Source: Candidatus Heimdallarchaeota archaeon | Lineage (GTDB): Archaea > Asgardarchaeota > Heimdallarchaeia > JABLTI01 | Reading direction: 5' to 3' | Assembly: GCA_018238155.1 (NCBI GenBank) | Contig: JABCTZ010000025.1 | Span: forward strand, 1 to 64,000 | Length of the DNA: 64,000 nucleotides | In this document: positions 1 through 64,000 of the stretch, one piece after another | Layout of the letters: each line of letters starts with the position of its first letter | Numbering within the stretch: position 1 is the stretch's first letter | Position numbers and translations under genes: made by a program | The notes under the pieces: model-generated | Seen by the model: the letters and a program-made list of their open reading frames with translations, nothing else | Databases searched by the model: none | Told to the model about the DNA's origin: nothing

Positions 1-145
1 ATCCCCTTTCATAGCATTTTGTGCAGAAGTTGTTACTATTGGTATTGCTAAAAAAACGATCATAATAAATACCATTAACCCTGCTTTCTTTCCAAATTCT
101 TTCCAAATTCTTTCCAAATTCTTTCCACTCCTCTAAATAATTCAA
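1..145 (-). CDS. 5' end of a paralog of the 1836..3539 secreted protein (runs off window start); 11-bp tandem repeat near its start
   Basis: Nt 1-220 is near-identical to 3418-3613. One frame reads GKKAGLMVFIMIVFLAIPIVTTSAQNAMKGD. Two extra CTTTCCAAATT units (22 bp) put the TTG at 145 out of frame; an internal TTG or ATG is in frame. Confidence 0.7.
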   Translation of the reverse strand, partial: MNYLEEWKEFGKNLERIWKESRVNGIYYDRFFSNTNSNNFCTKCYERG

Positions 146-444
146 TAAAAAGAACTATTCAATAGATACAATGTGAAGATACAATAATAAATATTTCTGA
201 ATAAAAAAATTATGTCGGAGAAAAAATAAAAAAAAATCGAAATCTCATCCATTCATTTTTTTCTGTTATCAAATAGTTTTCTTATTTTTGACAAATAAAT
301 TACTCCTCGAATTTTCTCAGTATACTTTATTTTGCAGTATGACAATATACTATTATATTTAAAATTTAATTGAAGCTGAATATCTGTTGTTTATTAATAC
401 GTTTTATCATTATAATGATAATCGGTTATTTTATATAGATGAAT

Positions 445-525
445 GATATATTTTTAAAAAACTTAATTAACTTTTTAAACATCCTCGAATACCGTCGAAA
501 AATCGACGAGGATTTCGTGCATTTT
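445..525 (-). repeat. Dispersed ~80-90 bp intergenic repeat, copy A, with CGTCGA-N4-TCGACG palindrome (493-508)
   Basis: Reverse complement aligns by eye with 7415-7485 (cgaaatcctcgtcgatttttcgacg...tgtttaaaaagttaattaa vs cgaaattctcgtcgatttatcgacg...tgtataaaaagttagttaa). Confidence 0.7.
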
Positions 526-669
526 TTAGAAATTAAATTAGATATCTTTGATCAGCTTAAAAGGATCTTTTGATAAAACAGTGCCATAATCGTAGAATTT
601 TTTATTCTAGTACTGACCCTTTTGAATCAAAGAGGTTTTTATAAATAATGTTGCTATTTAATAAAATAT

Positions 670-750
670 TAAATTAAGTTTTTAAGCATTCTTAGTTTCA
701 GTCGATTTATCGACGAAGACTCTTGGTCTTAAAAAAATAAGACTAAGTGG
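670..750 (-). repeat. Dispersed intergenic repeat, copy B, with two palindromes (GTCGA-N4-TCGAC 701-714; GTCTTA-N6-TAAGAC 726-743)
   Basis: Reverse complement aligns with 7390-7475. It lies ~210 bp from copy A. Confidence 0.7.
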
Positions 751-1238
751 ATTTGTAAATAGAAATAAAAATTTCTGGTTTAGTTTAAAGTAACTCTCTT
801 ATTAATACTCAATATTCTAGTATTATTTGAGTCAAAAAGTTCAATCAGATTTAGGAATTATTTAAGAGAGATTATTCGCTAACCCATTTCACAAGGATGA
901 TGACTATTCCTTATAAAAATCTCTTTCTTATCAGTTCATTGAACAAATTGCTATTCATTTTTGATTTGAGCCTCTATTCCAATGACAAATTGTGATATAA
1001 TTTACTTCTTTAGTTTGGGTATAGTATTATTATTTTTACCTCCTTATTTTAGCTGAACTTTTTTTTCTAATTATATGAAAAGGATTTTAACAAAAATTGA
1101 ATTGATCATATAGTGAGTGATAGTTTTTCCTCGAACAAATAGCTTTTGTTTAGTTTATTAATGAAAAAACTAAATTGTTATTCAATTATATATTTAATAC
1201 AAAAATAAAAGAAAAAAAAAGAATCTAGACTAATGTGT

Positions 1239-1808
1239 CTAATTTCTCTTTTTTCTAGTAATTGAAATAATACTTAAAAGTATAATGAACCCAAAAATAA
1301 AAATACCTGTAGGAAGAGCAAGAGGATCTGTTCCTGAATTGATGACATTATAACCAAAAATAACTGTAGCATTGGAGTTTTCGGTTAATATAACAGCATT
1401 GTAAGAAAAAGAAGCAATGCTATCATAACTACTTCTTACCATGGTAGATGTTTGAAAAAAATTTTCTCCCGGAACCAAAGTAAAGTTATTTTTTAATGGT
1501 GTCCAAATAATTCCATCATCAAAGAATGTAATAAAAGTTACATTTGAATGGGAATCTACTAACACGGTATAATTCACGAAAATCGTTCCACCGGGATAAA
1601 GATGTGGGGAGATAAGTTCTCTCGCAGAACTCCATTTAGTAAAAAATACCTTTTCAGTATATGAATTTGTCAAAGCTTTTTTAGTAGGGTTAAATGAATA
1701 CCCGGTAGTAGAATGTATCTGTATAAAAATACAGATAGATAGGATAAGAATCAGCTGTAAAATAGCTTTTGTTCTCTCTTGGTAAGTACCTTTGTATATT
1801 TTTTTCAT
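1239..1808 (-). CDS. Hypothetical membrane-anchored exported protein
   Basis: N-terminal hydrophobic signal, beta-rich middle, C-terminal TM helix plus basic tail RKKRN. Confidence 0.75.
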   Translation of the reverse strand: MKKIYKGTYQERTKAILQLILILSICIFIQIHSTTGYSFNPTKKALTNSYTEKVFFTKWSSARELISPHLYPGGTIFVNYTVLVDSHSNVTFITFFDDGIIWTPLKNNFTLVPGENFFQTSTMVRSSYDSIASFSYNAVILTENSNATVIFGYNVINSGTDPLALPTGIFIFGFIILLSIISITRKKRN

Positions 1809-1835
1809 ATTATCACCTTTTTTATTTGAACTTGT

Positions 1836-3539
1836 TTATGTAGCTGGAGCATAAAATATATGCCAATTATCTTGGAAGTGGTGTGTACAACAATTCGAAT
1901 TACTATCAGTACACCATTGATTAGTTGGATCATGATTTCCAAACCAAGTAGGCAAGGCAAATCTTTCAAATAAATAGTTGTCCCAATCAAAAATTGTGTT
2001 AAATCTATAGACCATAATACATTTTATACAAAGATGACCGTATGTTCCACAATCTTTACAATTAAAAATATGTCCAAGTTCATGTTGAACAATGCCATCA
2101 ATATTGTATTTCCAATCAATATACGTTGCAGCTTTAGTGTTTCCTGCACAAATTACAGCGCAATTTTTATCAAACTTCTGTCCCATGTGATCTGCTGCTT
2201 CATAAGCTACAATAAGTAATATATCAAATCCACAATTTTCTGTATCAAGAACATACGTCTCTGACCAGCTCCCACTTTTAGTATTCAGAACACTTCCAGC
2301 ACGAGCTATACCTACAGAATAAATTTCACTACATGTATCGACATGAGCACCTATGCTTAAAGAAGCATCATCTTTACAGATAATCATTTTATGATCAATA
2401 TAATTATCAGTACGTTGATTATATTGTTTCTCAAACATATACAAACCTGCTTTTACACTACCATATGTTGTATGCTCAAAATATGGTCTTGGATTTTCGG
2501 GCCAATTTGTCAATTTTGAAGGACTGGGTGTAGAAGCATCTTCCCATAAATAGTAGATGAACACTGCATGGGGTCCATTTCCAAGAGACTTTGTTTTTAC
2601 CTTAAATCGCGGATCAACGAAGACAGGGTCTCCTTCACTCACAACATCATAATCGGAATTATATGCTTGAGCAGCTACTTCAATAATATCCCACTCACCA
2701 ACATTCATAGCTCCATTTGTATGTGCATAATTGAAATTAACATTGTATTTCTTTTGGGCACCAGGTGCTAAAATATCAGAAAATAAATATATTTGAGTTA
2801 GTTCTATTTTGCCTGCACTATTTTCATAGCCATATGACTTCCAATTATAGGTATCTGAACCTGCCCTATAGGATCGAATTTTAATCCAAAAAGCAATTCC
2901 ATACGCATTATAGCTACCTTCGTTCTTTATAGTTATACTAATGGGAATTTGTTCACCTTTATACTTATCAGGAGGATTAGAGATACCTATGATATCAATT
3001 GTTGTGTCAGGAATCCATGGGATGATTGATAACGTAGTACTGTATATTTCTTGGTCGTTGGGATTTCTGTAAGTGACATCCAGCTCAAAAGCTATTTTTT
3101 CGGGTAAGCGTTGGAAACCTGTAATAGTGAATGGACGAAGAGCGCTTTGTGCTTTCCCTCGTTTCATAGCACTCCAAGTTGTTCTATCTCGCAGTATTTT
3201 TGGGTCATTTTTTTCTCCGGTCATCGTTTGTTCTACTGCTAAACTCGCACTATCCTTGAACCTCAATGTAGCATTCACTGTTGAGGTGAAATGTTTCATA
3301 GCTTTTAATTGTACATCCAAAAATAAGATGATATTCCCATACGAATCTTTTTCTGTGTTTGCTGTTCTTCGTTCTTTTGATAGAATTAGTTCAGAAGATG
3401 CACAGACAATTACTGGGTCTCCTTTCATAGCATTTTGTGCAGATGATGTTACTATTGGTATTGCTAAAAAAACGATCATAATAAATACCGTTAACCCTGC
3501 TTTCTTTCCAATTTCTTTCCACTCCTCTGAATAATTCAA
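1836..3539 (-). CDS. Secreted zinc metallopeptidase-like protein (Ig/CARDB-like domains + C-terminal HExxH domain)
   Basis: Signal peptide, CARDB-like segment GEQIPISITIKNEGS...LAPGAQK, HELGHIF motif followed by CIM (Met-turn-like) and a Cys-rich tail. Confidence 0.75.
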   Translation of the reverse strand: MNYSEEWKEIGKKAGLTVFIMIVFLAIPIVTSSAQNAMKGDPVIVCASSELILSKERRTANTEKDSYGNIILFLDVQLKAMKHFTSTVNATLRFKDSASLAVEQTMTGEKNDPKILRDRTTWSAMKRGKAQSALRPFTITGFQRLPEKIAFELDVTYRNPNDQEIYSTTLSIIPWIPDTTIDIIGISNPPDKYKGEQIPISITIKNEGSYNAYGIAFWIKIRSYRAGSDTYNWKSYGYENSAGKIELTQIYLFSDILAPGAQKKYNVNFNYAHTNGAMNVGEWDIIEVAAQAYNSDYDVVSEGDPVFVDPRFKVKTKSLGNGPHAVFIYYLWEDASTPSPSKLTNWPENPRPYFEHTTYGSVKAGLYMFEKQYNQRTDNYIDHKMIICKDDASLSIGAHVDTCSEIYSVGIARAGSVLNTKSGSWSETYVLDTENCGFDILLIVAYEAADHMGQKFDKNCAVICAGNTKAATYIDWKYNIDGIVQHELGHIFNCKDCGTYGHLCIKCIMVYRFNTIFDWDNYLFERFALPTWFGNHDPTNQWCTDSNSNCCTHHFQDNWHIFYAPAT

Positions 3540-4015
3540 GAAAAAGAACTATTCAATAGATACAAAGGGAAGATACAATAATAAATATTGCTGAAAAAAA
3601 AATTATGTCGGAGGATAAAAATAATCAAATACGGTTGCTAGTTACCATCTACATATGTTCAAAAAACATTTGTTATAATAATTGTATCTCTGGTAAAAAG
3701 GATTTCATATCACCTTTGAATAAGATATTTTTTGTAATAAACATTTTAACAAATTACTAGTGAACTTATTTCTTCTTTTGAAAGTCTGGAGGGAAAATTT
3801 CCATAATTATTATTAATAGCTCTAACATCTATTTTTCACAAGTAAACTATTCAGTTGTTAAAGAAAACAGTAAATAAGTCTTTTTTCTGGATATATGATA
3901 ATAGGTATTATCAAATATGCTCTATTTAAAGGCATTTATATATAAGACGGAACCTTTTCAATATGAAAAAGGGTAGGGTAAATGAGTCGAAAGTGTCGTT
4001 AGAAGCACACTTTAA

Positions 4016-4201
4016 TGGATTTTATTGCACATAATTAGTCTAGCTATTATAAAAGGTAGACAAGAAAAGGATAAAACAAAACCACGTGCACAACCCCAAA
4101 AGTCTTCTCAGAACCTTACAAATAGGCAGCGTTACTATAACAAGTAGATGCAAGCCGAAGCTGTTTAGATCAGAAGAAAAAAAATCATTCCTTTAATATC
4201 A
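4016..4201 (+). pseudogene. Stop-interrupted N-terminal part of a TM-RING gene
   Basis: Same frame as 4202: WILLHIISLAIIKGRQEKDKTKPRAQ...NK*MQAEAV*IRRKKIIPLIS, with TAG at 4145 and 4166. The layout matches the intact neighbour 4477..5058. Confidence 0.55.
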
Positions 4202-4381
4202 ATGGTTTTTATTGATAAATCACTGGAATATTTATGCATGATTTGTAAACTGGCTTTAAGAAATAATCAAGAAATTTTAATTTGTCCTTTTTGTCAATCT
4301 TTTTTTCACGAGGAGCATTTACAAGATTGGTTACAATTAGCAGATGATTGTCCTGTTTGCAAAAATTTACTTAAAGAATAG
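4202..4381 (+). CDS. 59-aa RING-variant zinc finger (missed by ORF track)
   Basis: MVFIDKSLEYLCMICKLALRNNQEILICPFCQSFFHEEHLQDWLQLADDCPVCKNLLKE*; pattern C-x2-C..C-x2-C-x4-H-x2-H..W..C-x2-C. Confidence 0.7.
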   Translation: MVFIDKSLEYLCMICKLALRNNQEILICPFCQSFFHEEHLQDWLQLADDCPVCKNLLKE

Positions 4382-4419
4382 AGTGTTTTTTGAAAAAAAA
4401 CCAAACCAAAAAAGCGGCG

Positions 4420-4437
4420 GTCTTAAAAATTTAAGAC
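4420..4437. promoter_or_regulatory. GTCTTA-N6-TAAGAC palindrome upstream of TM-RING gene
   Basis: gtcttaaaaatttaagac; same arms and spacing as 726-743, 7397-7414 and 51336-51353. Confidence 0.5.
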
Positions 4438-4476
4438 TTCAATCGTTTTTTAGCAAAAAGATACTTTTTTATTAGA

Positions 4477-5058
4477 TTGTACCCCGATTTAATTAGTGAT
4501 ACTATGTCCCACAAGAATGACAAAAAAAACCGAAACTTAATAACAGGAATCATACTAGCGGTTTATGTTGCGATATTTCTATTTGTTTTCTTAGTATTTC
4601 TTGGTTTTCTTCCCATTGAAATTTTGGTTGCAAGTATTGTTTTATTTGTTTCTATAGGTGTAGCAGTAATTGGTCTTACAATTTTTGGTATAGTTTATTT
4701 GTTGAATAGAAGAAAAGAAAAAATAATCAAAGAGGAAAAAGCTGCTTCTCGCCAAAATAGATCCATTACTCGACAGCAAAGAGCCTCTGAACAATCTCAT
4801 AGTACCACTGGTGTTAGAACAAGAAATCTACATAAATCAGTTGAAAGCGTTAGTTTAGATACTTTAATTTTTACCGGGAAAACTGAAGGAGAGAAATGTA
4901 ACATTTGTAAATTGACTTGTACTGAAGATCAATTAATTTGTACTTGTCCTTTCTGTGAATCACTCTTTCACAAAAACCATTTAGAAGATTGGTTAATCCA
5001 AAATAAAGATTGCCCAGTTTGCTCTCGAGATTTATCAGGTTATATTAACAAAGAATAA
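4477..5058 (+). CDS. Membrane-anchored RING-finger protein (putative E3 ligase-like); likely start ATG 4504
   Basis: Two N-terminal TM helices, basic linker, CNIC...CPFCESLFHKNHLEDWL...CPVC. Confidence 0.85.
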   Translation: MYPDLISDTMSHKNDKKNRNLITGIILAVYVAIFLFVFLVFLGFLPIEILVASIVLFVSIGVAVIGLTIFGIVYLLNRRKEKIIKEEKAASRQNRSITRQQRASEQSHSTTGVRTRNLHKSVESVSLDTLIFTGKTEGEKCNICKLTCTEDQLICTCPFCESLFHKNHLEDWLIQNKDCPVCSRDLSGYINKE

Positions 5059-5181
5059 TAAATAAAGGTAGAAATTTTTTTAAAAAGTTTTTTTTCACTT
5101 TTTTTTATGCTTTTGCGTATATCAAAAGAGTATAATTAGGAATAGTTAAATAAAATGATTATATAAATAGAAATAGTTCAT

Positions 5182-7359
5182 TTGAGGTTGAATTTTATGA
5201 GTTTTGAAGCAACAGATATCATTCCACTAGAATATCAATCAATTTTCAATATTATTTCCCCATTAGAAAAGTCAGGTATTTTAAAGATTATAAAACAGGA
5301 TTTCGTTGATATAAAAGACAATTATGAGAAATTTTTATTTGGTTTACAAAAATATTTAGAAAAATATAAAGGGGAAGATATTTCCTCTATAGTTTTTCTT
5401 ATGTTTTCTCAAATCGCAACTGACTTACAACAAGAAAAACTGATAGTCAAAATGTTAGAAGTATACCCTGATTCATCTGAACTAAAATACTATAAAGTTC
5501 TACAAGATGTGGATAAAGGTATTTTTGATGGTATCGAAGAAGTATTAGAAATCGCTAGATTAGCTGATACAGAGCGAAATACTATTCTAACCAGATTAGT
5601 TGCTGCAGATAAACTAGCGAAAATAATTCTCGATTTGCAAAGCTTTATTTTAGAAATGTCATTTTATTCTTTAAAAGAAGAACATGATAAAATTCCTGAT
5701 ATTTATGAAAAAGTAGAACCTATTTGGAAACGCGTTGTTGAATGGGTTAGAGAAAAAGATATTATTTATGTAATTGAAATTGCTTCGCGAATAATCATTC
5801 AACAAACTCAACATCTAATGAGAGCTCAAAATCTCGACTCTTCTATAGCCTTTTATGAAAAAGAAGAAAATCAAGATGTATTGAATATTAGTCAAAGTGC
5901 TGCTATGAGAGCAAATATTTTACATGTTGCATCAACGTTATACTACCAAAGCGGAAAACCAAAGAAAGCGTTAAAATTACTAGAAAAAGCAATTAGACTT
6001 CATAAAAAGATTTATGGTAGAAATTCTTGGAAATCAACTTTTTATCATAACCTCGCGTATATGTACTCTTTAACTGATACCGACAAGTGCTTGGGGTCTT
6101 ATCATAAAGGATTAGCCCTTTTGGAAAATACTAATGATTTACAATCCATAGCTTCTACACTTAGTAATATAATAGGTCTCTACATACAGTTGAATAAAAA
6201 ATCTGAGGCAAGAAAATACCTAAAACAACTAGTCAATATTCTTGAATCTAGCGAAGCTTTAGTTACGGCTTTTAGAGCTTATGCAGTTACCGCCAATGCT
6301 TTATCATTAGATGAATATTCCCTTGCTAAGAAATATTTAGTTAAATTAGAAGAGCAAGTTGGAAAACAACCCACATTGTTCAATAAAGCTCTCCTTGCAG
6401 GAGCAAAAATGGGCTTTAATACAGATGCTAGAATACATTCAGAAGAAGCTTATCTGTGGGGAGAAGAATGTCTTTATTATCTCAATAAACAAAAGGATTA
6501 TCTCAATGTATTAGCATCTCTCTTTAATTTAACAGAGCTAGATATTAATTACTATAAAATAACTGGAAAAGAGCGATATCTAAAAGCTGCTAGAAAACGG
6601 TTTAATGAATTATTTACATTAATTGGTGCATTGAAATTACCTGAATTTGTCGCTGCGAAAAATATTATCTATGCATGCTATGAGTTATTAAATAAAAATT
6701 TTGAACAAGTAACAAGTTTATTGGAAAAAATACCTGATGTAAAAAGTGACTCAATTAGAAAAAATAAAGAAATGCTAGAACAGATTCTAAAATTCTCAAA
6801 GGATCGCATGGATATAGAAGATGATGCTGAGCCGATAACTGTTTCTTCTGAGGTATTAGTAAACGAAATAGCAAATAATAAAGATGCACAACAGGTTTTC
6901 ATAATGCATATCTTAGGAAAAACCCTACAAGAACTCATTTCTATACCACAACAAGTTGATCCCATAAAAGCTGATATTAAACTATTGTTGCTAATTAATT
7001 CTGCGGGTCTGACTATTTTCACAAAAGTTCTTGATATTCAAAAAATGAACCAACAATTAATTTCTAACTTTATCTCTGCTATAGATTCTTTTGGCAAACA
7101 ATTGTTTGGTACAACTGAATCATATTTTTCAATAAGTCGTGGCAATAATATCATTTTATTCCAAAAGGTCAATGAGGATTTAGATCTAGCTTTAATTGTA
7201 TCACAAGAAAATTTTGATTCAATTATGAAACTCAATACTCTTTCAAAAGAAATTAATGTATATTTGGGAGAAAATAAAATTGATTTAAATAAAGTTCTAA
7301 ATGAAACCGATTCATTTTACAAATGGCTTCAAAAAGAAAGTGATGAGCTAATCCAATAA
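5182..7359 (+). CDS. TPR-repeat protein with C-terminal longin-like domain
   Basis: TPR-like helices (YHNLAYMY, TLSNIIGLY). C-terminus IKLLLLINSAGLTIF...QLISNFISAIDSFGKQLF is typical of Asgard longin domains. Confidence 0.8.
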   Translation: MRLNFMSFEATDIIPLEYQSIFNIISPLEKSGILKIIKQDFVDIKDNYEKFLFGLQKYLEKYKGEDISSIVFLMFSQIATDLQQEKLIVKMLEVYPDSSELKYYKVLQDVDKGIFDGIEEVLEIARLADTERNTILTRLVAADKLAKIILDLQSFILEMSFYSLKEEHDKIPDIYEKVEPIWKRVVEWVREKDIIYVIEIASRIIIQQTQHLMRAQNLDSSIAFYEKEENQDVLNISQSAAMRANILHVASTLYYQSGKPKKALKLLEKAIRLHKKIYGRNSWKSTFYHNLAYMYSLTDTDKCLGSYHKGLALLENTNDLQSIASTLSNIIGLYIQLNKKSEARKYLKQLVNILESSEALVTAFRAYAVTANALSLDEYSLAKKYLVKLEEQVGKQPTLFNKALLAGAKMGFNTDARIHSEEAYLWGEECLYYLNKQKDYLNVLASLFNLTELDINYYKITGKERYLKAARKRFNELFTLIGALKLPEFVAAKNIIYACYELLNKNFEQVTSLLEKIPDVKSDSIRKNKEMLEQILKFSKDRMDIEDDAEPITVSSEVLVNEIANNKDAQQVFIMHILGKTLQELISIPQQVDPIKADIKLLLLINSAGLTIFTKVLDIQKMNQQLISNFISAIDSFGKQLFGTTESYFSISRGNNIILFQKVNEDLDLALIVSQENFDSIMKLNTLSKEINVYLGENKIDLNKVLNETDSFYKWLQKESDELIQ

Positions 7360-7389
7360 TTTAGCTTAACTCTTTTCCTTTTTTTCTAA

Positions 7390-7485
7390 TACTCAAGTCC
7401 TATTTTTTTAAGACCGAAATTCTCGTCGATTTATCGACGAAAGTTGTTAATGTATAAAAAGTTAGTTAATGTTTTAAAAAACATA
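7390..7485 (+). repeat. Dispersed intergenic repeat, copy C (palindromes at 7397-7414 and TCGTCGAT-tt-ATCGACGA at 7423-7440)
   Basis: Aligns with the reverse complements of copies A and B. It lies between convergent genes. Confidence 0.7.
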
Positions 7486-7586
7486 AAGAGTACTTATAAG
7501 AATAGATGAATATTAGATATAATTTTCGAAATAAAAAAAGATTTTTTGAATAAACAAGAAAAAAAAGCATTACTATAAAATAAAAA

Positions 7587-8072
7587 TCAATCTTTACAAG
7601 CTGTTTTAATCCAGTCAGCGGCTATATCCAGTAATGCAGCAACAAGTTTTTTTCTTCTATGTAGCTTCTCTGCATCAGCTTTACTAAGTTTTTCAAGTAA
7701 AGAATTGTCTTTAGTGGCCATTAGAATATATTGTTCAGCGGTGTGAGGCAATTTAATTATTTTTGTCCATACTTTGGTATTTCCGGATTCAAGATATGAA
7801 TAGTTTAATGGACCAATTTTTAAATAATCACTAATACGTTCAGAGAATTCTCCGGAAAGAGCACTGACCGCTGAAATATTTTCCTTTTCTGCAAGAGGAT
7901 GAATTATTTCTGCCATGAATAAACCATTCTCATCTGTCAATACACAAGAACGCAGTTTTCCAGCTTTAAATAATTCTTCAATAATGATGGTTAGCATTTG
8001 ACTTCGAGAACAGGTTGGATTTTTTGCCAGTTTCTTTTCGATTTCATTAGATAATTTGGTAGCTTTGGACAT
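7587..8072 (-). CDS. Roadblock/LC7 (LAMTOR/MglB-like) domain protein
   Basis: LRSCVLTDENGLFMAE...ENISAVSAL...IGPLNYSYLESGNTKV roadblock pattern. Confidence 0.8.
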   Translation of the reverse strand: MSKATKLSNEIEKKLAKNPTCSRSQMLTIIIEELFKAGKLRSCVLTDENGLFMAEIIHPLAEKENISAVSALSGEFSERISDYLKIGPLNYSYLESGNTKVWTKIIKLPHTAEQYILMATKDNSLLEKLSKADAEKLHRRKKLVAALLDIAADWIKTACKD

Positions 8073-8406
8073 AGTTCTTCTTTGACTCCTTAGTAAGTAA
8101 ATAACTAAACATAAATGAGAAGAGCTTTATAGTTTTTATAACCTTATTGTTTGTGACCTAATTAATCATTCTTGGAAAACCTAATTGGCAAATAGATAAT
8201 CTATTGCTTGTATATTCTGTGGTTTAAGATGGTTGAAATAAATACTTTTGAATAAATTGAATGATTAAAAACCATTTCTATACTAGGACCAAGAATTACT
8301 AGTTGTTTTCGAAGAAAAGACTACGAGAGAAATAGATTTCTATTATCAGAGAAATCGTTTTCGTAAAGTAGGACCATAAAAAAGTAGTTAGATGAGAGTT
8401 TCCCTT

Positions 8407-9216
8407 TCATCTGATTTTTTGGATTAGATCATTAACAAAATGATCATTCGCTGATTTAAAGTTTAGATTTAAATTTGCTGTAACGGGTGAAATGCTAATC
8501 ATTTTATGCAATAAAGTATCAGTATCGCTACCTTGAGGTATATCTTCTACTAGATGACCCCAAATAAAATAGTAGCTGTTATTTCTTGGGTCTAGTTTTT
8601 TCTCTGGTTTAAAGTCAAGAAATCTATTTGACAAGAAAGTATTTTTAATCTCTGTTTCTAGAGAAACATCAAGGGGATAGTTCACATTGATAAAAGCAAG
8701 ATTTTCTGGATATGTACATTGAAGTAATTGTTTAACAATGAGCGCTGAAACCTCAGCTGCCTTTTGAAAAGTGTTATCATCTGGTGAGATAAAGAAATTC
8801 TTCTCGGAAACATGCATTGAAAAAGCTGCTGCAGGTATGCCATAAAACGATGCTTCAAAACAAGCTGCACATGTTCCACTTGTAAGCACAATATGATTAG
8901 AAACATTGAGCCCTTGATTTATCCCTGCAACTACAAAATCAAATGGTCCTTCCTCCAGTGTATTTACACCAAGTATTACTGCATCAGCAGTTGTTCCTGT
9001 AATAGAATATCCTACAATTGAATCAGTAATGTTGATCTTCTCTGTACGGATGATATTATTTATTGTAACTGCCTTACTCTCTGCACTTCTTTGTGTTTCT
9101 GCTGAAATAATTGTTACATCAGCAAATTTTGAGAGCTCATTGTAAAGGCTTAGAATACCACTACTACGAATACCATCGTCATTTGTAAGTAAAATTTTTT
9201 TTCTATTTGTTGTCAT
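8407..9216 (-). CDS. surE: 5'/3'-nucleotidase SurE
   Basis: ILLTNDDGI, GTTADAV, GINQGLN, SGT motifs. Confidence 0.95.
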   Translation of the reverse strand: MTTNRKKILLTNDDGIRSSGILSLYNELSKFADVTIISAETQRSAESKAVTINNIIRTEKINITDSIVGYSITGTTADAVILGVNTLEEGPFDFVVAGINQGLNVSNHIVLTSGTCAACFEASFYGIPAAAFSMHVSEKNFFISPDDNTFQKAAEVSALIVKQLLQCTYPENLAFINVNYPLDVSLETEIKNTFLSNRFLDFKPEKKLDPRNNSYYFIWGHLVEDIPQGSDTDTLLHKMISISPVTANLNLNFKSANDHFVNDLIQKIR

Positions 9217-9384
9217 TAATTTCCCACGCTAATATTATTTGATCTATATTTCAGATATAGTGCTAACAAGCTACCTAACAATTAAGTTTGTTGATGCTTT
9301 TAATTTTTGAAAGAAAAAGTCAACCATTTTAACTTCTAAGTATTTTTTTTACTCATAGATCTTTGTGAATTATAAATTTCACAA

Positions 9385-9572
9385 TGACATAGATAACATG
9401 GCTTTTATTGACCAAAGCACTATTAACATGATAACTATGATTGTGCTAGTCCTACCGACATGACTAATTGGACTAATTTGTATCAATTAGACTTTTTGTA
9501 CAAGATGTACAGCTTGTACAATTTGTACTATTGGAATCATAGCAATGACTTTCATAGTCCAAAAGTCCATAT
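9385..9572. repeat. Degenerate 9-bp-period direct repeat tract
   Basis: ...gactaattg gactaattt gtatcaatt agactttt tgtacaaga tgtacagct tgtacaatt tgtactatt...; lies between the divergent surE and LRR genes. Confidence 0.55.
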
Positions 9573-9608
9573 AGGAAAAGTTTAATGTAGGAAAAAGTGT
9601 GATGAAAT

Positions 9609-10190
9609 ATGAATGAAAATAATGGAAAAGAAGAAGAAATAGTTTTCGAATCGAAAACTATGGATTATTATGGAAACGAACTGCCCAAAAAGATCGCATT
9701 ATTTTTGCATAATTTAAATGCCTATTTTATTAAAAAACATTCATGGGATCCTAATGAACGATTAAGGGAAAGAAAAATAGGGGAGGAAAGGGAAGATAAT
9801 CGTGGCTATATTATTGAAGATGGGGGGATTGTCTATTTGTCATTATATGAGTCACACATCTGGGATATAGAAGAAATTCCTGAATTATATTCTTTGACTC
9901 AATTAAAACATCTTTGTTTAAATCGAAATAATATTTCAGAAATAAAAGGACTTGAGAAACTTATAAAACTTGAGAAATTATAGTTAGCTTATAATGATAT
10001 TTCAGAAATAAAAGGATTGGACACTTTAACTAATTTAGTGGAACTTAATATCTCCCATAATCAAATTAAGGAAAAAAAAGGATTGAATCATTTACTAAAA
10101 TTAAGAGATTTAGATATTCATTATAATCCTTTAAATAATTACCTAGTCAAACTTCCTGGATGTTTTTGGTGTCGATATGAGCTTGAATGA
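9609..10190 (+). pseudogene. SDS22-like leucine-rich-repeat protein interrupted by one in-frame TAG (9981-9983)
   Basis: The frame continues through the stop: LEKL*LAYNDISEIKGLDTLTNLVELNISHNQIKEKKGLNHLLKLRDLDIHYNPL...ELE* (TGA 10188-10190). Confidence 0.8.
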
Positions 10191-10423
10191 TTTGTTTAAC
10201 GATGTAAGTTAGAAACACTTATCCATTATCATTTGAATTAAAAGAAATTTCAAATGAAGTTAAATACAAAAAATAATTCATAATAAAATTTCTTAAAATT
10301 GCAGAAAGAGAATGCAATATAAACTAATAAGCATAAACTATATTGCTAGATTTAAATAGTTCCGACAAAATAATCAGTATCATAATACAAGTTGTCATTA
10401 ATTAGTTAGGTGAATGTATACAA

Positions 10424-11647
10424 ATGTCTAAACCAAAATTAGAATCAAAAGTAATTGTCTTAGGATTATCACAGTCAGGGAAAACATCAATACGACAAGT
10501 CATATTTGAAGGATTTGCACCGGATTCAACTGCTCTAAATCCTGCAACGGTAAGAATAAACAGAAAATTGTTTAGTTTAGCTGGAGGAGGTATAAATCTG
10601 TTTGATATCGGGGGTCAAACATCATATCTCAATGAAGTTTTTGATCAATACAAAGAAAGAACCTTTACTGATGTAAAAGCAGCCATTTTTGTTGTTGATG
10701 TTTCTGATGCCGCAAATATTATGCGTTCAAAGTATTATTTTGATTTAACGCTCAAAAATCTTGCATTATTAAGTAAAAAGTCGCGTATCTACATTTTTGC
10801 TCATAAAATGGACGTAGTCCAACTGAATAAAAGAGCAGTAATGGTTGAGTCAATAGGTGAAATTTTTGAAACAGACAATTATGACAATGTAAGCATTTAT
10901 GGAACGTCTATCTTTGATCAAACAATTTGGGATGCAATGCAAAAGGTTCTTTCATTTGTTTATCCTAGAGATGATAGTAAAACAAAGAGTATCAAAGATA
11001 TTGTAGGAAAATTCTCATTAGAATTTCTAGCTCTTTCAACTTCACAAGGATTGGTTCTTTATTCCGAACCCGAAGTTGATACCGGAGTTAATTATTCTAG
11101 ATTGAAAAATGAGATAACAAAAGCTTATTTTCCAAATAGTTATTTGAATCAAGCAATATTTAGTATTGGGGGATTTAACGCTTTTATGAAAGAATTAGAT
11201 GAAAACTTAGTTATAACAACAGTATTCGCATCAGATCATACAATACTTCAATCTCAAAAATCCTTTACTCAGTTATCTGAACAAATTAGAACATTATTCA
11301 AGCCAGATGAACTTTTAGGTCGAGCTAAAATTAAAATGAAAACAAATTTAGAGGAACATCTTAAGAAGAATGGTTTAAAGAATGTTCAAGACCTTGATAG
11401 AAAAATTGATGCAAAAATAAGTATCAAGTGTGATGTTTGTGGTAAACAAATACAAAAATCGTTATTGGATGTTGCACTAGAAAATTCAGAGCAAATAGAA
11501 AGAGGTATGAAAATTTCTGCTGGTTTTGGAGTTTCTACAATTGAAATGTATCCGCTACACGATTGTATTGAAGGTATACGTGAAATACCAGTAATATTAG
11601 ATGGTAATTTAGAATATCGTCGATATGATAAAAGCAGACCAATCTAA
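10424..11647 (+). CDS. Rag/Gtr-type small GTPase + roadblock-like domain + C-terminal Cys/His (zinc-binding-like) domain
   Basis: G1 GLSQSGKTS, G2 PAT, G3 DIGGQ, G4 HKMD, G5 TSIFD; LEFLALSTSQGLVLYS roadblock-like; CDVC...HDC. Confidence 0.88.
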   Translation: MSKPKLESKVIVLGLSQSGKTSIRQVIFEGFAPDSTALNPATVRINRKLFSLAGGGINLFDIGGQTSYLNEVFDQYKERTFTDVKAAIFVVDVSDAANIMRSKYYFDLTLKNLALLSKKSRIYIFAHKMDVVQLNKRAVMVESIGEIFETDNYDNVSIYGTSIFDQTIWDAMQKVLSFVYPRDDSKTKSIKDIVGKFSLEFLALSTSQGLVLYSEPEVDTGVNYSRLKNEITKAYFPNSYLNQAIFSIGGFNAFMKELDENLVITTVFASDHTILQSQKSFTQLSEQIRTLFKPDELLGRAKIKMKTNLEEHLKKNGLKNVQDLDRKIDAKISIKCDVCGKQIQKSLLDVALENSEQIERGMKISAGFGVSTIEMYPLHDCIEGIREIPVILDGNLEYRRYDKSRPI

Positions 11648-11719
11648 TTAATGAGCAAAATTAGTTAACTGTTCAAATCAAAATTTGGTTTTGATTATGA
11701 ATAGGTTAATCTCTTTTTA

Positions 11720-13465
11720 TTATTGTTCCTTATTTTCTTCGGAAGATTTTTGTTGCACTAAAAATTCTACTAGTCTTTTTACATCACTCTTTGAAAGAGT
11801 GAGTTTTTCTTCTGAATCTCCTTCTAAATTTGAAGCTAATAATTCAATCTGTTTTACATTGTATCTTTTTCTCTCTTCTTTCAAACGGTCCATGAAACCC
11901 TTTTTCACTGGTTTTAAGATTTTATCTGTTTTTAGAACCGCTTCTTTTACTTCCTCTTCAATTGCTATTTTGTGCTCATCAGGTTTATCTGTAACAAGTT
12001 CTTGAATGGGTTCTTCTACTACTACAGTTTCATTAATTTCAGCTATTGATTCTGTAACAGGCAGACTAATTTTCTCTTGTACTTCTGTTGGTGTTTCAGT
12101 CACTAGGGGAGCTATCGGTCCAGTTTTTGGTTTTGGTTCATCTAAATGTACTTGTATAGGTTCTGTTGGAGTGCTTTTGAGCTCATCCTTTAGTTTATTT
12201 AAGAATGTGAAACTACTCGTCTCAGCTACGACTTCAGCTTGTGCTACTTTTAGTTTCGGTATTTTCTTATCAGCTTTCGATTTAGGTGCTTTAACAGTAA
12301 CTTCCTTAGCTTCAGAAGGAACAGCAGGTAGATTAATGTTATCTATGGGAGCTTGCGGTGTTTCATCAGTAGATTGAGCAAATTTACGAATTAATTCATA
12401 AAATATCCTAGTTTTATCTTCGGTAATTGCTGAAAATGAAGTAATGAGTAAAATATTTTTATCAAGATTGAAAACCATTGCATTAACTTTGTTATTTGAA
12501 GAAGTAATTATTGATGCAGTAGTGCTTTCACTTATTTCTTTTTTCTCTTTTATAATCGTTTTAAATTCTTGTAATGCAGAAATATAATCTATTGATTTCT
12601 CAGAACTCACAGCTCCTTTTGAGGAGGTTCCAACAACAGGTGAAAAAGTTTCACGGTCAATTAAAACGATTTCAACAATATCATATTCAGATAGATCAAA
12701 ATTAATAGCCATTTTACCAAAGGTGGGTAATGTTGCTTGTGGTTCTGGATTAAGAAACTCCATTAATTGTTTAATTCTGGGATCTTCTTCATGTTCCATA
12801 ACGTAGCTCTGAAATTCATCACTTTCCTCTATTTTTTGACCTATATTGGTAATTAATTCAAAACGTTTTGAGTTCATATTCACTTCATTCATTAAGGTAA
12901 AAATCAATTCTTTCAAGCTCTCGGCATAATAAATACTGGAGGGTTCGAATCGAATATTGTACTTGTTCTCATCAAAGGTATCAGCTACGTGTCCGAGTAA
13001 TGGCACTAATTCTTCTGGAGGAATTAAATCTACTTTATGGCAAAGAACTGTAATAATACCTTCGGGATTTTCTTTCTTAAATTGGCGAATAGTAAAACTA
13101 AATCTTCGTTCCGATTCCTCAAATAGATTTGGACGAGTCATATCGATTATCCAAAAGAGAATTTTTACATTGGAGAAAACTAGATGCCTAAAATGAGTTA
13201 CAGCTTCGTTCCAGTAATTTTCTTGTCCACCAGAATCGATAATTAAATTGGTCTTTTCTTCATCTATATATTGACGTTCATAGTGGACTGTAGCCATGTA
13301 ATCTTCAACTTCACCAGGTTTTTTACCAAAAAAGACTACATCTTTGATAGCAGTTTTTCCTGCTTGTTGAAGACCCATGAAAAGTATTTTATCTTCTACT
13401 TTTACATCAGAGTCATCAGATTTTAATTCGTCAAATAGATAAGACATTAACATCACTAGTTTCAA
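11720..13465 (-). CDS. Rag/Gtr-type small GTPase + roadblock-like domain + long Pro/Glu/Lys-rich disordered tail; likely start ATG 13447
   Basis: G1 GLQQAGKTA, G2 MAT, G3 DSGGQ, G4 HKVD, G5 SSIY; IVEIVLIDRETFSPVVGT roadblock-like segment. Confidence 0.88.
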   Translation of the reverse strand: MKLVMLMSYLFDELKSDDSDVKVEDKILFMGLQQAGKTAIKDVVFFGKKPGEVEDYMATVHYERQYIDEEKTNLIIDSGGQENYWNEAVTHFRHLVFSNVKILFWIIDMTRPNLFEESERRFSFTIRQFKKENPEGIITVLCHKVDLIPPEELVPLLGHVADTFDENKYNIRFEPSSIYYAESLKELIFTLMNEVNMNSKRFELITNIGQKIEESDEFQSYVMEHEEDPRIKQLMEFLNPEPQATLPTFGKMAINFDLSEYDIVEIVLIDRETFSPVVGTSSKGAVSSEKSIDYISALQEFKTIIKEKKEISESTTASIITSSNNKVNAMVFNLDKNILLITSFSAITEDKTRIFYELIRKFAQSTDETPQAPIDNINLPAVPSEAKEVTVKAPKSKADKKIPKLKVAQAEVVAETSSFTFLNKLKDELKSTPTEPIQVHLDEPKPKTGPIAPLVTETPTEVQEKISLPVTESIAEINETVVVEEPIQELVTDKPDEHKIAIEEEVKEAVLKTDKILKPVKKGFMDRLKEERKRYNVKQIELLASNLEGDSEEKLTLSKSDVKRLVEFLVQQKSSEENKEQ

Positions 13466-13533
13466 TATTTCTTTACGTGTAGTTTAGGCAGTAAAATTGA
13501 AATATCAATGTTACTATCGCGTCAATTTTGTGA

Positions 13534-16500
13534 TTATTGATATTGCTTATTTTCCTCTTTGCTTTTCTTTAAGTTATTTTTAGCGGCTATCATAATAATA
13601 ACAGAACGTCTGCGAATCTTTTCTAAGAGAACTTTAATTTCTGTTAGGGTTTTCTTTTCTTTCAGAGCAAGAATAAGTTCATCTATTTCTACAAACATAA
13701 ATTCCTGATTTGAAAGCATTAAGCCTCCAACAGTTGTATCTGCAAGAATAATTAAAGAAAGGTTTTCAAATCCGCCTCTGGCGTTTTTATTTTCTAATTG
13801 AATACCATGAATGAAAGCAATCATATCTTCATTTGGTAAATTAATTGAACCAATCCTTCTTTTCTCATCATGTTCTTCAAATCCTAAGGAGGAGTATGCT
13901 TGATCTGATATTTTCAGTAAGAAATTATCAACACCAATACGCATTCTTCGACTATATTCAGGTTGTTCGAGTGAATGATCCATAATTAATGGTACAGGTC
14001 CTTTAGCTTGGTCAAATAAAGATAAGATAACACCGGGAGAAACTTTCTCAAAATAATCATCGATTTCTTGTTCTGAGACTTTTTCCATTAGCTCCTCAAA
14101 TGGTCTTGCTCTGACAAGACGATAAATAACGAAGCTCATCACTATTGTAAAAAGAAGGCTTCCGGCAATAATCATAATAAGTATATGAATAGGTAGACCT
14201 GCAGGGTCAATGATGAAAACGTTTTCAGTATATTCTGTTCCTAATGGATCATATATATCACTACCACTATAGCTCACAAAAATAACTACATAATCCATTT
14301 CTTCAGTCATTTCAAAGGAAGTTTGGGCTAGTCCATTTGCATCAGTTGTTGTTGTTTTATTGATTAAATCATTGTATGCTGTTGGTATTTCTGTTGCAGT
14401 TGCAACATCTTTGTAAACAATATAAATACTGAAAGTGATATCTTGAAATGCTACTGGAGTACCATCTGCTCTAAATAGTTCTGCGTAAATGACTAAATCG
14501 TTCCCATAAACTATTTCACTACTCGAGACATTAACACTTAAAATAATTGGCACTGGCAAAATTGTGGCAGAAAGCGATGAGGTATCATTCATAATACCAA
14601 AATAGAAATTTGATTCTATGTATATTTCAAATAAATGATTACCTTTTGCAGATATGAAATCAGCAGAATTGAATGTTATTTCATAAATAAAATTGACCGC
14701 ATCAGTCAATACATATGAGATATCTTGGTAATTATTATTAACTGAGACAAAAGTAAAGGCTTGAGCAGAAGAATTTGTATTGTCAAATAGTTTGAGTGAT
14801 ATTGAAATATCTTCACCATAAACAACATTTGTTGTAGAATCAAGAATAAGGAGATTACCTTCCCCTCTTTGTATTAGTAAATTAATCGTAACAGATTGTT
14901 TATGATCACCAAATTGCCAAAATTGGAATTCAATGTATTTGTAAGTATTATCTGTCACATTTGTTGCATCAATTCTAAATTCATAGGAAGTGGAATTTAG
15001 CTGTGTCTGTGTTACTCCTAAATTGAGACTAGTATCTTCTTCAATATATGCCAATGTTAAGCCATTTATAACAGTATTATTTACGGTATCTCTTACATCA
15101 ACTGAAAATGTAAACGATTCTCCGTACTTCATGACGTAATAATAGTCATCAGAGAAATCTCCGGGAGTAAGATAATTTATTTCTATATCATCCACGGTAA
15201 AAACATATTTGGCTACTATTGTATTTGTATACAGTCCACCACCTGTATCATCCTCTAATTCAATATAAAGAACATGAACACCGTCAAGTGATGGAACAAT
15301 GATATCATATGGAGCTGTCAATGTTTGAGAATCATTATCGGCATCCCATCGAAAACTAAATTCTTGCAAATCAGCTGAGAGTACATTGAAATCAAGGAGA
15401 GTATTTCCTCTGATATATGTATCATTATCTACTCCTACTAAAGCATAATTTGGTGCATCAAAATCTAGAAAGAATTTGTACACAATTGTATGCGAATTTC
15501 CTACAATATCTTCAGTGAAGATTGTTATCGTAGCTTCTAATTCATCTTGATATAGGAAACTCAATGTAGCAGTAAATTCAGCATTTTCTGGAGAAGATGA
15601 ACCTTCAAGATTCCACTGTGAAGTAATTGTATCAATTGTTTCTTCAGAAAGATCTTCTATCTTGAAATTTAGAGGAGTGTATTCATTAATTTTCGAGTTA
15701 TTTTGTATAAAATTAAGTGAAACGGTAGGATGAGTATTATCAATGGTTATTGTCAATGTTTCTAATGCATCATTACCTAAAGTATCATTTGAATAAATAA
15801 TTAATATAGCTGTTCCTTCAATTGAAGGTAGAGTAAAGCTACTAACAAATAAAGTATAACTTGAATCATTCCATGAATAATAATTATTGAATGTTGGATC
15901 TGTATCGGTAATTATACACGTTACATCAGAGTTTGCAGGCACATAATTTGTACTATCCGGTAAAGTAGCTAAACCACTTATACTTGAGATTGTTATAACA
16001 GGAGCTGAAATATCGATAGTAAATTCAATATAATATCTAAAATAGTTTCCTGCGATATCAAAAGCAACGATTGTTAGATTATGTTGACCTTCAGATAATA
16101 AGCTAAGATAATAATCTAATGGTTGAGAAAAGGTTTGATTGTTTTCGTTATTTAATGAGATATAGATTTCCATATCTTCAGTTGAAGTCCAATTATCAGC
16201 TATTATAAATGATAATACAGTATTATCTAAAAATCTAGATTGATTATAGCTCGGTCCTGCATCTGCCTGAATAATTGTAGGTGCTTTTTTATCCACTGTA
16301 AATACGAATACAAATTCGTTGAGAATATCTACCGCATCAAAAACCCATACAGTTAAACTATATGTACCGGCATTTGAGGAGAGTGCATCAATTCCAGATA
16401 ATGTTAAGATATAATTTCCATCAGGAAATCCATCTTTTGGTGCATTATTTCCCCAGAAATATTTAACCGTACCATTATCATTGATTATTGTTATTTCAAC

Positions 16501-18231
16501 ATTATCTCCACCCATATAATATGAACCATTTACCATATTTGTTAATTCAACAAGTAGATAAGTAGTATTAGTATAAAATGAATAGATTTGAGAGTTATCA
16601 TGACCAAATGTGTCATTAGCATATACAGTTAGATTATGCCAACCTTCTGATGTTGGCAATGTAGTTCTCCAAACATTGCCAGAAACTTTAGTTGTCCAAT
16701 CCACAAAACTATCACTATCCCATTTGTATAAAACATCAATATCTGATTCATCAGATATTTCGACATCAATATTCTTACCTAATGGTTGTTGAGTATTATT
16801 AACAACATTGTCTAAACCAATTATTGGTGCTGAATTATCAAAGTTGAAGTAGTAAATTGTGTATTTTGTTCCAAAGAAGCTATCCGTTCGAATGGTTAAA
16901 TTATAAATACCATCATATCCTTCATTTACAACAAAGTCAAATGGAGCTTCTAAAAGTGAATAGACACTATCAGTTTGCCATTTGAAAAAGGCAAAATCAA
17001 CACCTTCAGAAATGGTGAAATTAAGCATTTGTCCATCTGAAATCAAAGAGTTATTGGATGGTGACTCCAAAATAACGTCATCTCCCGTTGGATCATAACC
17101 AACAACAAAAGTTACTTGGGCAGTGTTTTCGAATAAATCTTCTGATTCAATTACTAAGGTATGCCAACCTATTGTCTCTGGAAGAGAAACTATTGTTGAT
17201 GTACCAAAGGTTTCAATTGGCTCAGTATTCCATTGATATTGATCTGAGACAGATCCTATGACAGATATTGTTGCATTGGTTGCTTCATAATAAATAGTGT
17301 TATTTGTAAAGCCTGTAATATCAATTGTTGGATATTTCTCTTGGTACCCATATAGCTGCATGCCAAATGATTCTGTATAGTCATCTATATGATAGCTATT
17401 ATCATATGTATTATTGGAATCATCTATTGTCCAATCAAAGTCATATTTGTAATTACCAGATCTAAGCTCAATGTTGTTATCACTTCCAGATACATAGGAA
17501 GGACCCCACAAACTCGATTCATAAGTTATTCGTAACCTATACCCTGCTGGAAGTAGAGTAGTGTTTGCCAATTCAAAATTAAATAAACGTTGCCCATCAT
17601 CAATGTATCCTTCTGTAGAACCCAAGAAAACAGTTTGACCGGTATTTGGATTGAATCGATCCATGGTAATTCGTAATTCCCACCAATTTTCTGCAGAAGG
17701 ATAAACGTCACAATGTACTTTAAAGAAGACTTTTCCTTGGAGGTATGTGTCAACAGTATATGTGGGAGTAAAAATAGTTGAGTTAATATTCTCACCGTTA
17801 ATTAGATTATTACTTCGTAATTGTCCCCATGTGTCTAATGGATGCCAGAATGTGCTTGCATCAGAAGAACGATTATATTGTCTAAATCTAGCATAGTCAA
17901 AATCTGCTGCAGAATCTTTTACATCAGCAAAGAGTTCCCACTCGAAAACATTGCCGTTTTCATCTAAATCAACATATTTGTCTTGAGTGAAGAATCCTAA
18001 TGTTTTATAATTACCCGGGGTTTCAACATCATTTTCAATAATTGCTGCTGGACCAAAAGAAACATCATTTGAATCATCAGGTAGTGCTAGAGGTTGAATA
18101 GCTGAAACTGTTTCATTGTATACTCCTTCACTAGAAATTTCAGAATAATAATATAATGAACTAATGCTTAAAATCACTAATATAATACTTATAATTCTGG
18201 TTTTATTTTTAATCAACATATTTAACCTCAT
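13534..18231 (-). CDS. Large single-pass surface protein: Ig-like repeats, TM (~aa 1346-1370), cytoplasmic FLCN/SMCR8-like longin (uDENN) domain
   Basis: Signal peptide; repeated GWHNLTVYANDTFGH / D..P-I Ig-like units; TM; cytosolic ILSLFDQAKGPVP...NARGGFENLSLIIL. Confidence 0.8.
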   Translation of the reverse strand: MRLNMLIKNKTRIISIILVILSISSLYYYSEISSEGVYNETVSAIQPLALPDDSNDVSFGPAAIIENDVETPGNYKTLGFFTQDKYVDLDENGNVFEWELFADVKDSAADFDYARFRQYNRSSDASTFWHPLDTWGQLRSNNLINGENINSTIFTPTYTVDTYLQGKVFFKVHCDVYPSAENWWELRITMDRFNPNTGQTVFLGSTEGYIDDGQRLFNFELANTTLLPAGYRLRITYESSLWGPSYVSGSDNNIELRSGNYKYDFDWTIDDSNNTYDNSYHIDDYTESFGMQLYGYQEKYPTIDITGFTNNTIYYEATNATISVIGSVSDQYQWNTEPIETFGTSTIVSLPETIGWHTLVIESEDLFENTAQVTFVVGYDPTGDDVILESPSNNSLISDGQMLNFTISEGVDFAFFKWQTDSVYSLLEAPFDFVVNEGYDGIYNLTIRTDSFFGTKYTIYYFNFDNSAPIIGLDNVVNNTQQPLGKNIDVEISDESDIDVLYKWDSDSFVDWTTKVSGNVWRTTLPTSEGWHNLTVYANDTFGHDNSQIYSFYTNTTYLLVELTNMVNGSYYMGGDNVEITIINDNGTVKYFWGNNAPKDGFPDGNYILTLSGIDALSSNAGTYSLTVWVFDAVDILNEFVFVFTVDKKAPTIIQADAGPSYNQSRFLDNTVLSFIIADNWTSTEDMEIYISLNNENNQTFSQPLDYYLSLLSEGQHNLTIVAFDIAGNYFRYYIEFTIDISAPVITISSISGLATLPDSTNYVPANSDVTCIITDTDPTFNNYYSWNDSSYTLFVSSFTLPSIEGTAILIIYSNDTLGNDALETLTITIDNTHPTVSLNFIQNNSKINEYTPLNFKIEDLSEETIDTITSQWNLEGSSSPENAEFTATLSFLYQDELEATITIFTEDIVGNSHTIVYKFFLDFDAPNYALVGVDNDTYIRGNTLLDFNVLSADLQEFSFRWDADNDSQTLTAPYDIIVPSLDGVHVLYIELEDDTGGGLYTNTIVAKYVFTVDDIEINYLTPGDFSDDYYYVMKYGESFTFSVDVRDTVNNTVINGLTLAYIEEDTSLNLGVTQTQLNSTSYEFRIDATNVTDNTYKYIEFQFWQFGDHKQSVTINLLIQRGEGNLLILDSTTNVVYGEDISISLKLFDNTNSSAQAFTFVSVNNNYQDISYVLTDAVNFIYEITFNSADFISAKGNHLFEIYIESNFYFGIMNDTSSLSATILPVPIILSVNVSSSEIVYGNDLVIYAELFRADGTPVAFQDITFSIYIVYKDVATATEIPTAYNDLINKTTTTDANGLAQTSFEMTEEMDYVVIFVSYSGSDIYDPLGTEYTENVFIIDPAGLPIHILIMIIAGSLLFTIVMSFVIYRLVRARPFEELMEKVSEQEIDDYFEKVSPGVILSLFDQAKGPVPLIMDHSLEQPEYSRRMRIGVDNFLLKISDQAYSSLGFEEHDEKRRIGSINLPNEDMIAFIHGIQLENKNARGGFENLSLIILADTTVGGLMLSNQEFMFVEIDELILALKEKKTLTEIKVLLEKIRRRSVIIMIAAKNNLKKSKEENKQYQ

Positions 18232-18397
18232 TCTATCTTTGTTTTAGTGCCTTGAATTTCTATTTAGGCATATGTATAATTGTTTATGAAACTATATATT
18301 CGCCATTTATTCACTATTCAAAGCATTCTTTTGGTTTAAACAGCATAACCATACTATTTCTTATCTTTAAATTTTAGCAATTAGGAAATAAATGGTA

Positions 18398-19132
18398 TTA
18401 TCCTAGATACTTTAGATTATTATTCTCAGAAACAAGTTGTTGAAGACTAAAAGCAGTTACAAAAGAAGTGTAAATAGCTTGTTTTAGATCATCTAGACCT
18501 TCATCAGATACATTAGACATTTTCACGGAATAGATATTATTTAAACTTACATCAATTCCTTTTTTATTCAAAATAAAACTCTTGACGAATACTTTTGCAC
18601 TTTCGATTTGTTCATCAGTAACAATTAAAGCGTCTTTTTGATCGAGATGCGTACCTAAAATGATGATACTAGTATATTCTTTTACCATATCTCTTTTCAT
18701 AGCACGATCTAACCAGTATTCTAATTCTTGAAATGTTTTGATATCTGTTAAATCAAAGGTCAGAACCAATGTTAATACTTGATTTATTGTGCTTACATTG
18801 AAATAAAAATCAACAGCATCTTCAAAAGCTAATCCGGCACCATACTTTGCTCGTCCCTTTTGACCTGGCATAATGAAAATTTGAGAACTAGTTGTTATTT
18901 GATATTCTTCAATATTCGAGTGAAAAATGAAATAATTAAATTCTAAATTAACTGATTTCTTTATATTAGCAATACTAGCAGGGAAACTTTCTTTTCTTTT
19001 AAAACTTGCCAAATTTAGAGCCGTATGTGTTTTTCCAGTATTACCATCACCTATGAAAACAACGCCACCAGTACATGTTATTTTGCTTTCGCGTAAACGT
19101 ATTAGCTTTGATATATCGTTTTCATCTGACAT
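18398..19132 (-). CDS. Divergent Ras-superfamily small GTPase
   Basis: G1 GDGNTGKT; G3 is IMPGQ (Asp missing); LTFDLTDIKTFQELEYWL; G4 THLD; G5 SNV. Confidence 0.8.
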   Translation of the reverse strand: MSDENDISKLIRLRESKITCTGGVVFIGDGNTGKTHTALNLASFKRKESFPASIANIKKSVNLEFNYFIFHSNIEEYQITTSSQIFIMPGQKGRAKYGAGLAFEDAVDFYFNVSTINQVLTLVLTFDLTDIKTFQELEYWLDRAMKRDMVKEYTSIIILGTHLDQKDALIVTDEQIESAKVFVKSFILNKKGIDVSLNNIYSVKMSNVSDEGLDDLKQAIYTSFVTAFSLQQLVSENNNLKYLG

Positions 19133-19402
19133 CTGGTATACTATACTCCGAAAATATCTATTTAGCTTTCATGTTAAATTAGTATATTAACTATATTACA
19201 TGCGTCAATTCAAATTGGAAAAACGATTTATTTATCTTTCTCATTAGGCACATTTAGACAAAAATAATTTTTTAATGACCGTTTTTATTAGTAATTTTAA
19301 CATTTAGTGCGATATGGTGTAGAATAAAAATTGACTTTTTGCTAATATTCAAAGATATATTATCGCAATAAAACTTTAAAATGCCTTAATTATGTTCAAA
19401 TT

Positions 19403-20992
19403 ATGCGGATATATAACGGAACTATTATTTCATGTGATCAAAATAATAGTATTTACCAATATTTAGTTGAAGATAGAGGTAAAATCATTTATGTTGGCAA
19501 TGATCTTCCAACACAATATGCTGATTATAAAAATGTAATGAAGCTAGGTGAACGTGTATTACTTCCCTCTTTTGGAGATGGTCATATTCATTTCACAAAT
19601 TGGGCTTTAATAGCTATAGAATACTTTGATGTAAGAACTGCACGAAATTTTTCTGAATTCAGTAATATTATCCATAATTTCATTGAAAAGAAGAAAGGGA
19701 AATTTGGAAAGATATTGACAGGTTTTAGTGCTTCTCCACACAGTGTTGAAGAAAAGCGATTAATAACTCGAAAAGAATTGGATGATATCTATTCGAACAA
19801 ACCTATGATAATTATTGCTTATGATGGTCATTCAATGATTGTGAATAGTAAAATGATTGATGAATTTCCCGCTGAAGTTCGTGCATCTCGAGGGTTTAAT
19901 GAAGAATCTGGACAGCTGTTTAACGAAGCATACTACCTTGGACTTGATTATGCAACTTCATTGATGTCAACAAAGTCTTTGCTTAAGAGTGTAATGGAAG
20001 GTTATGACCTTTTAGCAAAAAATGGAATAGGTCTTATACATTCTGTTGAGAGTATTGGTTTTCCTAAAGATTTGGATGTTACTCTAGCAATGTTGATTGG
20101 TAAAGCAAAATCCAAGAAAACAGGCATTCAAACACGAATGTTTTTCCAAACAATGGATGTGTCAAAAGTATTGAAACGGAAACTTCCAAGAGTAGGTGGA
20201 TGTTTTGCTACTGCTTTAGATGGTTGCTTCAGTGCATTTGATGCAGCTATGCTAGAACCATATACAAACGATTCGAATAACAAAGGCATTCTTTTCTATT
20301 CTGATGAGGAAGTTATTGAGTTTACAAAAAAAGCCAATCGTGAAGGATTGCAGATTGCATTTCACACTCTTGGTGATGCAGCGATTAAACAAGGTATAAA
20401 AGCAATTGAAGCTGCATTGCAAGATCATCCAAGAAAAGATCATCGGCATATTCTTATCCATGCTTGTTTGATAGATGCTGAAGATATTAAGAAATGTGCT
20501 GAATTGGGTATTTCACTAACAGTTCAACCAGGATTTTTGATTAGTCCTCTGGAACCGGTTTCATTTTTAGAGAAAACTATTGGAGATAGAATACATAAGA
20601 GTTCTCCCTTCCGAAAGATACTCGATGCGGGTATACATCTAAGTGGTGGATCTGATGCTCCAGTAACTCATCCAAATCCAATTACAGGAATTTATGGTGC
20701 ATGTAATCATCCATTTGATTCTAAACAAAGTCTAACTATTCAAGAAGCTTTGAAAATGCATACATATGAGGTAGCTTGGATGAGTTTTGATGAGAAGGAA
20801 CGAGGAAGCTTGGAAAAAGGTAAATTAGCAGATATGGTCATTTTAAACAAAAATCCACTAGAAATGTCTCCAAAAGATTTAGAACAATTAAAAGTAGAGC
20901 AACTATATCTTCAAGGAAAACCATATCAATCAGGAATGAGTTTTGGTAGTTTGCTTTGGAATGCTATGCGTACTAGAAAAGAACCTATTTGA
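19403..20992 (+). CDS. Amidohydrolase-3 (YtcJ-like) metal-dependent hydrolase
   Basis: LPSFGDGHIH, FHTLGDAA, HRHILIHA, GGSDAPV, GSLEKGKLADMVIL. Confidence 0.9.
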   Translation: MRIYNGTIISCDQNNSIYQYLVEDRGKIIYVGNDLPTQYADYKNVMKLGERVLLPSFGDGHIHFTNWALIAIEYFDVRTARNFSEFSNIIHNFIEKKKGKFGKILTGFSASPHSVEEKRLITRKELDDIYSNKPMIIIAYDGHSMIVNSKMIDEFPAEVRASRGFNEESGQLFNEAYYLGLDYATSLMSTKSLLKSVMEGYDLLAKNGIGLIHSVESIGFPKDLDVTLAMLIGKAKSKKTGIQTRMFFQTMDVSKVLKRKLPRVGGCFATALDGCFSAFDAAMLEPYTNDSNNKGILFYSDEEVIEFTKKANREGLQIAFHTLGDAAIKQGIKAIEAALQDHPRKDHRHILIHACLIDAEDIKKCAELGISLTVQPGFLISPLEPVSFLEKTIGDRIHKSSPFRKILDAGIHLSGGSDAPVTHPNPITGIYGACNHPFDSKQSLTIQEALKMHTYEVAWMSFDEKERGSLEKGKLADMVILNKNPLEMSPKDLEQLKVEQLYLQGKPYQSGMSFGSLLWNAMRTRKEPI

Positions 20993-21161
20993 TTTCTAAG
21001 TAAGCATATCATTTTTTTCTTTTTTTCAGAACAGAAGTGCTATAATTTGCTTGGATAAGTTGAAGACTAAAAACTGCCAAGATAGGATGGATAAAATCAA
21101 TACTTCTAATTAAAGAGAATTTATAAATGAAGATTATTATTTCAAATTGAGTTGAAAATAA

Positions 21162-21752
21162 ATGGTTCAATTATTTCCTGTGAAGAAAAAAATACAACGA
21201 ATAAAAAAGTTCCTTTTTTATATACCAAAGCATTCTGAAATTACAGAGGAAATAATAGATGAATTTAAAGAAATAGTGATTTCTATTCAAAATTCTAGTG
21301 CAAAAGATATGGAAAAAATAGTTAATTATTTTAATCAAGAAATTCAAGAATTAATTGATTTTAATATGGAATCTCTTGAGGATCGCAAAGATAGAATACA
21401 AAAAATTGAAGAAACTTTTGCTAAACAGATACTTGAAAATGAAGAAGAAACATTGAAACAATTGATTTTTACTATTGAATTTGAAAACTATAAATTTAAT
21501 CTACTAACTATGTCTGATATAGAGATTTTTCTTGAGAATCTTAAGAACTTTTCAGAAATTCTCTTCAAAATGTTAGATGATGAAATAGATAACGCATCTT
21601 TAGTTCTTCCTTTTAAAGATACCAATTTTAAGATGAATTATAGACGAAATGAATTCTCTCGAGATAGAACCTCAGTAAAACGTTTACTGTATAGTGCAAG
21701 AATTGACAATACGGAAAAACAAGAAGAGTATCTAAGTAAAATATTGAAGTGA
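21162..21752 (+). CDS. Hypothetical helical acidic protein
   Basis: 196-aa ORF filling its own intergenic space; no motif recognised. Confidence 0.6.
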   Translation: MVQLFPVKKKIQRIKKFLFYIPKHSEITEEIIDEFKEIVISIQNSSAKDMEKIVNYFNQEIQELIDFNMESLEDRKDRIQKIEETFAKQILENEEETLKQLIFTIEFENYKFNLLTMSDIEIFLENLKNFSEILFKMLDDEIDNASLVLPFKDTNFKMNYRRNEFSRDRTSVKRLLYSARIDNTEKQEEYLSKILK

Positions 21753-21909
21753 TTTCAAATCTAGAGAGCTTGGAAAAATTCTCTGAAAATTTCTGTCAAA
21801 ATAGTCTTATTTTCCAGAATTGATTCAATGAAAAGTTAAATATAACAAAAATAGTAATAGAAATCATTCATTCGATGTGTTTAATTGTTAATAATAATGG
21901 TGATTAGTA

Positions 21910-22776
21910 ATGGCTGCATATTACAAAGGTGACCCTTCTAAATTTGTTATAAAGTATAGCTCAGGTAGAGCTATTAGATCTGGCAGAGGAATAAGTTTCT
22001 TTTATTTGCGTTTCAATACGAATATCGTAACTATTCCTGCAATGACAATCGATTCAAATTTTGTTTTTAATGAATTCACGAAAAATAATCAAGCGATTAC
22101 TCTACAAGGACATTTTACTTACAAAATAAATGACCCAAAGAAAATGGCTTCAATTTTAGATTTTAGAATAAACCCAAAAAATGGATATCATATTTCTGAG
22201 GATCCACAAAAATTAGAACTTCGTATACGAAATATCGTTCAAATGCGAACAAGAGGATTCATAGAAAAAATGGATCTTGAGAATGCATTAACCACTTCAG
22301 AGGTCATTGCACAAAAGGTGCTTTCTGCATCTGATGAAACCAATATTATCAAAGAAATGGGTGTGGATCTCTTATCAATTACCTTTATTTCCATTAGACC
22401 AACACTAGAAATTGCTCGAGCATTAGAAGCGGAATATCGTGAAAACTTGCAAATGAAAGCAGATAAAGCAATATACGAACGACGCGCTGCAGCAGTAGAA
22501 CAAGAGCAAAAAATCAAAGAAAATGAATTGAATACTCAAATTACTCTCGAGAAGAAACGAAAGCAACTCATTGAGCTTGAAGGAGAAAATATCCTCAAGG
22601 AAGCTCAATTCAAAGCACAAGCGAAAGAAAAGGAACTTGCTGCATACAAAAAAGTTGATTCGCAAATGCTCTTAGCATTAGCACTCAAAGAAATGGGTGA
22701 AAATGCACAAAAAATAGGTAACTTAACCTTTACGCCAGAAATTTTAGCCGCATTATTGAAACCCAAGAAAAAATGA
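21910..22776 (+). CDS. SPFH/band-7 domain protein
   Basis: GRGISFFY, SPFH core, coiled coil ADKAIYERRAAAVEQEQKIKENELNTQI. Confidence 0.88.
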   Translation: MAAYYKGDPSKFVIKYSSGRAIRSGRGISFFYLRFNTNIVTIPAMTIDSNFVFNEFTKNNQAITLQGHFTYKINDPKKMASILDFRINPKNGYHISEDPQKLELRIRNIVQMRTRGFIEKMDLENALTTSEVIAQKVLSASDETNIIKEMGVDLLSITFISIRPTLEIARALEAEYRENLQMKADKAIYERRAAAVEQEQKIKENELNTQITLEKKRKQLIELEGENILKEAQFKAQAKEKELAAYKKVDSQMLLALALKEMGENAQKIGNLTFTPEILAALLKPKKK

Positions 22777-22801
22777 ATAGATAGTGTTGGTGGATTAATC
22801 A

Positions 22802-23749
22802 ATGGTTAAAATTGATAAGATAATCATTATCACGAAAAAAACTTGGCTTGAAGAGTTGATTGAAAAGTTCAATACGAAATCTCAAGCGAAGTTTTACATC
22901 GAACATATGGGTGTTTCGTTCCAAGATTATGAAGATGCTCACAAAAAATACTACGAGTCACTTGAAAAAATCAAGAAACTTGTACCGTTAGATTTAAAAT
23001 ATCAAATTATTGAGAAATCATTCCTTCCTAACTTTCTTTTTGGTCCAAATAATCTTATTGTACCAGTAGGTCAAGATGGCTTAGTTATTAACACAGCAAA
23101 ATATCTGGACAAACAACTAATTGTTGCTATAAATCCTGATCCTTCTAGATTTGATGGAGTGATGATTCCATTTACAGTGGAGGAATTACCCGCAGCTTTA
23201 AAAAAAGTAATCGCAGATAAACACAAAATTATCCAAATTACTATGGCTCAAGCAAAACTAAACAATGGACAATTTCTTTATGGAGTAAATGATCTTTTTA
23301 TTGGTCATAAATCTCATGGGTCTGCACGATATACTATAAAACACTCTGATGCGACAATTGAAAAGCAAAGCTCAAGTGGAGTGATCATTTCAACTGGTGC
23401 AGGTTCAACTGCTTGGTTAAAATCGATAATTACAGGAGCAGTAGGTATTGTCAATAAATTTAGAAAATATTCTTATATTGATCCACCAACTGAAGAAGAA
23501 TACCGTTTCCCTTGGGATGCATCATACCTAAACTATTCTGTAAGAGAACCATTTGTAAGCAAAACATCGTCTGCTGAACTTGTTTATGGTCAAATTTACT
23601 CTGGTGAAAAATTAATTATTGAATCAAATATGCCAGAAAAAGGAGTTATTTTTAGTGATGGAATACAAAATGATTTTCTAGAATTTAATTCCGGAGCAGT
23701 AGCAGAAATAAGTGTTGCAGATAAAAAAGGTAACTTGGTAATAAAATAA
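22802..23749 (+). CDS. NAD-kinase-like protein (SPFH-associated family)
   Basis: GQDGLV, VND, QSSSGVIISTGAGSTAW, VREPF motifs. Confidence 0.85.
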   Translation: MVKIDKIIIITKKTWLEELIEKFNTKSQAKFYIEHMGVSFQDYEDAHKKYYESLEKIKKLVPLDLKYQIIEKSFLPNFLFGPNNLIVPVGQDGLVINTAKYLDKQLIVAINPDPSRFDGVMIPFTVEELPAALKKVIADKHKIIQITMAQAKLNNGQFLYGVNDLFIGHKSHGSARYTIKHSDATIEKQSSSGVIISTGAGSTAWLKSIITGAVGIVNKFRKYSYIDPPTEEEYRFPWDASYLNYSVREPFVSKTSSAELVYGQIYSGEKLIIESNMPEKGVIFSDGIQNDFLEFNSGAVAEISVADKKGNLVIK

Positions 23750-23792
23750 ACTTTAAAAAAAGTAGAGTAAATGGGTTAGCATTCCATTCTAC

Positions 23793-25301
23793 TTACCAAT
23801 TTCTTAAAAGATCAACGATTAAGCGAACAGCAGGTCCTTTACAACCTTTCGTATTGTAGCCTTTGTCGCTATCTGAGCTTGAATAACCGGCAATATCGCA
23901 ATGAATCCATGGTTTTTCATCTACGAATTTACTCAAGAATCTTGCAGCAACTATTGCTCCACCAGCTCGTCCACCGGCATGTTTCATATCTGCTATATCA
24001 CTTTTGAATTGTTCATCATATTCTTCCCAGAGAGGCATTCGCCAGCACTTTTCACCACTAGTTTCAGATGCTTTTTGGAATCGCTCATTTAGTGCTTCAT
24101 CATTAGCAAAATAACCTAAGGCATGATTACCTAAAGCGACAGCCATTGAACCTGTTAGAGTGGCAAAATCAAGCATAGCAGTTGGATTGTAATTTTTCGC
24201 CGCATAAGCTAATGCATCATTAATGATCATTCGTCCTTCAGCATCTGTGCTAATGACTTCAATAGTTTGTCCATCATAGCTAGTAATAATATCTGCCGGA
24301 TGATAGGCAGTACCAGAAGGCATGTTATCAGTTGCAGGAACCAAAGCAACAACATGTAGGTCAGGTTTCAATTGACCAATTGCTTGCATAATCGCGAGAA
24401 CAACTGCTCCACCTGTCATATCTGTTTTCATTAAACCCATATCTTTACTTGGTTTAAGACTAATTCCACCTGTATCAAAGGTTACTGCTTTACCAATTAA
24501 AGCCACAGTATCAACGTCTTTCTTATCAGCACCATACTCAAGAATAATGAATTTAGGCGGTTCTTCCGTTCCTTGAGCAACAGCAAGGAAACTGGTTAAG
24601 CCAATTTCTTTTGATTTTTCACGATCAAAAATAGTCACTTGAAGAGAATGCTCTTTTGCAATTCTTTCGGCTTCACTGGCAAGTTTTGTGGGAGTAATAT
24701 AATTTGCAGGACCCCAAGATAATTCTCTGCAGAAATTAACTGCATCAGCAATTACTGTACCAGAGGTTACTCCTTCACCAAAAACTTTCTCATCTATTGT
24801 AGAACTGAAAAGAATAGCTTCACTTAATCTCTTGAATTTATCGAGATTTTTCGTTCTGTAGGCTAGATTTTGGAAACTACCCATTACTATACCTTGTATA
24901 ATTGCTTCTGCGACATCCTTTGCCTCGAGTTTATTTCGTATAAAATGATCGAGACTAACTGCAAGAACTTTAACATCTAAATCACGAGCTTTTCGAGAAG
25001 CATTTCCCAAAGTCTTTCGAAGTCCCTCAAGAGAGATTTTTTCTTCTTTTCCTAAACCTACGAGAAGAATTCTCTTAGATGGAAGTTTATCATGGGTATA
25101 GACAAATTGAAGTTGCCCTTTTTCACCTTTAAAGTCCCCGAGGTTAATTAATTCCTTAGTAACTTCATGCAAAACACCAGTCTTTTTTCCAATTAAGGAA
25201 TCAGAACTAGCTTCATCTGTGACACCAACAAGAATAACTGGTGCATCTATTTTTAGTAATTCGTCTTTTTTTGTAGTAACTTTCATTGGATTTTTCTCCA
25301 A
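23793..25301 (-). CDS. pepA: Leucyl aminopeptidase (M17)
   Basis: GKAVTFDTGGISLKP, MKTDMTGG, TDAEGR, ATLTG, WRMPL. Confidence 0.95.
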   Translation of the reverse strand: MEKNPMKVTTKKDELLKIDAPVILVGVTDEASSDSLIGKKTGVLHEVTKELINLGDFKGEKGQLQFVYTHDKLPSKRILLVGLGKEEKISLEGLRKTLGNASRKARDLDVKVLAVSLDHFIRNKLEAKDVAEAIIQGIVMGSFQNLAYRTKNLDKFKRLSEAILFSSTIDEKVFGEGVTSGTVIADAVNFCRELSWGPANYITPTKLASEAERIAKEHSLQVTIFDREKSKEIGLTSFLAVAQGTEEPPKFIILEYGADKKDVDTVALIGKAVTFDTGGISLKPSKDMGLMKTDMTGGAVVLAIMQAIGQLKPDLHVVALVPATDNMPSGTAYHPADIITSYDGQTIEVISTDAEGRMIINDALAYAAKNYNPTAMLDFATLTGSMAVALGNHALGYFANDEALNERFQKASETSGEKCWRMPLWEEYDEQFKSDIADMKHAGGRAGGAIVAARFLSKFVDEKPWIHCDIAGYSSSDSDKGYNTKGCKGPAVRLIVDLLRNW

Positions 25302-25324
25302 AAATTATTAATTGTAAATTTATA

Positions 25325-25690
25325 TTACTTCACTCTATTGATAAATTCTAACCCCGCTTTGCTAAACTCCATATTTAAAATTACTTCATTTGAATCGTTG
25401 ATTTGAGATTCAAAAGATTGTTCCCACCATTCAAATCTTTTTTCTACATCGACAGGTTGAATCAAAGTAAAAACTAATTCTAAAGCTTGATTTGCAGTTT
25501 CGGTCTCTTGTCCTTCTAAAGACCCTCTAAAAGCATTTTCGGCAAAAACTTCCTTGATTGTTTTTCCTTGATAATCACTTGAAGTAAGCTCAAATGTCTT
25601 CACTACTGCCATTCCTCCAGAAAAAATATCAGGGGTATTTAGTACTAATTTTATCACCATAATTTCAGCTCGCTTTAGTAATTTTACCAA
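25325..25690 (-). CDS. Hypothetical protein
   Basis: ORF co-oriented between the nitroreductase gene and pepA. Confidence 0.6.
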   Translation of the reverse strand: MVKLLKRAEIMVIKLVLNTPDIFSGGMAVVKTFELTSSDYQGKTIKEVFAENAFRGSLEGQETETANQALELVFTLIQPVDVEKRFEWWEQSFESQINDSNEVILNMEFSKAGLEFINRVK

Positions 25691-25751
25691 AGTTTAATCA
25701 GTAACCAACTAATAAAATATTTTCTACTTTACAACATAATAAAGTGGCTAA

Positions 25752-26276
25752 TTACCACTTATTTTGATGTATTTTTTCTTTATTGAACCGATTTGATGGT
25801 TCCTTCGTTTCATTTGGGTGACCAAGAGCTATCACTGCAAGAGGATAAACATTGCTAGGCAAGTCAAATATTTTTTTGATACCATCGATTCTATCTTGTT
25901 TAGGATAGATGCCTAACCAAACTGCTCCTAAACCTTTGGCATGAGCTGCAAGGAGAATATTTTGTGTAGCTGCAGAACAATCTTGTACCCAATAACCACA
26001 GTATTTCTCTGTCTCAAAATCACCGCAAACTAAAATCGCTACAGGAGATTCTTTGAGCATTTTTGAATAGTCATGAAACTCTGTAATAGCATCAAGTGTC
26101 TTTCGTTCATTAATAATAATAAAGTGCCATGGTTGTTTATTACCCGCTGATGGTGCTTGCATAGCAGCCTTAAGAAGATCAGTTAAATCATCATCAGAAA
26201 CTGGTTTATCAGTGAATTTCCGTATACTTTTTCGAGTGAGTATTCCTTCCATTAATTCCATTTTTAGTATCCTCAT
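25752..26276 (-). CDS. Nitroreductase family protein
   Basis: RKSIRKF, APSAGNKQPWHF, QNILLAAHAKGLGAVW. Confidence 0.93.
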   Translation of the reverse strand: MRILKMELMEGILTRKSIRKFTDKPVSDDDLTDLLKAAMQAPSAGNKQPWHFIIINERKTLDAITEFHDYSKMLKESPVAILVCGDFETEKYCGYWVQDCSAATQNILLAAHAKGLGAVWLGIYPKQDRIDGIKKIFDLPSNVYPLAVIALGHPNETKEPSNRFNKEKIHQNKW

Positions 26277-26468
26277 GTACCATTAGTTTATATCTTCTTA
26301 AAATTTCTGAATTCAATAGTATATTGTTTATCGCGTAAAGTTAATTGAACTTTATCTATTATAAAATAAACTACAGAGATTTGTAAAAAAAATTGGCTCA
26401 AGTAAAATGAAAAAAAATAAAAATGAAATCTCAAAATTTGTTCTGTTTTGTAATCTATTTAATTTATC

Positions 26469-27512
26469 TTAAAACGTAGGTAAAACATAAGACGTTGATC
26501 CAGAAAAACCAATAATTCGCGGTTCAGCTAACTGATAAGCGTCATAAACTGATTTTCTTGGTGTTCTTGTAATTCCGTATCTTAAGAAGCTCGAAACAGC
26601 AGATTGTGATCCCATACCATATGTTCCAAATAAAATGAATTTATTTGCATGGTGATTTAGAGTAACTTTAATAGAAATTTGCATTGTTGTCATACTATAA
26701 CAAGGAGAAGCGTAGAAAACCAATTCGGGAATAGTACCATAAAGTAATACATTCATTTCTGCAAAAGTTGATGGACCAATTTCAAAACCAGGATAATAAG
26801 TCATCCAATTTCCCTTTATTGATGGAACATCTACATTCAAAGGCATACCATGCGTATACGTAATTGCAAAAAGACGAGTATTATATTGTTTAGCAAAATT
26901 GAATGCTTTCACAAAATTGTTAATATAGGAAACAGTTCCAAAATTCTTATCCGTTATTACATAATACCCTCGAGCTTCTAATTCTCCTACATAATTATAA
27001 CTTGCACCATCGGATCCATCAAGTGCATCAAGTGATATATCAAAGTCACTTAACGCTAACATAGTTAATAAAGTAGCAAGTTCAATAGGAGATAAAGTAG
27101 CTGCAAAGAGATACCATAATACATAATTAGAAACCCATGCAACATAAGCTACACCACAATAAACTTTACCATCATGGACAAACATATGAGTTGCTTCTGC
27201 GAAATTTGGATTAAAACCATAACTTAGTTCAACTTTATCATTAAGAGAATCCCCATCTGTATCCTTCTTTAAAGGATTTGTTTCATAGACTACTACTTCT
27301 TGAAAATCATTTAATCCATCATAGTCAGTATCTTTTCGATAGGGATTAGTTCCTATAGATCTTTCCCGTTTATCACTTAAACCATCTCTATCGGAATCTT
27401 TAGGAGGGGGAGGGACAGGGGGATCCCAAAAAACTCTAGCACTTGCTCCAATTATAGATACTCCACCTATCATCACCAAAATCAAAAGTCCAAAAATAAT
27501 GCTTTTTTTCAT
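26469..27512 (-). CDS. Secreted protein with DxDxDG calcium-binding (TSP3-like) repeats
   Basis: Signal peptide, polyproline, DSDRDGLSD / DTDYDGLND / DTDGDSLND with TNP motifs. Confidence 0.75.
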   Translation of the reverse strand: MKKSIIFGLLILVMIGGVSIIGASARVFWDPPVPPPPKDSDRDGLSDKRERSIGTNPYRKDTDYDGLNDFQEVVVYETNPLKKDTDGDSLNDKVELSYGFNPNFAEATHMFVHDGKVYCGVAYVAWVSNYVLWYLFAATLSPIELATLLTMLALSDFDISLDALDGSDGASYNYVGELEARGYYVITDKNFGTVSYINNFVKAFNFAKQYNTRLFAITYTHGMPLNVDVPSIKGNWMTYYPGFEIGPSTFAEMNVLLYGTIPELVFYASPCYSMTTMQISIKVTLNHHANKFILFGTYGMGSQSAVSSFLRYGITRTPRKSVYDAYQLAEPRIIGFSGSTSYVLPTF

Positions 27513-27742
27513 AAATTTTTACTACCTTAATTGTCTTTTATTAAATAATCTAGAGTGGATTTTATTTAAATACATAACTCTATTCTAGAAAAGGAAGTGT
27601 ATAAAAGTAAAAATATTAACTTTAAACTTTTCTTCTGTAGTAAAGAAAACAATATAAACCAAGAAGGTTTATATTACTACCTTGACAGCTAGAATAGTGA
27701 AAGATTTTAGACGTTAATAATAAAAGGGAAAAAATCTAAGAA

Positions 27743-29638
27743 ATGAAAAATTTGTTTTTGAAAAAGGAGTTGAGCAAAGTGAAGAAATTTAAGTTAAAAC
27801 AATTTATTGGAATATCAATAGTAATATTATTTGCAATTAATCTTTCTTTTCTTAATACTTCAAGAGTAGATGCAATAGAATATCATTTTACTTTGATATT
27901 CGAGACAAATGGAGGAGGAGTGAGACCTGATTACGGAAACTTCCTCAAACAACAGTTAGCAAGAATAGGAATATACGTTGAAGTTGTTATACAACCTTGG
28001 CCAATATTTGATGCCACTAACCCAATCCGTGATTACGATATTTGCTATCTTTCTTTCAGTGGTGGTGGAAAAGATCCGGATTTCACTGGAATTTACAATG
28101 AAAATGGTTCACTGAACTTATTTGGTTACCGTACCGATATGGATTTTGATGAAACCCTCGGTACTGGTTTGAACGAGTGGTATATGAGACAAGGCAATTT
28201 AATTATGCCTCCTGACAGCACTGAAAGAATTCAACATTACTGGGCATGGGAACAATATTTAATGGATAAAATCCTCCCATGTCAGCCAACATTCGCACCA
28301 CAAGACTATATTATTCATTGGTCCAATTTAGAAGGATACGATATGAAAGATGGCATAGTACAATCGTGGGGTAAAATGAGCTTTGAAGGTTTTCATGATG
28401 GTCAAATAGATAATACAGAATTAGTTACCACTGATGCACTTTGGTTTGATCTAAACCCATTATTCCAAGATGATTCCTCATCAAGAAAAATTAGTGATGC
28501 AATAATGGATCCACTTGTATACTTTGATGATGATTTAAGTGTACACACACACTTAGCAGAAAGCTATACATTTCTTAATGATACTACTATTGAAATCATT
28601 TGTCGTGATGGAATCAAATGGCAAGACGACCCGGATGAATTATTCTTAGATGAATATTTTGATGTTGAAGATGTTTATTTCACACTCTACTCGTTGGCAG
28701 AACTCTCAAATAATATGGCCAAATACGATTGGATAAAGAAAATGGAAATCATCGATGAAATGACCCTCAAACTTTACATAGATGGAGATCCAGACACACC
28801 AGAAAATGATCCTTTTGCTCTTGTTCTCTCTCACTTAGATACTAATATTCTCCCAGAACATTACTTGAACCAAACACAATTGGGTGATGGAATTACTCCT
28901 GACATTATACATGATTCTTGGAACACATTCGCAACTAACTGTTTTGGAACTAGTTTATTTGAGTTGGGCACCTTCACCGAAGGTGTTGAAACCAAATTAG
29001 ATATTTTCACCGATTGCTGGTGGTTAAATGCCACTGTAGACAAAACCAACATGGATTTTGTAAATAGATTTGGTGATTTCACAGGAGGATTAGACTCTTG
29101 GAGAATCAAAATTATACCTGACATTCAAATCGCTCTATTAGAATTTAAAGCAGGTAAAACCGATATTGAAAGCATTACTCAGTACCCAGAGATACGTGAT
29201 GATATGATAACTGATTCTGATTTCGCTGTTCAGAATGATACCAGATTCTATTTAGGATTTTTCGGTTATAATATGCGTCCAACAAGATCTGTAATAGGTA
29301 ACCCAAACCCGGCACCCGGAGATCCATCAATATCTGTTGGTTTAGCTGTCAGAAAAGCTATCTCTTATGCTCTTGACATAGAGGAAATCAATGATGTTAT
29401 TCACAGAGGTGAATACACAATAACGAATCATCCAATTTATGCAAAAATGGGAATCTGGTGTAATCCTAACATTATACAATACAACCACAATCTTGACTTA
29501 GCACGGGATTTTATGAACATTGCAGGATATGGAATCATAACAAAAGAATCCAGTACAGTGGGAACGAATTGGGTCTATTCCTTTATTGGTTCTATTATTT
29601 CTCTCGGAATTGCAATTATAATCCGAAAGAAAAAGTGA
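27743..29638 (+). CDS. Family-5 (OppA/DppA-like) solute-binding protein, circularly permuted, C-terminal TM anchor
   Basis: QQLARIGI near the N-terminus, DLNP...LAESYT...RDGIKWQD in the middle, VRKAISYALD...IAGY at the end. Confidence 0.85.
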   Translation: MKNLFLKKELSKVKKFKLKQFIGISIVILFAINLSFLNTSRVDAIEYHFTLIFETNGGGVRPDYGNFLKQQLARIGIYVEVVIQPWPIFDATNPIRDYDICYLSFSGGGKDPDFTGIYNENGSLNLFGYRTDMDFDETLGTGLNEWYMRQGNLIMPPDSTERIQHYWAWEQYLMDKILPCQPTFAPQDYIIHWSNLEGYDMKDGIVQSWGKMSFEGFHDGQIDNTELVTTDALWFDLNPLFQDDSSSRKISDAIMDPLVYFDDDLSVHTHLAESYTFLNDTTIEIICRDGIKWQDDPDELFLDEYFDVEDVYFTLYSLAELSNNMAKYDWIKKMEIIDEMTLKLYIDGDPDTPENDPFALVLSHLDTNILPEHYLNQTQLGDGITPDIIHDSWNTFATNCFGTSLFELGTFTEGVETKLDIFTDCWWLNATVDKTNMDFVNRFGDFTGGLDSWRIKIIPDIQIALLEFKAGKTDIESITQYPEIRDDMITDSDFAVQNDTRFYLGFFGYNMRPTRSVIGNPNPAPGDPSISVGLAVRKAISYALDIEEINDVIHRGEYTITNHPIYAKMGIWCNPNIIQYNHNLDLARDFMNIAGYGIITKESSTVGTNWVYSFIGSIISLGIAIIIRKKK

Positions 29639-29665
29639 ATTTTTTACTTGGTGAAATGTTAAAAC

Positions 29666-31570
29666 ATGAAAAAATTGGTGAGAAAAATGAAGAGATATAA
29701 ATTAAAGCAACTTATTGGGATATCAATATTGATCTTATTTACTGTTAATTCTTGTTTTCTTAATACTTCAAAAGTAGATGCAATTGAACCGTATTTTACT
29801 TTAGTATTCAAAACAAATGGTGGAGGAGTGAGACCAGATTATGGAAGCTTCATTAAACAACATCTTGCAAGAATTGGTATAGGAGTTGAGGTCATTATAC
29901 AAGATTGGTCAACTTTTGTTGGTGAATTGATCGCTTATCGAGATTTCGATATTTGTTATGTCGCTCTCTCTGGTGGCAGTGCAGATCCAGATTTCACTGG
30001 TATCTACAATGAAAATGGTTCTCTAAACTTGTTCGGTTACCATACCGATATGGATTACAATGAAACCCTCGGTACAGGTTTGAACGAATGGTACATGAAG
30101 CAAGGCAATTTAATTATGCCTCCTGATAGTACTGAAAGAGTTACACATTACTGGAACTGGGAACAATATTTAATGGATAAAATCCTCCCATGTCAGCCAA
30201 CATTCGTACCAAAAACCTATGAAGCTTTCTGGTCCACATTAGATGGATACGATATAGAAGATGGCATAAAACAATCATGGGGTAAAATGAGCTTCTCGGG
30301 TCTTCATGCTGGACAAATTACAACCACAGAAATAGTTACAACAAATGCAGCCTGGTCAGATCTTAACCCAATTTTCCAAACAGATTTAGGATCAAGTGAA
30401 ATCATTTCAGCAACAATGGATGATCTAGTTTATTATGACGCTGATTTAAACGTACATCCACACTTAGCAAAAAACTTTACATTCCTCAATGACACAACAA
30501 TTGAAATTGAGATTCGTACAGGAATCAAATGGCAAAACGACCCGGATGGATTATTCTTAGATGAATACTTTGATGCTGAAGATGTTTACTTTACATTACA
30601 TACAAGAGCAACCGTTTCTAATGATGTAACCAATTACAATTGGATCAAGAAATTGGAACTTGTTGATTCAACACACATGAAAATTTATATTGATGGTGAC
30701 CCGAACACTCCAAAAAATGATGTTTTCGCACCGGTAATTACATATTTGGCAGATACTATTCACCCAGAGCATTACTTGAATCAAAGTCAATTGCCCGATG
30801 GAATTACTCCGGACATCACACATCCATCATGGGCTACTTTTGCAACTAACTGTTTTGGAACAGGTTTATTTGAGCTTGGTACCTTCACAGAAGGAGTTGA
30901 AACCGAATTAGATATTTTCAGCGATTGTTGGATGTTAGACCCCACAGTGGACAAAACTGACATGGATTTTGTAAACAGATTTGGTGACTTCACAGGTGGA
31001 TTAGACTCTTGGAGAATCAGAATTATCCCAGATCCATTAACCGCTATATTAGAATTCGAACAAGGCAAAATTGATCTCGTAGGTATCACACAATACCCAG
31101 TAAGACGCGAAGAGATGATTGCTGATCCAGACTTCGAAGTTCAAAATGACATCAAATTTAATTTAGGTTTCTATGGGTACAACATGAGACCCATCAGACC
31201 AGATATTGGTAACCCTAATCCGGCACCAGGTGATCCAACAATAACTGTTGGTTTAGCAGTCAGAAAAGCTATCTCTTATGCTCTTGACAGAGTTGAAATC
31301 AATAACGTTATTCATAAAGATGAATACACAATCACAGATCACCCAATCTACTTAAAGCTTGGAATTTGGTGTAATCCAAACATTATTCGATACAACCATG
31401 ATCTCGACTTAGCAAAAGAATTCATGGTCATTGCAGGATATGGACACACACCAACTCCAACCCCCACAACAATAGAATCAACTCCCACAGTAGAAATAAA
31501 TTGGTTCTATATCTTAAGCGGAATTTTTAGTTTGCTTGGAATTATTATTATTATTAGAAAGAAAAAATAA
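29666..31570 (+). CDS. Family-5 solute-binding protein paralog 2, circularly permuted
   Basis: Same motif order; Thr/Pro linker and TM-RKKK tail. Confidence 0.85.
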   Translation: MKKLVRKMKRYKLKQLIGISILILFTVNSCFLNTSKVDAIEPYFTLVFKTNGGGVRPDYGSFIKQHLARIGIGVEVIIQDWSTFVGELIAYRDFDICYVALSGGSADPDFTGIYNENGSLNLFGYHTDMDYNETLGTGLNEWYMKQGNLIMPPDSTERVTHYWNWEQYLMDKILPCQPTFVPKTYEAFWSTLDGYDIEDGIKQSWGKMSFSGLHAGQITTTEIVTTNAAWSDLNPIFQTDLGSSEIISATMDDLVYYDADLNVHPHLAKNFTFLNDTTIEIEIRTGIKWQNDPDGLFLDEYFDAEDVYFTLHTRATVSNDVTNYNWIKKLELVDSTHMKIYIDGDPNTPKNDVFAPVITYLADTIHPEHYLNQSQLPDGITPDITHPSWATFATNCFGTGLFELGTFTEGVETELDIFSDCWMLDPTVDKTDMDFVNRFGDFTGGLDSWRIRIIPDPLTAILEFEQGKIDLVGITQYPVRREEMIADPDFEVQNDIKFNLGFYGYNMRPIRPDIGNPNPAPGDPTITVGLAVRKAISYALDRVEINNVIHKDEYTITDHPIYLKLGIWCNPNIIRYNHDLDLAKEFMVIAGYGHTPTPTPTTIESTPTVEINWFYILSGIFSLLGIIIIIRKKK

Positions 31571-31667
31571 TTTTTCGTTAAATGGGTTTCAAAAACCCTT
31601 TTATTCTTTTTTCCCTTTAATATATCTTAGTGCAATATTCTTCTAATCAAAGACAATCATTATTGAA

Positions 31668-33533
31668 GTGAAAAAAATGGAGAGAAAAAGATCAAAACAG
31701 CTTATTGGATTATCAATAGTAATTTTATTTGCTACTAGCTCATGTTTTCTTTTTGTTTCAGAGGTTGATGCAAAAGAACCGTATTTTACTTTGGTGTTCA
31801 AAGTAAGCGGAGGAGGAGTTAGAGCCGACTATGGTAACTTACTCAAACAACAGCTTGCAAGAATAGGAATAGGTGTTGATGTTATTGTACAGGATTGGCC
31901 GACTTTTGTTGGTGAATTGATTGCTTACCATAATTATGACATTGTGTATATTGTATTAACAGGTGGAGGATATGATCCTGATTTCACAGGTGTTTACAAT
32001 GAAAATGGTTCACTGAATTTATTTGGGTATCACACAAGTATGGATTATAACGAAACCTTAGGTACAGGATTAAATGAATGGTATATGAAAGAAGGAACAA
32101 AAATACTTCCTGCTGATTCTCAAGAGAGAGTAGAACATTATTGGGCATGGCAACAACATTTGATGGATAATCTTTTACCATGTTTACCTACTTTTTCTTC
32201 GAAATCATATAGTGCTAATTGGGCAAATTTACAAGGATATAATTATACTGAAGGTCTTTTACAATCGTGGGGAAAAATGTCTTGGGATGGAACTCACACA
32301 GGACAAGAAAATACAAGTGAAATAGTAATTGCTGATGCAGCATGGTCGGATTTAAGTCCATTTTTCCAAGATGATACTTCATCCTCATTCATAAGTTCAG
32401 CAATTATGGATTCATTAATTCATTATGATTCAGATTTATCAGTTTGGTCAAATTTAGCAACTAGTTGGACACACATTTCTGACACACAAGTTAGAGTTAG
32501 TCTACGAGAAGGTGTTAAGTGGCAAAATGATCCTGATGGAAATTTTACCAATGAATATTTTGATGCACGAGATGTCTATTTTAGTTATGATGTTTGGTCA
32601 ACGTATAATTGGGATAGCAATAAATGGTTAGATCATATGGAAATAGTTGATGATTATACCATAGATTTCTTCATTGATGGTGATAGTGATGAACCCGGAG
32701 CTCAACCTTCAACTTTATATCTGCCATCGTTTTCTGAGCTAATTTTGCCCGAACACTATCTTAATCAAACGCAATTGAGTAATGGAGTTACACCAGATAT
32801 TTCTCATCCATCTTGGAATATCTTTGCTACAGAAGCATTTGGCACAGGATTGTTTTCATTAACTCACTTTGAAGAAGGCGAAGAAACTATTCTTACTGTT
32901 AATCCTGATTGTTGGAGATTAAATACTTCGATAACAAGTGATCCAAATTTGAACTGGGAAGATCGTTTTGGCGATTTTTCTGGTGGTGTAAATCAATTGA
33001 GAATCAGAATTATTCCAAGTTCTCAAGAGTCTATTGCCGAATTAATAGCTGGTCGAGTTGATATTGAAGGAGTAACAATGGATAAAGATACACGAAATGA
33101 ATTAATCTTAAATCCCGATTTTAAAGTGCAAACTGTTATAAGCTCTTATTTTGCTTTTTTTGGTTACAATATGCGTCCTGCACGAGAGTATATTGGTAAT
33201 TCCAATCCAGCTCCAAATGACTCTTCATTATCAATTGGTTTAGCCATTAGAAAAGCAATAAGCTATGCTGTTAACCTTGAAGAAATGAATGAAATTATTC
33301 ACGAAGGAGAATATACTATTACTTATCATCCAATATATACTAAAATGGGTATTTGGTGCAATCCAAATATAATAAAGTATAAGCATGATTTAACTCAAGC
33401 AACAGAATATATGGTTATTGCTGGTTTTGGATCTGCACAAGGGGAAACAACAGCAACAGGAATAAATTGGTTCTACTCCCTTAGTGGTTTATTCTGTTTA
33501 TTAGGGATACTAATAATTTTCAGAAGGTCATGA
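31668..33533 (+). CDS. Family-5 solute-binding protein paralog 3, circularly permuted
   Basis: Same motif order (LATSWT...LREGVKWQN; FGTGLF; IRKAISYAVN). Confidence 0.85.
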   Translation: MKKMERKRSKQLIGLSIVILFATSSCFLFVSEVDAKEPYFTLVFKVSGGGVRADYGNLLKQQLARIGIGVDVIVQDWPTFVGELIAYHNYDIVYIVLTGGGYDPDFTGVYNENGSLNLFGYHTSMDYNETLGTGLNEWYMKEGTKILPADSQERVEHYWAWQQHLMDNLLPCLPTFSSKSYSANWANLQGYNYTEGLLQSWGKMSWDGTHTGQENTSEIVIADAAWSDLSPFFQDDTSSSFISSAIMDSLIHYDSDLSVWSNLATSWTHISDTQVRVSLREGVKWQNDPDGNFTNEYFDARDVYFSYDVWSTYNWDSNKWLDHMEIVDDYTIDFFIDGDSDEPGAQPSTLYLPSFSELILPEHYLNQTQLSNGVTPDISHPSWNIFATEAFGTGLFSLTHFEEGEETILTVNPDCWRLNTSITSDPNLNWEDRFGDFSGGVNQLRIRIIPSSQESIAELIAGRVDIEGVTMDKDTRNELILNPDFKVQTVISSYFAFFGYNMRPAREYIGNSNPAPNDSSLSIGLAIRKAISYAVNLEEMNEIIHEGEYTITYHPIYTKMGIWCNPNIIKYKHDLTQATEYMVIAGFGSAQGETTATGINWFYSLSGLFCLLGILIIFRRS

Positions 33534-33702
33534 AGATTTCACATCTAACGGGTTTCTAACAACCGTTCCTTTTTTTATGGACAAATAGGATATTGTATTA
33601 TTTGTTTCATATTTCTTCTTTTATTTGCTATTTTGTGCTAAAATAATATTTATATTACAAAAAAAACGATTAGGCTTATTGAGTTAAATTGAGGAATTAA
33701 TT

Positions 33703-36195
33703 TTGAGAAACTTTAGAGTAAAAATAATAGAAATGGTAAGTATTGCATTGTTGATGCTTCTCGTAGTATCTGCTACGAGTTTTAAAGCATTAGGTTATTT
33801 AGGAAATAATCAATCTGCTTTTTCAATTAAAACAACCGGAAATGTTGTTGATGATTTTACTACAGATCTCTTCCGAGATGCATCTTCAGACGTTTTTGGT
33901 TGGGGAAGTGGAACATTAACAAATGAGCGAGACTTTTCTGTTACAGTTCTCGATTTCTATGACACAAAATATCCTGTAAGGGGTCTCGACGTGCAAGGAA
34001 GAAAAGCCTATGTTGTTCAATACAATAAATCTAGTTCTACAGATTCTGTAGGTTGTTTTAGTATTAATGATCCCACTGATATCCAATTATTAAGTACTAG
34101 AAATTCTTTATCTAAGTTGATGTCAATTGCTGTTGATGGAGATGTAATCTACGCAGGTAGAAGCCACGTAAATCAAATATTTAACACCTATAATGTAACA
34201 GATCCATTTAATTTAGGTGGAAGTAGTGCCTATTTAGACTTTGTAAATGGTATTGGTAATGTTACAGATATTGAACCTGATGGTCATTTTGTATATTATG
34301 TTCAATATGGAGACTCTATTGGTAAATCATTCCGCATAGTTGATGCAGCAGATCCAGACAATCTAATTGAGTATATACCAAATTGGAGTTCTGATAAAGC
34401 ATTGGGTTTAGACATTGTTGATCATCTAGCATTTATAGCTGCAAGTGATGATGGTTTCTATATCCTAAATAAGACGGACAAATATACTCCCATAGAACTG
34501 GACCATGTTAATCTTCAGGGCAACTGTACGGATGTTCTTGTTGAAGATAATATTGCTTATGTAACCCTAGGTATTGAAGGTATTGCTGTTCTTGATGTCT
34601 CAGATCCAACAAATGCCATTGTTATTGGCACAGTTAGTACTGGTGATTCTCTAACAAAGATGGCCTTACAAGGTAATACACTCTATGCAACTGCTGGTCT
34701 TGGTGGAGTAAAAGTTTTTGATGTTGCTGATCCAACGCATATCACTCTTGTGACAGGTATATCTATGCCATTTGCTTGGGACATTGACCTATATGGTGGT
34801 GTTGTAGTTGTAGGTTCAGAAGAAGGCATCCACACTTTCCAAATTGGAGAAGTAGATGATTTCTCTACAAGTTACTATGAAAATACTTTCGACGACCTAG
34901 AAGTTTGGGATGTTCGAGTAATTGGCGACATAGCATACATCGCTGGTGGTCCAGATGGTTTCTATACATTGAACGTTAGAGATCCAAATAATCCTATTCT
35001 CCTTGATCATATTGATACCGTTGATTCATTTCCTTTGAATAAAATCGATGTTGGAGGGCAATTCGCTTACTTAGTTGGTCCATGGAATTGCACTTCAATT
35101 GATATTCGTGATCCAACCAATTTAAAGATAATAGCTGATGGTTCAGGAAACTCTCTTGGAGATGTTTTTGTAAATGGAGAAATAATTTACATTTCATGGG
35201 AACAAGGTGGATACGCATGTCTTAATGTAACGTTTCCAAAGAACTTTCTAATCACACCTGCTTATGAATTAGATGAACCACACTTTGGAAGTAATATAAC
35301 ATCTCTCTGGGTTCAAGATTACAAAGTATATTCTGCCAATTATATTGGAGGTGGTGGTGGTGGATTATTCATAAATGATCAAAGAAATTTGAATAGTCAT
35401 CAGTTAATAAGTACATATATACATAGTGCTTACAATCTCGATCTAAAAGTTGATGGAGATCTCGCTTTTCTAGCAGATACCACTTGGTGTGTGGCAATCA
35501 ACGTGACTAATCCTAGCAACCCAACATTCATACAAGATCTTAGAGATAATGCAAATGCTTTGATAAAATCAAATTGTATTTGGAATTTTGGTCCTTATGT
35601 AATTACAGCTGGTCCAGATGGAGTATACCTTATTGAGACATCAGATTTTACTTCTCCTTTGGTTTCAACACAATATAATTATACTGCTGGTGCATTAGCA
35701 GTTACTTCTGCCGGTGATTTCACATATGTTGCAAACAAATCGAATTTAATTATCTTAAGACATTTCAAGAGCGCTGCAGACACTTATTTTGATACCAATA
35801 ATCTTGCTCAATCGAAATCAATATTCTCTATGACAAATAGTTCAATAAGTGCTGCGACTTTACTCGTTGATCTCTACAATCCATGTACTGATCCAACAGC
35901 CTTATCATTTGAGATGACAGCTGATGGAGTAAATTGGGAAACAGTTACACCAAACACCTTGCACAACTTTGACAACACAGGCTCGGATTTGCGTTGGCGT
36001 GCTGTCTTCAATGGTGCAACTGATAGAAGCCCTCACCTTTATCTAGTTGAAATCTCTTTTGAGTATAAGACTTCATTCCCTCTTAGTCTACTTTGGATTG
36101 GTATTATTGCTGGTGGTTGTCTACTATTAATCATCATAATCATTGTAGCTGTAGTAGCAATTTCGAAAAGTAAAAAGAAATCATCAACCAGATAA
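33703..36195 (+). CDS. LVIVD-repeat (beta-propeller) surface protein with C-terminal TM
   Basis: Repeated GIAVLDVSDPTN / GVKVFDVADPT units; signal peptide; TM + KSKKKSSTR. Confidence 0.85.
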   Translation: MRNFRVKIIEMVSIALLMLLVVSATSFKALGYLGNNQSAFSIKTTGNVVDDFTTDLFRDASSDVFGWGSGTLTNERDFSVTVLDFYDTKYPVRGLDVQGRKAYVVQYNKSSSTDSVGCFSINDPTDIQLLSTRNSLSKLMSIAVDGDVIYAGRSHVNQIFNTYNVTDPFNLGGSSAYLDFVNGIGNVTDIEPDGHFVYYVQYGDSIGKSFRIVDAADPDNLIEYIPNWSSDKALGLDIVDHLAFIAASDDGFYILNKTDKYTPIELDHVNLQGNCTDVLVEDNIAYVTLGIEGIAVLDVSDPTNAIVIGTVSTGDSLTKMALQGNTLYATAGLGGVKVFDVADPTHITLVTGISMPFAWDIDLYGGVVVVGSEEGIHTFQIGEVDDFSTSYYENTFDDLEVWDVRVIGDIAYIAGGPDGFYTLNVRDPNNPILLDHIDTVDSFPLNKIDVGGQFAYLVGPWNCTSIDIRDPTNLKIIADGSGNSLGDVFVNGEIIYISWEQGGYACLNVTFPKNFLITPAYELDEPHFGSNITSLWVQDYKVYSANYIGGGGGGLFINDQRNLNSHQLISTYIHSAYNLDLKVDGDLAFLADTTWCVAINVTNPSNPTFIQDLRDNANALIKSNCIWNFGPYVITAGPDGVYLIETSDFTSPLVSTQYNYTAGALAVTSAGDFTYVANKSNLIILRHFKSAADTYFDTNNLAQSKSIFSMTNSSISAATLLVDLYNPCTDPTALSFEMTADGVNWETVTPNTLHNFDNTGSDLRWRAVFNGATDRSPHLYLVEISFEYKTSFPLSLLWIGIIAGGCLLLIIIIIVAVVAISKSKKKSSTR

Positions 36196-36319
36196 ATCAA
36201 ACTTGGGACGAACATTTATTCGTCTCACATTTCTTCTTTTTCTTTCTCTTTGTGCTAAAAAAATATTTATATAAGTAAAAAAAGAATTTATTTTTATAGG
36301 TTATTTTGAGGGTTAAATA

Positions 36320-38833
36320 TTGAATAAAATTAAGATAAAAATAACAGAGATTGTAAGTATATTTTTGTTGATGTTTCTTGTAACCTCTTCTACTTGTTAT
36401 CAAGTATCAAGTTATTTGGAAAATAATCAAACACCTTATACAATTAAAACAACCGGAAATGTTGTTGATGATTTTACAACAGATCTCTTCCGAGATGCTG
36501 CTTCAAACGTTTTTGGCTGGAAAAGTGGAACATTGACAAATGAAAGGAATTTCACTTGGGCAATTACTGATTTCTATCCAACTGATAATGAGATAAGAGA
36601 TTTGGTGGTTCAAGGAAGAAAAATTTATGCTACAGGTTATAATGACACCACCTCATTAAAGTCTGTTTTAGCTTTTGATATTAATGATCCTTTAAATATC
36701 AAGCTATTGAGCACAAGAACTTCAATGTCTGGTTTACAAGTAGCAGCTATTGATGGAGACATTTTTTATGGTGGCAAAATTCCTTCATCTATAACACCAA
36801 TTAGTGCTCTTGGTGTTTATAATGTCAGCAATCCCTACGATTTAAATGGACTTGGTGTGTATCTTGACGGAGTTTTTCCAGACGGACTTGTAACTGATAT
36901 TGCTTTTCAAGGTCACTTGGTCTATTATACATCCTTTAATGATACTATTAATAGATCATTCAGACTGGTTGATGTCAAAGATCCATATAGTCTTATTGCA
37001 ATCACACCAGAGTGGGTGAATAATAAAGCACTAGGTTTAGAAGTTGACCGTCATTTTGCTTATATTGCAGCAAGTGATGATGGATTCTATATTTTGAACG
37101 TTTCAAATAAAAACTTCCCCGTAGAGGTAGGTCATCTATCACTTTCAGGAAATGCTACTGATGTTCTATTAGATGGTACTGTTGCATATGTTACTTTGGG
37201 AGATGATGGTATAGCATCAGTTGATATCTCTGACCCTACAAATCCACAATTATTGGGAATAAACCAAATAGGTGGCTATTCTAGACATATGGCTTTACAA
37301 GGAAATACTTTATTTGTTTCAGGTGGTGCTGCTGGATTACGAGTCTTTGATGTTGTAGATCCTACACATATTAGCTTAGTACTTGAAGTTCCATTTCCAT
37401 TTGTTTGGGATGTTGAATTATTTGGCGATAAGGTTGTAATTGGAACAAGTGATGGGATACACATTCTTAGCATTGCAGCAGTTGGCGGTGGATTTACTGA
37501 TCTATCAAATACTGAAACAGTAAGCTTTGATACTGGTTATGATGTATTAGATGTTGAAGTTAAAGGCAACATAGCTTTCATTGCAGGTGGGTTAGATGGT
37601 TTATTCACTGTTGATGTGTGTGACCCTATGAATCCAGTTGTTTTGGATCGTTGGAATGCGACAGGTGCAAACTTCCGAAAATTAAATATTAATGGTCAAT
37701 TTGCTCATTGTGTTGACTATTTAGGTGCAGAATATATCTTTGATATTACAGATCCAAATAATATAGAGTTTGTTAGAATTATTACAGGAGTGTTAATGAC
37801 AGATGTTATGAGTATTGGAGGATTATCATTCCTATCTTTAAGAGATATGATTGCTATAGTTAATAATACGCTTCCCGCAGAAGCATTTTCTGTCGTAGAT
37901 ACTTATTCGATAGGTACAAATATCACTTGCATTTACGTCGTTGGTCGTTTACTCTTTATTGCAGAATATTTGAATGGCGCTTCTGGTTCTGGCTGGCATG
38001 TTTTTGATATACGAGATCCATGGAACATAAAACATATCTTTACAAAATCAGGAGTGACATCTTGGCATAATGAATTGGTTGTTGAAGGTGATATATTATA
38101 TACCGCAAATGGGCGATGGTTACATCTTTGGAATATCTCTGATCTAACAAGTGTTAGCTTGATTGATTATATCAATTATGGAGTAGGTAATATCGTAGTT
38201 TCAGACATCCAACCTTTTGGTACTAACATATACTTAGCAAAGAAGTCCTTTGGTGTAAACGTTGTTAACGCTACTGATGTTGCTAATCTCATTGAAGGGT
38301 CAACTTATGCTCCTGCAACTGGAGCGTTGAGTTTAGCTATTTCTGGGGACTTTTTGTATATTGCAAATAAGACCTCTCTCATTATTCAACGATTTTTCGA
38401 GAGTGCAGCAGATACCTATGTTAATACCAATAATCTTGCTCAATCGAAATCAATGTTCACCATGCCCAACGGTTCAATAAGTGCTGCAACTTTAAACATT
38501 GATCACTACAATCCAAGCAAAGATCCAACATCACTAACCTTTGAGATGACAGCTGACGGAGTAAATTGGGAAACAGTTACACCAAATACCTTGCACACCT
38601 TCACTAATACCGGAACAGATTTACGTTGGCGTGCTATTTTCAATGGTGCAGAAGATAGAAGCCCTCATCTTTATCAAGTTGAAATCACTTTTGAATTTGA
38701 GTATAAGACTTCATTCCCTCTTAGCCTACTTTGGATTGGTATTATTGCAGGTGGTGGTCTGGTGTTGATCATCATAATCATTGTAGCTGTAGTAGCAATT
38801 TCGAAAAGTAAAAAGAAATCATCAACCAGATAA
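36320..38833 (+). CDS. LVIVD-repeat surface protein paralog
   Basis: Same architecture; N- and C-terminal segments nearly identical to 33703..36195. Confidence 0.85.
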   Translation: MNKIKIKITEIVSIFLLMFLVTSSTCYQVSSYLENNQTPYTIKTTGNVVDDFTTDLFRDAASNVFGWKSGTLTNERNFTWAITDFYPTDNEIRDLVVQGRKIYATGYNDTTSLKSVLAFDINDPLNIKLLSTRTSMSGLQVAAIDGDIFYGGKIPSSITPISALGVYNVSNPYDLNGLGVYLDGVFPDGLVTDIAFQGHLVYYTSFNDTINRSFRLVDVKDPYSLIAITPEWVNNKALGLEVDRHFAYIAASDDGFYILNVSNKNFPVEVGHLSLSGNATDVLLDGTVAYVTLGDDGIASVDISDPTNPQLLGINQIGGYSRHMALQGNTLFVSGGAAGLRVFDVVDPTHISLVLEVPFPFVWDVELFGDKVVIGTSDGIHILSIAAVGGGFTDLSNTETVSFDTGYDVLDVEVKGNIAFIAGGLDGLFTVDVCDPMNPVVLDRWNATGANFRKLNINGQFAHCVDYLGAEYIFDITDPNNIEFVRIITGVLMTDVMSIGGLSFLSLRDMIAIVNNTLPAEAFSVVDTYSIGTNITCIYVVGRLLFIAEYLNGASGSGWHVFDIRDPWNIKHIFTKSGVTSWHNELVVEGDILYTANGRWLHLWNISDLTSVSLIDYINYGVGNIVVSDIQPFGTNIYLAKKSFGVNVVNATDVANLIEGSTYAPATGALSLAISGDFLYIANKTSLIIQRFFESAADTYVNTNNLAQSKSMFTMPNGSISAATLNIDHYNPSKDPTSLTFEMTADGVNWETVTPNTLHTFTNTGTDLRWRAIFNGAEDRSPHLYQVEITFEFEYKTSFPLSLLWIGIIAGGGLVLIIIIIVAVVAISKSKKKSSTR

Positions 38834-39113
38834 ATCAAACTTGGGACGACTATTTATTCGTCTCTCATTTCTTCTTTTTTATTCTCAGCTGATTTTCAGA
38901 AAGTTAAAATCAGTAATTATTATTGATACAAGATTACATTCCAATCTAAATTTTCTAGGAGTTTCTAATGTAGTAAGTCTGGAATGTATTCATCTATTAC
39001 TTGTCTTTTTCTTTCAAATTCTGTAAGCTCACTTTTTCTCTTTCTTTTTGCTTGAACTTGATTTCTATGTCTTAAATGAGTGATTTCTCTACATTTCCTA
39101 ATTTTCTCAGCAC

Positions 39114-39332
39114 TTGAAAGTCATTGTTGTTGATTGTAGAGGACAAGGCAAAACTAATAATCCTAAAGATAAATTCCAATATCTCAATATGACAAAAGAT
39201 TTTGTTATACTAAGTGGTAATCTGGGATTAGAGAATCAATTGATAATTGGTTTAAGTGGTTGTGCTCAAATTGCTTCTATAAATAGCAATAAATTAGCCA
39301 AATTTACTACAAGCAATCAATATCATTACTAA
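39114..39332 (+). pseudogene. Alpha/beta-hydrolase fragment
   Basis: VIVVDCRGQGKT and IIGLSGCAQIA resemble the DxRGxGxS and GxSxG motifs; both ends are missing. Confidence 0.6.
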
Positions 39333-39387
39333 TTTTAAAGACAAAGTAAAAAAACAGAACATAATTTATACTAAAAGGAAAGAAAAT

Positions 39388-39405
39388 CTGTGGAGAAGTC
39401 CACAG
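39388..39405 (-). terminator. Hairpin downstream of pmbA
   Basis: CTGTGGA-gaag-TCCACAG followed by a T-rich run on the minus strand. Confidence 0.45.
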
Positions 39406-39418
39406 TATTACTCTTTTT

Positions 39419-40780
39419 CTATTTTCCACTTGAAAATTTAGTAGAACCTAAAAGGATCATAGGTGATTTCATTCCACCCTCAATAAGAAGGTCTTTCCCA
39501 ACTAATTTGATATTCTTCAGAACATCATAGACAGTTGTTCCAAGCATAGTATTCTTTATTGGGAATTTTATTTCGCCTTTTTCTACCCAGAATCCGACAT
39601 CTACTTGCTGACTAATATTTGTACCAGTCATAGCAAATACTGGGCTTTCCAGATAGATTCCTGTACCAAGTTCTGCAAAGAGCTCATCTTTTGATGCTGT
39701 ACCAGATTCAATTTGAATTTGTGTTAAACTTGGTTTTGGTATTCCGCCATATCCTTGCTTAGTAGCGCTTCCAGTATTTGGAATATCCAATTTCTTAGAA
39801 GTATAAACATCGCTCAGATAGGAAAGTAATGTTCCTTTATCTACAATAGAAATCTTTTGTGTTGCTGTGCCTTCGTCATCGAACCTTCGACTACTTGAAC
39901 CACCAGTTTGGAGTGGGTTATCAATAACAGTTAATTCCGGACTAGCTATTTCTTCTGCAAGTCTATCATTAAAGAAAGCGGTTCCTTGGATAATATTGTA
40001 AGCAGAAACACCTCGAGAGAGTATTCCACCAACAGTTTGGCGAGTAGCTCTTTTGTCAATTAAAAGAGGATATTCACCTGAATCAATTTTTTGTCCACCA
40101 AGGTTGTTTAGAGCTTTATCTGCAGCTTTATGACCTATTTCTGTTGGATCAATCTTCTTGAGTGAACGAGCGAAACCGTATTCATAACCAACACCAATAT
40201 CATCATCTTTGACTATTTTATTATTGATGAAAACAGTCATAACAGTACCATTTGTTTTAGCAAGAACACCATTTGAATTAACTATGACTTTGCTACCAAC
40301 AAATAATCCTACACTCCCACTTACATTCAAAGTAGCTTCTTTTTCTAGGGAAGCATTTAATGCTTGAATAGCAATTTCAACCAGTTTATCACTGCTTAGA
40401 GAGGCTAATTCTTTGTTGTATAACCCCTTAACTACCGGATAAGACGTAACCTTTGATGCAAAACCAATATTATCGGGATTTGGGCTAGACACTTTAGCTA
40501 AAGAAACAGCATCTTTTACCATTGCGTCCAATAAACTATCATCAAATTGAGTTGATGTACTTAGTCCAATTGCTTTGTTAATTAAAACACGCAATCCTAT
40601 ACCAGTTTGGCTTTTACTATTTGCTTTAACAATACTGGATTCTTCAAGGTTGATTGACATTTGTTTTCCTTGTATAAGGACCACTTCAGAATGTTCTGCA
40701 CCAAGTTTTTGAGCCATTTTATTTACTTTTTCAGCAAGAGCTACGATAGTATTATCAACCATTTTACCTTCCTCCAACAA
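39419..40780 (-). CDS. pmbA: TldE/PmbA family protein
   Basis: GIGLRV, FDDEG, TGSA; no HExxxH; overlaps the tldD stop. Confidence 0.9.
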   Translation of the reverse strand: MLEEGKMVDNTIVALAEKVNKMAQKLGAEHSEVVLIQGKQMSINLEESSIVKANSKSQTGIGLRVLINKAIGLSTSTQFDDSLLDAMVKDAVSLAKVSSPNPDNIGFASKVTSYPVVKGLYNKELASLSSDKLVEIAIQALNASLEKEATLNVSGSVGLFVGSKVIVNSNGVLAKTNGTVMTVFINNKIVKDDDIGVGYEYGFARSLKKIDPTEIGHKAADKALNNLGGQKIDSGEYPLLIDKRATRQTVGGILSRGVSAYNIIQGTAFFNDRLAEEIASPELTVIDNPLQTGGSSSRRFDDEGTATQKISIVDKGTLLSYLSDVYTSKKLDIPNTGSATKQGYGGIPKPSLTQIQIESGTASKDELFAELGTGIYLESPVFAMTGTNISQQVDVGFWVEKGEIKFPIKNTMLGTTVYDVLKNIKLVGKDLLIEGGMKSPMILLGSTKFSSGK

Positions 40781-42155
40781 CTAGATCTTTTACTGCAAGT
40801 GCAGGACCACTACCTGTTACAGGCATCCATTGACCACTTTTACCACAAGAACCATTGAAAGCTGCTTGTTCTAGTTTTCCAACACCAATAGTATTAGTTA
40901 ATACTTCCATGATCATTCCGCTCATAGAAACGTTCTGAGTAATTGATTTTTGTTTGCCTTTTTCGATTATATAGCCATTTTGTGATGAGAACATAAACTG
41001 TCCCATAGCGGGGTTAACATAACCACCATAGGATTTTTCGAGGTACATTCCATCGCCAATGATTTCAAATAATTCTTCAAGGCTTTTATCACTACCTTCA
41101 ACAAAGGTGTTACCCATTCGGGCAAGAGGTGGAAATCGAAAGTCCATTGCTCTTCCAGAGCCGTTGGGTGTTTGTCCAAGTATTGTTGCTGTTTCTAGCG
41201 TGTGGAAAAATTCTTTTAGAATGCCTTTTTCAACCAATTTTCTTGGAACTGCTTTTGTTCCTTCTGAATCATAAGCAAAAGACCCTCGCAAACCTGGAAT
41301 GGTAGGATCATCTACAATGCTTATCTCTTCAACACCAACTTTAGTATTCAATTTGTCATGAAGAATAGATCTTTTAGTAATTATTCCATCTGCCTCACAA
41401 GCGTGGCCAAAAGCTTCGTGTACGAACACACCAACAAGACTTGGATCCATAACTAAATTCATTTTACCACTTTTTGGTTTATCTGCAGAAAGAAGGTCAA
41501 CAGCTTTTGTGCCAACTTCTTTTCCTATTTCATCTACATTGAAATCCATAATGGTTTTTATTCCAATAGATGAAGCAACATTTTCACCAACGTTCTGTTG
41601 TAAATTACCTTCTCGAGCAACAGCTCCTCCAGATAATCGAAAAACACCTGATTCAGTTGAAACATCTGTACCATTCGTTGAAATAATATCTTCAGAATTA
41701 ATTGTTTCTAAATAAATCGCTCGAGAAGTTGCTATTCTCTTATCTACCTCTCTAATTGTTTTTTCAAAATCTTGAGTGATTTTCATCTTCTCTTCAATAA
41801 AAATATCCTTTGGATTAAGATCAAAAGAAATTTTTGATTTTCCTTGAGTCGAGAATTCAGGATTTATTTTTCGAGGTTCTTTAACCTTTTCAGAGGCAAC
41901 TTTTGCCATTTTTACTGCTGTTTTCAAAGTTTGTGTTAGTGTATCCTTTGATATATCAGCAGTTGTCGCAAGACCCCATGCTCCTCCCACTAAAACCCGT
42001 ACTGCGGCTCCTCCCATTCTATTTGAGGTTACTTCTTCTGTAATTGCGTTTTTAACAATCATATTCAATGATTCTGAATGTTGGAAACGAATATCAGCAA
42101 AACCGCCCGTGCCAAGGTCTATTTCATCCAATATTTTTCGGGCATAATCCTTCAT
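40764..42155 (-). CDS. tldD: TldD family metalloprotease
   Basis: HEAFGHACEAD, YDSEG, GSGRA, ARMGNT, CGKSGQ. Confidence 0.93.
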   Translation of the reverse strand: MKDYARKILDEIDLGTGGFADIRFQHSESLNMIVKNAITEEVTSNRMGGAAVRVLVGGAWGLATTADISKDTLTQTLKTAVKMAKVASEKVKEPRKINPEFSTQGKSKISFDLNPKDIFIEEKMKITQDFEKTIREVDKRIATSRAIYLETINSEDIISTNGTDVSTESGVFRLSGGAVAREGNLQQNVGENVASSIGIKTIMDFNVDEIGKEVGTKAVDLLSADKPKSGKMNLVMDPSLVGVFVHEAFGHACEADGIITKRSILHDKLNTKVGVEEISIVDDPTIPGLRGSFAYDSEGTKAVPRKLVEKGILKEFFHTLETATILGQTPNGSGRAMDFRFPPLARMGNTFVEGSDKSLEELFEIIGDGMYLEKSYGGYVNPAMGQFMFSSQNGYIIEKGKQKSITQNVSMSGMIMEVLTNTIGVGKLEQAAFNGSCGKSGQWMPVTGSGPALAVKDLVVGGR

Positions 42156-42371
42156 AATGGTATTGTCTTAAATTTTAGACATTAAAAATTATTCTACCAT
42201 TAGATTATATTCAATTTTAATCGATTCTCCAAAAAATTCCACTATTACACAAGTAAAATAACAGTCATAGCAACAACAACTACAACAAGAGTATCTAATT
42301 ATCTTCTAAAAAAATAAAATTGAAGATTAATTATCTGAAGCTATGAAAAGTAGTAAAAGGGTTTTTTCTTT

Positions 42372-42752
42372 TTACAACTTGAAATATTTCTCGAAAATTT
42401 CTGAAAGCTCGGCTAAAGTTTTGGTAGCACTAAACCTGTATTCTTTGTTAGCAGAGAAAATAGGTATTTTTCGTTTTTTTAATAAAATAAATGTGGGTAT
42501 GAATTTTATCTTATATTCTGCTTTTACTCTTTCTTTATCTTCTTCACAATCGATTTTGCCAAATGCTATCTGTCCATTGTATTTATCAGCTAATTCTTCG
42601 AAAATCGGAGCCATTTCTTTGCAAGGTTTACACCAATCAGCATAAAGATCTAGTACTACACAGTCGTTATTATTAATGAAAGCTTCAACATCATCTAACC
42701 CAAGTTTTGATACTTTACCATTTGTTTCAATTATATTAGTCAATATATTCAC
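42372..42752 (-). CDS. trxA: Thioredoxin
   Basis: DLYADWCKPCKEMAP, IPTF cis-Pro motif. Confidence 0.85.
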   Translation of the reverse strand: MNILTNIIETNGKVSKLGLDDVEAFINNNDCVVLDLYADWCKPCKEMAPIFEELADKYNGQIAFGKIDCEEDKERVKAEYKIKFIPTFILLKKRKIPIFSANKEYRFSATKTLAELSEIFEKYFKL

Positions 42753-42899
42753 CTGTTATTTGTTTTTCTAATTGATAAGTCTCAAATTCGGACAAAAATA
42801 TAACTGTTATTGATTCGGCATATTTAGGTGAAAAACCTGTGTTGTTAGAGTAATGATTGCATTCTTATATTTTATTTCTCAAACAGAATTGGGATTAAG

Positions 42900-43562
42900 A
42901 TGACAAATGAAAATAACAATCTTACAGTTGCTGCTCCTGATAAATGGATGGCAGGATGGGATAAATATTTTGATAAATTATTAGAACAATCTGATGAAGA
43001 ATTGATGAATTTATCTGCAATTAGTCACCCGATTCAGTGTTTAGCTGCTCCAATACGTGGTAAAGCTAATGATATGAAAGGGCTTGATTTAGCTTGTGGC
43101 GCAGGATCAACAGCACTCTTTTTAGCCAAATTAGGTGTTCAAATGGAAGCAATTGATGCATTGACAAGTGCAATAACTATCGTTACTAAGCGTGCAAAAT
43201 TACTTGGATTAACTGATAAATTAAATATCTATCAAAAGGACATTGATGGTTGGGAGATAATGCCGGAAAGTTACGATATCATTATTGCTTCACAATGTTT
43301 ACAATATCTCTTCAATCGTGCAATACCAAGATTAACAGAATTTGCTGCTGCTGTAAAACCGGGTGGGTTTTTAGTTTTTAGCGGAAATATCCCTCCTCAT
43401 TTCAAATTGGAACCACCAATGAAGTTTATTTATCAAGAAGAGTTGGATGAAATATTCAAAGGATGGTTATATCATAGCAAAGGGACCGATGAACGTTTAT
43501 TACGCCCAAATGATCTCAGAGGTTACATCTGGCTAGTAGCGCAGAAGCCAGAAAAGGAGTAA
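42900..43562 (+). CDS. Class I SAM-dependent methyltransferase (TehB-like)
   Basis: LDLACGAG, YDIII, VKPGGFL. Confidence 0.88.
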   Translation: MTNENNNLTVAAPDKWMAGWDKYFDKLLEQSDEELMNLSAISHPIQCLAAPIRGKANDMKGLDLACGAGSTALFLAKLGVQMEAIDALTSAITIVTKRAKLLGLTDKLNIYQKDIDGWEIMPESYDIIIASQCLQYLFNRAIPRLTEFAAAVKPGGFLVFSGNIPPHFKLEPPMKFIYQEELDEIFKGWLYHSKGTDERLLRPNDLRGYIWLVAQKPEKE

Positions 43563-43644
43563 GTTAGAAATTTATCCTTTTCATCTTTTTTTAAAAAAGA
43601 TAGTTTAAATACTCTATCAACTTGATTATCTATTAGGGATTTTT

Positions 43645-44067
43645 TTGGAATTAGAAAAACTTATTGGAAAAATTGCTGCGACTAAAAATAGTAAAAGAAT
43701 CGGAAGAATAACTAGAATTGAACGATTACCACATCTTTTAACAAAGAAGACAGTTCCTTATGTTTTCATCTTTGTTCAACAATTTATGAAAAAGGATGCT
43801 TTGGTGCCATTACTCGCAGATAAAATACTAAAGGTAGAAGGGAATTATGTGTGGTTCGATATTTTGAAAAAAGACTTTGATAAAAAAGTAAAATTTCATC
43901 GACTGAAAAATCGAGGAAACTTTGCAGATCATGATAAATTTTTAGATTTTACTGCTAATGTAAGGAAAGAGTATTTAGCATTGAATATCAGTCCAGCTCT
44001 AAGAAAACAAGAAAGAAGAAGAGGAAAAAAAATTATTTTCGAATCCTGTTCTTTTTTGATTTCCTGA
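43645..44067 (+). CDS. PRC-barrel-like protein
   Basis: LIGKIAATKNSKRIGRITRI...LVPLLADKILKVEGNYV. Confidence 0.6.
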   Translation: MELEKLIGKIAATKNSKRIGRITRIERLPHLLTKKTVPYVFIFVQQFMKKDALVPLLADKILKVEGNYVWFDILKKDFDKKVKFHRLKNRGNFADHDKFLDFTANVRKEYLALNISPALRKQERRRGKKIIFESCSFLIS

Positions 44068-46531
44068 AATGTGTTTCTATAAAACCTGCTTGTAAACTTG
44101 ATAGTAAAAGTTGAATACCATCAGTTAATTCTAGCAATGTTTTACTTTCAAAATCTCTTTTTTGCAAGATTTGTATTTCCTCAAATAGTTCTGGGTGGAA
44201 TTGCAAAGCGTAATCTCTTTTTATCATATTTGTTTTAGGATTATAGTAATAAATGACCATGCCAGCTATTTCAGTTAAATAATCTCCATCTTTACTATCT
44301 GTGCAATAAAGAGTTGAGCTAGGTATTTCAAGACCAAATGGTAAAGATGTTAATTCTCGTAAATTCTCATTTTCAAATAGTATCTCGAAATTCCTTTGGG
44401 AAAAGTCAGCTATTTTTTTAAAGGTCCAATTGAAAAATAGCACTGCTTCTTCATTTACTTCATCACCGTGCAACATAATTATATCTAGAGTTTCTAATGA
44501 ATAAAGATCTTCTAGTATTCCAGTTTGAAATTTGGCTGTTTCGTGGTATTCATCAAGCAAAGGTTTTGGATTCTTAGAAGTATCAGGTTGGAATTTTACT
44601 AATTTTTTAAGCCCTACTTCTGGTAATTCATTTCTTTTTACTGCAAAATATTGCCCTTTCAAGCCTGTTGCAATGATTTCTTTATTTCGATTTTTAACAA
44701 TTAGTTTATTCCCTTGTGAGTTTATTTCGTCAATTATTTTCAAAAACTCTTCACTGGCAACGGTACTCTTTTTTAAGATTATTTTAGCAATTTTCTCTGC
44801 TTTTTTGCTTAATCCTAAAATATAATCCCTAAATGTTTCTGCTACACCTTGATGCCCTAAACAAATGAAAAGTGCGGGGTTGGACCCAGGTGTATTTCTA
44901 GCTAAAACAATTGAACGTAGCAAATGCAGATAGTCTTTTCTTTCAAAGTTCCCTTTAGAGATCTCGGTAAAACTTTGGCTATCATAGAGTGATTGTCTTC
45001 CTCCCTCAACGATAACATATCTAAATGATCGCAAAAACTCTCCTACTGATTCGCCAATACAATGTTCTTTGACTTTTTCGAGAAACTTACTATAATTCAT
45101 TTCAGATAATTCAAGTATAACTACATTCCAGTCAAGTATTTCCTTTGTAATTGTAGCAAAATTTTTTGATGCATCTATCAGCTCACCCCATTGGTTTGAG
45201 CCAATAACAGTGTCAGGTTTTAAAATAATGGCCCACTTGCTTCTTTGACTTGGTTTTTTGAAATGACTCTTGTATATTTTTTCAAATTCTTTTACAGACC
45301 TGATAACAATTTGTTGCGTTTCTTTTTTATTCAAAAATCGTTGGATTTTCTGCAATGAAAGTTCAAATGGTAAATTGAAGAAAGGATCTTTTAGTGGAAT
45401 AGAGTACCCTATTAGCTTTTCAAATTTCTTTCTACTAGAATTAGATCTAAAATCAACTCCTGCAAGAAAAGCTATTTTTATGAAAATATCCAAAGGGATT
45501 TTGATTTTCTTAGCGAATTTTTCTAGCTCGTTCTTATGTCCTAAAAGGAAGGAGAGTTTTATTTGACTATGTGCAATACTAAAATCACCTGATGGAATAG
45601 CTCCTTTCAGTATTGGTAACCAAGCGTTTTGGTAAACGAAATCTTGAGTGCCCAAAGGAGTTTGTGAAGATAAGATAACTATCTTACCATTTGTAATCGC
45701 TTGTTCTATTGCGGGTAAAGGTGAATAACCAGATTTGACATCAGTGTTTATTGTCCCACTTCCATAGGCATTCAAAATTATTCCATCAGCAGTTGCAAAT
45801 CTATTCTTGTAATCATCTTCGGTCATCATTGGTGTAGTATTGACCACAATTATCTTTGGATTAAATTTGGTATCACAATAAGTAGTAAATCCAGCATCTT
45901 GGCATTCTTTAGCAATTCTTTCACAAATAGCAAACCAAGAATCTAGAATTAGGTCAGAAGAATCTTTGGACATTAAAGAAATTGATTCAAATTCTTGGTA
46001 GAAATCAGAGAATTTTTGTGTAATATATTCTGAAATTAGATTGGCTGTTGGAGTTAACACTCCATCTTCATTGGGTTCAGATTCGATTGTTCCCCCAGTT
46101 CTAATAAGAAATAATTTATCCAATTTACGATTTAAATTCAAGGGAAAGGCTCTACCACGAATGAAAATTTCATCTGAAGTAATCCTCGCAAGCTCTTCTC
46201 CACGGAAAGCATCGGGCGACCACTTGTCAATTTTCCAGAGGTCATCTTGAAATGCAGCTTGACCATTATTGAATACTACGAAAATATTTGGTCCTGTAAG
46301 TTGTGTGAGTAATTTAATTGAATTCTCAACATTAGGATAGACATCAGAAGAAGAAAATTGCATGCTCAATGGCACTTGTGATCCGGTAATAGCTACATTT
46401 GCAGGTAGATTCTTGAGCGTATATCTAATTGCACTTAGTGCCCAGGACATAGAATCTGTTCCATGAGTTAAAAGAAAACCTATTTTTTTGGAGTATTTTC
46501 GCACCATCTCGTTTGTCACATCCGTGTTCAA
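44033..46531 (-). CDS. Permuted asparaginase/glutaminase domain fused to class I glutamine amidotransferase-like domain
   Basis: HGTDS (aa 23-27) and ITGSQ precede TGGTI (aa 145) and DSSD; YGSG C-domain; then CLGHQ (C557) and QFHPE (H779). Confidence 0.8.
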   Translation of the reverse strand: MNTDVTNEMVRKYSKKIGFLLTHGTDSMSWALSAIRYTLKNLPANVAITGSQVPLSMQFSSSDVYPNVENSIKLLTQLTGPNIFVVFNNGQAAFQDDLWKIDKWSPDAFRGEELARITSDEIFIRGRAFPLNLNRKLDKLFLIRTGGTIESEPNEDGVLTPTANLISEYITQKFSDFYQEFESISLMSKDSSDLILDSWFAICERIAKECQDAGFTTYCDTKFNPKIIVVNTTPMMTEDDYKNRFATADGIILNAYGSGTINTDVKSGYSPLPAIEQAITNGKIVILSSQTPLGTQDFVYQNAWLPILKGAIPSGDFSIAHSQIKLSFLLGHKNELEKFAKKIKIPLDIFIKIAFLAGVDFRSNSSRKKFEKLIGYSIPLKDPFFNLPFELSLQKIQRFLNKKETQQIVIRSVKEFEKIYKSHFKKPSQRSKWAIILKPDTVIGSNQWGELIDASKNFATITKEILDWNVVILELSEMNYSKFLEKVKEHCIGESVGEFLRSFRYVIVEGGRQSLYDSQSFTEISKGNFERKDYLHLLRSIVLARNTPGSNPALFICLGHQGVAETFRDYILGLSKKAEKIAKIILKKSTVASEEFLKIIDEINSQGNKLIVKNRNKEIIATGLKGQYFAVKRNELPEVGLKKLVKFQPDTSKNPKPLLDEYHETAKFQTGILEDLYSLETLDIIMLHGDEVNEEAVLFFNWTFKKIADFSQRNFEILFENENLRELTSLPFGLEIPSSTLYCTDSKDGDYLTEIAGMVIYYYNPKTNMIKRDYALQFHPELFEEIQILQKRDFESKTLLELTDGIQLLLSSLQAGFIETHFRKSKKNRIRK

Positions 46532-46586
46532 TTAAAAAGAAACACATTTAGAAAATAACTATTCTATGGTTATTTACCTTTTTTAC

Positions 46587-47621
46587 TCACTTGCTGTTTT
46601 GGAAGACAAAAGCAATCAAATTAGCAACAATGTTTGCATAATAACTAGATGAAATAGTAATGTCCTCAGATCCATCTACACGACTAAAAGTCAGTTTGAC
46701 TGAACCTTTTTTATAAGCTATATTTTGAACAAATTTCACTGCACGAGCCCAGATCTTTCCATCTTCGGAACCAAAAAGAATTCTTGAATTTGTGATAAAA
46801 CAATCACAAGGAATAGTACAATTAAAAGCACCATCAACTTTTTCGATATTCCCCCAGAAGAGGATTTTCTCAGTTTTTGAATCAAAACCAGGAATAACAA
46901 TTTTAATACGATCTTCTAAATCGATTATGGATGTTTCACGAATAATTTTAACACCAGTATCACTTCTTGCTCTTGTTTCCAAAGCAGGAAGCTTCTTAGT
47001 TATTTCTAACAATTCTTGCAACAATCTGTCTGAGAATCTAATCATTGTTTGAGATCCATTTGATCCTTTAATAAACAAAGCATCTTTTATCCCTAAAATA
47101 AGTGCTATTGGTTTATCGTTAGAAATGGTATGAATATTACATTTTTTCTTTGATAAAACATCTCGTAAATCATCAGAGATTTCTAAGTTGTTATCTATCC
47201 AAGCTTCCGGAAATTCATTATCTCCAATTATTGAAGAAATTGAACTAAAATTATTGAAAATCATAATAGGTGATACGTTGCTCTTCTGCGTAGACTTTTC
47301 CTGTAATCTAGAAATTCCTTTTTTAACACCTTTTATTGTAGAAACAATTGAATCAATTGCATTGTCAATGGTATTCTCTGGGGGAAGAGCTCTGAAGAGC
47401 ATTCCTTTTTCTATTGGAACTTTTGCTATAAATCCAAGCTCTATTAAACTATCTAGAACAGAATAAACTTTAGCTCGTGGTACTCCAGATTCCTTTGCAA
47501 TCAAATAAGCAGTAGCTTCACCTAAGACAAAGCTAGCAATGTATACTTGTGCTTGATATCTTTGCAATCCTATCTGTGTTAAACCATCAATTAGCTTATC
47601 GTCTATTTGCATAGCAATCAC
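46587..47621 (-). CDS. TrmB-family transcriptional regulator with C-terminal PH/GRAM-like domain
   Basis: GLQRYQAQVY...IAKESGVPRAKVYSVLDSL; C-terminal EKIL...CFITNSRILF with a terminal helix. Confidence 0.85.
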   Translation of the reverse strand: MIAMQIDDKLIDGLTQIGLQRYQAQVYIASFVLGEATAYLIAKESGVPRAKVYSVLDSLIELGFIAKVPIEKGMLFRALPPENTIDNAIDSIVSTIKGVKKGISRLQEKSTQKSNVSPIMIFNNFSSISSIIGDNEFPEAWIDNNLEISDDLRDVLSKKKCNIHTISNDKPIALILGIKDALFIKGSNGSQTMIRFSDRLLQELLEITKKLPALETRARSDTGVKIIRETSIIDLEDRIKIVIPGFDSKTEKILFWGNIEKVDGAFNCTIPCDCFITNSRILFGSEDGKIWARAVKFVQNIAYKKGSVKLTFSRVDGSEDITISSSYYANIVANLIAFVFQNSK

Positions 47622-47692
47622 TTCGAATTTAGTATTTTATGTAAAATAATTTGCTCTTATAACTAATTAATAGTTTGAAAAGATTTATTAAG

Positions 47693-47712
47693 GTTACTAC
47701 TCGAGTAGTAAC
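47693..47712. promoter_or_regulatory. Perfect 20-bp palindrome, probable TrmB operator
   Basis: GTTACTACTCGAGTAGTAAC in the divergent intergenic region. Confidence 0.65.
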
Positions 47713-47755
47713 TAATAACCTTTTGAGTTAAGAAAAAAATGGAGTTAGAAAATCA

Positions 47756-48520
47756 GTGATGAAAAAAAGAACTAAAAATAAACAATTCATAAATGGTTTC
47801 ACAATAATAATGTTTATTTTCTCAATTCTATTTGCTTTCCCTACAATAATTGAAGGGATAAATGTAAAAGTAAACTATCAAAGTTACATTGGAAGTAATG
47901 AAAATATCGCTCCTGGATCTTACAAAGTTGTGAAATTCGATTTAAAGAATAGTTATAGATTCAAGTTAATTGTTAGAGGTGAAAATTCAACAGGAACTAA
48001 TTCTACATCTAATGGTGATCATTATTATCTTGATTATAATCAAGTTCCAGTTGTTTTTGCATTACTAGCAGAAAATGAATTTTTAGATTGGCATAATTCT
48101 GGTGAGAATATACCAAATATAATCAATTCAACATATAGTTATACTGGAGAATTTATAAATTTAGAGAATATTGGGATCAAAGAAGAAAGTGATTATTATT
48201 TCATATTCTTTAATGCCAATCCATATGCAATTGATATTCATATAGATTTACAGATAACCCCTTGGGGTCATATACTAGCAACAAGTATAGTTGGTTTTGG
48301 TTTCTCAATATGTTTCTTAGCTTTACTAACAAAAATAGGTTTCACAATCTTTTATACAGTATACACAAAAGATAAACCAAAAATACTTACAGTTCAATCA
48401 CAAGGCAAAACTGAAGCAGTTTTACAACCAGAAAAAGAAGAAAGTTTTTGTGTTTCTTGTGGTGCACCAACAACAAAAAAAGATGGTCGTTATTGTCCAA
48501 ATTGTGGTTCATCAACATGA
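47756..48520 (+). CDS. Membrane protein with extracellular beta domain and cytoplasmic double zinc ribbon
   Basis: Signal/TM, second TM, FCVSCG...YCPNCG. Confidence 0.8.
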   Translation: MMKKRTKNKQFINGFTIIMFIFSILFAFPTIIEGINVKVNYQSYIGSNENIAPGSYKVVKFDLKNSYRFKLIVRGENSTGTNSTSNGDHYYLDYNQVPVVFALLAENEFLDWHNSGENIPNIINSTYSYTGEFINLENIGIKEESDYYFIFFNANPYAIDIHIDLQITPWGHILATSIVGFGFSICFLALLTKIGFTIFYTVYTKDKPKILTVQSQGKTEAVLQPEKEESFCVSCGAPTTKKDGRYCPNCGSST

Positions 48521-48679
48521 GCATCAAAATATAACACTTCAAACTAGAAATAATCCTCTAAACAAAAATAGAAATCTCCTCAAAAATCAAAGAGATGAGA
48601 AAACATCATCACCTAAAACGCATCATGTAAGGTTTGGTTTGCAATAGCTTTTCCTTATCTGATGTTCTCATTTCAAACA

Positions 48680-49063
48680 TTATATCTTTTTAGAAGAAAA
48701 TTCTTTGACTGCTTCAACTAAATCATCAAGATTTGATTTGCTGATAAATTTTACTGCTCCTGCTTGAAGGCATTTATCTTCATCTATAAGAAAACCAGAA
48801 CCTGAAACACAAATTATTGGTGTTTGTATATCTTTTTCACGTATCATAGTTACAGCTTCATGACCAAATAGCTGTGGAAGAGAATTATCACAAATGATTA
48901 TATCCCAATTTTTCTCAGAATTCAAAAGTTCTATTAATTTGATCTTACTATCAGCCCAATCATAATCTGAATTAGAAAACACTTGTTTAATATAATGAAA
49001 CATTAGGATAACGTCATCCTCTGAGTCTTCAATAAATAAGATATTTCTGAGCTCATTCATCAT
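48680..49063 (-). CDS. Single-domain response regulator
   Basis: ILFIEDSEDD, DIIICDNSLP, SG, FISK. Confidence 0.9.
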   Translation of the reverse strand: MMNELRNILFIEDSEDDVILMFHYIKQVFSNSDYDWADSKIKLIELLNSEKNWDIIICDNSLPQLFGHEAVTMIREKDIQTPIICVSGSGFLIDEDKCLQAGAVKFISKSNLDDLVEAVKEFSSKKI

Positions 49064-49521
49064 TTATCACAAGTTAATTTTGCTGTTTGATTTAACACTA
49101 ACCAATATAGACCAAGTTGTTTCACAGCCTCGATAAACTGATCAAAATCAACAGGTTTTGATATAAACGAGTTCGCTCCTAAACAATAACTTTTAACGAC
49201 ATCGTTTTCTTCTTTAGAAGTAGTTAAAATTACAACTGGAAGTTGTTTTGTTCTAGGGTCTTCTCGAATTCTTTTCAATACTTGCAACCCATCTAGTTTT
49301 GGCATTTTAAGATCAAGTAAAACTAATTCAGGCAAGATATTTCTATCTCGATCTTTATATTTGCCTTGTGCAAAAAGAAAGTTTATTGCTTCTTCCCCAT
49401 CTCTTACTACAATAAGTTCATTTAATACATTGCTTTTTTTAAATGCCCTTTGAGTTAATAATACATCATCAGGATTATCTTCAGCAAGTAGAATCATTTT
49501 TTTCATCTCTATTTTCTCCAT
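49060..49521 (-). CDS. Rcp1-type single-domain response regulator
   Basis: LLAEDNPDD, LLDLKMPKLDG, LTTS, GANSFISKP, LYWL. Confidence 0.93.
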   Translation of the reverse strand: MEKIEMKKMILLAEDNPDDVLLTQRAFKKSNVLNELIVVRDGEEAINFLFAQGKYKDRDRNILPELVLLDLKMPKLDGLQVLKRIREDPRTKQLPVVILTTSKEENDVVKSYCLGANSFISKPVDFDQFIEAVKQLGLYWLVLNQTAKLTCDK

Positions 49522-49851
49522 TTTTAGTGATGTGCTTATAGTAATTTTTTGGTAAACAGTTCTTTCTTCCTAAAAATTATGTTCATTTTTTTAATGATTA
49601 ATATTGAAGTTTAATGTTTACTATAAAACTTTCCGTTTAGGAATGCAGCTATTTTTATTGAAAAACAATATATTTTATGATAGAAATTTAAAGAAACAAA
49701 TATAATTTAAATAGAAAAATGATTTTTTCTAAAATTTGAATCAGATTTTTTTAATGAATGCATGGATATTTGATAATATATGAGTGGTACTTTTCTTTTT
49801 AATTTAGAGTGAAAATAGTTATTTTGAGGATTAAACGGTAGGTTTAGATAA

Positions 49852-50907
49852 TTGATTGCTGCAGAAATTGAAACCTTTAAGGGTTTTATGGAAATTGAAC
49901 AAAGATCTCCGCATACTATAAGGCAATATATTGATATTCTTAGTTGGTTTGAAAAATTCCTAATTGAATCAAATATTGAATTCTGTCAATTAACAGAAAA
50001 TGATATAGTAAAGTTCCAACTATGGCTCAAGAAAAAGAAAGCAACAAAAGAATTCGTTAAACTTTACAAAAGAAAACCATCAGAACAGGAAGTACTACAA
50101 TTCTCTCGAGAGACCACCCTTCATGGAAAGAGTGTTTATAAGTATCTTTCAGCGATTAGAAAATTCTTAGAGGTAAATGAACAACAATTAAACTGGACTA
50201 AAATACCTACACCAAAATTTGATGATAATTTTAATCCTGATGTTCTAACTACAGATGAAATAACAAAAATAGTCGATACCGCAACAAAATACTGTACGTT
50301 TCAGCATTCAACTGTTACAGAAGAAAATTGTCTAAAATGTAAGAAATATCGACAACCAAAAAGCGAAAAAGCTGCTTTACAGAGAAAATACCCTAATGTT
50401 TGTTTTTATTTTGAAGGATTAAAATTCAATGCAATGTTCCGTATAGCATATGAAGCAGCTTTACGTACGGATGAGCTCTGTAACCTCAAAATAAAACATC
50501 TAGATCTTAACAAAAAAGAAGTTTTTATTGAAAAGCCTTTGAAGCATTCTCAACCTCAAGCAATTCCTCTTTCAAAGAGCTTAGTGAGAATTTTAGAACA
50601 ATATCTCGCTAAAAGAAAAGGTGCAACAGAGGGTGAAGAGTTTTTATTCCCAACAAAAATGGGTAAAAAATATCATCCGAATAATTTTGCTACACATATC
50701 TTTCGACCAATAGCCCGATTTGCCGGTTTTGATATTAGATACTATACTTTGAGGCATAGCAGAGCAACAAATCTATTAAAACAAGGTTTGGAAATTGGTT
50801 GGGTGCGAAGAATTACACGGCACAAAAACATCAACAATGTATTGAAATATATTCATTTATCTTCAGATGACATTCGTGAAGAAATGGAAAAAAGAAAGAT
50901 TCTTTGA
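49852..50907 (+). CDS. Xer-family tyrosine recombinase with Cys-rich insertion
   Basis: SPHTIRQY N-domain; ALRTDE, K, YTLRHS, RH, catalytic Tyr in LKYIH. Confidence 0.9.
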   Translation: MIAAEIETFKGFMEIEQRSPHTIRQYIDILSWFEKFLIESNIEFCQLTENDIVKFQLWLKKKKATKEFVKLYKRKPSEQEVLQFSRETTLHGKSVYKYLSAIRKFLEVNEQQLNWTKIPTPKFDDNFNPDVLTTDEITKIVDTATKYCTFQHSTVTEENCLKCKKYRQPKSEKAALQRKYPNVCFYFEGLKFNAMFRIAYEAALRTDELCNLKIKHLDLNKKEVFIEKPLKHSQPQAIPLSKSLVRILEQYLAKRKGATEGEEFLFPTKMGKKYHPNNFATHIFRPIARFAGFDIRYYTLRHSRATNLLKQGLEIGWVRRITRHKNINNVLKYIHLSSDDIREEMEKRKIL

Positions 50908-50953
50908 TTTCATAAGCTGATTGTTGTAATTGAATCAACTTCATCAATGAATG

Positions 50954-51331
50954 CTACTCTTTTATGACAATTGTTTCCCATGCTATGGCTAATTTCTGTA
51001 ATGCATTCGAGAAAAAAACTGATGGGCAGTAAACATTATCCTTTTCATCAAATAGAACCATACCTCTAGTAACAAGTTTATTTAGTATCCGATAATAACT
51101 TGCCTTTGATATATATTCTCGATTTCTCATATATAGATCATACATTTTATCTTTAGTAATTGTTTGATTTCCTGATGTTAGTGTTTTTAGAATCATAATT
51201 GTTAAGCCATATTCTGGTGAATTTCTATCACCAGTAGAAATCAAAGCAGTTATTTCTTCTAATTCCATATTCGATGTAAGTTCTTCATAATTAAATACAA
51301 TTTTACCTTTCTTGCTCATAAGAAACACCAA
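50954..51331 (-). CDS. Winged-helix DNA-binding protein (likely start ATG 51319)
   Basis: ISKASYYRILNKLVTRGMVLFDEKDNVY. Confidence 0.75.
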   Translation of the reverse strand: MVFLMSKKGKIVFNYEELTSNMELEEITALISTGDRNSPEYGLTIMILKTLTSGNQTITKDKMYDLYMRNREYISKASYYRILNKLVTRGMVLFDEKDNVYCPSVFFSNALQKLAIAWETIVIKE

Positions 51332-51334
51332 CTC

Positions 51335-51354
51335 AGTCTTATAAAAATAAGACT
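51335..51354. promoter_or_regulatory. Palindrome AGTCTTAT-aaaa-ATAAGACT directly upstream of the wHTH gene
   Basis: Perfect 8-bp arms overlapping TATA-like sequence. Confidence 0.6.
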
Positions 51355-51407
51355 TTAAATTTTTTCCTAAAAAACAGGTTTGTCTTTGAAATATTGGATA
51401 AAGAAAT

Positions 51408-54400
51408 CTATTTTTGATTTTTAGTATTTAACTTAAAGGAAATTGTTGCACCCTTATTGACTTTTCCATCTCCCCAAACTTGACCATTATGTCGACTGAT
51501 AATTCTTTGAACAATAGCCAAACCGACACCAGTACCAGTAAACTCATCAAATTGGTGAAGTCTCTGAAATAATGTAAAAAGTTTATCAGAATAAGACATT
51601 TCAAATCCTGCGCCATTATCTTGAATATAGTAAATTGTTTCTTTATCAATTATCTTTGAACCAAATTTAATTTTAGCATTGGCTTTTTTTGACGTGAATT
51701 TCCAAGCATTTCCTAGAAGATTTTCTAATACAGTTCGCATTAAAACGGGATCACAAAATGCAGTAATATTTCTCTCAATTTTTACTGTGACTTTTCTATT
51801 TGGATTTTGATTTTTGTGGCTTTCAATAATACTCTCTGCAATTTCACTCAAGTTTATCTCCTTAAAAGAAATAGCTACATTGGTTATTCTTGATAAAGCT
51901 AAAATATCATCAATTAAATTGCCCATTTTAATACTGGCCTTTCGAATTCTATGAAGGTAATTTTTCCCTTCATCATCTAAATTCTCTGCAAAATCCTCTA
52001 ATAATGCTTGACTAAAACCATTTATACTCCGTAAAGGTGATCGTAAATCATGAGAAATGGAATATGAAAAAGCTTCCAATTCTTTATTCATACGTTCAAG
52101 TTGTTCAGTTCGTTCAGCTACACGATGTTCAAGTTCTTCATTCAATTTCTTAAGTTCATCTTGAGCAAGCTTTCTCTCTGTAATATCATTACATGCCATG
52201 AAAACTGTTCTTGAATTATCATCCAAGAATTCCATAAATAAACTATATCTGATATACTTCCTTTCACCATTTTTTTGAATAATCCAATATTCGAAATTTG
52301 AATTACTGATCTGATTTGTAATTATATTTTGCAATTCTTCTCTAAATTCTTTAATGCTCACAGGATCAACAAAATCAAAAGGACCACTTTTATAGAACTC
52401 TTCTAAAGGCAAACCATAGATCTGAGCAATTTGTTCATTAGCATAGATCATCTGATTATTCTCAATAATAGTGATGCCATCTAATATTGTATCAACAGTC
52501 CTCTTAAACCTCTGTTGACTAGATTCTAATTGTTCTAAAACTCTGATATGTTCAATTGCAGAAGCAAAAATATCAATTATTGACTCAAAAGATTTAATAT
52601 CATATTCATTTAGTCTAGTTTCCTTTTTGGAACCAATTTGAATTGTACCTAGAAGCTCATTTTTAGAATTTAAAATAGGATAGAAAATATAAACAATATA
52701 CTTGTGATTTTTTATCAATTTGTTTTCCTTGATGATTGGGTCATTTTGTGCATCCAAAGAAAATAATTTTACTTTTTCACGAATAAATCTCGCTACAGGA
52801 AAATTTGACTCTTTTATATTTATAGGCAATAACAAATAATACTCGGAATCAGGTATCCCATATATCGAAAGTGCTTCCAATAATCCTGTATTCTCATCAC
52901 AACATCTTATTGTCCCCGCTTGAAGGTCAAAGATTTTAATTATCCCTTCTAACACTTGTTGACTCATCTCTTTAACATTGACATTGTTTGCAGTTGCTTC
53001 AGATATTATTGTTAATAATTTTCTTTCACGTTCTAGTGCAAATTGAACTTGTTTTTCCTTCGTGATTTCAATCATCATGGCACCGAAGAGAAAATCATTC
53101 TCTATCTGAATTGGAGTGAGATTTATTTGTGCCCATTTGTTGTTTCCAGTCTTTGTTTCTACTTCAAATTCATAAACAATTTCTCCTTGTGTAGAAGAAA
53201 TGTTAGTAAAATTTATTGCTTCCAGAAAGTCAGAAAATTGATTTGGATGAATTTTCTTGAAAAATTCACTTATTGATAAATTTAAAATCTCATCTAATGA
53301 ATATTCAGAAATTTCCTCTGCTCTTTTATTTGCAAAAAGAATTTTACCTGTAGAATTAAAGAGAAATACTCCAGCAAGTGATTGTTCTGCAAAAGCTCTG
53401 AATTTCTGCTCAGTTTCTTTTCGGGCTTCATCAATATGAAATTTTTCTATAATATTAGCTATTGTTCTAGCAATTGTTTCAAATACAGTTTGGTATTCAT
53501 CTGACATTTCTAATTCTTTCATTGAACCAAATTGGAATATGCCTAACAAATCACCATTTGCTTTTAACATAGGCCAAGTAATAATAGCTTTCACATTAAA
53601 TTTGTGTATCATTGTCATACTTTTACTATCTAGCTTTAATTGTTTGACATCCGGAGCAAAAATAGCTTTTTTTGTACGAGCTACATAGGTATTCGTGTAA
53701 ACAGGATTGTCAATTGATATTGGATTTAATTCATAATTAAGAAAATTCTCCGCTTTTATATTTCTAATTGGTATCAACATTCTAGTTTCTTCATCATATA
53801 ATCTTATAATTCCATAATTAAAACCAAGTGCTTCAGATATATCATTAGCAATTAAAACACACAATTCCGATACAGTAGTTGCAACTGTTGTAGCTTTAGT
53901 AATAATCCGAAAAGCTTTACGTTCATTGTTTAGTGAATCTTGAGCTATTTTCCGTTTCGTTATATCTAAAACTATTCCATGATAATTGACAATATTCCTT
54001 TGATTGTCTCTTTTTATGGAAGTAAAATCAAGTGTCCAGCGAACTTTGCCTGATTTTGTTAATATTCTATATTCTTGTGTGTAGTTGAGACATTTTGAAT
54101 CTTGACTATATTTCTCTACTTCATCATCTACTCTTTTAATATCATCAGGATGGATAATATCACAATAAGAAATATCTCCAGAGTAGAAATCTTCAGGAGA
54201 GTAACCAAAAATTTCGATGTTATCAGAAACATATTCAACTGGTGAACCAATTTCATTTTTCCAAAGAAAGACAATTGCAGGACTTAGATTAATAATTTTA
54301 TTGAGTTCTTTTTGTTCTTGAGATGTTTTTTCAAGCAATAGTTCTATATTATATCTTTCTAAAATTGTTCGGAGCATCAATATTATTGATTCGATGAAAG

Positions 54401-55319
54401 TCCTATCATTTTCACTAAATTCTTTGGTTCTTTCTGAAGATAATTGTAGTATTCCGAACAACTTCATGTTTTTATCAAAAATAGGATATGAAATTAGTGA
54501 ACGAATATTGTATGATTCAAATTTTGACCAAAATTGTTTAAGCGTTTGTATTGTAAAAATATCTTCAGCAAATATAGGTTCTTTATGTTTAACAACATAA
54601 TTTACAAAGTTGTCAGGTTCTTCTGTAGAAATTGAGAATTTATCACCCTCTTTTGTAACAAGAGAACCAGCTGTAGCAATTCTATCAAATGTTTTTTCTT
54701 CTTCATTATGGAGTATTAAAGACCCAAAATCAAAATGTAACTTTTCCAATAAATTTTTTAGTACCTCTGCAGTATATTCAGCTATATCTTGCTTTGGAAT
54801 TGCTGTTACTGCTAGATTTTGCAAAATTTCTCTTTCGAGTTCAAGTTCTTTTTCTGCAAGTTTCCTTTGTGTTACATCTCTAATAGAGCTTTGGATAATC
54901 TTCTTGGTAGTTGTAGGATCATCAAAAATTGACAAATTAATTTCTGTGTGAATCAATTCACCGGATTTTTTTTGAAAAATGTTTTCATAAATTGGCAGTT
55001 TTTTTCCTGACTTTAGCTCAGAAAATTTGCTAGTTATATCATTATTCTCTGATTTAGCAAATAATTCTCTTACTTTTTTCGAGTACAATTCTTCTAAACT
55101 ATAACCTAAAAGTTCTGTTGCCTTCTTATTAATTAAAATAAACCGTTCACTCTCAGCATCGATCCAAAAAATTGCATCATTAGTCATTTCAAAGAGAGCT
55201 TCAAACCGAATTTTTATTGTTTTTGTTTCATTAGATTCATCATCTGAAATAACAATTTGTGCCCCAAAATGAGTTTTTGTTTTATTCTCTTCTTTTTTGT
55301 TTAATTTCTTATCAGGCAC
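51408..55319 (-). CDS. Multi-PAS/GAF sensor histidine kinase (Cph1-type transmitter)
   Basis: Alternating PAS and GAF domains; FSYSISHDLRSPL, NLLGNAWKF, DNGAGF, FQRLH, GTGVGL. Confidence 0.93.
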   Translation of the reverse strand: MPDKKLNKKEENKTKTHFGAQIVISDDESNETKTIKIRFEALFEMTNDAIFWIDAESERFILINKKATELLGYSLEELYSKKVRELFAKSENNDITSKFSELKSGKKLPIYENIFQKKSGELIHTEINLSIFDDPTTTKKIIQSSIRDVTQRKLAEKELELEREILQNLAVTAIPKQDIAEYTAEVLKNLLEKLHFDFGSLILHNEEEKTFDRIATAGSLVTKEGDKFSISTEEPDNFVNYVVKHKEPIFAEDIFTIQTLKQFWSKFESYNIRSLISYPIFDKNMKLFGILQLSSERTKEFSENDRTFIESIILMLRTILERYNIELLLEKTSQEQKELNKIINLSPAIVFLWKNEIGSPVEYVSDNIEIFGYSPEDFYSGDISYCDIIHPDDIKRVDDEVEKYSQDSKCLNYTQEYRILTKSGKVRWTLDFTSIKRDNQRNIVNYHGIVLDITKRKIAQDSLNNERKAFRIITKATTVATTVSELCVLIANDISEALGFNYGIIRLYDEETRMLIPIRNIKAENFLNYELNPISIDNPVYTNTYVARTKKAIFAPDVKQLKLDSKSMTMIHKFNVKAIITWPMLKANGDLLGIFQFGSMKELEMSDEYQTVFETIARTIANIIEKFHIDEARKETEQKFRAFAEQSLAGVFLFNSTGKILFANKRAEEISEYSLDEILNLSISEFFKKIHPNQFSDFLEAINFTNISSTQGEIVYEFEVETKTGNNKWAQINLTPIQIENDFLFGAMMIEITKEKQVQFALERERKLLTIISEATANNVNVKEMSQQVLEGIIKIFDLQAGTIRCCDENTGLLEALSIYGIPDSEYYLLLPINIKESNFPVARFIREKVKLFSLDAQNDPIIKENKLIKNHKYIVYIFYPILNSKNELLGTIQIGSKKETRLNEYDIKSFESIIDIFASAIEHIRVLEQLESSQQRFKRTVDTILDGITIIENNQMIYANEQIAQIYGLPLEEFYKSGPFDFVDPVSIKEFREELQNIITNQISNSNFEYWIIQKNGERKYIRYSLFMEFLDDNSRTVFMACNDITERKLAQDELKKLNEELEHRVAERTEQLERMNKELEAFSYSISHDLRSPLRSINGFSQALLEDFAENLDDEGKNYLHRIRKASIKMGNLIDDILALSRITNVAISFKEINLSEIAESIIESHKNQNPNRKVTVKIERNITAFCDPVLMRTVLENLLGNAWKFTSKKANAKIKFGSKIIDKETIYYIQDNGAGFEMSYSDKLFTLFQRLHQFDEFTGTGVGLAIVQRIISRHNGQVWGDGKVNKGATISFKLNTKNQK

Positions 55320-55565
55320 TCTTTATACTTCCATTACGATATTATTTCATTTATACTAATTAGATATATAATAATGTTGGATTAAATACTGAGAATCATT
55401 TATACAAACGCATAGCTTCCTATTAAAGATTATTAAGTCAAAAATTGAGATTTTATTGCGAAAAAGGATTTATCTAATTCCACACCAAGGTTACTCTTCT
55501 GAAAATTGATACTCATTGCTATCTATTTTTTCTTTGTTAAACAAATTGGAAAAAAAATTCTCCAA

Positions 55566-56105
55566 CTAGTTCTCTTCTTCACATGTTGAATACAAGAGTA
55601 ACCTGGATTCACCATCTGTTTTGTTTAAAACTAAACCATGAAACATGAAAGTATTTGATACTATTCTAGTTTCAGGACTAACTTCTTGTAATAATTTATC
55701 TTCTAATTTATTATTCGTGCTTTGTAAAAGATAACAAAATATAACATCAGCATCACTCAAATCTTGTTTGAAGAAGTCACCATAAATTATTCGTATCTTC
55801 TTTCGCAAACCTAAGATTGTTATAAGAAATTGGCACCATAAGAAACGCATTAAATCAATTTCAATACCAACAGACCGAGCACCAAATTTACGAGTAGCTA
55901 TAATTAATACTCGTCCATCACCACACCCTAAATCGTAGACCAATTCACCTGGTTGTACATTTGCTATTTCAAGCATTTGTTGAATTTTTTTCCTTTTAGT
56001 TGGTAACCAAGGTGCACCCTTAATAGTTGGAAAAGAAACAGTGAAAACAATCATGAAACCAGTAATAATGATACCCAATAGTATTAATGGTGTAATATCA
56101 GTCAT
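55566..56105 (-). CDS. TM-anchored class I methyltransferase (FAM173/archaeal lysine methyltransferase-like)
   Basis: N-terminal TM, PWLPT, YDLGCGDGR, GIEID, RIVSNTF. Confidence 0.8.
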   Translation of the reverse strand: MTDITPLILLGIIITGFMIVFTVSFPTIKGAPWLPTKRKKIQQMLEIANVQPGELVYDLGCGDGRVLIIATRKFGARSVGIEIDLMRFLWCQFLITILGLRKKIRIIYGDFFKQDLSDADVIFCYLLQSTNNKLEDKLLQEVSPETRIVSNTFMFHGLVLNKTDGESRLLLYSTCEEEN

Positions 56106-56384
56106 TTAAGTTCACGAAATTCTATTGTATATTTGCAATTCTTTAGCTGAAATATAAGATTTAGCAAAGGAAAATTCTTAATTATCCTTTTACATTTTTG
56201 GATACAAATCAAAATTCTTTTCCTCTATCAATATAGAAATAATTTCAATCTTATATCACAATTTTAATTCAAAATAAACACTTTCTTGTTTCAATAAAAA
56301 TTGTAGAATACTTTAAAATCTTAATTAATTTTTAGTTCTATAATGGCAAAGTCTTAGTAAATAAACAAAATGAGGTAGTCAATT

Positions 56385-57473
56385 ATGTCTTTAGATGATG
56401 ATTATTTAATTGAGCGATTTACTCTAAAAGATTCAGATATTGGTACACTTGCGAAATTATTAACAGGTGCATTTCAAGAAGATGAAGTGGCAAAAAAAGA
56501 GGGGGCTGTTGCAGATCTCCAAGATGAAAATTTCAAACTAATCTTTGGTGCTCCATCAGTAGATAAAGAAATTTTTATTCGAGCAATATATAAACCTACT
56601 AACGAAATAGTTGGATTCCTTGGATCAATTCATAAGAGCTTATCAATTGATGGTAAAATCTACAAAGTTTCCTTACCAGCTTGGTTATCTGTTCATCACG
56701 AACATAGAAGAAAAGGTTTAGCAACTTTTTTGGGGACCAAATTAGTGGAAGTAATTAGAGAAAAAGGATATGATGCAAGTGTCTTCTTTCACGATGCAAG
56801 TCAACATGGTAAAGTAGCATCAGCTGCAGTTGCTCGTAACGCAGGAATTCCAATGATAGAATTAGCAATGATGAATAAATTCATTGTAAGAGGTTATGAT
56901 GTCGATGAAGCTGCAAAAGCACTTAAAACAAACTGGATACAAAAACTCTTTTTTAAATCAAAAGAACGAATTGGTAAAGTAAAGAGCAATAAAGTTCGAC
57001 TTTACAAACCAGAAGACATTGATAAAATCTTTGAGCTCTCAACAGAACTTTCTAAGAAAAATCAAATAAGTATAATACAAGTACATGAAGATTTGAAATG
57101 GAAATTAGCTGATCCTCAAGTATTGTGTGTAGTTTATGAAGATGAAAATGGAGAAGCTAAAGGATTTATTAATGCCTGGGAGTTTCTCTTGTCAGGTTTT
57201 GGCAATAATGTCAAGTTTGGATGGTTAGATACTATCCACACATACAATCTAACAAATCAAGAAGTTAAAGATCTAGCCAATTTTCTTGGACTTGAAGCAA
57301 CTAAACGTGGTTGGAAAGGATTACAAACACCGTATATACCCTATTTTAATTCTAAACCATTTAGACAAGTCAACTTCATCTTCTTCCCAAAGAAAGTTGG
57401 TTTATATCTAGCAAATATCAATAATATTCCAATTCCAGAGAAAATTGAATCAGTGTATTTTGAATGGAGATGA
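56385..57473 (+). CDS. Tandem GNAT acyltransferase, N-myristoyltransferase-like
   Basis: IVGFLGSI...[14 protein letters not shown] in lobe 1; VRLYKPEDI...ENGEAKGFI in lobe 2. Confidence 0.75.
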   Translation: [362 protein letters not shown]

Positions 57474-57580
57474 AAAAAATGATTGTAAAAAAGGGAGAGT
57501 AATTCTCTCTTCTTTATCAAAGAATTCTGTTGAATAATTTGTTAATTATAGCAAGCTGTTCAATAATTACTTAATCAAAA

Positions 57581-58729
57581 TCAAGAATATTTCTTTGTTT
57601 TTAGAGTGACAGTGAAGATTGTTCCGGTCGTTTTTGATGATTCAAAAGTCACTTTTCCATTTAGATATTCTTCAACAAGAATTTTAACACTGTATGTGCC
57701 TAATCCGCGACCAACACCCTTAGTTGAAAAAGACCGTTGGAATATTTGACTTTTAATTTCCTCATTCATAACAAAATTATTCTTCACCCAGTATGCTATG
57801 CCATCTTTTGTTTCTTTACAACCTATATGAACTATTTCATTTTCTTTACTTGCTTCTAAAGCATTTGTTAGTAAATTGAACAATACTCGTCGCATTAACC
57901 TTGGATCAGTTGTTATTTCTTTCTTTACACATGTTTCATCATGAATAATTTGTTTATTTTGTGAAATATCTAATGGAAGAATAGAATTTATTGTTGAATT
58001 TATTAGCTCAATCGTTTGAGTCTTAACAAATTTGATTTCTAATTCATTGCGTTCCATTCTTAATAGATCTCTTTGAACAGCTACTTCCTCAATAATAATT
58101 GCTATTTGATTTTTTAGTTTTTGAAAAAGTCTTTTTTGTTCGTTATTTAATCCTTCTTGTGGAAAAAGATCAGCTCTAGACTCAAGAGACCAAGTTGAAT
58201 TTATTAAATCATGAATAAAAATTCTTTCCAACTGCTCTTGTTTTTTCAGAGTTCCAATATCAGTCATAACAACCAGAGTAAATTTCTGACCCTCATAATC
58301 GAAAGGACTTGCTTTTACGTTTAAATTTAAGGCGGTAATTTTGCCATTTACAGAAGAAGTAATTCTAGATTCACTTTCTACTGTAGTATTGGTATTTTGA
58401 CTTGTATATACAGCATATAATGCATCACAATATTTACAATTTCGTCCAGTACCACAACCATTTTTTGTATCATTAGCATGGATACAATGAATCAATTCCC
58501 CTGGTCTTTGCCCTATTGCTTCTTGAAAATCATTTAAACCTACTTTATCAACAAAAATATCGTTTGCATAAATTACTTGTCGATGTTCATTAACAACAGC
58601 AACCATATTTGATAGTGAATTTAGAATTTTGGCAGCGTACGCTAAATTAATAATTTTATTAGATTGTCGTGTAACATCTTCTTTACTTAACCTTTCTGGG
58701 GATGCAAAGAATGTTTCTTTGGGGGACAT
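57581..58729 (-). CDS. Sensor histidine kinase with Cys-containing PAS-like domain
   Basis: RPGELIHC...GCGTGRNCKYC; HDLIN; NLLTNALEA; FSTKGVGRGLG. Confidence 0.88.
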   Translation of the reverse strand: MSPKETFFASPERLSKEDVTRQSNKIINLAYAAKILNSLSNMVAVVNEHRQVIYANDIFVDKVGLNDFQEAIGQRPGELIHCIHANDTKNGCGTGRNCKYCDALYAVYTSQNTNTTVESESRITSSVNGKITALNLNVKASPFDYEGQKFTLVVMTDIGTLKKQEQLERIFIHDLINSTWSLESRADLFPQEGLNNEQKRLFQKLKNQIAIIIEEVAVQRDLLRMERNELEIKFVKTQTIELINSTINSILPLDISQNKQIIHDETCVKKEITTDPRLMRRVLFNLLTNALEASKENEIVHIGCKETKDGIAYWVKNNFVMNEEIKSQIFQRSFSTKGVGRGLGTYSVKILVEEYLNGKVTFESSKTTGTIFTVTLKTKKYS

Positions 58730-58853
58730 TAAATTACTCCTTGTTCAGTGCAAACCCACAATGATTTCCTTTACGAATCTCAATCATTTAATAATATATG
58801 AATGTATAAACTTACTTGTTTTTACAAAAGAAAGTATAATCAATAGATTAATT

Positions 58854-59504
58854 TTATAAAGTAGAATATTTTTCATTAAAAATTTTGAGGAAAGGTATTT
58901 GATTTTCTTTAAGAATTGTTTTAACTTCACCAATTTTCAATGCTCCAATGTAGATTTTAGCCATTTTTTCAATTATTATAGCAATTTTGATACAATAGTC
59001 ATAGGACGAACCTACAACAACAACTCCATGATTAGCAATAATAACGCTATTTTGTTTTTTCATTGTGCGGAGTATTTCATTAGATAAATCCTCACTACCA
59101 GCTAGACAATAATTTGTACAACCAACACTACCGCCCAAAAAAATAACCATTTCTTCTATAATAACAGGTAAATCATAGTGAAGAATTCCAAGTGTTGAAG
59201 CAAATTGAGAATGTGTGTGAATTATACACTTAACTATTGGTCTCTGTAGGTAAATTGATCTATGCATGCGAAATTCACTGGAAGGTCTAGATTGGTTTTT
59301 AAAAACAGTATCATCTAATCCCATATGTACCATATTATTGGTTTTAAGATCAGTATAATCATTACCTGCAGGAGTAATAATCATTTCATTCTTTTCAGGC
59401 ACTCTTATAGAAATATTTCCTTCTCCTAATATTACTAAATTTTGTTTGTATATTTCTTTACAAATTTTTACTAATTCTTGTTTCAATTTATGAATTTCAG
59501 TCAT
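58854..59504 (-). CDS. Class II aldolase/adducin family protein (FucA/MtnB-like)
   Basis: GNISIR, ITPAG, PSSEFRMH, HTHS, NHGVV. Start reset to ATG 59504 (MTEIHK) to avoid overlap with the upstream gene. Confidence 0.88.
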   Translation of the reverse strand: MTEIHKLKQELVKICKEIYKQNLVILGEGNISIRVPEKNEMIITPAGNDYTDLKTNNMVHMGLDDTVFKNQSRPSSEFRMHRSIYLQRPIVKCIIHTHSQFASTLGILHYDLPVIIEEMVIFLGGSVGCTNYCLAGSEDLSNEILRTMKKQNSVIIANHGVVVVGSSYDYCIKIAIIIEKMAKIYIGALKIGEVKTILKENQIPFLKIFNEKYSTL

Positions 59505-59532
59505 ACAAATACAACCAAATAAGTACTTTAGG

Positions 59533-60354
59533 TTAGTCTTCAGCAGGATAACTATTTGTAACAGCAGCAAGAGCATTGCAAAGAGTATTATACAAATTTG
59601 CTGATAAGCGACGATACAGATCATAATCATTAACTTGAGAAACATCTGTGAATGATCCCATACCACCGAAAACCCATGCATGATCAATGGTAGCCATAAC
59701 TTGTTTTGCTTCCAAACCAAAACAATCAGCTGGAAAGTAATTTTCATCAACTAATTTTGAAACATCTTCTATAGATAGAATTTCAAGTGCTTTTTGGAAA
59801 ACACTGGTCCAATTTTTCAATTTATTTTCTTTTGTAAAACTAATCAAATCAGTTAAAATTTCGTTGAGATAGAGTTTTGTAGTTTTTAATGAAGGAAATT
59901 TCAATAAATCAAAACTTGTATCTTTAAGTATTAAATGATAATAGTTTATTGCGTCTCCGTATTCTGCTTGAGTATAATTTGTCCAAAGATCATATGAGTT
60001 TTGTTTCTTAGCAATAACATTCCACTTACCTACTTTCTTCCCTTTTGTAGCTTCAAGATGATCCTTACTAAACATATTTTCGGGCATTTGATAGGTTAGA
60101 AATAAACGACTGACATTGTTCTTTTTCAAAAACTTAAACCAGTCATTTGGATTTTGAGCTAAAAGCACTCTCTGAGCTACTGGCTCAAGTTGAGCAACTT
60201 TGCTAACAAATTTAATATTTTTGTAACCATATCCTGCGGGATGGCTCTTATCAAAAGATACTTTCTTATCGTTCAAATAAGCATTAGCATATGCTGTTAA
60301 TGCAACAATTTGTAAATCTCCAGTGTACATATCAAAAGTATTGACAGTTGACAT
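59533..60354 (-). CDS. Hypothetical protein
   Basis: 273-aa ORF; C-terminal VFGGMGSFTD motif. Confidence 0.7.
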   Translation of the reverse strand: MSTVNTFDMYTGDLQIVALTAYANAYLNDKKVSFDKSHPAGYGYKNIKFVSKVAQLEPVAQRVLLAQNPNDWFKFLKKNNVSRLFLTYQMPENMFSKDHLEATKGKKVGKWNVIAKKQNSYDLWTNYTQAEYGDAINYYHLILKDTSFDLLKFPSLKTTKLYLNEILTDLISFTKENKLKNWTSVFQKALEILSIEDVSKLVDENYFPADCFGLEAKQVMATIDHAWVFGGMGSFTDVSQVNDYDLYRRLSANLYNTLCNALAAVTNSYPAED

Positions 60355-60454
60355 TTTATACTTTGCCTATATCATAGTCAAAAATTAGTCTTAATTAATG
60401 AAAATAAATAAAAAATAGGAACAAAAATTGATTAATGGACTGTTTTGTTTCAAT

Positions 60455-60937
60455 TTAATTTTCAGTGATGATAACAATATAGAATATTTCATTGTCAACT
60501 GTTATTGGACTGGCAATTATCTGTAAATCTAAAGCAACAAGTTTACCATCCATATTTATAGTTATCTTTGCATTACTCTCTTGTTTGCGTCCCGTTTTTT
60601 GTGTTTTCAATAATACTAGAACAGCACCACAATGTTTACATTCTTTCCCTGTTCCACAACCATTTGCATTATCTAAAGAGTTAACGCAAGTTAGAAGTTC
60701 TCCAGGTCTTTGCCCCAAACTGTCTTCGAATTTATTCACACAAATTGCTGTGATAAACGCTTCATTAGCAAAAATGACTTGTCTTTGTTTGTTTAATATA
60801 GCAATCATATTTGGTAAAAGTTGTAAAATTGGTAATAAGTTTCGTAAGCCTAAAATCTTTATCGTTTGTAGATATACTTCTCCATCTGATAACCTATCAG
60901 CAGGAGCAAAATCTGTTTTGGTATTTTTTGAGACCAT
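60455..60937 (-). CDS. Stand-alone Cys-containing PAS-like domain (paralog of the 57581 kinase N-terminus)
   Basis: FAPADRLS, QVIFANE, GQRPGELLTC...GCGTGKECKHC. Confidence 0.8.
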   Translation of the reverse strand: MVSKNTKTDFAPADRLSDGEVYLQTIKILGLRNLLPILQLLPNMIAILNKQRQVIFANEAFITAICVNKFEDSLGQRPGELLTCVNSLDNANGCGTGKECKHCGAVLVLLKTQKTGRKQESNAKITINMDGKLVALDLQIIASPITVDNEIFYIVIITEN

Positions 60938-61145
60938 TTTTACTAATTCCTAATTGCTTTAAGTGATTGAATATATTACAATTTTACTATATTAAAATTC
61001 ATTGATTAATAATTTATAGTACTCGACAAATTATCTATAAAAAGGAAAAAAAAATGGAAAAAAAGGCCTTTTCTCAAAAACATTGTCTAGAACTTTAGCG
61101 TAAAATAATTTCACCAAAAATTTTTATAAAAAAAAATGAGATTGA

Positions 61146-61161
61146 GAGAGGAATTCCTCTC
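61146..61161. terminator. Perfect 16-bp palindrome downstream of the antiporter gene
   Basis: GAGAGGAATTCCTCTC followed by a poly-T run on the minus strand. Confidence 0.4.
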
Positions 61162-61207
61162 ACTAGATTTTATAGTTTAACATAATTAGCTATTCTGAAA
61201 TAGCTGA

Positions 61208-62575
61208 CTAGCCAACCTTTGGTGATTCTTTACCATTTTTTTCAATATTTGATGATTCTTTTGTACCATTTTCTACTTCTGATAATTCATCCAAATCATA
61301 TTCCACTACAGGTAAAACAAGTGCTTTCGGTGACCGGAATGCAAAACGAAGAGCAAATGGTGTCATCACAATTGTTACAAATACTAATAATACTGCCATC
61401 GAAAAGATGCTTTGATCAAAAATTCCTTGAAGTAATCCGATCTCCGCAATTATAAGAACTATTTCTGCACGTGGTAACATACCTACAGCAATTTTTGCTG
61501 AATCTCTTGGTTTCATTTTGACAATTGATGCCCCTGTAAACGTACCTAAACCTTTTGCTATGATTGTAATAGGAATAGCAAGGAGGAGAATTGGCGAAAA
61601 TGCAGAGAAATCAAACAAGAATGTGGCACCTACACCGAAGAAAAACAATGGTAAGAATACCCCTTCACCCATTTTGATGAATGTTTCCTTTATTTCACCT
61701 ACTAGTACTCTATTTTTCTGTAAGGAAAGTCCAAATAAAAAGGCGATAATTACTCCAGAAATGCCTAAAAATTCTGCAAGAAAAACTAACAGAACCAGTA
61801 ACCCAAAAATTATTCCTAATGATAAAAACTTAGTTGAGGAATTTGAGAAAATCCTAAATCTGTTCTCCAAGAATTTCAAAAGTTTAGGTATCAAAACAAC
61901 TACAATAACAATCAATAAAAACATAATAACGAGGTCAATTAATAATGTGAAATACCATGCCAAAGTTACAGTAGTTTCTGGTCCAAGGAATAAATTAAGA
62001 TACCAAACTTCACTTCCTGCTTTAGGGAATAGAACACTAGCAAAGATTAAGACAAGAAATAAAACAATAAAATCATCGAAAATCGCAGAAGATAGCAAAA
62101 TTTCTCCTTCAGTTGTATTCAATTTACCAACGTCACTTAACGTTCTAACGGTGACACCAATACTTGTTGCGGTTAGCATTGTACCGAAGAATATTGCTAC
62201 TGGGAGGCTCTGATCAAATATTAGGAATGCTGCAAGAAAGCCACCTATTAATGATATAAATACACCAACAAGAGAGATTACCAGGCTCTTTTTCCCAGTT
62301 TTTCTAAGACTCTTAGTATTGATCTCTAAACCGATAATAAACAGTAAAATAATGATTCCAAGTTGAGAAAATTGTTTCAAAACTTCATTATCTACAAATA
62401 AAGTTGGATTTATACCAACCATTCCTAGCAATGGTCCACCGAATATCATTCCTGCTAGTAATTCTCCAAGGATAGATGAAAGCTTAATTCTTTCAAAAAT
62501 TTCACCAAGGATTCTTGCAGAGAGCAATGCAACACCTAAATACATAAGAATATTTATTGTATCAGTTGCTACCAT
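61208..62575 (-). CDS. CPA2 cation:proton antiporter (NapA/KefB-like)
   Basis: Many TM helices; LGELLAGMIFG, LLFIIGLE, TATSIG, AIFDD, MLPRAE. Confidence 0.92.
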   Translation of the reverse strand: MVATDTINILMYLGVALLSARILGEIFERIKLSSILGELLAGMIFGGPLLGMVGINPTLFVDNEVLKQFSQLGIIILLFIIGLEINTKSLRKTGKKSLVISLVGVFISLIGGFLAAFLIFDQSLPVAIFFGTMLTATSIGVTVRTLSDVGKLNTTEGEILLSSAIFDDFIVLFLVLIFASVLFPKAGSEVWYLNLFLGPETTVTLAWYFTLLIDLVIMFLLIVIVVVLIPKLLKFLENRFRIFSNSSTKFLSLGIIFGLLVLLVFLAEFLGISGVIIAFLFGLSLQKNRVLVGEIKETFIKMGEGVFLPLFFFGVGATFLFDFSAFSPILLLAIPITIIAKGLGTFTGASIVKMKPRDSAKIAVGMLPRAEIVLIIAEIGLLQGIFDQSIFSMAVLLVFVTIVMTPFALRFAFRSPKALVLPVVEYDLDELSEVENGTKESSNIEKNGKESPKVG

Positions 62576-63999
62576 TAAGTTCCCTCTCTTTTGTTATTTT
62601 CCTCTTTTATTTCAGCAGCAGCTTCTTCAGCAGCTTCTTCAGCAGCTTCTTCAGCAGCTTCTTCAGCAGCTTCTTCAGCTGCTCTTTCTTTAGCATCAGC
62701 AGCTTCTTCAGCAGCTTCTTCAGCTGCTCTTTCTTTAGCATCAGCAGCTTCTTCTGCAGCTTCTTCAGCTGCTCTTTCTTTTTCAGCAGCTTTTGCAGCT
62801 GCTCTTTCTTTAGCAGCAGCTTCTTTTGTGATGGCATCTTTTGCAGCAGCTTCAGCAGCTTTTTCAGCTGCTCTTTCTTTTACAGCAGCTTCTTTTGCAG
62901 CAGCTTCAGCAGCTTTTTCAGCTATAATAGCTTCTGCTTCTTTTGCATCTGCATTTTCTTTTGCAGTTTTTTCCTTTGTATGTTTTGCAGTAGCTTTTGC
63001 AGCTGCTCTTTCTTTGGTAGCAGCTTCTTTTGCAGCTTTTGCAGCTGCTCTTTCTTTAGTAGCAGCTTCTTTTGCAGCTTTTACAGCAGCAGCTTTTTCT
63101 TTTGCAGCAGCTTCAGCAGCTTTTACAACAGCTTTTTCTTTAGTAGTAGCTTCTCTTGCAGCTTCTTCAGTAGCTTTTACAGCTGCTTTTTCTTTTGCAG
63201 CAGCTTCTTTGGCAGCTTCTTCGGCAGCATTTACAGCTGCTTTTTCTTTTACAGCTGCTTCTTCGGCAGCTGCTTTTTCTTTTATAACAGCAGCTTCTGC
63301 GATAGCTTCTTTTTCAGCAGCTTCTTTTGCAGCAGCTGCTTCTATTGCTGCTTTATCTTTTGCAGCAGCTGCTTCTATTGCTGCTTTTGCAGCAGCTTTT
63401 TCTTTTGCAATAGCTGCTTCTACAATAGCTTCTTTGGCAGCTGCTACAGCAGCTTTTTCAGCTTCTTTTGCAGCAACTTCAGCAGCTTTTTTAGCTTTAA
63501 TAGCTTCCGCAGCTTTTGTATCTGCATTTTGTTTTGCAATAGCTTCTTTTGCAGCAGCTGCTTCTATTGCTGCTTTATCTTTGGCAGCAGATGCTTCTTC
63601 AGCAGCTCTTTCTTTGGCAGCAGATGCCTCTTCAGCAGCTCTTTCTTTGGCAGCAGCTTTTTCTTTTGCAATAGCTACCTCTTCAGCTGCTTTTGCAATA
63701 GCTCTTTCTTTTGCAATAGCTGCTTCTGCAGCTGCTTTTTCTTTAGCAGTAGCTTCTTTAGCCGCAGCTTCTTCTGCAGCTTTTGTAGCAGCTCTTTCTT
63801 TAGTAGCCGCTTCTTTTGCGGCTTCTTCTGCGGCTTTTACAGCTGCTTTTTCTTTTGCAGCAGCTTCTTTTGCAGCTTCTTCCGCAGCTTTTACAGCTGC
63901 TTTTTCTTTTGCAACAACTTCCGCAGCTTCTTCTGCAGCTCTTTCTTTAGTAGCCGCTTCTTTTGCAGCTTCTTCTGCGGCTCTTTCTTTTACAGCCGC
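62575..63999 (-). CDS. 3' part (>=474 aa) of an Ala/Glu/Lys-rich helical repeat protein running off the window end
   Basis: Open frame AAVKERAAEEAAKEAATKERAAEEAA...EEAAAEIKEENNKREGT*. Its TAA (62575-62577) overlaps the antiporter ATG (TAATG). Confidence 0.85.
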   Translation of the reverse strand, partial: AAVKERAAEEAAKEAATKERAAEEAAEVVAKEKAAVKAAEEAAKEAAAKEKAAVKAAEEAAKEAATKERAATKAAEEAAAKEATAKEKAAAEAAIAKERAIAKAAEEVAIAKEKAAAKERAAEEASAAKERAAEEASAAKDKAAIEAAAAKEAIAKQNADTKAAEAIKAKKAAEVAAKEAEKAAVAAAKEAIVEAAIAKEKAAAKAAIEAAAAKDKAAIEAAAAKEAAEKEAIAEAAVIKEKAAAEEAAVKEKAAVNAAEEAAKEAAAKEKAAVKATEEAAREATTKEKAVVKAAEAAAKEKAAAVKAAKEAATKERAAAKAAKEAATKERAAAKATAKHTKEKTAKENADAKEAEAIIAEKAAEAAAKEAAVKERAAEKAAEAAAKDAITKEAAAKERAAAKAAEKERAAEEAAEEAADAKERAAEEAAEEAADAKERAAEEAAEEAAEEAAEEAAEEAAAEIKEENNKREGT

Positions 64000-64000
64000 T

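Follow-up and report, generated by a model that had tools for sequence, protein, structure and literature searches.

A candidate GAP-type longin in the tail of an archaeal Ig-repeat surface protein is encoded among three GTPases

Results

A four-gene locus in a Heimdall-group archaeon

The window analyzed here is a 64,000-nucleotide stretch of DNA from a Candidatus Heimdallarchaeota archaeon (GCA_018238155.1 JABCTZ010000025.1:1-64000). ORF calling at the locus yields four ORFs, three on the minus strand and one convergent on the plus strand (Table 1), which exactly match the layout of the original prediction, namely a divergent GTPase, a surface protein, and two Rag-type GTPases. The genes are separated by 166 nt (GTP3/surface gene), 68 nt (surface gene/RagB-type), and 72 nt (RagB-type/RagA-type). 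A total of 56 GTPase-like ORFs were found in the 4.08 Mb genome, and a rough Poisson estimate gives a chance of ~6e-4 that at least three would fall within 3.5 kb of one gene. Conserved synteny, described below, is a stronger argument than this estimate.

Table 1 Features of the locus, with positions counted from the first nucleotide of the window.
Feature	Position	Strand	Basis or remark
GTP3, atypical small GTPase, 244 aa	18398-19132	-	Directly upstream of the surface-protein gene, same strand
Surface protein, 1565 aa, single-pass, probably N-glycosylated	13534-18231	-	Signal-like N-terminus, ~1300-aa ectodomain, TM helix, cytoplasmic longin tail
Ectodomain aa 372-940, six tandem Ig-like beta-sandwich modules	15412-17118	-	AF2 and Foldseek
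TM helix, aa 1346-1372	14116-14196	-	Hydropathy scan
FLCN/SMCR8/NPRL2-type longin, aa 1400-1565, cytoplasmic	13537-14034	-	AF2, Foldseek, VIA, Atlas
GP motif FDQAKGPVP, aa 1406-1414	13990-14016	-	Conservation in 67 sequences and position in the model
ARGGFEN, aa 1484-1490, beta4-beta5 loop	13762-13782	-	Conservation and model; candidate arginine finger R1485 at 13777-13779
RagB-type GTPase, 581 aa as ORF	11720-13465	-	Gtr1_RagA match; translation probably begins with the ATG at 13447
RagA-type GTPase, 407 aa	10424-11647	+	Gtr1_RagA match; convergent on the other three genes

Two Rag-family GTPases and an atypical small GTPase

Both flanking Rag-type GTPases exceed the Pfam Gtr1_RagA (PF04670) cut-off of 22, at 112.5 and 77.7 bits, in line with the earlier assignment. 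The RagA-type protein (Gtr1_RagA, 2.7e-32) matched Gtr1 (2.4e-30), RagA (5.4e-28), and RagC (7e-15) in a PDB profile search, and its alignment to Gtr1/RagA extends up to chain residues 245-271, part of the C-terminal domain. Its G domain carries GLSQSGKT, DIGGQ, and AHKMD, and the protein also has a conserved CxxC...HxC motif with C336, C339, H379, and C381 invariant. For the RagB-type protein (Gtr1_RagA, 1.1e-21), the G domain alone aligns to Gtr1 (1.9e-16), RagA (1.3e-15), and RagC (7e-12), with the motifs GLQQAGKT, DSGGQ, and CHKVD. Beyond the G domain come a middle domain that is conserved, ~160 aa of low-complexity sequence, and finally a helical segment; the start MSYLFDEL, conserved in the ortholog alignment, fits the ATG given in Table 1. 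Rag GTPases heterodimerize through a C-terminal roadblock domain; a Pfam search of the C-terminal parts of both proteins returned no match.

The P-loop GxxxxGKT, DIGGQ/DSGGQ, and AHKMD/CHKVD motifs are invariant in 16 (RagA-type) and 19 (RagB-type) orthologs. Both proteins have an intact P-loop, the switch I Thr, DxxGQ, and an HKxD G4 motif in place of NKxD, the last being typical of Rag GTPases. An assignment of the two as a RagA/B-like and RagC/D-like pair was rejected on profile scores, as both score better against Gtr1/RagA than against RagC and neither is specifically RagC/Gtr2-like.

GTP3 gave weak Ras/Rab matches only (Ras 1.9e-5; Thorarchaeota Rab 0.005). Its P-loop GDGNTGKT, a G3 motif that lacks the Asp (IMPGQ), and G4 THLD are invariant in 14 orthologs, and the label of divergent GTPase suits this atypical small GTPase.

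A single-pass surface protein with an Ig-repeat ectodomain

A hydropathy scan of the surface protein picked out a signal-like segment at the N-terminus and a single TM helix, the sole internal segment above the hydropathy threshold. This agrees with the single-pass topology originally proposed and leaves a 193-aa cytoplasmic tail, with a basic stretch (RLVRAR) following the helix on the cytoplasmic side. The ectodomain contains 32 N-x-S/T sequons (2.4 per 100 aa), as compared to 0.2-0.8 per 100 aa in the tail and the three GTPases, and the protein is probably N-glycosylated judging from this sequon distribution.

The AF2 model of ectodomain residues 372-940 shows six all-beta Ig-like modules of ~92 aa each (mean pLDDT 86.9). 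Foldseek matched this model to GhpA Ig arrays, contactin, and titin at E values of 1e-16 to 1e-12, so that the Ig-repeat label is borne out at the fold level for this region. A D-x2-(A/H)-P motif marks module boundaries at aa 470, 652, 745, 836, and 928, and Atlas features suggest Big_13/Big_7. Sequence identity among orthologs is 29-48% in the ectodomain, compared with 59-74% in the longin.

The cytoplasmic tail adopts a longin fold

The AF2 model of the tail (pLDDT 95.3, pTM 0.90) has the longin order beta-beta-alpha-beta-beta-beta-alpha-alpha, with strands at tail residues 7-14, 18-26, 66-72, 77-87, and 95-105 in addition to the helices. Its best structural match overall was a Loki longin, 8yqg (VIA Z 13.5, Foldseek E 1e-5). 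VIA Z scores were 12.6 for Lst4, 12.2 and 11.8 for chains 6nzd_H and 8dhb_J of the lysosomal folliculin complex, 12.1 for 6lt0_C of the C9orf72-SMCR8-WDR41 complex, ~10 for GATOR1 chains and NPRL2, and at most 9.6 for Ykt6, Sec22b, AP sigma, and TRAPP. Foldseek E values for the same set of longins ranged from 1e-5 to 2e-3 (9v0j_A of GATOR1, 7.7e-4). An Atlas shape search with the tail recovered eukaryotic FLCN, SMCR8, and C9orf72 clusters at TM 0.65-0.72. By these model comparisons, the tail is closer to GAP-type longins (Lst4, folliculin, and C9orf72-SMCR8 chains) than to SNARE, adaptin, or TRAPP longins, by a moderate margin of 2-3 Z units.

The Pfam Folliculin profile (PF11704) scored 13.9 bits against the tail, below its gathering cut-off of 23.3. 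Sub-threshold matches to this profile were found in 39 of 67 relatives (best E 1.7e-4). The surface protein terminates ~15 residues past the last longin helix, before any DENN module. The protein is thus not classed as a folliculin ortholog, since there is neither a DENN module nor a heterodimeric longin partner (second longin gene or FNIP-like protein) in the four-gene cluster; it is a carrier of the FLCN-type longin domain only. Known longin GAPs pair two different longins. Of the FLCN/SMCR8-like domain first proposed, the longin type stands by AF2, VIA, Foldseek, and Atlas, and the tail folds as a longin when compared with those of FLCN, SMCR8, NPRL2, and C9orf72. This agreement does not extend to a DENN module or to the Pfam Folliculin threshold.

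A GP motif and a candidate arginine finger

The two motif segments originally quoted both lie in the cytoplasmic tail of the 1565-aa protein, ILSLFDQAKGPVP at aa 1402-1414 and ENKNARGGFENLSLIIL at aa 1480-1496. Conservation was scored over 67 tails that are 20-69% identical. Within FDQAKGPVP, the F, Q, G, and second P are invariant, while 90% or more of the tails retain the D and the first P; in ARGGFEN, R1485 and the G, E, and N that follow are invariant. The tail thus shows two sequence marks of GAP-type longins, the GP motif and, as a candidate, the invariant arginine. The AF2 model places G1411-P1412 at the beta1-beta2 turn, at the start of strand 2, which agrees with the published definition of the motif as lying in the loop that leads into this strand or where the strand begins (PMC12290439). 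The same paper reports it as restricted to longins of the GAP type and finds it in longins of Asgard archaea. In the model R1485 falls within the beta4-beta5 loop; it is also covered by the sub-threshold Pfam Folliculin alignment, which pairs tail 81-137 with profile 50-104. From its conservation and position, R1485 is a candidate arginine finger; the catalytic arginine fingers of the known proteins are FLCN R164, SMCR8 R147, and NPRL2 R78.

The four genes are conserved and inherited together

The order GTP3, surface protein, RagB-type, with the RagA-type gene convergent, recurs at ~20 loci in families f1 and f2. GTP3 is immediately upstream of the surface gene wherever this flank is present, and in some genomes (three loci) it overlaps or nearly abuts it. 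In a tree of the tails, this gene belongs to a clade of 22 entries, 16 of which have at least two GTPases within 3 kb. Among 40 genomes of f1 and f2, 24 encode both the tail and the RagA-type GTPase, 4 the tail alone, 2 the RagA-type alone, and 10 neither. A closed genome (G074) is without all four genes, and its congener (G026) has all four; the block is present or absent as a whole, including within one genus. The neighborhood is accordingly conserved and co-inherited in this survey of Asgard genomes, as a functional module had been expected to be.

Paralogous TM-tail genes in f2, f4, and f22 (four loci) also lie beside Gtr1_RagA genes. The GTPase link is not universal for the TM-tail family, because 21 of 47 sampled genes have no GTPase within 3 kb, mostly in f4 and some at contig ends or as upstream tandem copies. 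Additionally, the client may not be a Rag, given that the most tightly linked neighbor, GTP3, is not one.

Related longins are fused to Rag-type GTPases elsewhere

Other Asgard classes (families f14 and f27) encode proteins that join a GP/ARG longin to a Gtr1_RagA GTPase. The fused longins match the A1 profile at E values of 1e-11 to 1e-14 and keep the GP and ARG motifs, and their partners are Gtr1_RagA or Ras GTPase domains. In the Atlas shape search, the cluster that matched the tail best was a 274-member Asgard longin-GTPase cluster. The genome studied here also encodes three soluble GP/ARGG longins, none of them near GTPases and one of them above the Pfam Folliculin threshold (24.3 vs 23.3 bits). 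These soluble longins could be the actual Rag regulators.

Discussion

We lean towards reading the locus as a four-gene module, in which the folliculin-type longin tail of the surface protein docks the neighboring GTPases and most likely stimulates GTP hydrolysis via R1485. Binding, GAP catalysis, client identity, and signaling direction are what we infer. The one-component outside-in switch and the precursor of Rag signaling first suggested are likewise hypotheses. A glycosylated Ig-repeat surface protein would cross the membrane once and hold its longin ~27 residues below it, with the two Rag-family GTPases and the atypical small GTPase as its presumed clients. The longin, probably dimeric like other longin platforms, would dock one or more of these clients at the cell membrane and most likely act on them through the candidate finger, and the state of the surface protein would in this way be coupled to the nucleotide state of the GTPases. 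A bolder proposal, which we regard as rather unlikely, is an archaeal receptor-GAP in which contact or a ligand at the ectodomain rearranges the longins and switches the Rag-type pair, with the eukaryotic lysosomal FLCN/GATOR-Rag switch descending from a surface-coupled module of the Heimdall group.

A possible, if doubtful, alternative is that the tail serves as a non-catalytic docking platform (a Ragulator-like anchor) or as an exchange factor that tethers the Rag-type pair and/or GTP3, or that the GTPases work inside-out and control export, clustering, or turnover of the surface protein. Synteny, co-inheritance, and the fusions fit this equally well, and none of them separates a GAP from a scaffold or GEF. 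The position of GTP3 fits a dedicated chaperone or trafficking role. Most longin platforms, among them TRAPP, Mon1-Ccz1, and DENN, are of this docking or exchange kind. The main role described for platforms built from roadblock or longin domains is that of a GEF or a scaffold (PMC10933270). Nonetheless, the GP motif and invariant arginine are reported to separate GAP-type from GEF/scaffold longins (PMC12290439), and chains of FLCN, Lst4, and the SMCR8 complex outscore TRAPP, adaptin, and SNARE longins as matches to the tail.

We consider it improbable that the direct partner of the tail is a longin or GTPase encoded elsewhere, such as a soluble longin-DENN protein that resembles FLCN (contig C6 or C7) and would form a heterodimer with it, with the neighboring GTPases only co-regulated. 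The three soluble longins and the many GTPase-like ORFs of this genome would supply such partners; eukaryotic longin GAPs function as heterodimers (PMC12290439), and MK-D1 GTPase genes generally lie outside operons with their regulators (PMC10933270). However, the four genes come and go together even within one genus, the soluble longins are not near GTPases, and the longin-Rag fusions point to a direct connection of this type of longin with GTPases of the Rag type. Synteny without functional meaning, with the genes co-traveling by history as a mobile or recently acquired block, is highly improbable: the block is patchy within f1 and f2 and the relatives are not independent samples, but gene order was kept while the ectodomain drifted to ~30% identity, the longin-Rag link recurs in separate paralog lineages and in fusion proteins, and the cluster contains no mobile-element genes.

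Asgard GTPases have been described as impossible to match to regulators by genome layout (PMC10933270), and the GTPase partners of Asgard GP-motif longins have been posed as a question (PMC12290439). The locus supplies co-inherited candidates in the form of a longin tail and three GTPases, each of a size suited to expression, and offers a putative archaeal counterpart to the Rag switch of eukaryotes that can be put to the test. Should the tail prove to be a Rag GAP, folliculin/GATOR-Rag logic would predate eukaryotes and would have been wired first to a cell-surface protein, not to the lysosome, which would bear on the origin of nutrient/contact sensing and of endomembranes.

Comparison with known systems

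Folliculin-FNIP (Lst7-Lst4 in yeast) is a longin-DENN GAP for RagC/D (Gtr2; PDB 6NZD, 6ULG, 8DHB, 4ZY8). The tail shares with it the longin fold (Z 11.8-12.6), a GP motif at the beta1-beta2 turn, a conserved beta4-beta5 loop arginine as candidate equivalent, and a genetic association with Rag-family GTPases. Unlike folliculin-FNIP, it consists of a longin only, has no DENN module or FNIP-like partner in the cluster, and falls below the Pfam Folliculin threshold. Folliculin-FNIP is soluble and recruited to lysosomes, whereas the tail is covalently anchored in the membrane behind a 1300-aa ectodomain, and its GAP role is a predicted one.

GATOR1 (NPRL2-NPRL3-DEPDC5) acts on RagA/B, and C9orf72-SMCR8-WDR41 acts on Arf (PDB 7T3B, 9V0J, 7MGE, 6LT0). 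Both share with the tail a longin class that has the GP motif and an arginine finger, the latter a candidate here (PMC12290439). Both Rag-type neighbors are nearer RagA/Gtr1, the client of GATOR1. Unlike either complex, the surface protein lacks the DEPDC5, WDR41, and DENN parts and is integral to the membrane, and its tail resembles NPRL2 (Z ~10) less closely than FLCN and Lst4. Eukaryotic Rag/Gtr heterodimers (RagA/B-RagC/D, Gtr1-Gtr2) resemble the locus in that two paralogous Rag-family G domains with HKxD at G4 are adjacent, and the RagA-type protein aligns into part of the C-terminal domain of Gtr1/RagA. The locus differs in that neither GTPase is specifically RagC/Gtr2-like, the RagA-type has an extra CxxC...HxC module, and the RagB-type has a long low-complexity tail.

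Closer relatives are found among Asgard proteins. The "Folliculin/SMCR8 longin domain-containing" proteins with a GP motif (PMC12290439) carry the same GP and arginine motifs, soluble members occur in the same genome, and the Roadblock-Longin protein of Lokiarchaeota (PDB 8YQG) is the top structural match of the tail. Here, unlike in those proteins, the domain forms the cytoplasmic end of a surface protein whose gene belongs to a conserved block with three GTPases. The available portion of the 2025 description of GP-motif Asgard longins (PMC12290439) makes no mention of transmembrane forms, gene neighborhood, or Rag linkage, and relative to that portion the membrane fusion and Rag linkage are new here. 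The same longin type is found in Asgard longin-GTPase and longin-GTPase-roadblock fusions of the Rag-like class (Tran et al. 2024, PMC10933270); these are one soluble polypeptide, whereas at this locus the components are encoded by separate genes and the longin is anchored in the membrane.

Conservation of the four-gene block

An ORF listing of the window recovered the four-gene layout of the original prediction (see table), with intergenic gaps of 166, 68, and 72 nt, and both peptides quoted there were found in the surface protein, at aa 1402-1414 and 1480-1496. The genome is a 4.08 Mb Asgard assembly with 30% GC and 91% completeness, and the window corresponds to nt 1-64000 of its contig C8. 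Expression look-ups for the cluster and for the tail gene listed no sequencing run and no RNA data set. A SurE and an SPFH gene border the block within the genus. Two further genes of the window, encoding a TPR protein and a short ORF, had been put forward as longin and roadblock partners; neither gave a Pfam longin or roadblock match, and neither turned up beside the cluster at any locus fetched from other genomes.

Features of the window discussed in the text
Feature	Position (nt)	Strand	Protein length or residues
GTP3, atypical small GTPase	18398-19132	-	
Surface protein	13534-18231	-	1565 aa
P0002, RagB-type GTPase	11720-13465	-	581 aa as ORF
P0002, listed TTG start to probable ATG start	13447-13465		
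P0002, C-terminal region	11720-12300		aa ~380-581
P0001, RagA-type GTPase, convergent on the other three genes	10424-11647	+	407 aa
P0001, CxxC...HxC motif	11429-11566		aa 336-381
Short ORF	7587-8072		161 aa
TPR protein	5182-7359		725 aa

Neighbourhoods were surveyed in other genomes at 47 loci around genes for the cytoplasmic tail domain. At ~20 loci of f1, the window's own family, and f2, GTP3 is followed by the surface protein (at times two in tandem) and the RagB-type gene, with the RagA-type gene convergent; the GTPase neighbourhood is conserved in these relatives. The four genes are all present but rearranged in one genome (G086), and in another (G160) GTP3 alone is retained next to the surface gene. 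Across block orthologs, identity is 29-48% in the ectodomain, 59-74% in the longin, and 50-77% in the G domains (90-96% for same-genus copies). Of the neighbours, GTP3 shows the tightest linkage to the surface gene; the two genes overlap or nearly abut in some genomes.

In a tree of 58 tail domains, the window's gene falls in a well-supported clade of 22 rows. Sixteen of these have at least two GTPases within 3 kb; the others either are cut off by a contig end or represent the upstream member of a tandem pair. The block is also present or absent as a set: the closed genome G074 has no ortholog of the tail, GTP3, the RagA-type or the RagB-type GTPase, and G026, a single contig from the same genus, has all four genes, clustered. 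Among 40 f1 and f2 genomes, 24 have both tail and RagA-type GTPase, 10 have neither, 4 have the tail only, and 2 the RagA-type GTPase only, counts that are descriptive and carry no statistical test because the relatives are non-independent. The distribution of GTP3 is similar. Mixed cases come from fragmented assemblies, several of which (e.g. G151, G268, G229, and G274) have matches near contig starts.

The tail is modelled as an FLCN-type longin

Relatives of the tail number 74 among 1.84 billion representative proteins searched. Almost all of them are 300-3400-aa proteins that end in the domain, which takes up their final 160-180 residues directly after a TM helix. In some genomes, tail-carrying open frames reach ~8,800-10,400 aa. 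Among 67 aligned tails, 20-69% identical to that of the window, the invariant residues are F1406, Q1408, G1411, P1414, S1447, F1451, R1485, G1486, E1489, N1490, and R1540.

The AlphaFold2 model of the tail (pLDDT 95.3, pTM 0.90) has the topology beta-beta-alpha-beta-beta-beta-alpha-alpha. Foldseek placed a Lokiarchaeota longin first (8yqg, E 1e-5), followed by GATOR1 (9v0j_A), FLCN (8dhb_J), and Lst4. VIA-align gave Z values of 13.5 for 8yqg, 12.6 for Lst4, 12.2 and 11.8 for folliculin complexes (6nzd_H and 8dhb_J), 12.1 for the C9orf72-SMCR8-WDR41 complex (6lt0_C), and ~10 for GATOR1 chains, against at most 9.6 for the longins of Ykt6, Sec22b, AP sigma, and TRAPP. The FLCN/SMCR8-like cytoplasmic domain of the original prediction is thus upheld at the level of fold. 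A shape search of the ESM Atlas returned a 274-member cluster of Asgard longin-GTPase fusions as its top row, eukaryotic FLCN, SMCR8, and C9orf72 clusters at TM 0.65-0.72, and a Heimdall cluster partly annotated with Pfam Folliculin. That Pfam model scores 13.9 bits on the tail, below its threshold of 23.3, and weakly matches 39 of the 67 relatives; searches of the PDB by sequence, with the single sequence and with the 67-row profile, returned chance-level matches only. Homology between tail and FLCN is detectable only through the fold and these weak Pfam matches.

In the model, the GP pair opens strand 2, and R1485 lies in the beta4-beta5 loop. A 2025 study (PMC12290439) reported a GP motif in this position, beside the arginine finger, as characteristic of the catalytic longins FLCN, NPRL2, SMCR8, and C9orf72; one class of Asgard longins shares it, and the longins of FNIP2, NPRL3, adaptin, TRAPP, and DENND lack it. 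From its invariance and the modelled topology, we infer that R1485 is the putative counterpart of FLCN R164.

Topology and ectodomain of the surface protein

The surface protein has a signal-like N-terminus and a sole internal TM helix (aa 1346-1372) followed by basic residues, an arrangement that would leave ~1300 aa extracellular and 193 aa intracellular. The ectodomain holds 32 N-x-S/T sequons (2.4 per 100 aa), compared with 0.2-0.8 per 100 aa in the tail and the three GTPases, a density consistent with a glycosylated exterior.

Modelled with 18 orthologs, aa 372-940 form six beta-sandwich modules of ~92 aa each (mean pLDDT 86.9), which in a structural search resemble the Ig-like arrays of GhpA, contactin, and titin (E 1e-16 to 1e-12), in agreement with the predicted Ig repeats. 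The modules are recognised solely through this fold and a D-x2-(A/H)-P boundary motif that repeats every 91-93 aa; BLAST self-comparison of the ectodomain found no internal repeats, and the only Pfam match, to PKD, is sub-threshold.

Two Rag-type GTPases and a divergent third

Both P0001 and P0002 exceed the Pfam Gtr1_RagA threshold, and the P-loop, switch I Thr, DxxGQ, and the HKxD form of G4 are kept in all 16 P0001 and all 19 P0002 orthologs. The proposed pairing of a RagA-like with a RagC-like protein is not supported, as PDB profile searches place both nearer to Gtr1/RagA than to RagC (2.4e-30 versus 7e-15 for P0001; 1.9e-16 versus 7e-12 for P0002). The alignment of P0001 extends into part of the C-terminal domain of Gtr1/RagA. 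Its C-terminal region also contains a CxxC...HxC motif (C336, C339, H379, and C381, invariant in 16 orthologs) that looks like a zinc-binding add-on; eukaryotic Rag proteins are not known to have one. P0002 ends in a ~160-aa Pro/Glu/Lys-rich low-complexity stretch and a helical C-terminal end, and its ortholog ORFs range from ~490 to 690 aa. Its listed ORF begins with TTG; since MSYLFDEL starts all orthologs, the true start is probably the ATG at 13447.

The P-loop of GTP3 is intact, but IMPGQ replaces DxxGQ (no G3 aspartate) and THLD replaces NKxD, all invariant in 14 orthologs; its sequence matches are weak ones to Rab and Ras proteins only.

Related longins with and without GTPase neighbours

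Paralogous membrane-anchored tail genes lie beside other Gtr1_RagA genes in f2 (L071, L072), f4 (L080), and f22 (L049). Other Asgard classes have single polypeptides in which this longin type is joined either to a Gtr1_RagA GTPase with an additional C-terminal domain (~470-480 aa; L082:6113-7552 and L083:6451-7857) or to a Ras-family GTPase (~350 aa; L073:1790-2854 and L087:5995-7050), an architecture known from Tran et al. 2024 (PMC10933270). The fused longins keep GP and ARG, except that Pro replaces the arginine in L087.

A GTPase neighbour is lacking for most f4 paralogs, which speaks against a universal gene link between longin and GTPase; these paralogs are often arranged as three giant genes in tandem (L052, L060, L079). 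The window's genome also encodes three soluble GP/ARGG longins, at C6:75754-76917 (L086:6755-7915), C7:65441-66628, and, outside the window, C8:72694-73392, with no GTPase gene within 10 kb. Two, of ~390 aa, have a second half that is DENN-like, and one of them exceeds the Pfam Folliculin threshold; the third has 232 aa and a CxxC motif. A homolog search from a soluble paralog returned Heimdall and Asgard proteins only, mostly 58-100% identical, and phmmer found no match to it in the PDB.

Proposed mechanism and relation to known systems

The best-supported reading is that a membrane-anchored FLCN-type longin would work with its co-inherited GTPases. The tail would most likely act as a GAP through R1485, because it carries both the GP motif and the invariant loop arginine, which together distinguish GAP longins from those serving as scaffolds or GEFs; for the same reason a purely non-catalytic docking platform is the less probable role. 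Control might also run the other way, with the GTPases acting on the surface protein rather than receiving the outside-in signal originally proposed. A four-chain complex prediction (the RagA-type and RagB-type G domains and GTP3, with the tail as partner) gave no answer (score 0.01, mark 0.32); its design was unlike the tool's calibration, and the result counts neither way.

The literature searched yielded no paper behind PDB 8YQG, 8ZLA, or 9M28 and no mention of the transmembrane longin fusion or of the conserved Rag/GTP3 block. What is published are GP-motif Asgard longins and longins fused to GTPases.

Follow-up and report, generated by a model that had tools for sequence, protein, structure and literature searches.

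A Heimdallarchaeota gene for a two-domain acyltransferase related over its whole length to eukaryotic N-myristoyltransferase

Results

Identification of the gene and sequence comparison with NMT

The gene at 56385..57473 (+ strand) of contig JABCTZ010000025.1 from Candidatus Heimdallarchaeota archaeon is an intact, strongly conserved two-domain acyltransferase, and it is a true whole-length relative of eukaryotic N-myristoyltransferase (NMT), an enzyme that the literature describes as confined to eukaryotes (cited so in PMC12219266). The stretch of DNA that was analysed, hereafter the window, covers positions 1-64,000 of the contig (64,000 nucleotides, forward strand). The initial annotation had proposed a tandem-GNAT, NMT-like open reading frame at this place, and the ORF call returned exactly this frame, complete from its ATG start through 362 aa to the stop codon; Pfam, HMMER, AF2 and Foldseek were then the basis for assigning it as an NMT-like tandem-GNAT acyltransferase. 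The gene is solitary and flanked by opposite-strand genes. NCBI labels its homologs as GNAT family N-acetyltransferases, NCBIfam gave nothing meaningful for the window protein (best E 0.11), and Rfam found no RNA family over the window. Our literature search turned up no paper about an NMT homolog in Asgard archaea, and a 2025 paper mentions archaeal and bacterial NMT-type double-GNAT models in passing (PMC12219266).

Single Pfam models matched the protein weakly on the NMT side. Its strongest single Pfam match was Acetyltransf_9 (8e-10), and PF01233 gave a marginal 27.1 bits against the curated cut-off of 25 (31.6 bits in a six-frame search); true NMTs score 164-218 bits on PF01233 and 157-204 bits on PF02799 (NMT_C). 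PF02799 had no match on the window protein even at E <= 10, and no match over the cut-off across 301 genomes of the phylum. When the family profile was searched against the PDB, the top 35 distinct sequences were all NMTs, matched in both halves with E values from 1e-11 to 1e-4, and the first non-NMT match was AAC(3)-I at E 0.028, with Eis at E 0.25. In a search of 1.84 billion proteins, the same profile also retrieved genuine NMTs, with 157-218 bits on both Pfam NMT domains. HMMER placed residues 56-291 on residues 92-315 of P. vivax NMT (E 8e-5), and its blocks paired IVGFLG of the window protein with LIGFIS / VNFLCVHKTLRSKRLA of P. vivax NMT, and ...ENGEAKGFI with MRLMKKKDVEGVH...ENGKIKDMI. 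By hhalign, the family and bona fide NMTs had a collinear alignment of 309 columns (residues 16-349, 99.5%, E 3e-23), and the window family had the best hhalign score against NMT among 14 prokaryotic clades. Thus all three collinear blocks that had been proposed against human NMT1 were reproduced by computed alignments (HMMER, hhalign), far beyond chance.

The window protein is nevertheless not a eukaryote-type NMT: it has no NMT_C match, part of the NMT N-terminus is missing, its acceptor-site motifs are its own, and it belongs to a separate clade. Identity to NMT is only 15-19%. The first 45-70 residues of the NMT catalytic core are absent: residue 2 of the model pairs with residue 74 of yeast NMT, and residue 16 pairs with residue 63 of a 396-aa NMT by hhalign.

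Fold comparison

The AF2 model of the window protein had a pLDDT of 93 and a pTM of 0.89, and all of its top 50 Foldseek matches were NMT (TM about 0.75). VIA-align to NMT gave Z scores of 30.6 and 29.1 with an rmsd of 2.9-3.0 Å over 327-335 residues, pairing residues 2..362 of the model with residues 74..455 of yeast NMT and reaching the last residue of both. The tandem-GNAT fold is therefore collinear over about 310-335 residues with that of eukaryotic NMT (EC 2.3.1.97; PF01233 + PF02799; yeast Nmt1p 2P6E, human NMT1, P. vivax 2YNC). In the model, the C-terminal tail superposes on that of NMT, which bears indirectly on whether the C-terminus may insert in the active site, the check that the initial annotation had suggested. 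Sequence profiles, profile-profile alignment and fold comparison all support the proposal of that annotation, a possible prokaryotic relative of NMT.

Other tandem GNATs matched much less well: among characterised families NMT comes closest, with Eis, HisAT/NAT16, MshD and FemX far behind. The tandem GNATs of the Eis, MAB_4324, MshD and clavulanate-pathway kind have the double-GNAT architecture in common with the window protein, and Acetyltransf_9 on the N-terminal half, but the fold match was much weaker, with Z from 14.6 to 22.1 (MAB_4324 22.1, Eis 20.2); FemX gave 13. The rmsd to Eis was 5.9 Å vs 2.9 Å for NMT, and Eis has a third domain (GNAT-GNAT-SCP2-like, about 402 aa), whereas the window protein has two domains in 362 aa. 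The alignments of MshD, 2WPW and MAB_4324 end at residues 343-347, short of the tail. HisAT/NAT16 and Ta0821 are also double GNATs with archaeal relatives and can bind long acyl chains (PMC12219266), but their Z scores were low (15.0 for 9EMD and 11.6 for 3C26), and the 9EMD alignment ends near residue 347, without the tail. In the HisAT type, the C-terminus comes right after the last strand and a β-hairpin Trp binds the substrate (PMC12219266), while the window protein has an NMT-type tail of 18 residues after the last strand.

The initial annotation had named a closest affinity to generic bacterial tandem GNATs as the result that would speak against NMT. The nearest proteins overall are indeed uncharacterised bacterial and archaeal ones (Atlas TM 0.85-0.87 vs 0.80 for NMT), which goes halfway towards that result, but these are NMT-like tandem GNATs and not generic ones.

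Domains, motifs and C-terminal tail

The N-terminal GNAT half (about residues 1-170; 56385..56894, + strand) is the predicted acyl-CoA-binding domain, with matches to Pfam NMT PF01233 (residues 7-119) and Acetyltransf_9, and its strands in the AF2 model lie at residues 7-12, 64-98, 131-137 and 157-170. Alignment to NMT placed a putative oxyanion-hole strand and an intact GNAT CoA-pyrophosphate loop, R108-x-x-G111-x-A113, at residues 96-113 (56670..56723, + strand). P98 and H107 are invariant there, and W100, V103, G111 and A113 are more than 90% conserved. The oxyanion-hole strand and the loop line up with those of NMT position by position, and at the sequence level A-W-L-S-V-H pairs with N-F-L-C-V-H of NMT, and R-R-K-G-L-A with R-S-K-R-L-A; one difference is that NMT has Asn before the oxyanion strand, whereas the window family has Ala or Ser. 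Where NMT has its Y-T-A-G loop, the window family has an insertion of 17 residues, which opens with H-[D/E]-x-x-Q-H-G (residues 136-142; 56790..56810, + strand), a family-specific motif seen in the family alignment and by hhalign, with the acidic residue 137 more than 90% conserved and G142 invariant.

The C-terminal pseudo-GNAT half (about residues 204-344; 56994..57416, + strand) could be aligned with the C-terminal domain of NMT in HMMER and hhalign but lies below the detection of Pfam NMT_C. In the family alignment, its residues 264-285 (57174..57239, + strand), A-W-E-F-x-L-[AS]-G-F-G-x(5)-G-W-L-D-x-x-H, are the most conserved block of the family, with W265, G271, G273, G279, W280 and H285 invariant, and are the presumed acceptor site. 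The acceptor-site motifs, including GFG...GWLD..H, are particular to the window family compared with NMT. The signature Q-T-P-Y-I-P-Y-F (residues 314-321; 57324..57347, + strand) is likewise invariant in the family alignment and is absent from NMT, and 66 loci were recovered when it was used as a search pattern.

The C-terminal tail (residues 345-362; 57417..57470, + strand), defined by alignment and structural superposition, ends with Y-F-E-W-R-COOH. The terminus of the family is fixed: all 32 aligned homologs end at one shared column, with R362 invariant and W361 more than 90% conserved; the terminal residue is Arg in 87/89 family members, 84/89 end in Trp-Arg, and the bacterial members end likewise in D-W-R. 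Tail length is 18 in 18/23 non-redundant family members vs 16 in 19/23 NMTs, so a fixed-length tail after the last strand is common to both, but NMT ends with a hydrophobic residue followed by Gln or Leu. The family is under strong purifying conservation, with a mean column identity of 58% across the Heimdall, Gerd, Thor and Loki labels.

Distribution, paralogs and phylogeny

The wider NMT-like superfamily is largely bacterial (Aminicenantota, Myxococcota, Acidobacteriota, Chloroflexi, Desulfobacterota and others). Its prokaryotic members are about 330-410 aa long, have the same fold (Atlas TM 0.80-0.87) and a fixed tail often ending in Y-x-D-x-R, and align to the window family by hhalign with E from 1e-26 to 1e-41. 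The window protein falls within this superfamily by length, fixed tail and reciprocal profile retrieval, and within it to the Trp-Arg-terminal subfamily by QTPYIPYF, W-E-F-x-L-A-G-F-G, a terminal [DEY]-W-R and the length range of 359-365 aa. The other prokaryotic NMT-like clades are separate, without QTPYIPYF and the Trp-Arg end, and some of them lie in fatty-acyl biosynthetic clusters. A scan of genome contigs with the alignment of one such clade (c121) alone gave no confirmed relative.

The subfamily is patchy, with three Asgard families and some bacterial copies; so the family, which the initial annotation had called archaeal, is centred on Asgard archaea but not purely archaeal. The number of paralogs per genome is two or more. 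The gene of Ca. Heimdallarchaeum aukensis is broken, which means that some lineages can do without it. In the tree, the eukaryotic and giant-virus NMTs formed one clade (support 100) without the window family, and the window family formed its own clade (support 100). The AU test (LG+G4) did not reject a sister relationship to eukaryotic NMT (p 0.54), so the window family is allowed as the sister of eukaryotic NMT. The bacterial spread, the patchy Asgard occurrence and the tree together call for caution against reading the family as the direct ancestor of NMT.

Discussion

Proposed mechanism

Taken as a whole, the evidence is best explained by a cytosolic acyl-CoA-dependent N-acyltransferase that is built like NMT, uses carboxylate catalysis and acts on a protein or peptide N-terminus, and we hold this explanation tentatively, with slightly less than even confidence. 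The N-terminal GNAT domain would bind acyl-CoA via the R-x-x-G-x-A loop and the oxyanion-hole strand, the C-terminal pseudo-GNAT domain would form the highly conserved acceptor pocket, and the fixed-length tail would fold back, with the Trp-Arg terminal carboxylate acting as the base on the primary amine of the acceptor. We infer that the donor is a CoA thioester and that catalysis relies on the C-terminal carboxylate. The terminal carboxylate of NMT is its catalytic base, and the fixed Trp-Arg C-terminus of the family brings this base to mind. The likeliest acceptor would be the α-amine of a specific protein or peptide N-terminus, and not a classical Gly-2 myristoylome. Which acceptor this may be is speculative, with Arf-like GTPases that have Met-Ser-Phe or Met-Gly N-termini as the lead, and so is the acyl chain length.

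Alternative explanations

Several points weigh against the proposed mechanism: the missing NMT_C match and N-terminal core residues, the Ala or Ser in place of the Asn of NMT, the 17-residue insertion instead of the Y-T-A-G loop, the scarcity of Gly at position 2, the β-oxidation enzymes that were not found, and the broken gene of Ca. Heimdallarchaeum aukensis. A further one is the genomic setting of two relative clades, whose genes lie in clusters for fatty-acyl or small-molecule metabolism; in these clades at least, a small-molecule acceptor is favoured. In clade c121 the gene clusters on the same strand with genes for a ketoacyl synthase, a 3-hydroxyacyl-CoA dehydrogenase, an enoyl-CoA hydratase, an acyl carrier protein, an aminotransferase fusion and a deacetylase, and in clade c119 it adjoins the gene for an AMP-binding acyl-activating enzyme, but one contig per clade lies behind each of these contexts. 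The second paralog in this genome (32 bits on PF01233) follows a radical-SAM gene and faces two ABC exporters and PadR, an arrangement kept in three genomes. These contexts would suit an N-acyltransferase for small molecules or peptide natural products, which would modify the amino group of a metabolite, an amino acid or a ribosomal peptide as HisAT/NAT16 does on histidine; HisAT is itself a double GNAT that works on a free amino acid and accepts long acyl chains (PMC12219266). We regard this as possible but rather unlikely for the window protein. For its own subfamily, a conserved gene neighbourhood or biosynthetic context was sought and none was found, the HisAT-type fold match is low (Z 15.0 vs 30.6) and leaves out the tail, and a macromolecular acceptor is also compatible with the very high cross-class conservation and the presence of several paralogs. 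An ordinary Eis/MshD-like tandem GNAT acetyltransferase, which would transfer acetyl groups from acetyl-CoA to lysines or small amines and would resemble NMT by shared double-GNAT ancestry only, appears improbable. The family profile separates NMT from Eis by 10 orders of magnitude (E 1e-11 vs 0.25), Z and rmsd agree with this (30.6 vs 20.2, 2.9 vs 5.9 Å), the third domain of Eis is missing, and Asgard family f14 has true Eis-like proteins that form another family, 421 aa long. These outweigh, in our view, that Acetyltransf_9, the top Pfam match, covers Eis-like proteins, that NCBI names the homologs N-acetyltransferases, that Eis also puts its C-terminal carboxylate in the active site, and that an acetyl-CoA donor is favoured where no long-chain acyl-CoA metabolism was found in the genome.

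Eukaryotic membrane traffic depends centrally on the myristoylation of Arf-family GTPases, and Asgard archaea possess Arf-like GTPases. Of the 43 small-GTPase matches in this genome, 14 are strongly Arf-like, and one Arf-like ortholog conserved across the genus begins with M-G-[FI]-L-[SA]-[KR]-L-F. Such N-termini on Arf-like proteins turned up in two Heimdall-group families only, both of which carry the enzyme, and MAG 12F4_9, from which the Gly-2 Arf of PMC11914678 came, holds a copy of the gene. Together with the whole-length NMT homology and the same predicted C-terminal geometry, these findings would suit a functional archaeal N-myristoyltransferase, which after Met removal would place a long fatty acyl on proteins, Arf-like GTPases among them, at their N-terminal Gly, but we consider it very improbable, and what indirect evidence there is speaks rather against classical Gly myristoylation. 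Most Arf-like proteins of this genome begin with Met-Ser-Phe rather than Met-Gly, its ORFs have Gly at position 2 less often (3.2%) than in bulk (6.0%), and the classical myristoylation motif occurs in only about 18 ORFs, in some of them at internal Mets. Phylogeny confounds the co-occurrence, and these Arf-like N-termini are missing from Asgard family f27, although it has the enzyme. In this genome, which is about 91% complete, the β-oxidation enzymes acyl-CoA dehydrogenase and enoyl-CoA hydratase were sought and none was found, which makes a long-chain donor doubtful; AMP-binding enzymes number only three, and NMT_C is unmatched. Asgard Arfs were reported to have no recognisable myristoylation sites and to bind membranes independently of Gly-2 and myristoylation (PMC11914678; bioRxiv 10.1101/2024.02.28.582541). 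A complex prediction with the enzyme, residues 2-60 of the Gly-2 Arf-like GTPase and CoA scored 0.00, which, run without controls, counts neither way.

Significance and further observations

The conserved, duplicated NMT homolog of the Heimdall and Loki groups is a clonable candidate for asking whether N-terminal acylation machinery predates eukaryogenesis. It also opens a second question, whether catalysis by the C-terminal carboxylate of NMT is ancestral to a broad prokaryotic enzyme family. A bolder idea, which we think quite unlikely to be right, is that the Asgard-centred Trp-Arg family is the sister or progenitor of eukaryotic NMT and N-acylates the Ser or Gly N-terminus of an Arf-like amphipathic helix (M-S-F-L-x-x-L-F / M-G-F-L-x-x-L-F). 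If this were true, N-terminal acylation of Arf-type membrane switches would be older than eukaryotes.

The weak NMT_C matches in Asgard family f14 were traced to a different protein of 421-423 aa, whose best solved match is the Eis-type GNAT entry 2I00, so it is no closer relative of NMT. The two small-GTPase matches in the window, at 10427-10858 (+) and 13025-13402 (-), start with MSKPK... and MLMSY..., and thus neither starts with Met-Gly, as the initial annotation had stated. Among sequencing runs, no RNA run was listed, and one DNA run was, with a 0.05 share of words.

Homology of the window protein to N-myristoyltransferase

The gene at 56385-57473 (+ strand) was an intact ORF of 362 aa with an ATG start, exactly at the coordinates claimed in the initial annotation. 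Pfam analysis of its product gave a match to Acetyltransf_9 (8e-10) and a match of 27.1 bits, against a curated cut-off of 25, to PF01233, the N-terminal domain of eukaryotic N-myristoyltransferase (NMT), but no match to NMT_C. When the single sequence was searched against all PDB sequences, the significant matches were NMTs only, the best being P. vivax NMT (E 8e-5, residues 56-291). A family profile was built from 32 homologs, and NMTs made up all of its top 35 distinct PDB sequences (E 1e-11 to 1e-4), and each half gave its own match; the first non-NMT was AAC(3)-I (E 0.028), and Eis was found at E 0.25. Exhaustive search of 1.84 billion representatives with this profile retrieved NMTs at E 1e-9 to 1e-5, which were bona fide by Pfam (both NMT domains, 157-218 bits). 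Profile-profile comparison of these NMTs with the core family (the Trp-Arg-terminal subfamily of the window protein) found a collinear match of 309 columns (residues 16-349) at 99.5% probability and E 3e-23, and the three collinear blocks that the initial annotation had quoted were all present in the computed alignments.

The AlphaFold2 model made from the family alignment had a mean pLDDT of 93 and a pTM of 0.89, and Foldseek returned nothing but NMTs among the model's 50 best PDB matches (E ~1e-21, TM ~0.75, ~355 columns). A second fold comparison, independent of Foldseek and covering 48,161 representative chains, gave Z 30.6 for yeast NMT (rmsd 2.9 A, 335 residues) and 29.1 for Cryptosporidium NMT, followed by the tandem GNAT MAB_4324 (Z 22.1), Eis (Z 20.2, rmsd 5.9 A), the clavulanate-pathway tandem GNAT (Z 18.7), HisAT/NAT16 (Z 15.0), MshD (Z 14.6), and FemX/FemA (Z about 13). 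Model residues 2..362 were aligned with yeast NMT 74..455, which meant that the alignment reached the final residue of both proteins, whereas the alignments of MAB_4324, 2WPW, HisAT, and MshD with the model ended at residues 343-347. Kinship of both profile and fold over the whole length thus supported the earlier claim of a prokaryotic relative of NMT, and the core family is a genuine NMT homolog.

Earlier reports confined NMTs to eukaryotes, according to PMC12219266 (2025), and the AlphaFold DB search in the same paper also found NMT-type double-GNAT models in archaea and bacteria, with a few archaeal entries listed without further analysis. Our literature search turned up no publication about an NMT homolog in Asgard archaea.

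Relationship of the core family to eukaryotic NMT

The exhaustive search also reached outside the core family, to many proteins of ~330-410 aa in a dozen further clades, one of which was large and bacterial (Deltaproteobacteria, Bradymonadales, Chloroflexi, Acidobacteria, and Aminicenantes). The ESM-Atlas neighbours, found by language-model features and structure, were bacterial clusters with TM 0.80-0.87, and eukaryotic NMT clusters had TM 0.80. In the ML trees, the core family (98-100) and the NMTs of eukaryotes and giant viruses (100) were each monophyletic, and the backbone was a polytomy. A constrained clade of core family plus NMT was not rejected (p-AU 0.54) and was slightly better than the free tree (delta lnL +1.4, LG+G4). 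The profile-profile score to NMT was highest for the core family (174), with a narrow lead over two other clades (165 and 163), and was 120 for the large bacterial clade. The core family is possibly the specific sister or the ancestor of NMT. It is not a member of the eukaryote-type NMT. No bona fide NMT was found across 301 Asgard genomes, in which the core family was the only NMT relative detected.

C-terminus and active site

The catalytic base of NMT is its C-terminal carboxylate (PMC12219266). All 32 aligned homologs of the window protein ended at the same column, with R362 invariant and W361 more than 90% conserved, and among 89 full-length members, 87 had the final Arg and 84 the Trp-Arg end. 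Counted from the end of the last long strand, the tail was 18 residues in 18/23 non-redundant core members, compared with 16 residues in 19/23 NMTs and a median of 18 in the rest of the prokaryotic superfamily. Because the terminus is fixed and superposes end to end with NMT, the carboxylate of the window protein is predicted to reach the active site.

Residues 96-113 were aligned with the NMT oxyanion-hole strand and the next loop (N-F-L-C-V-H-K-x-L-R-S-K-R-L-A), and the canonical GNAT pyrophosphate loop R-x-x-G-x-A was kept within them, so the predicted donor is a CoA-thioester. Other landmarks differed: the Asn before the oxyanion strand of NMT was Ala or Ser in the core family, the Y-T-A-G loop of NMT was replaced by a 17-residue insertion opening with a conserved H-[DE]-x-x-Q-H-G, and the window protein lacked the NMT core's initial 45-70 residues. 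Conservation peaked in two family-specific blocks of the C-terminal half, A-W-E-F-x-L-A-G-F-G...G-W-L-D..H and Q-T-P-Y-I-P-Y-F, the latter invariant, and this sequence pattern points to a specific acceptor different from that of NMT. The best mechanistic reading is a predicted acyl-CoA N-acyltransferase, which would use NMT-type catalysis by its C-terminal carboxylate and would acylate a specific amine.

Acyl donor supply

No acyl-CoA dehydrogenase or enoyl-CoA hydratase was detected in the source genome (assembly ~91% complete), which had one thiolase and three AMP-binding enzymes, so a long-chain acyl-CoA supply was not evident there. Two related NMT-like clades adjoined fatty-acyl genes. 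At a locus of clade c121 (L003:924-9098), genes for a ketoacyl synthase, 3-hydroxyacyl-CoA dehydrogenase, enoyl-CoA hydratase, acyl carrier protein, shikimate-DH/aminotransferase fusion, and polysaccharide deacetylase were followed on the same strand by the NMT-like GNAT, and this cluster resembles a pathway for an N-acyl lipid or a lipopeptide. The other clade (c119) had an AMP-binding enzyme as neighbour.

Arf-like GTPases and the acceptor

Gly at position 2 was under-represented in the source genome (3.2% vs 6.0% in bulk; 3083 ORFs, each of 120 aa or longer), and only about 18 of these ORFs fitted the classical NMT motif, several of them at internal Mets. Small-GTPase matches numbered 43 in this genome, and 14 of these were strongly Arf-like. 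The N-terminus M-S-F-[LI]-x-x-L-F with basic residues after it was shared by at least seven Arf-like GTPases; it has the arrangement seen in the eukaryotic Arf amphipathic helix, except that position 2 is Ser. Another Arf-like GTPase began at an internal ATG with M-G-I-L-S-K-L-F-R-K, and this Gly-2 form was an ortholog conserved across the genus (M-G-[FI]-L-[SA]-[KR]-L-F). Examples of the M-S-F and M-G types lay on contigs C15 (290052-290567), C39 (62280-62786), C29 (32667-33179), and C41 (74765-75271), and a further Arf-like N-terminus lay at locus L079:238-822 (- strand).

A calibrated DNA pattern combining the Arf-like N-terminus with the G-L-x-x-A-G-K P-loop was then run on the same 301 genomes. 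The Ser-2 form matched 13 genomes, with 5/10 in the window's own family f1 (without the source genome) and 7/29 in f2 of the same class; the Gly-2 form matched 7 genomes, with 5/10 in f1 (counted likewise) and 1/29 in f2. Neither form matched elsewhere, including f27 of another class (0/7), and the reversed-pattern controls gave zero matches throughout. With this narrow pattern, the Arf-like N-termini were confined to f1 and f2, two of the three enzyme-carrying families. This co-occurrence is a lead, not evidence of a substrate, given the close relationship of f1 and f2 and the narrowness of the pattern. For Asgard Arfs, recognisable myristoylation sites were reported not to be found, and membrane binding was independent of Gly-2 (PMC11914678; bioRxiv 2024.02.28.582541). 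The MAG Ca. Heimdallarchaeota 12F4_9, from which the experimentally tested Arf "Heim12F4_9-5" comes (PMC11914678), encodes a core-family member ending in Y-F-I-L-R (L018, JAHLVW010000083.1).

Distribution, paralogs, and broken copies

A word-index search found 82 homologs of ~360-365 aa with 36-88% identity, and the named ones were nearly all labelled Heimdallarchaeota, Gerdarchaeota, Thorarchaeota, Lokiarchaeota, or "Asgard group". The core-family gene was present in 43 of the 301 sampled genomes of the phylum, and its distribution was very patchy: it occurred in 10/10 genomes of f1, 24/29 of f2, and 7/7 of f27, and in 1/76 of f11, 0/68 of f14, 0/21 of f4, 0/19 of f17, and 0/11 of f3. Family f14 has a different GNAT of 421-423 aa (L011:2019-3284, +; L012:1503-2774, -), with Acetyltransf_9 and a sub-threshold NMT_C match (22-26 bits), whose best solved sequence match was the Eis-type entry 2I00.

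Among GTDB species representatives, the patterns QTPYIPYF and WEFxLAGFG together found 66 loci, the majority in Ca. Heimdallarchaeota MAGs and Promethearchaeota (Loki group, including Ca. Harpocratesius repetitus). Bacterial MAGs also had copies (L032, L049, L055, L058, L060, L069, L071, and others) with 33-46% identity on very large contigs, in Smithella (160 kb), a delta-proteobacterium (5.7 Mb), Leptospirales (330 kb), Fusibacter (1.25 Mb), Neomarinimicrobiota, and Syntrophaceae, and every listed bacterial copy had the D-W-R end. In the outgroup-rooted tree, several Heimdall-group paralog clades were basal, and the bacterial and Loki-group copies shared one nested clade with weak support (81). 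This nesting within archaeal diversity would fit inter-domain transfer out of Asgard archaea into bacteria.

The source genome had a second paralog on contig C21 (L001:760-1851, - strand) of 363 aa, 48% identical and ending in Y-F-D-W-R, and some Heimdall MAGs had three or more paralogs. The layout around the C21 paralog was kept in three genomes (L001, L007, and L008), where a 420-aa radical-SAM gene was followed by the NMT-like gene, and two ABC exporter genes and PadR faced them; this could be a module for modification and export of a peptide or small molecule. The NMT-like gene was disrupted, and is therefore dispensable, in two closed genomes of the Heimdallarchaeum type: the copy in Ca. 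Heimdallarchaeum aukensis (L068, CP084166.1, about 1,011,600-1,012,700) was interrupted by in-frame stops from codon 115 onward, and the other (G074:C1:1138301-1141232) was split into two fragments.

Genomic surroundings

The window belongs to contig C8 of a 4.08-Mb assembly in 46 contigs and is AT-rich (GC ~30%). The NMT-like ORF was solitary, with all flanking genes on the opposite strand. Upstream were a 1303-aa multi-PAS/GAF histidine kinase (51408-55319, -) and a small, N-terminally membrane-anchored class I methyltransferase of 179 aa with CMAS/DOT1/PrmA-like matches (55566-56105, -), and downstream was a second, convergent histidine kinase (57581-58729, -). At 62575-64000, where GC rose to 0.41 with a strong AT skew, a - strand ORF remained open at the window end; this region was packed with imperfect 12-78-nt tandem repeats of the GCAGCTTCTTC type, and read on the minus strand these repeats specify a long protein of low complexity, rich in Ala, Glu, and Lys.
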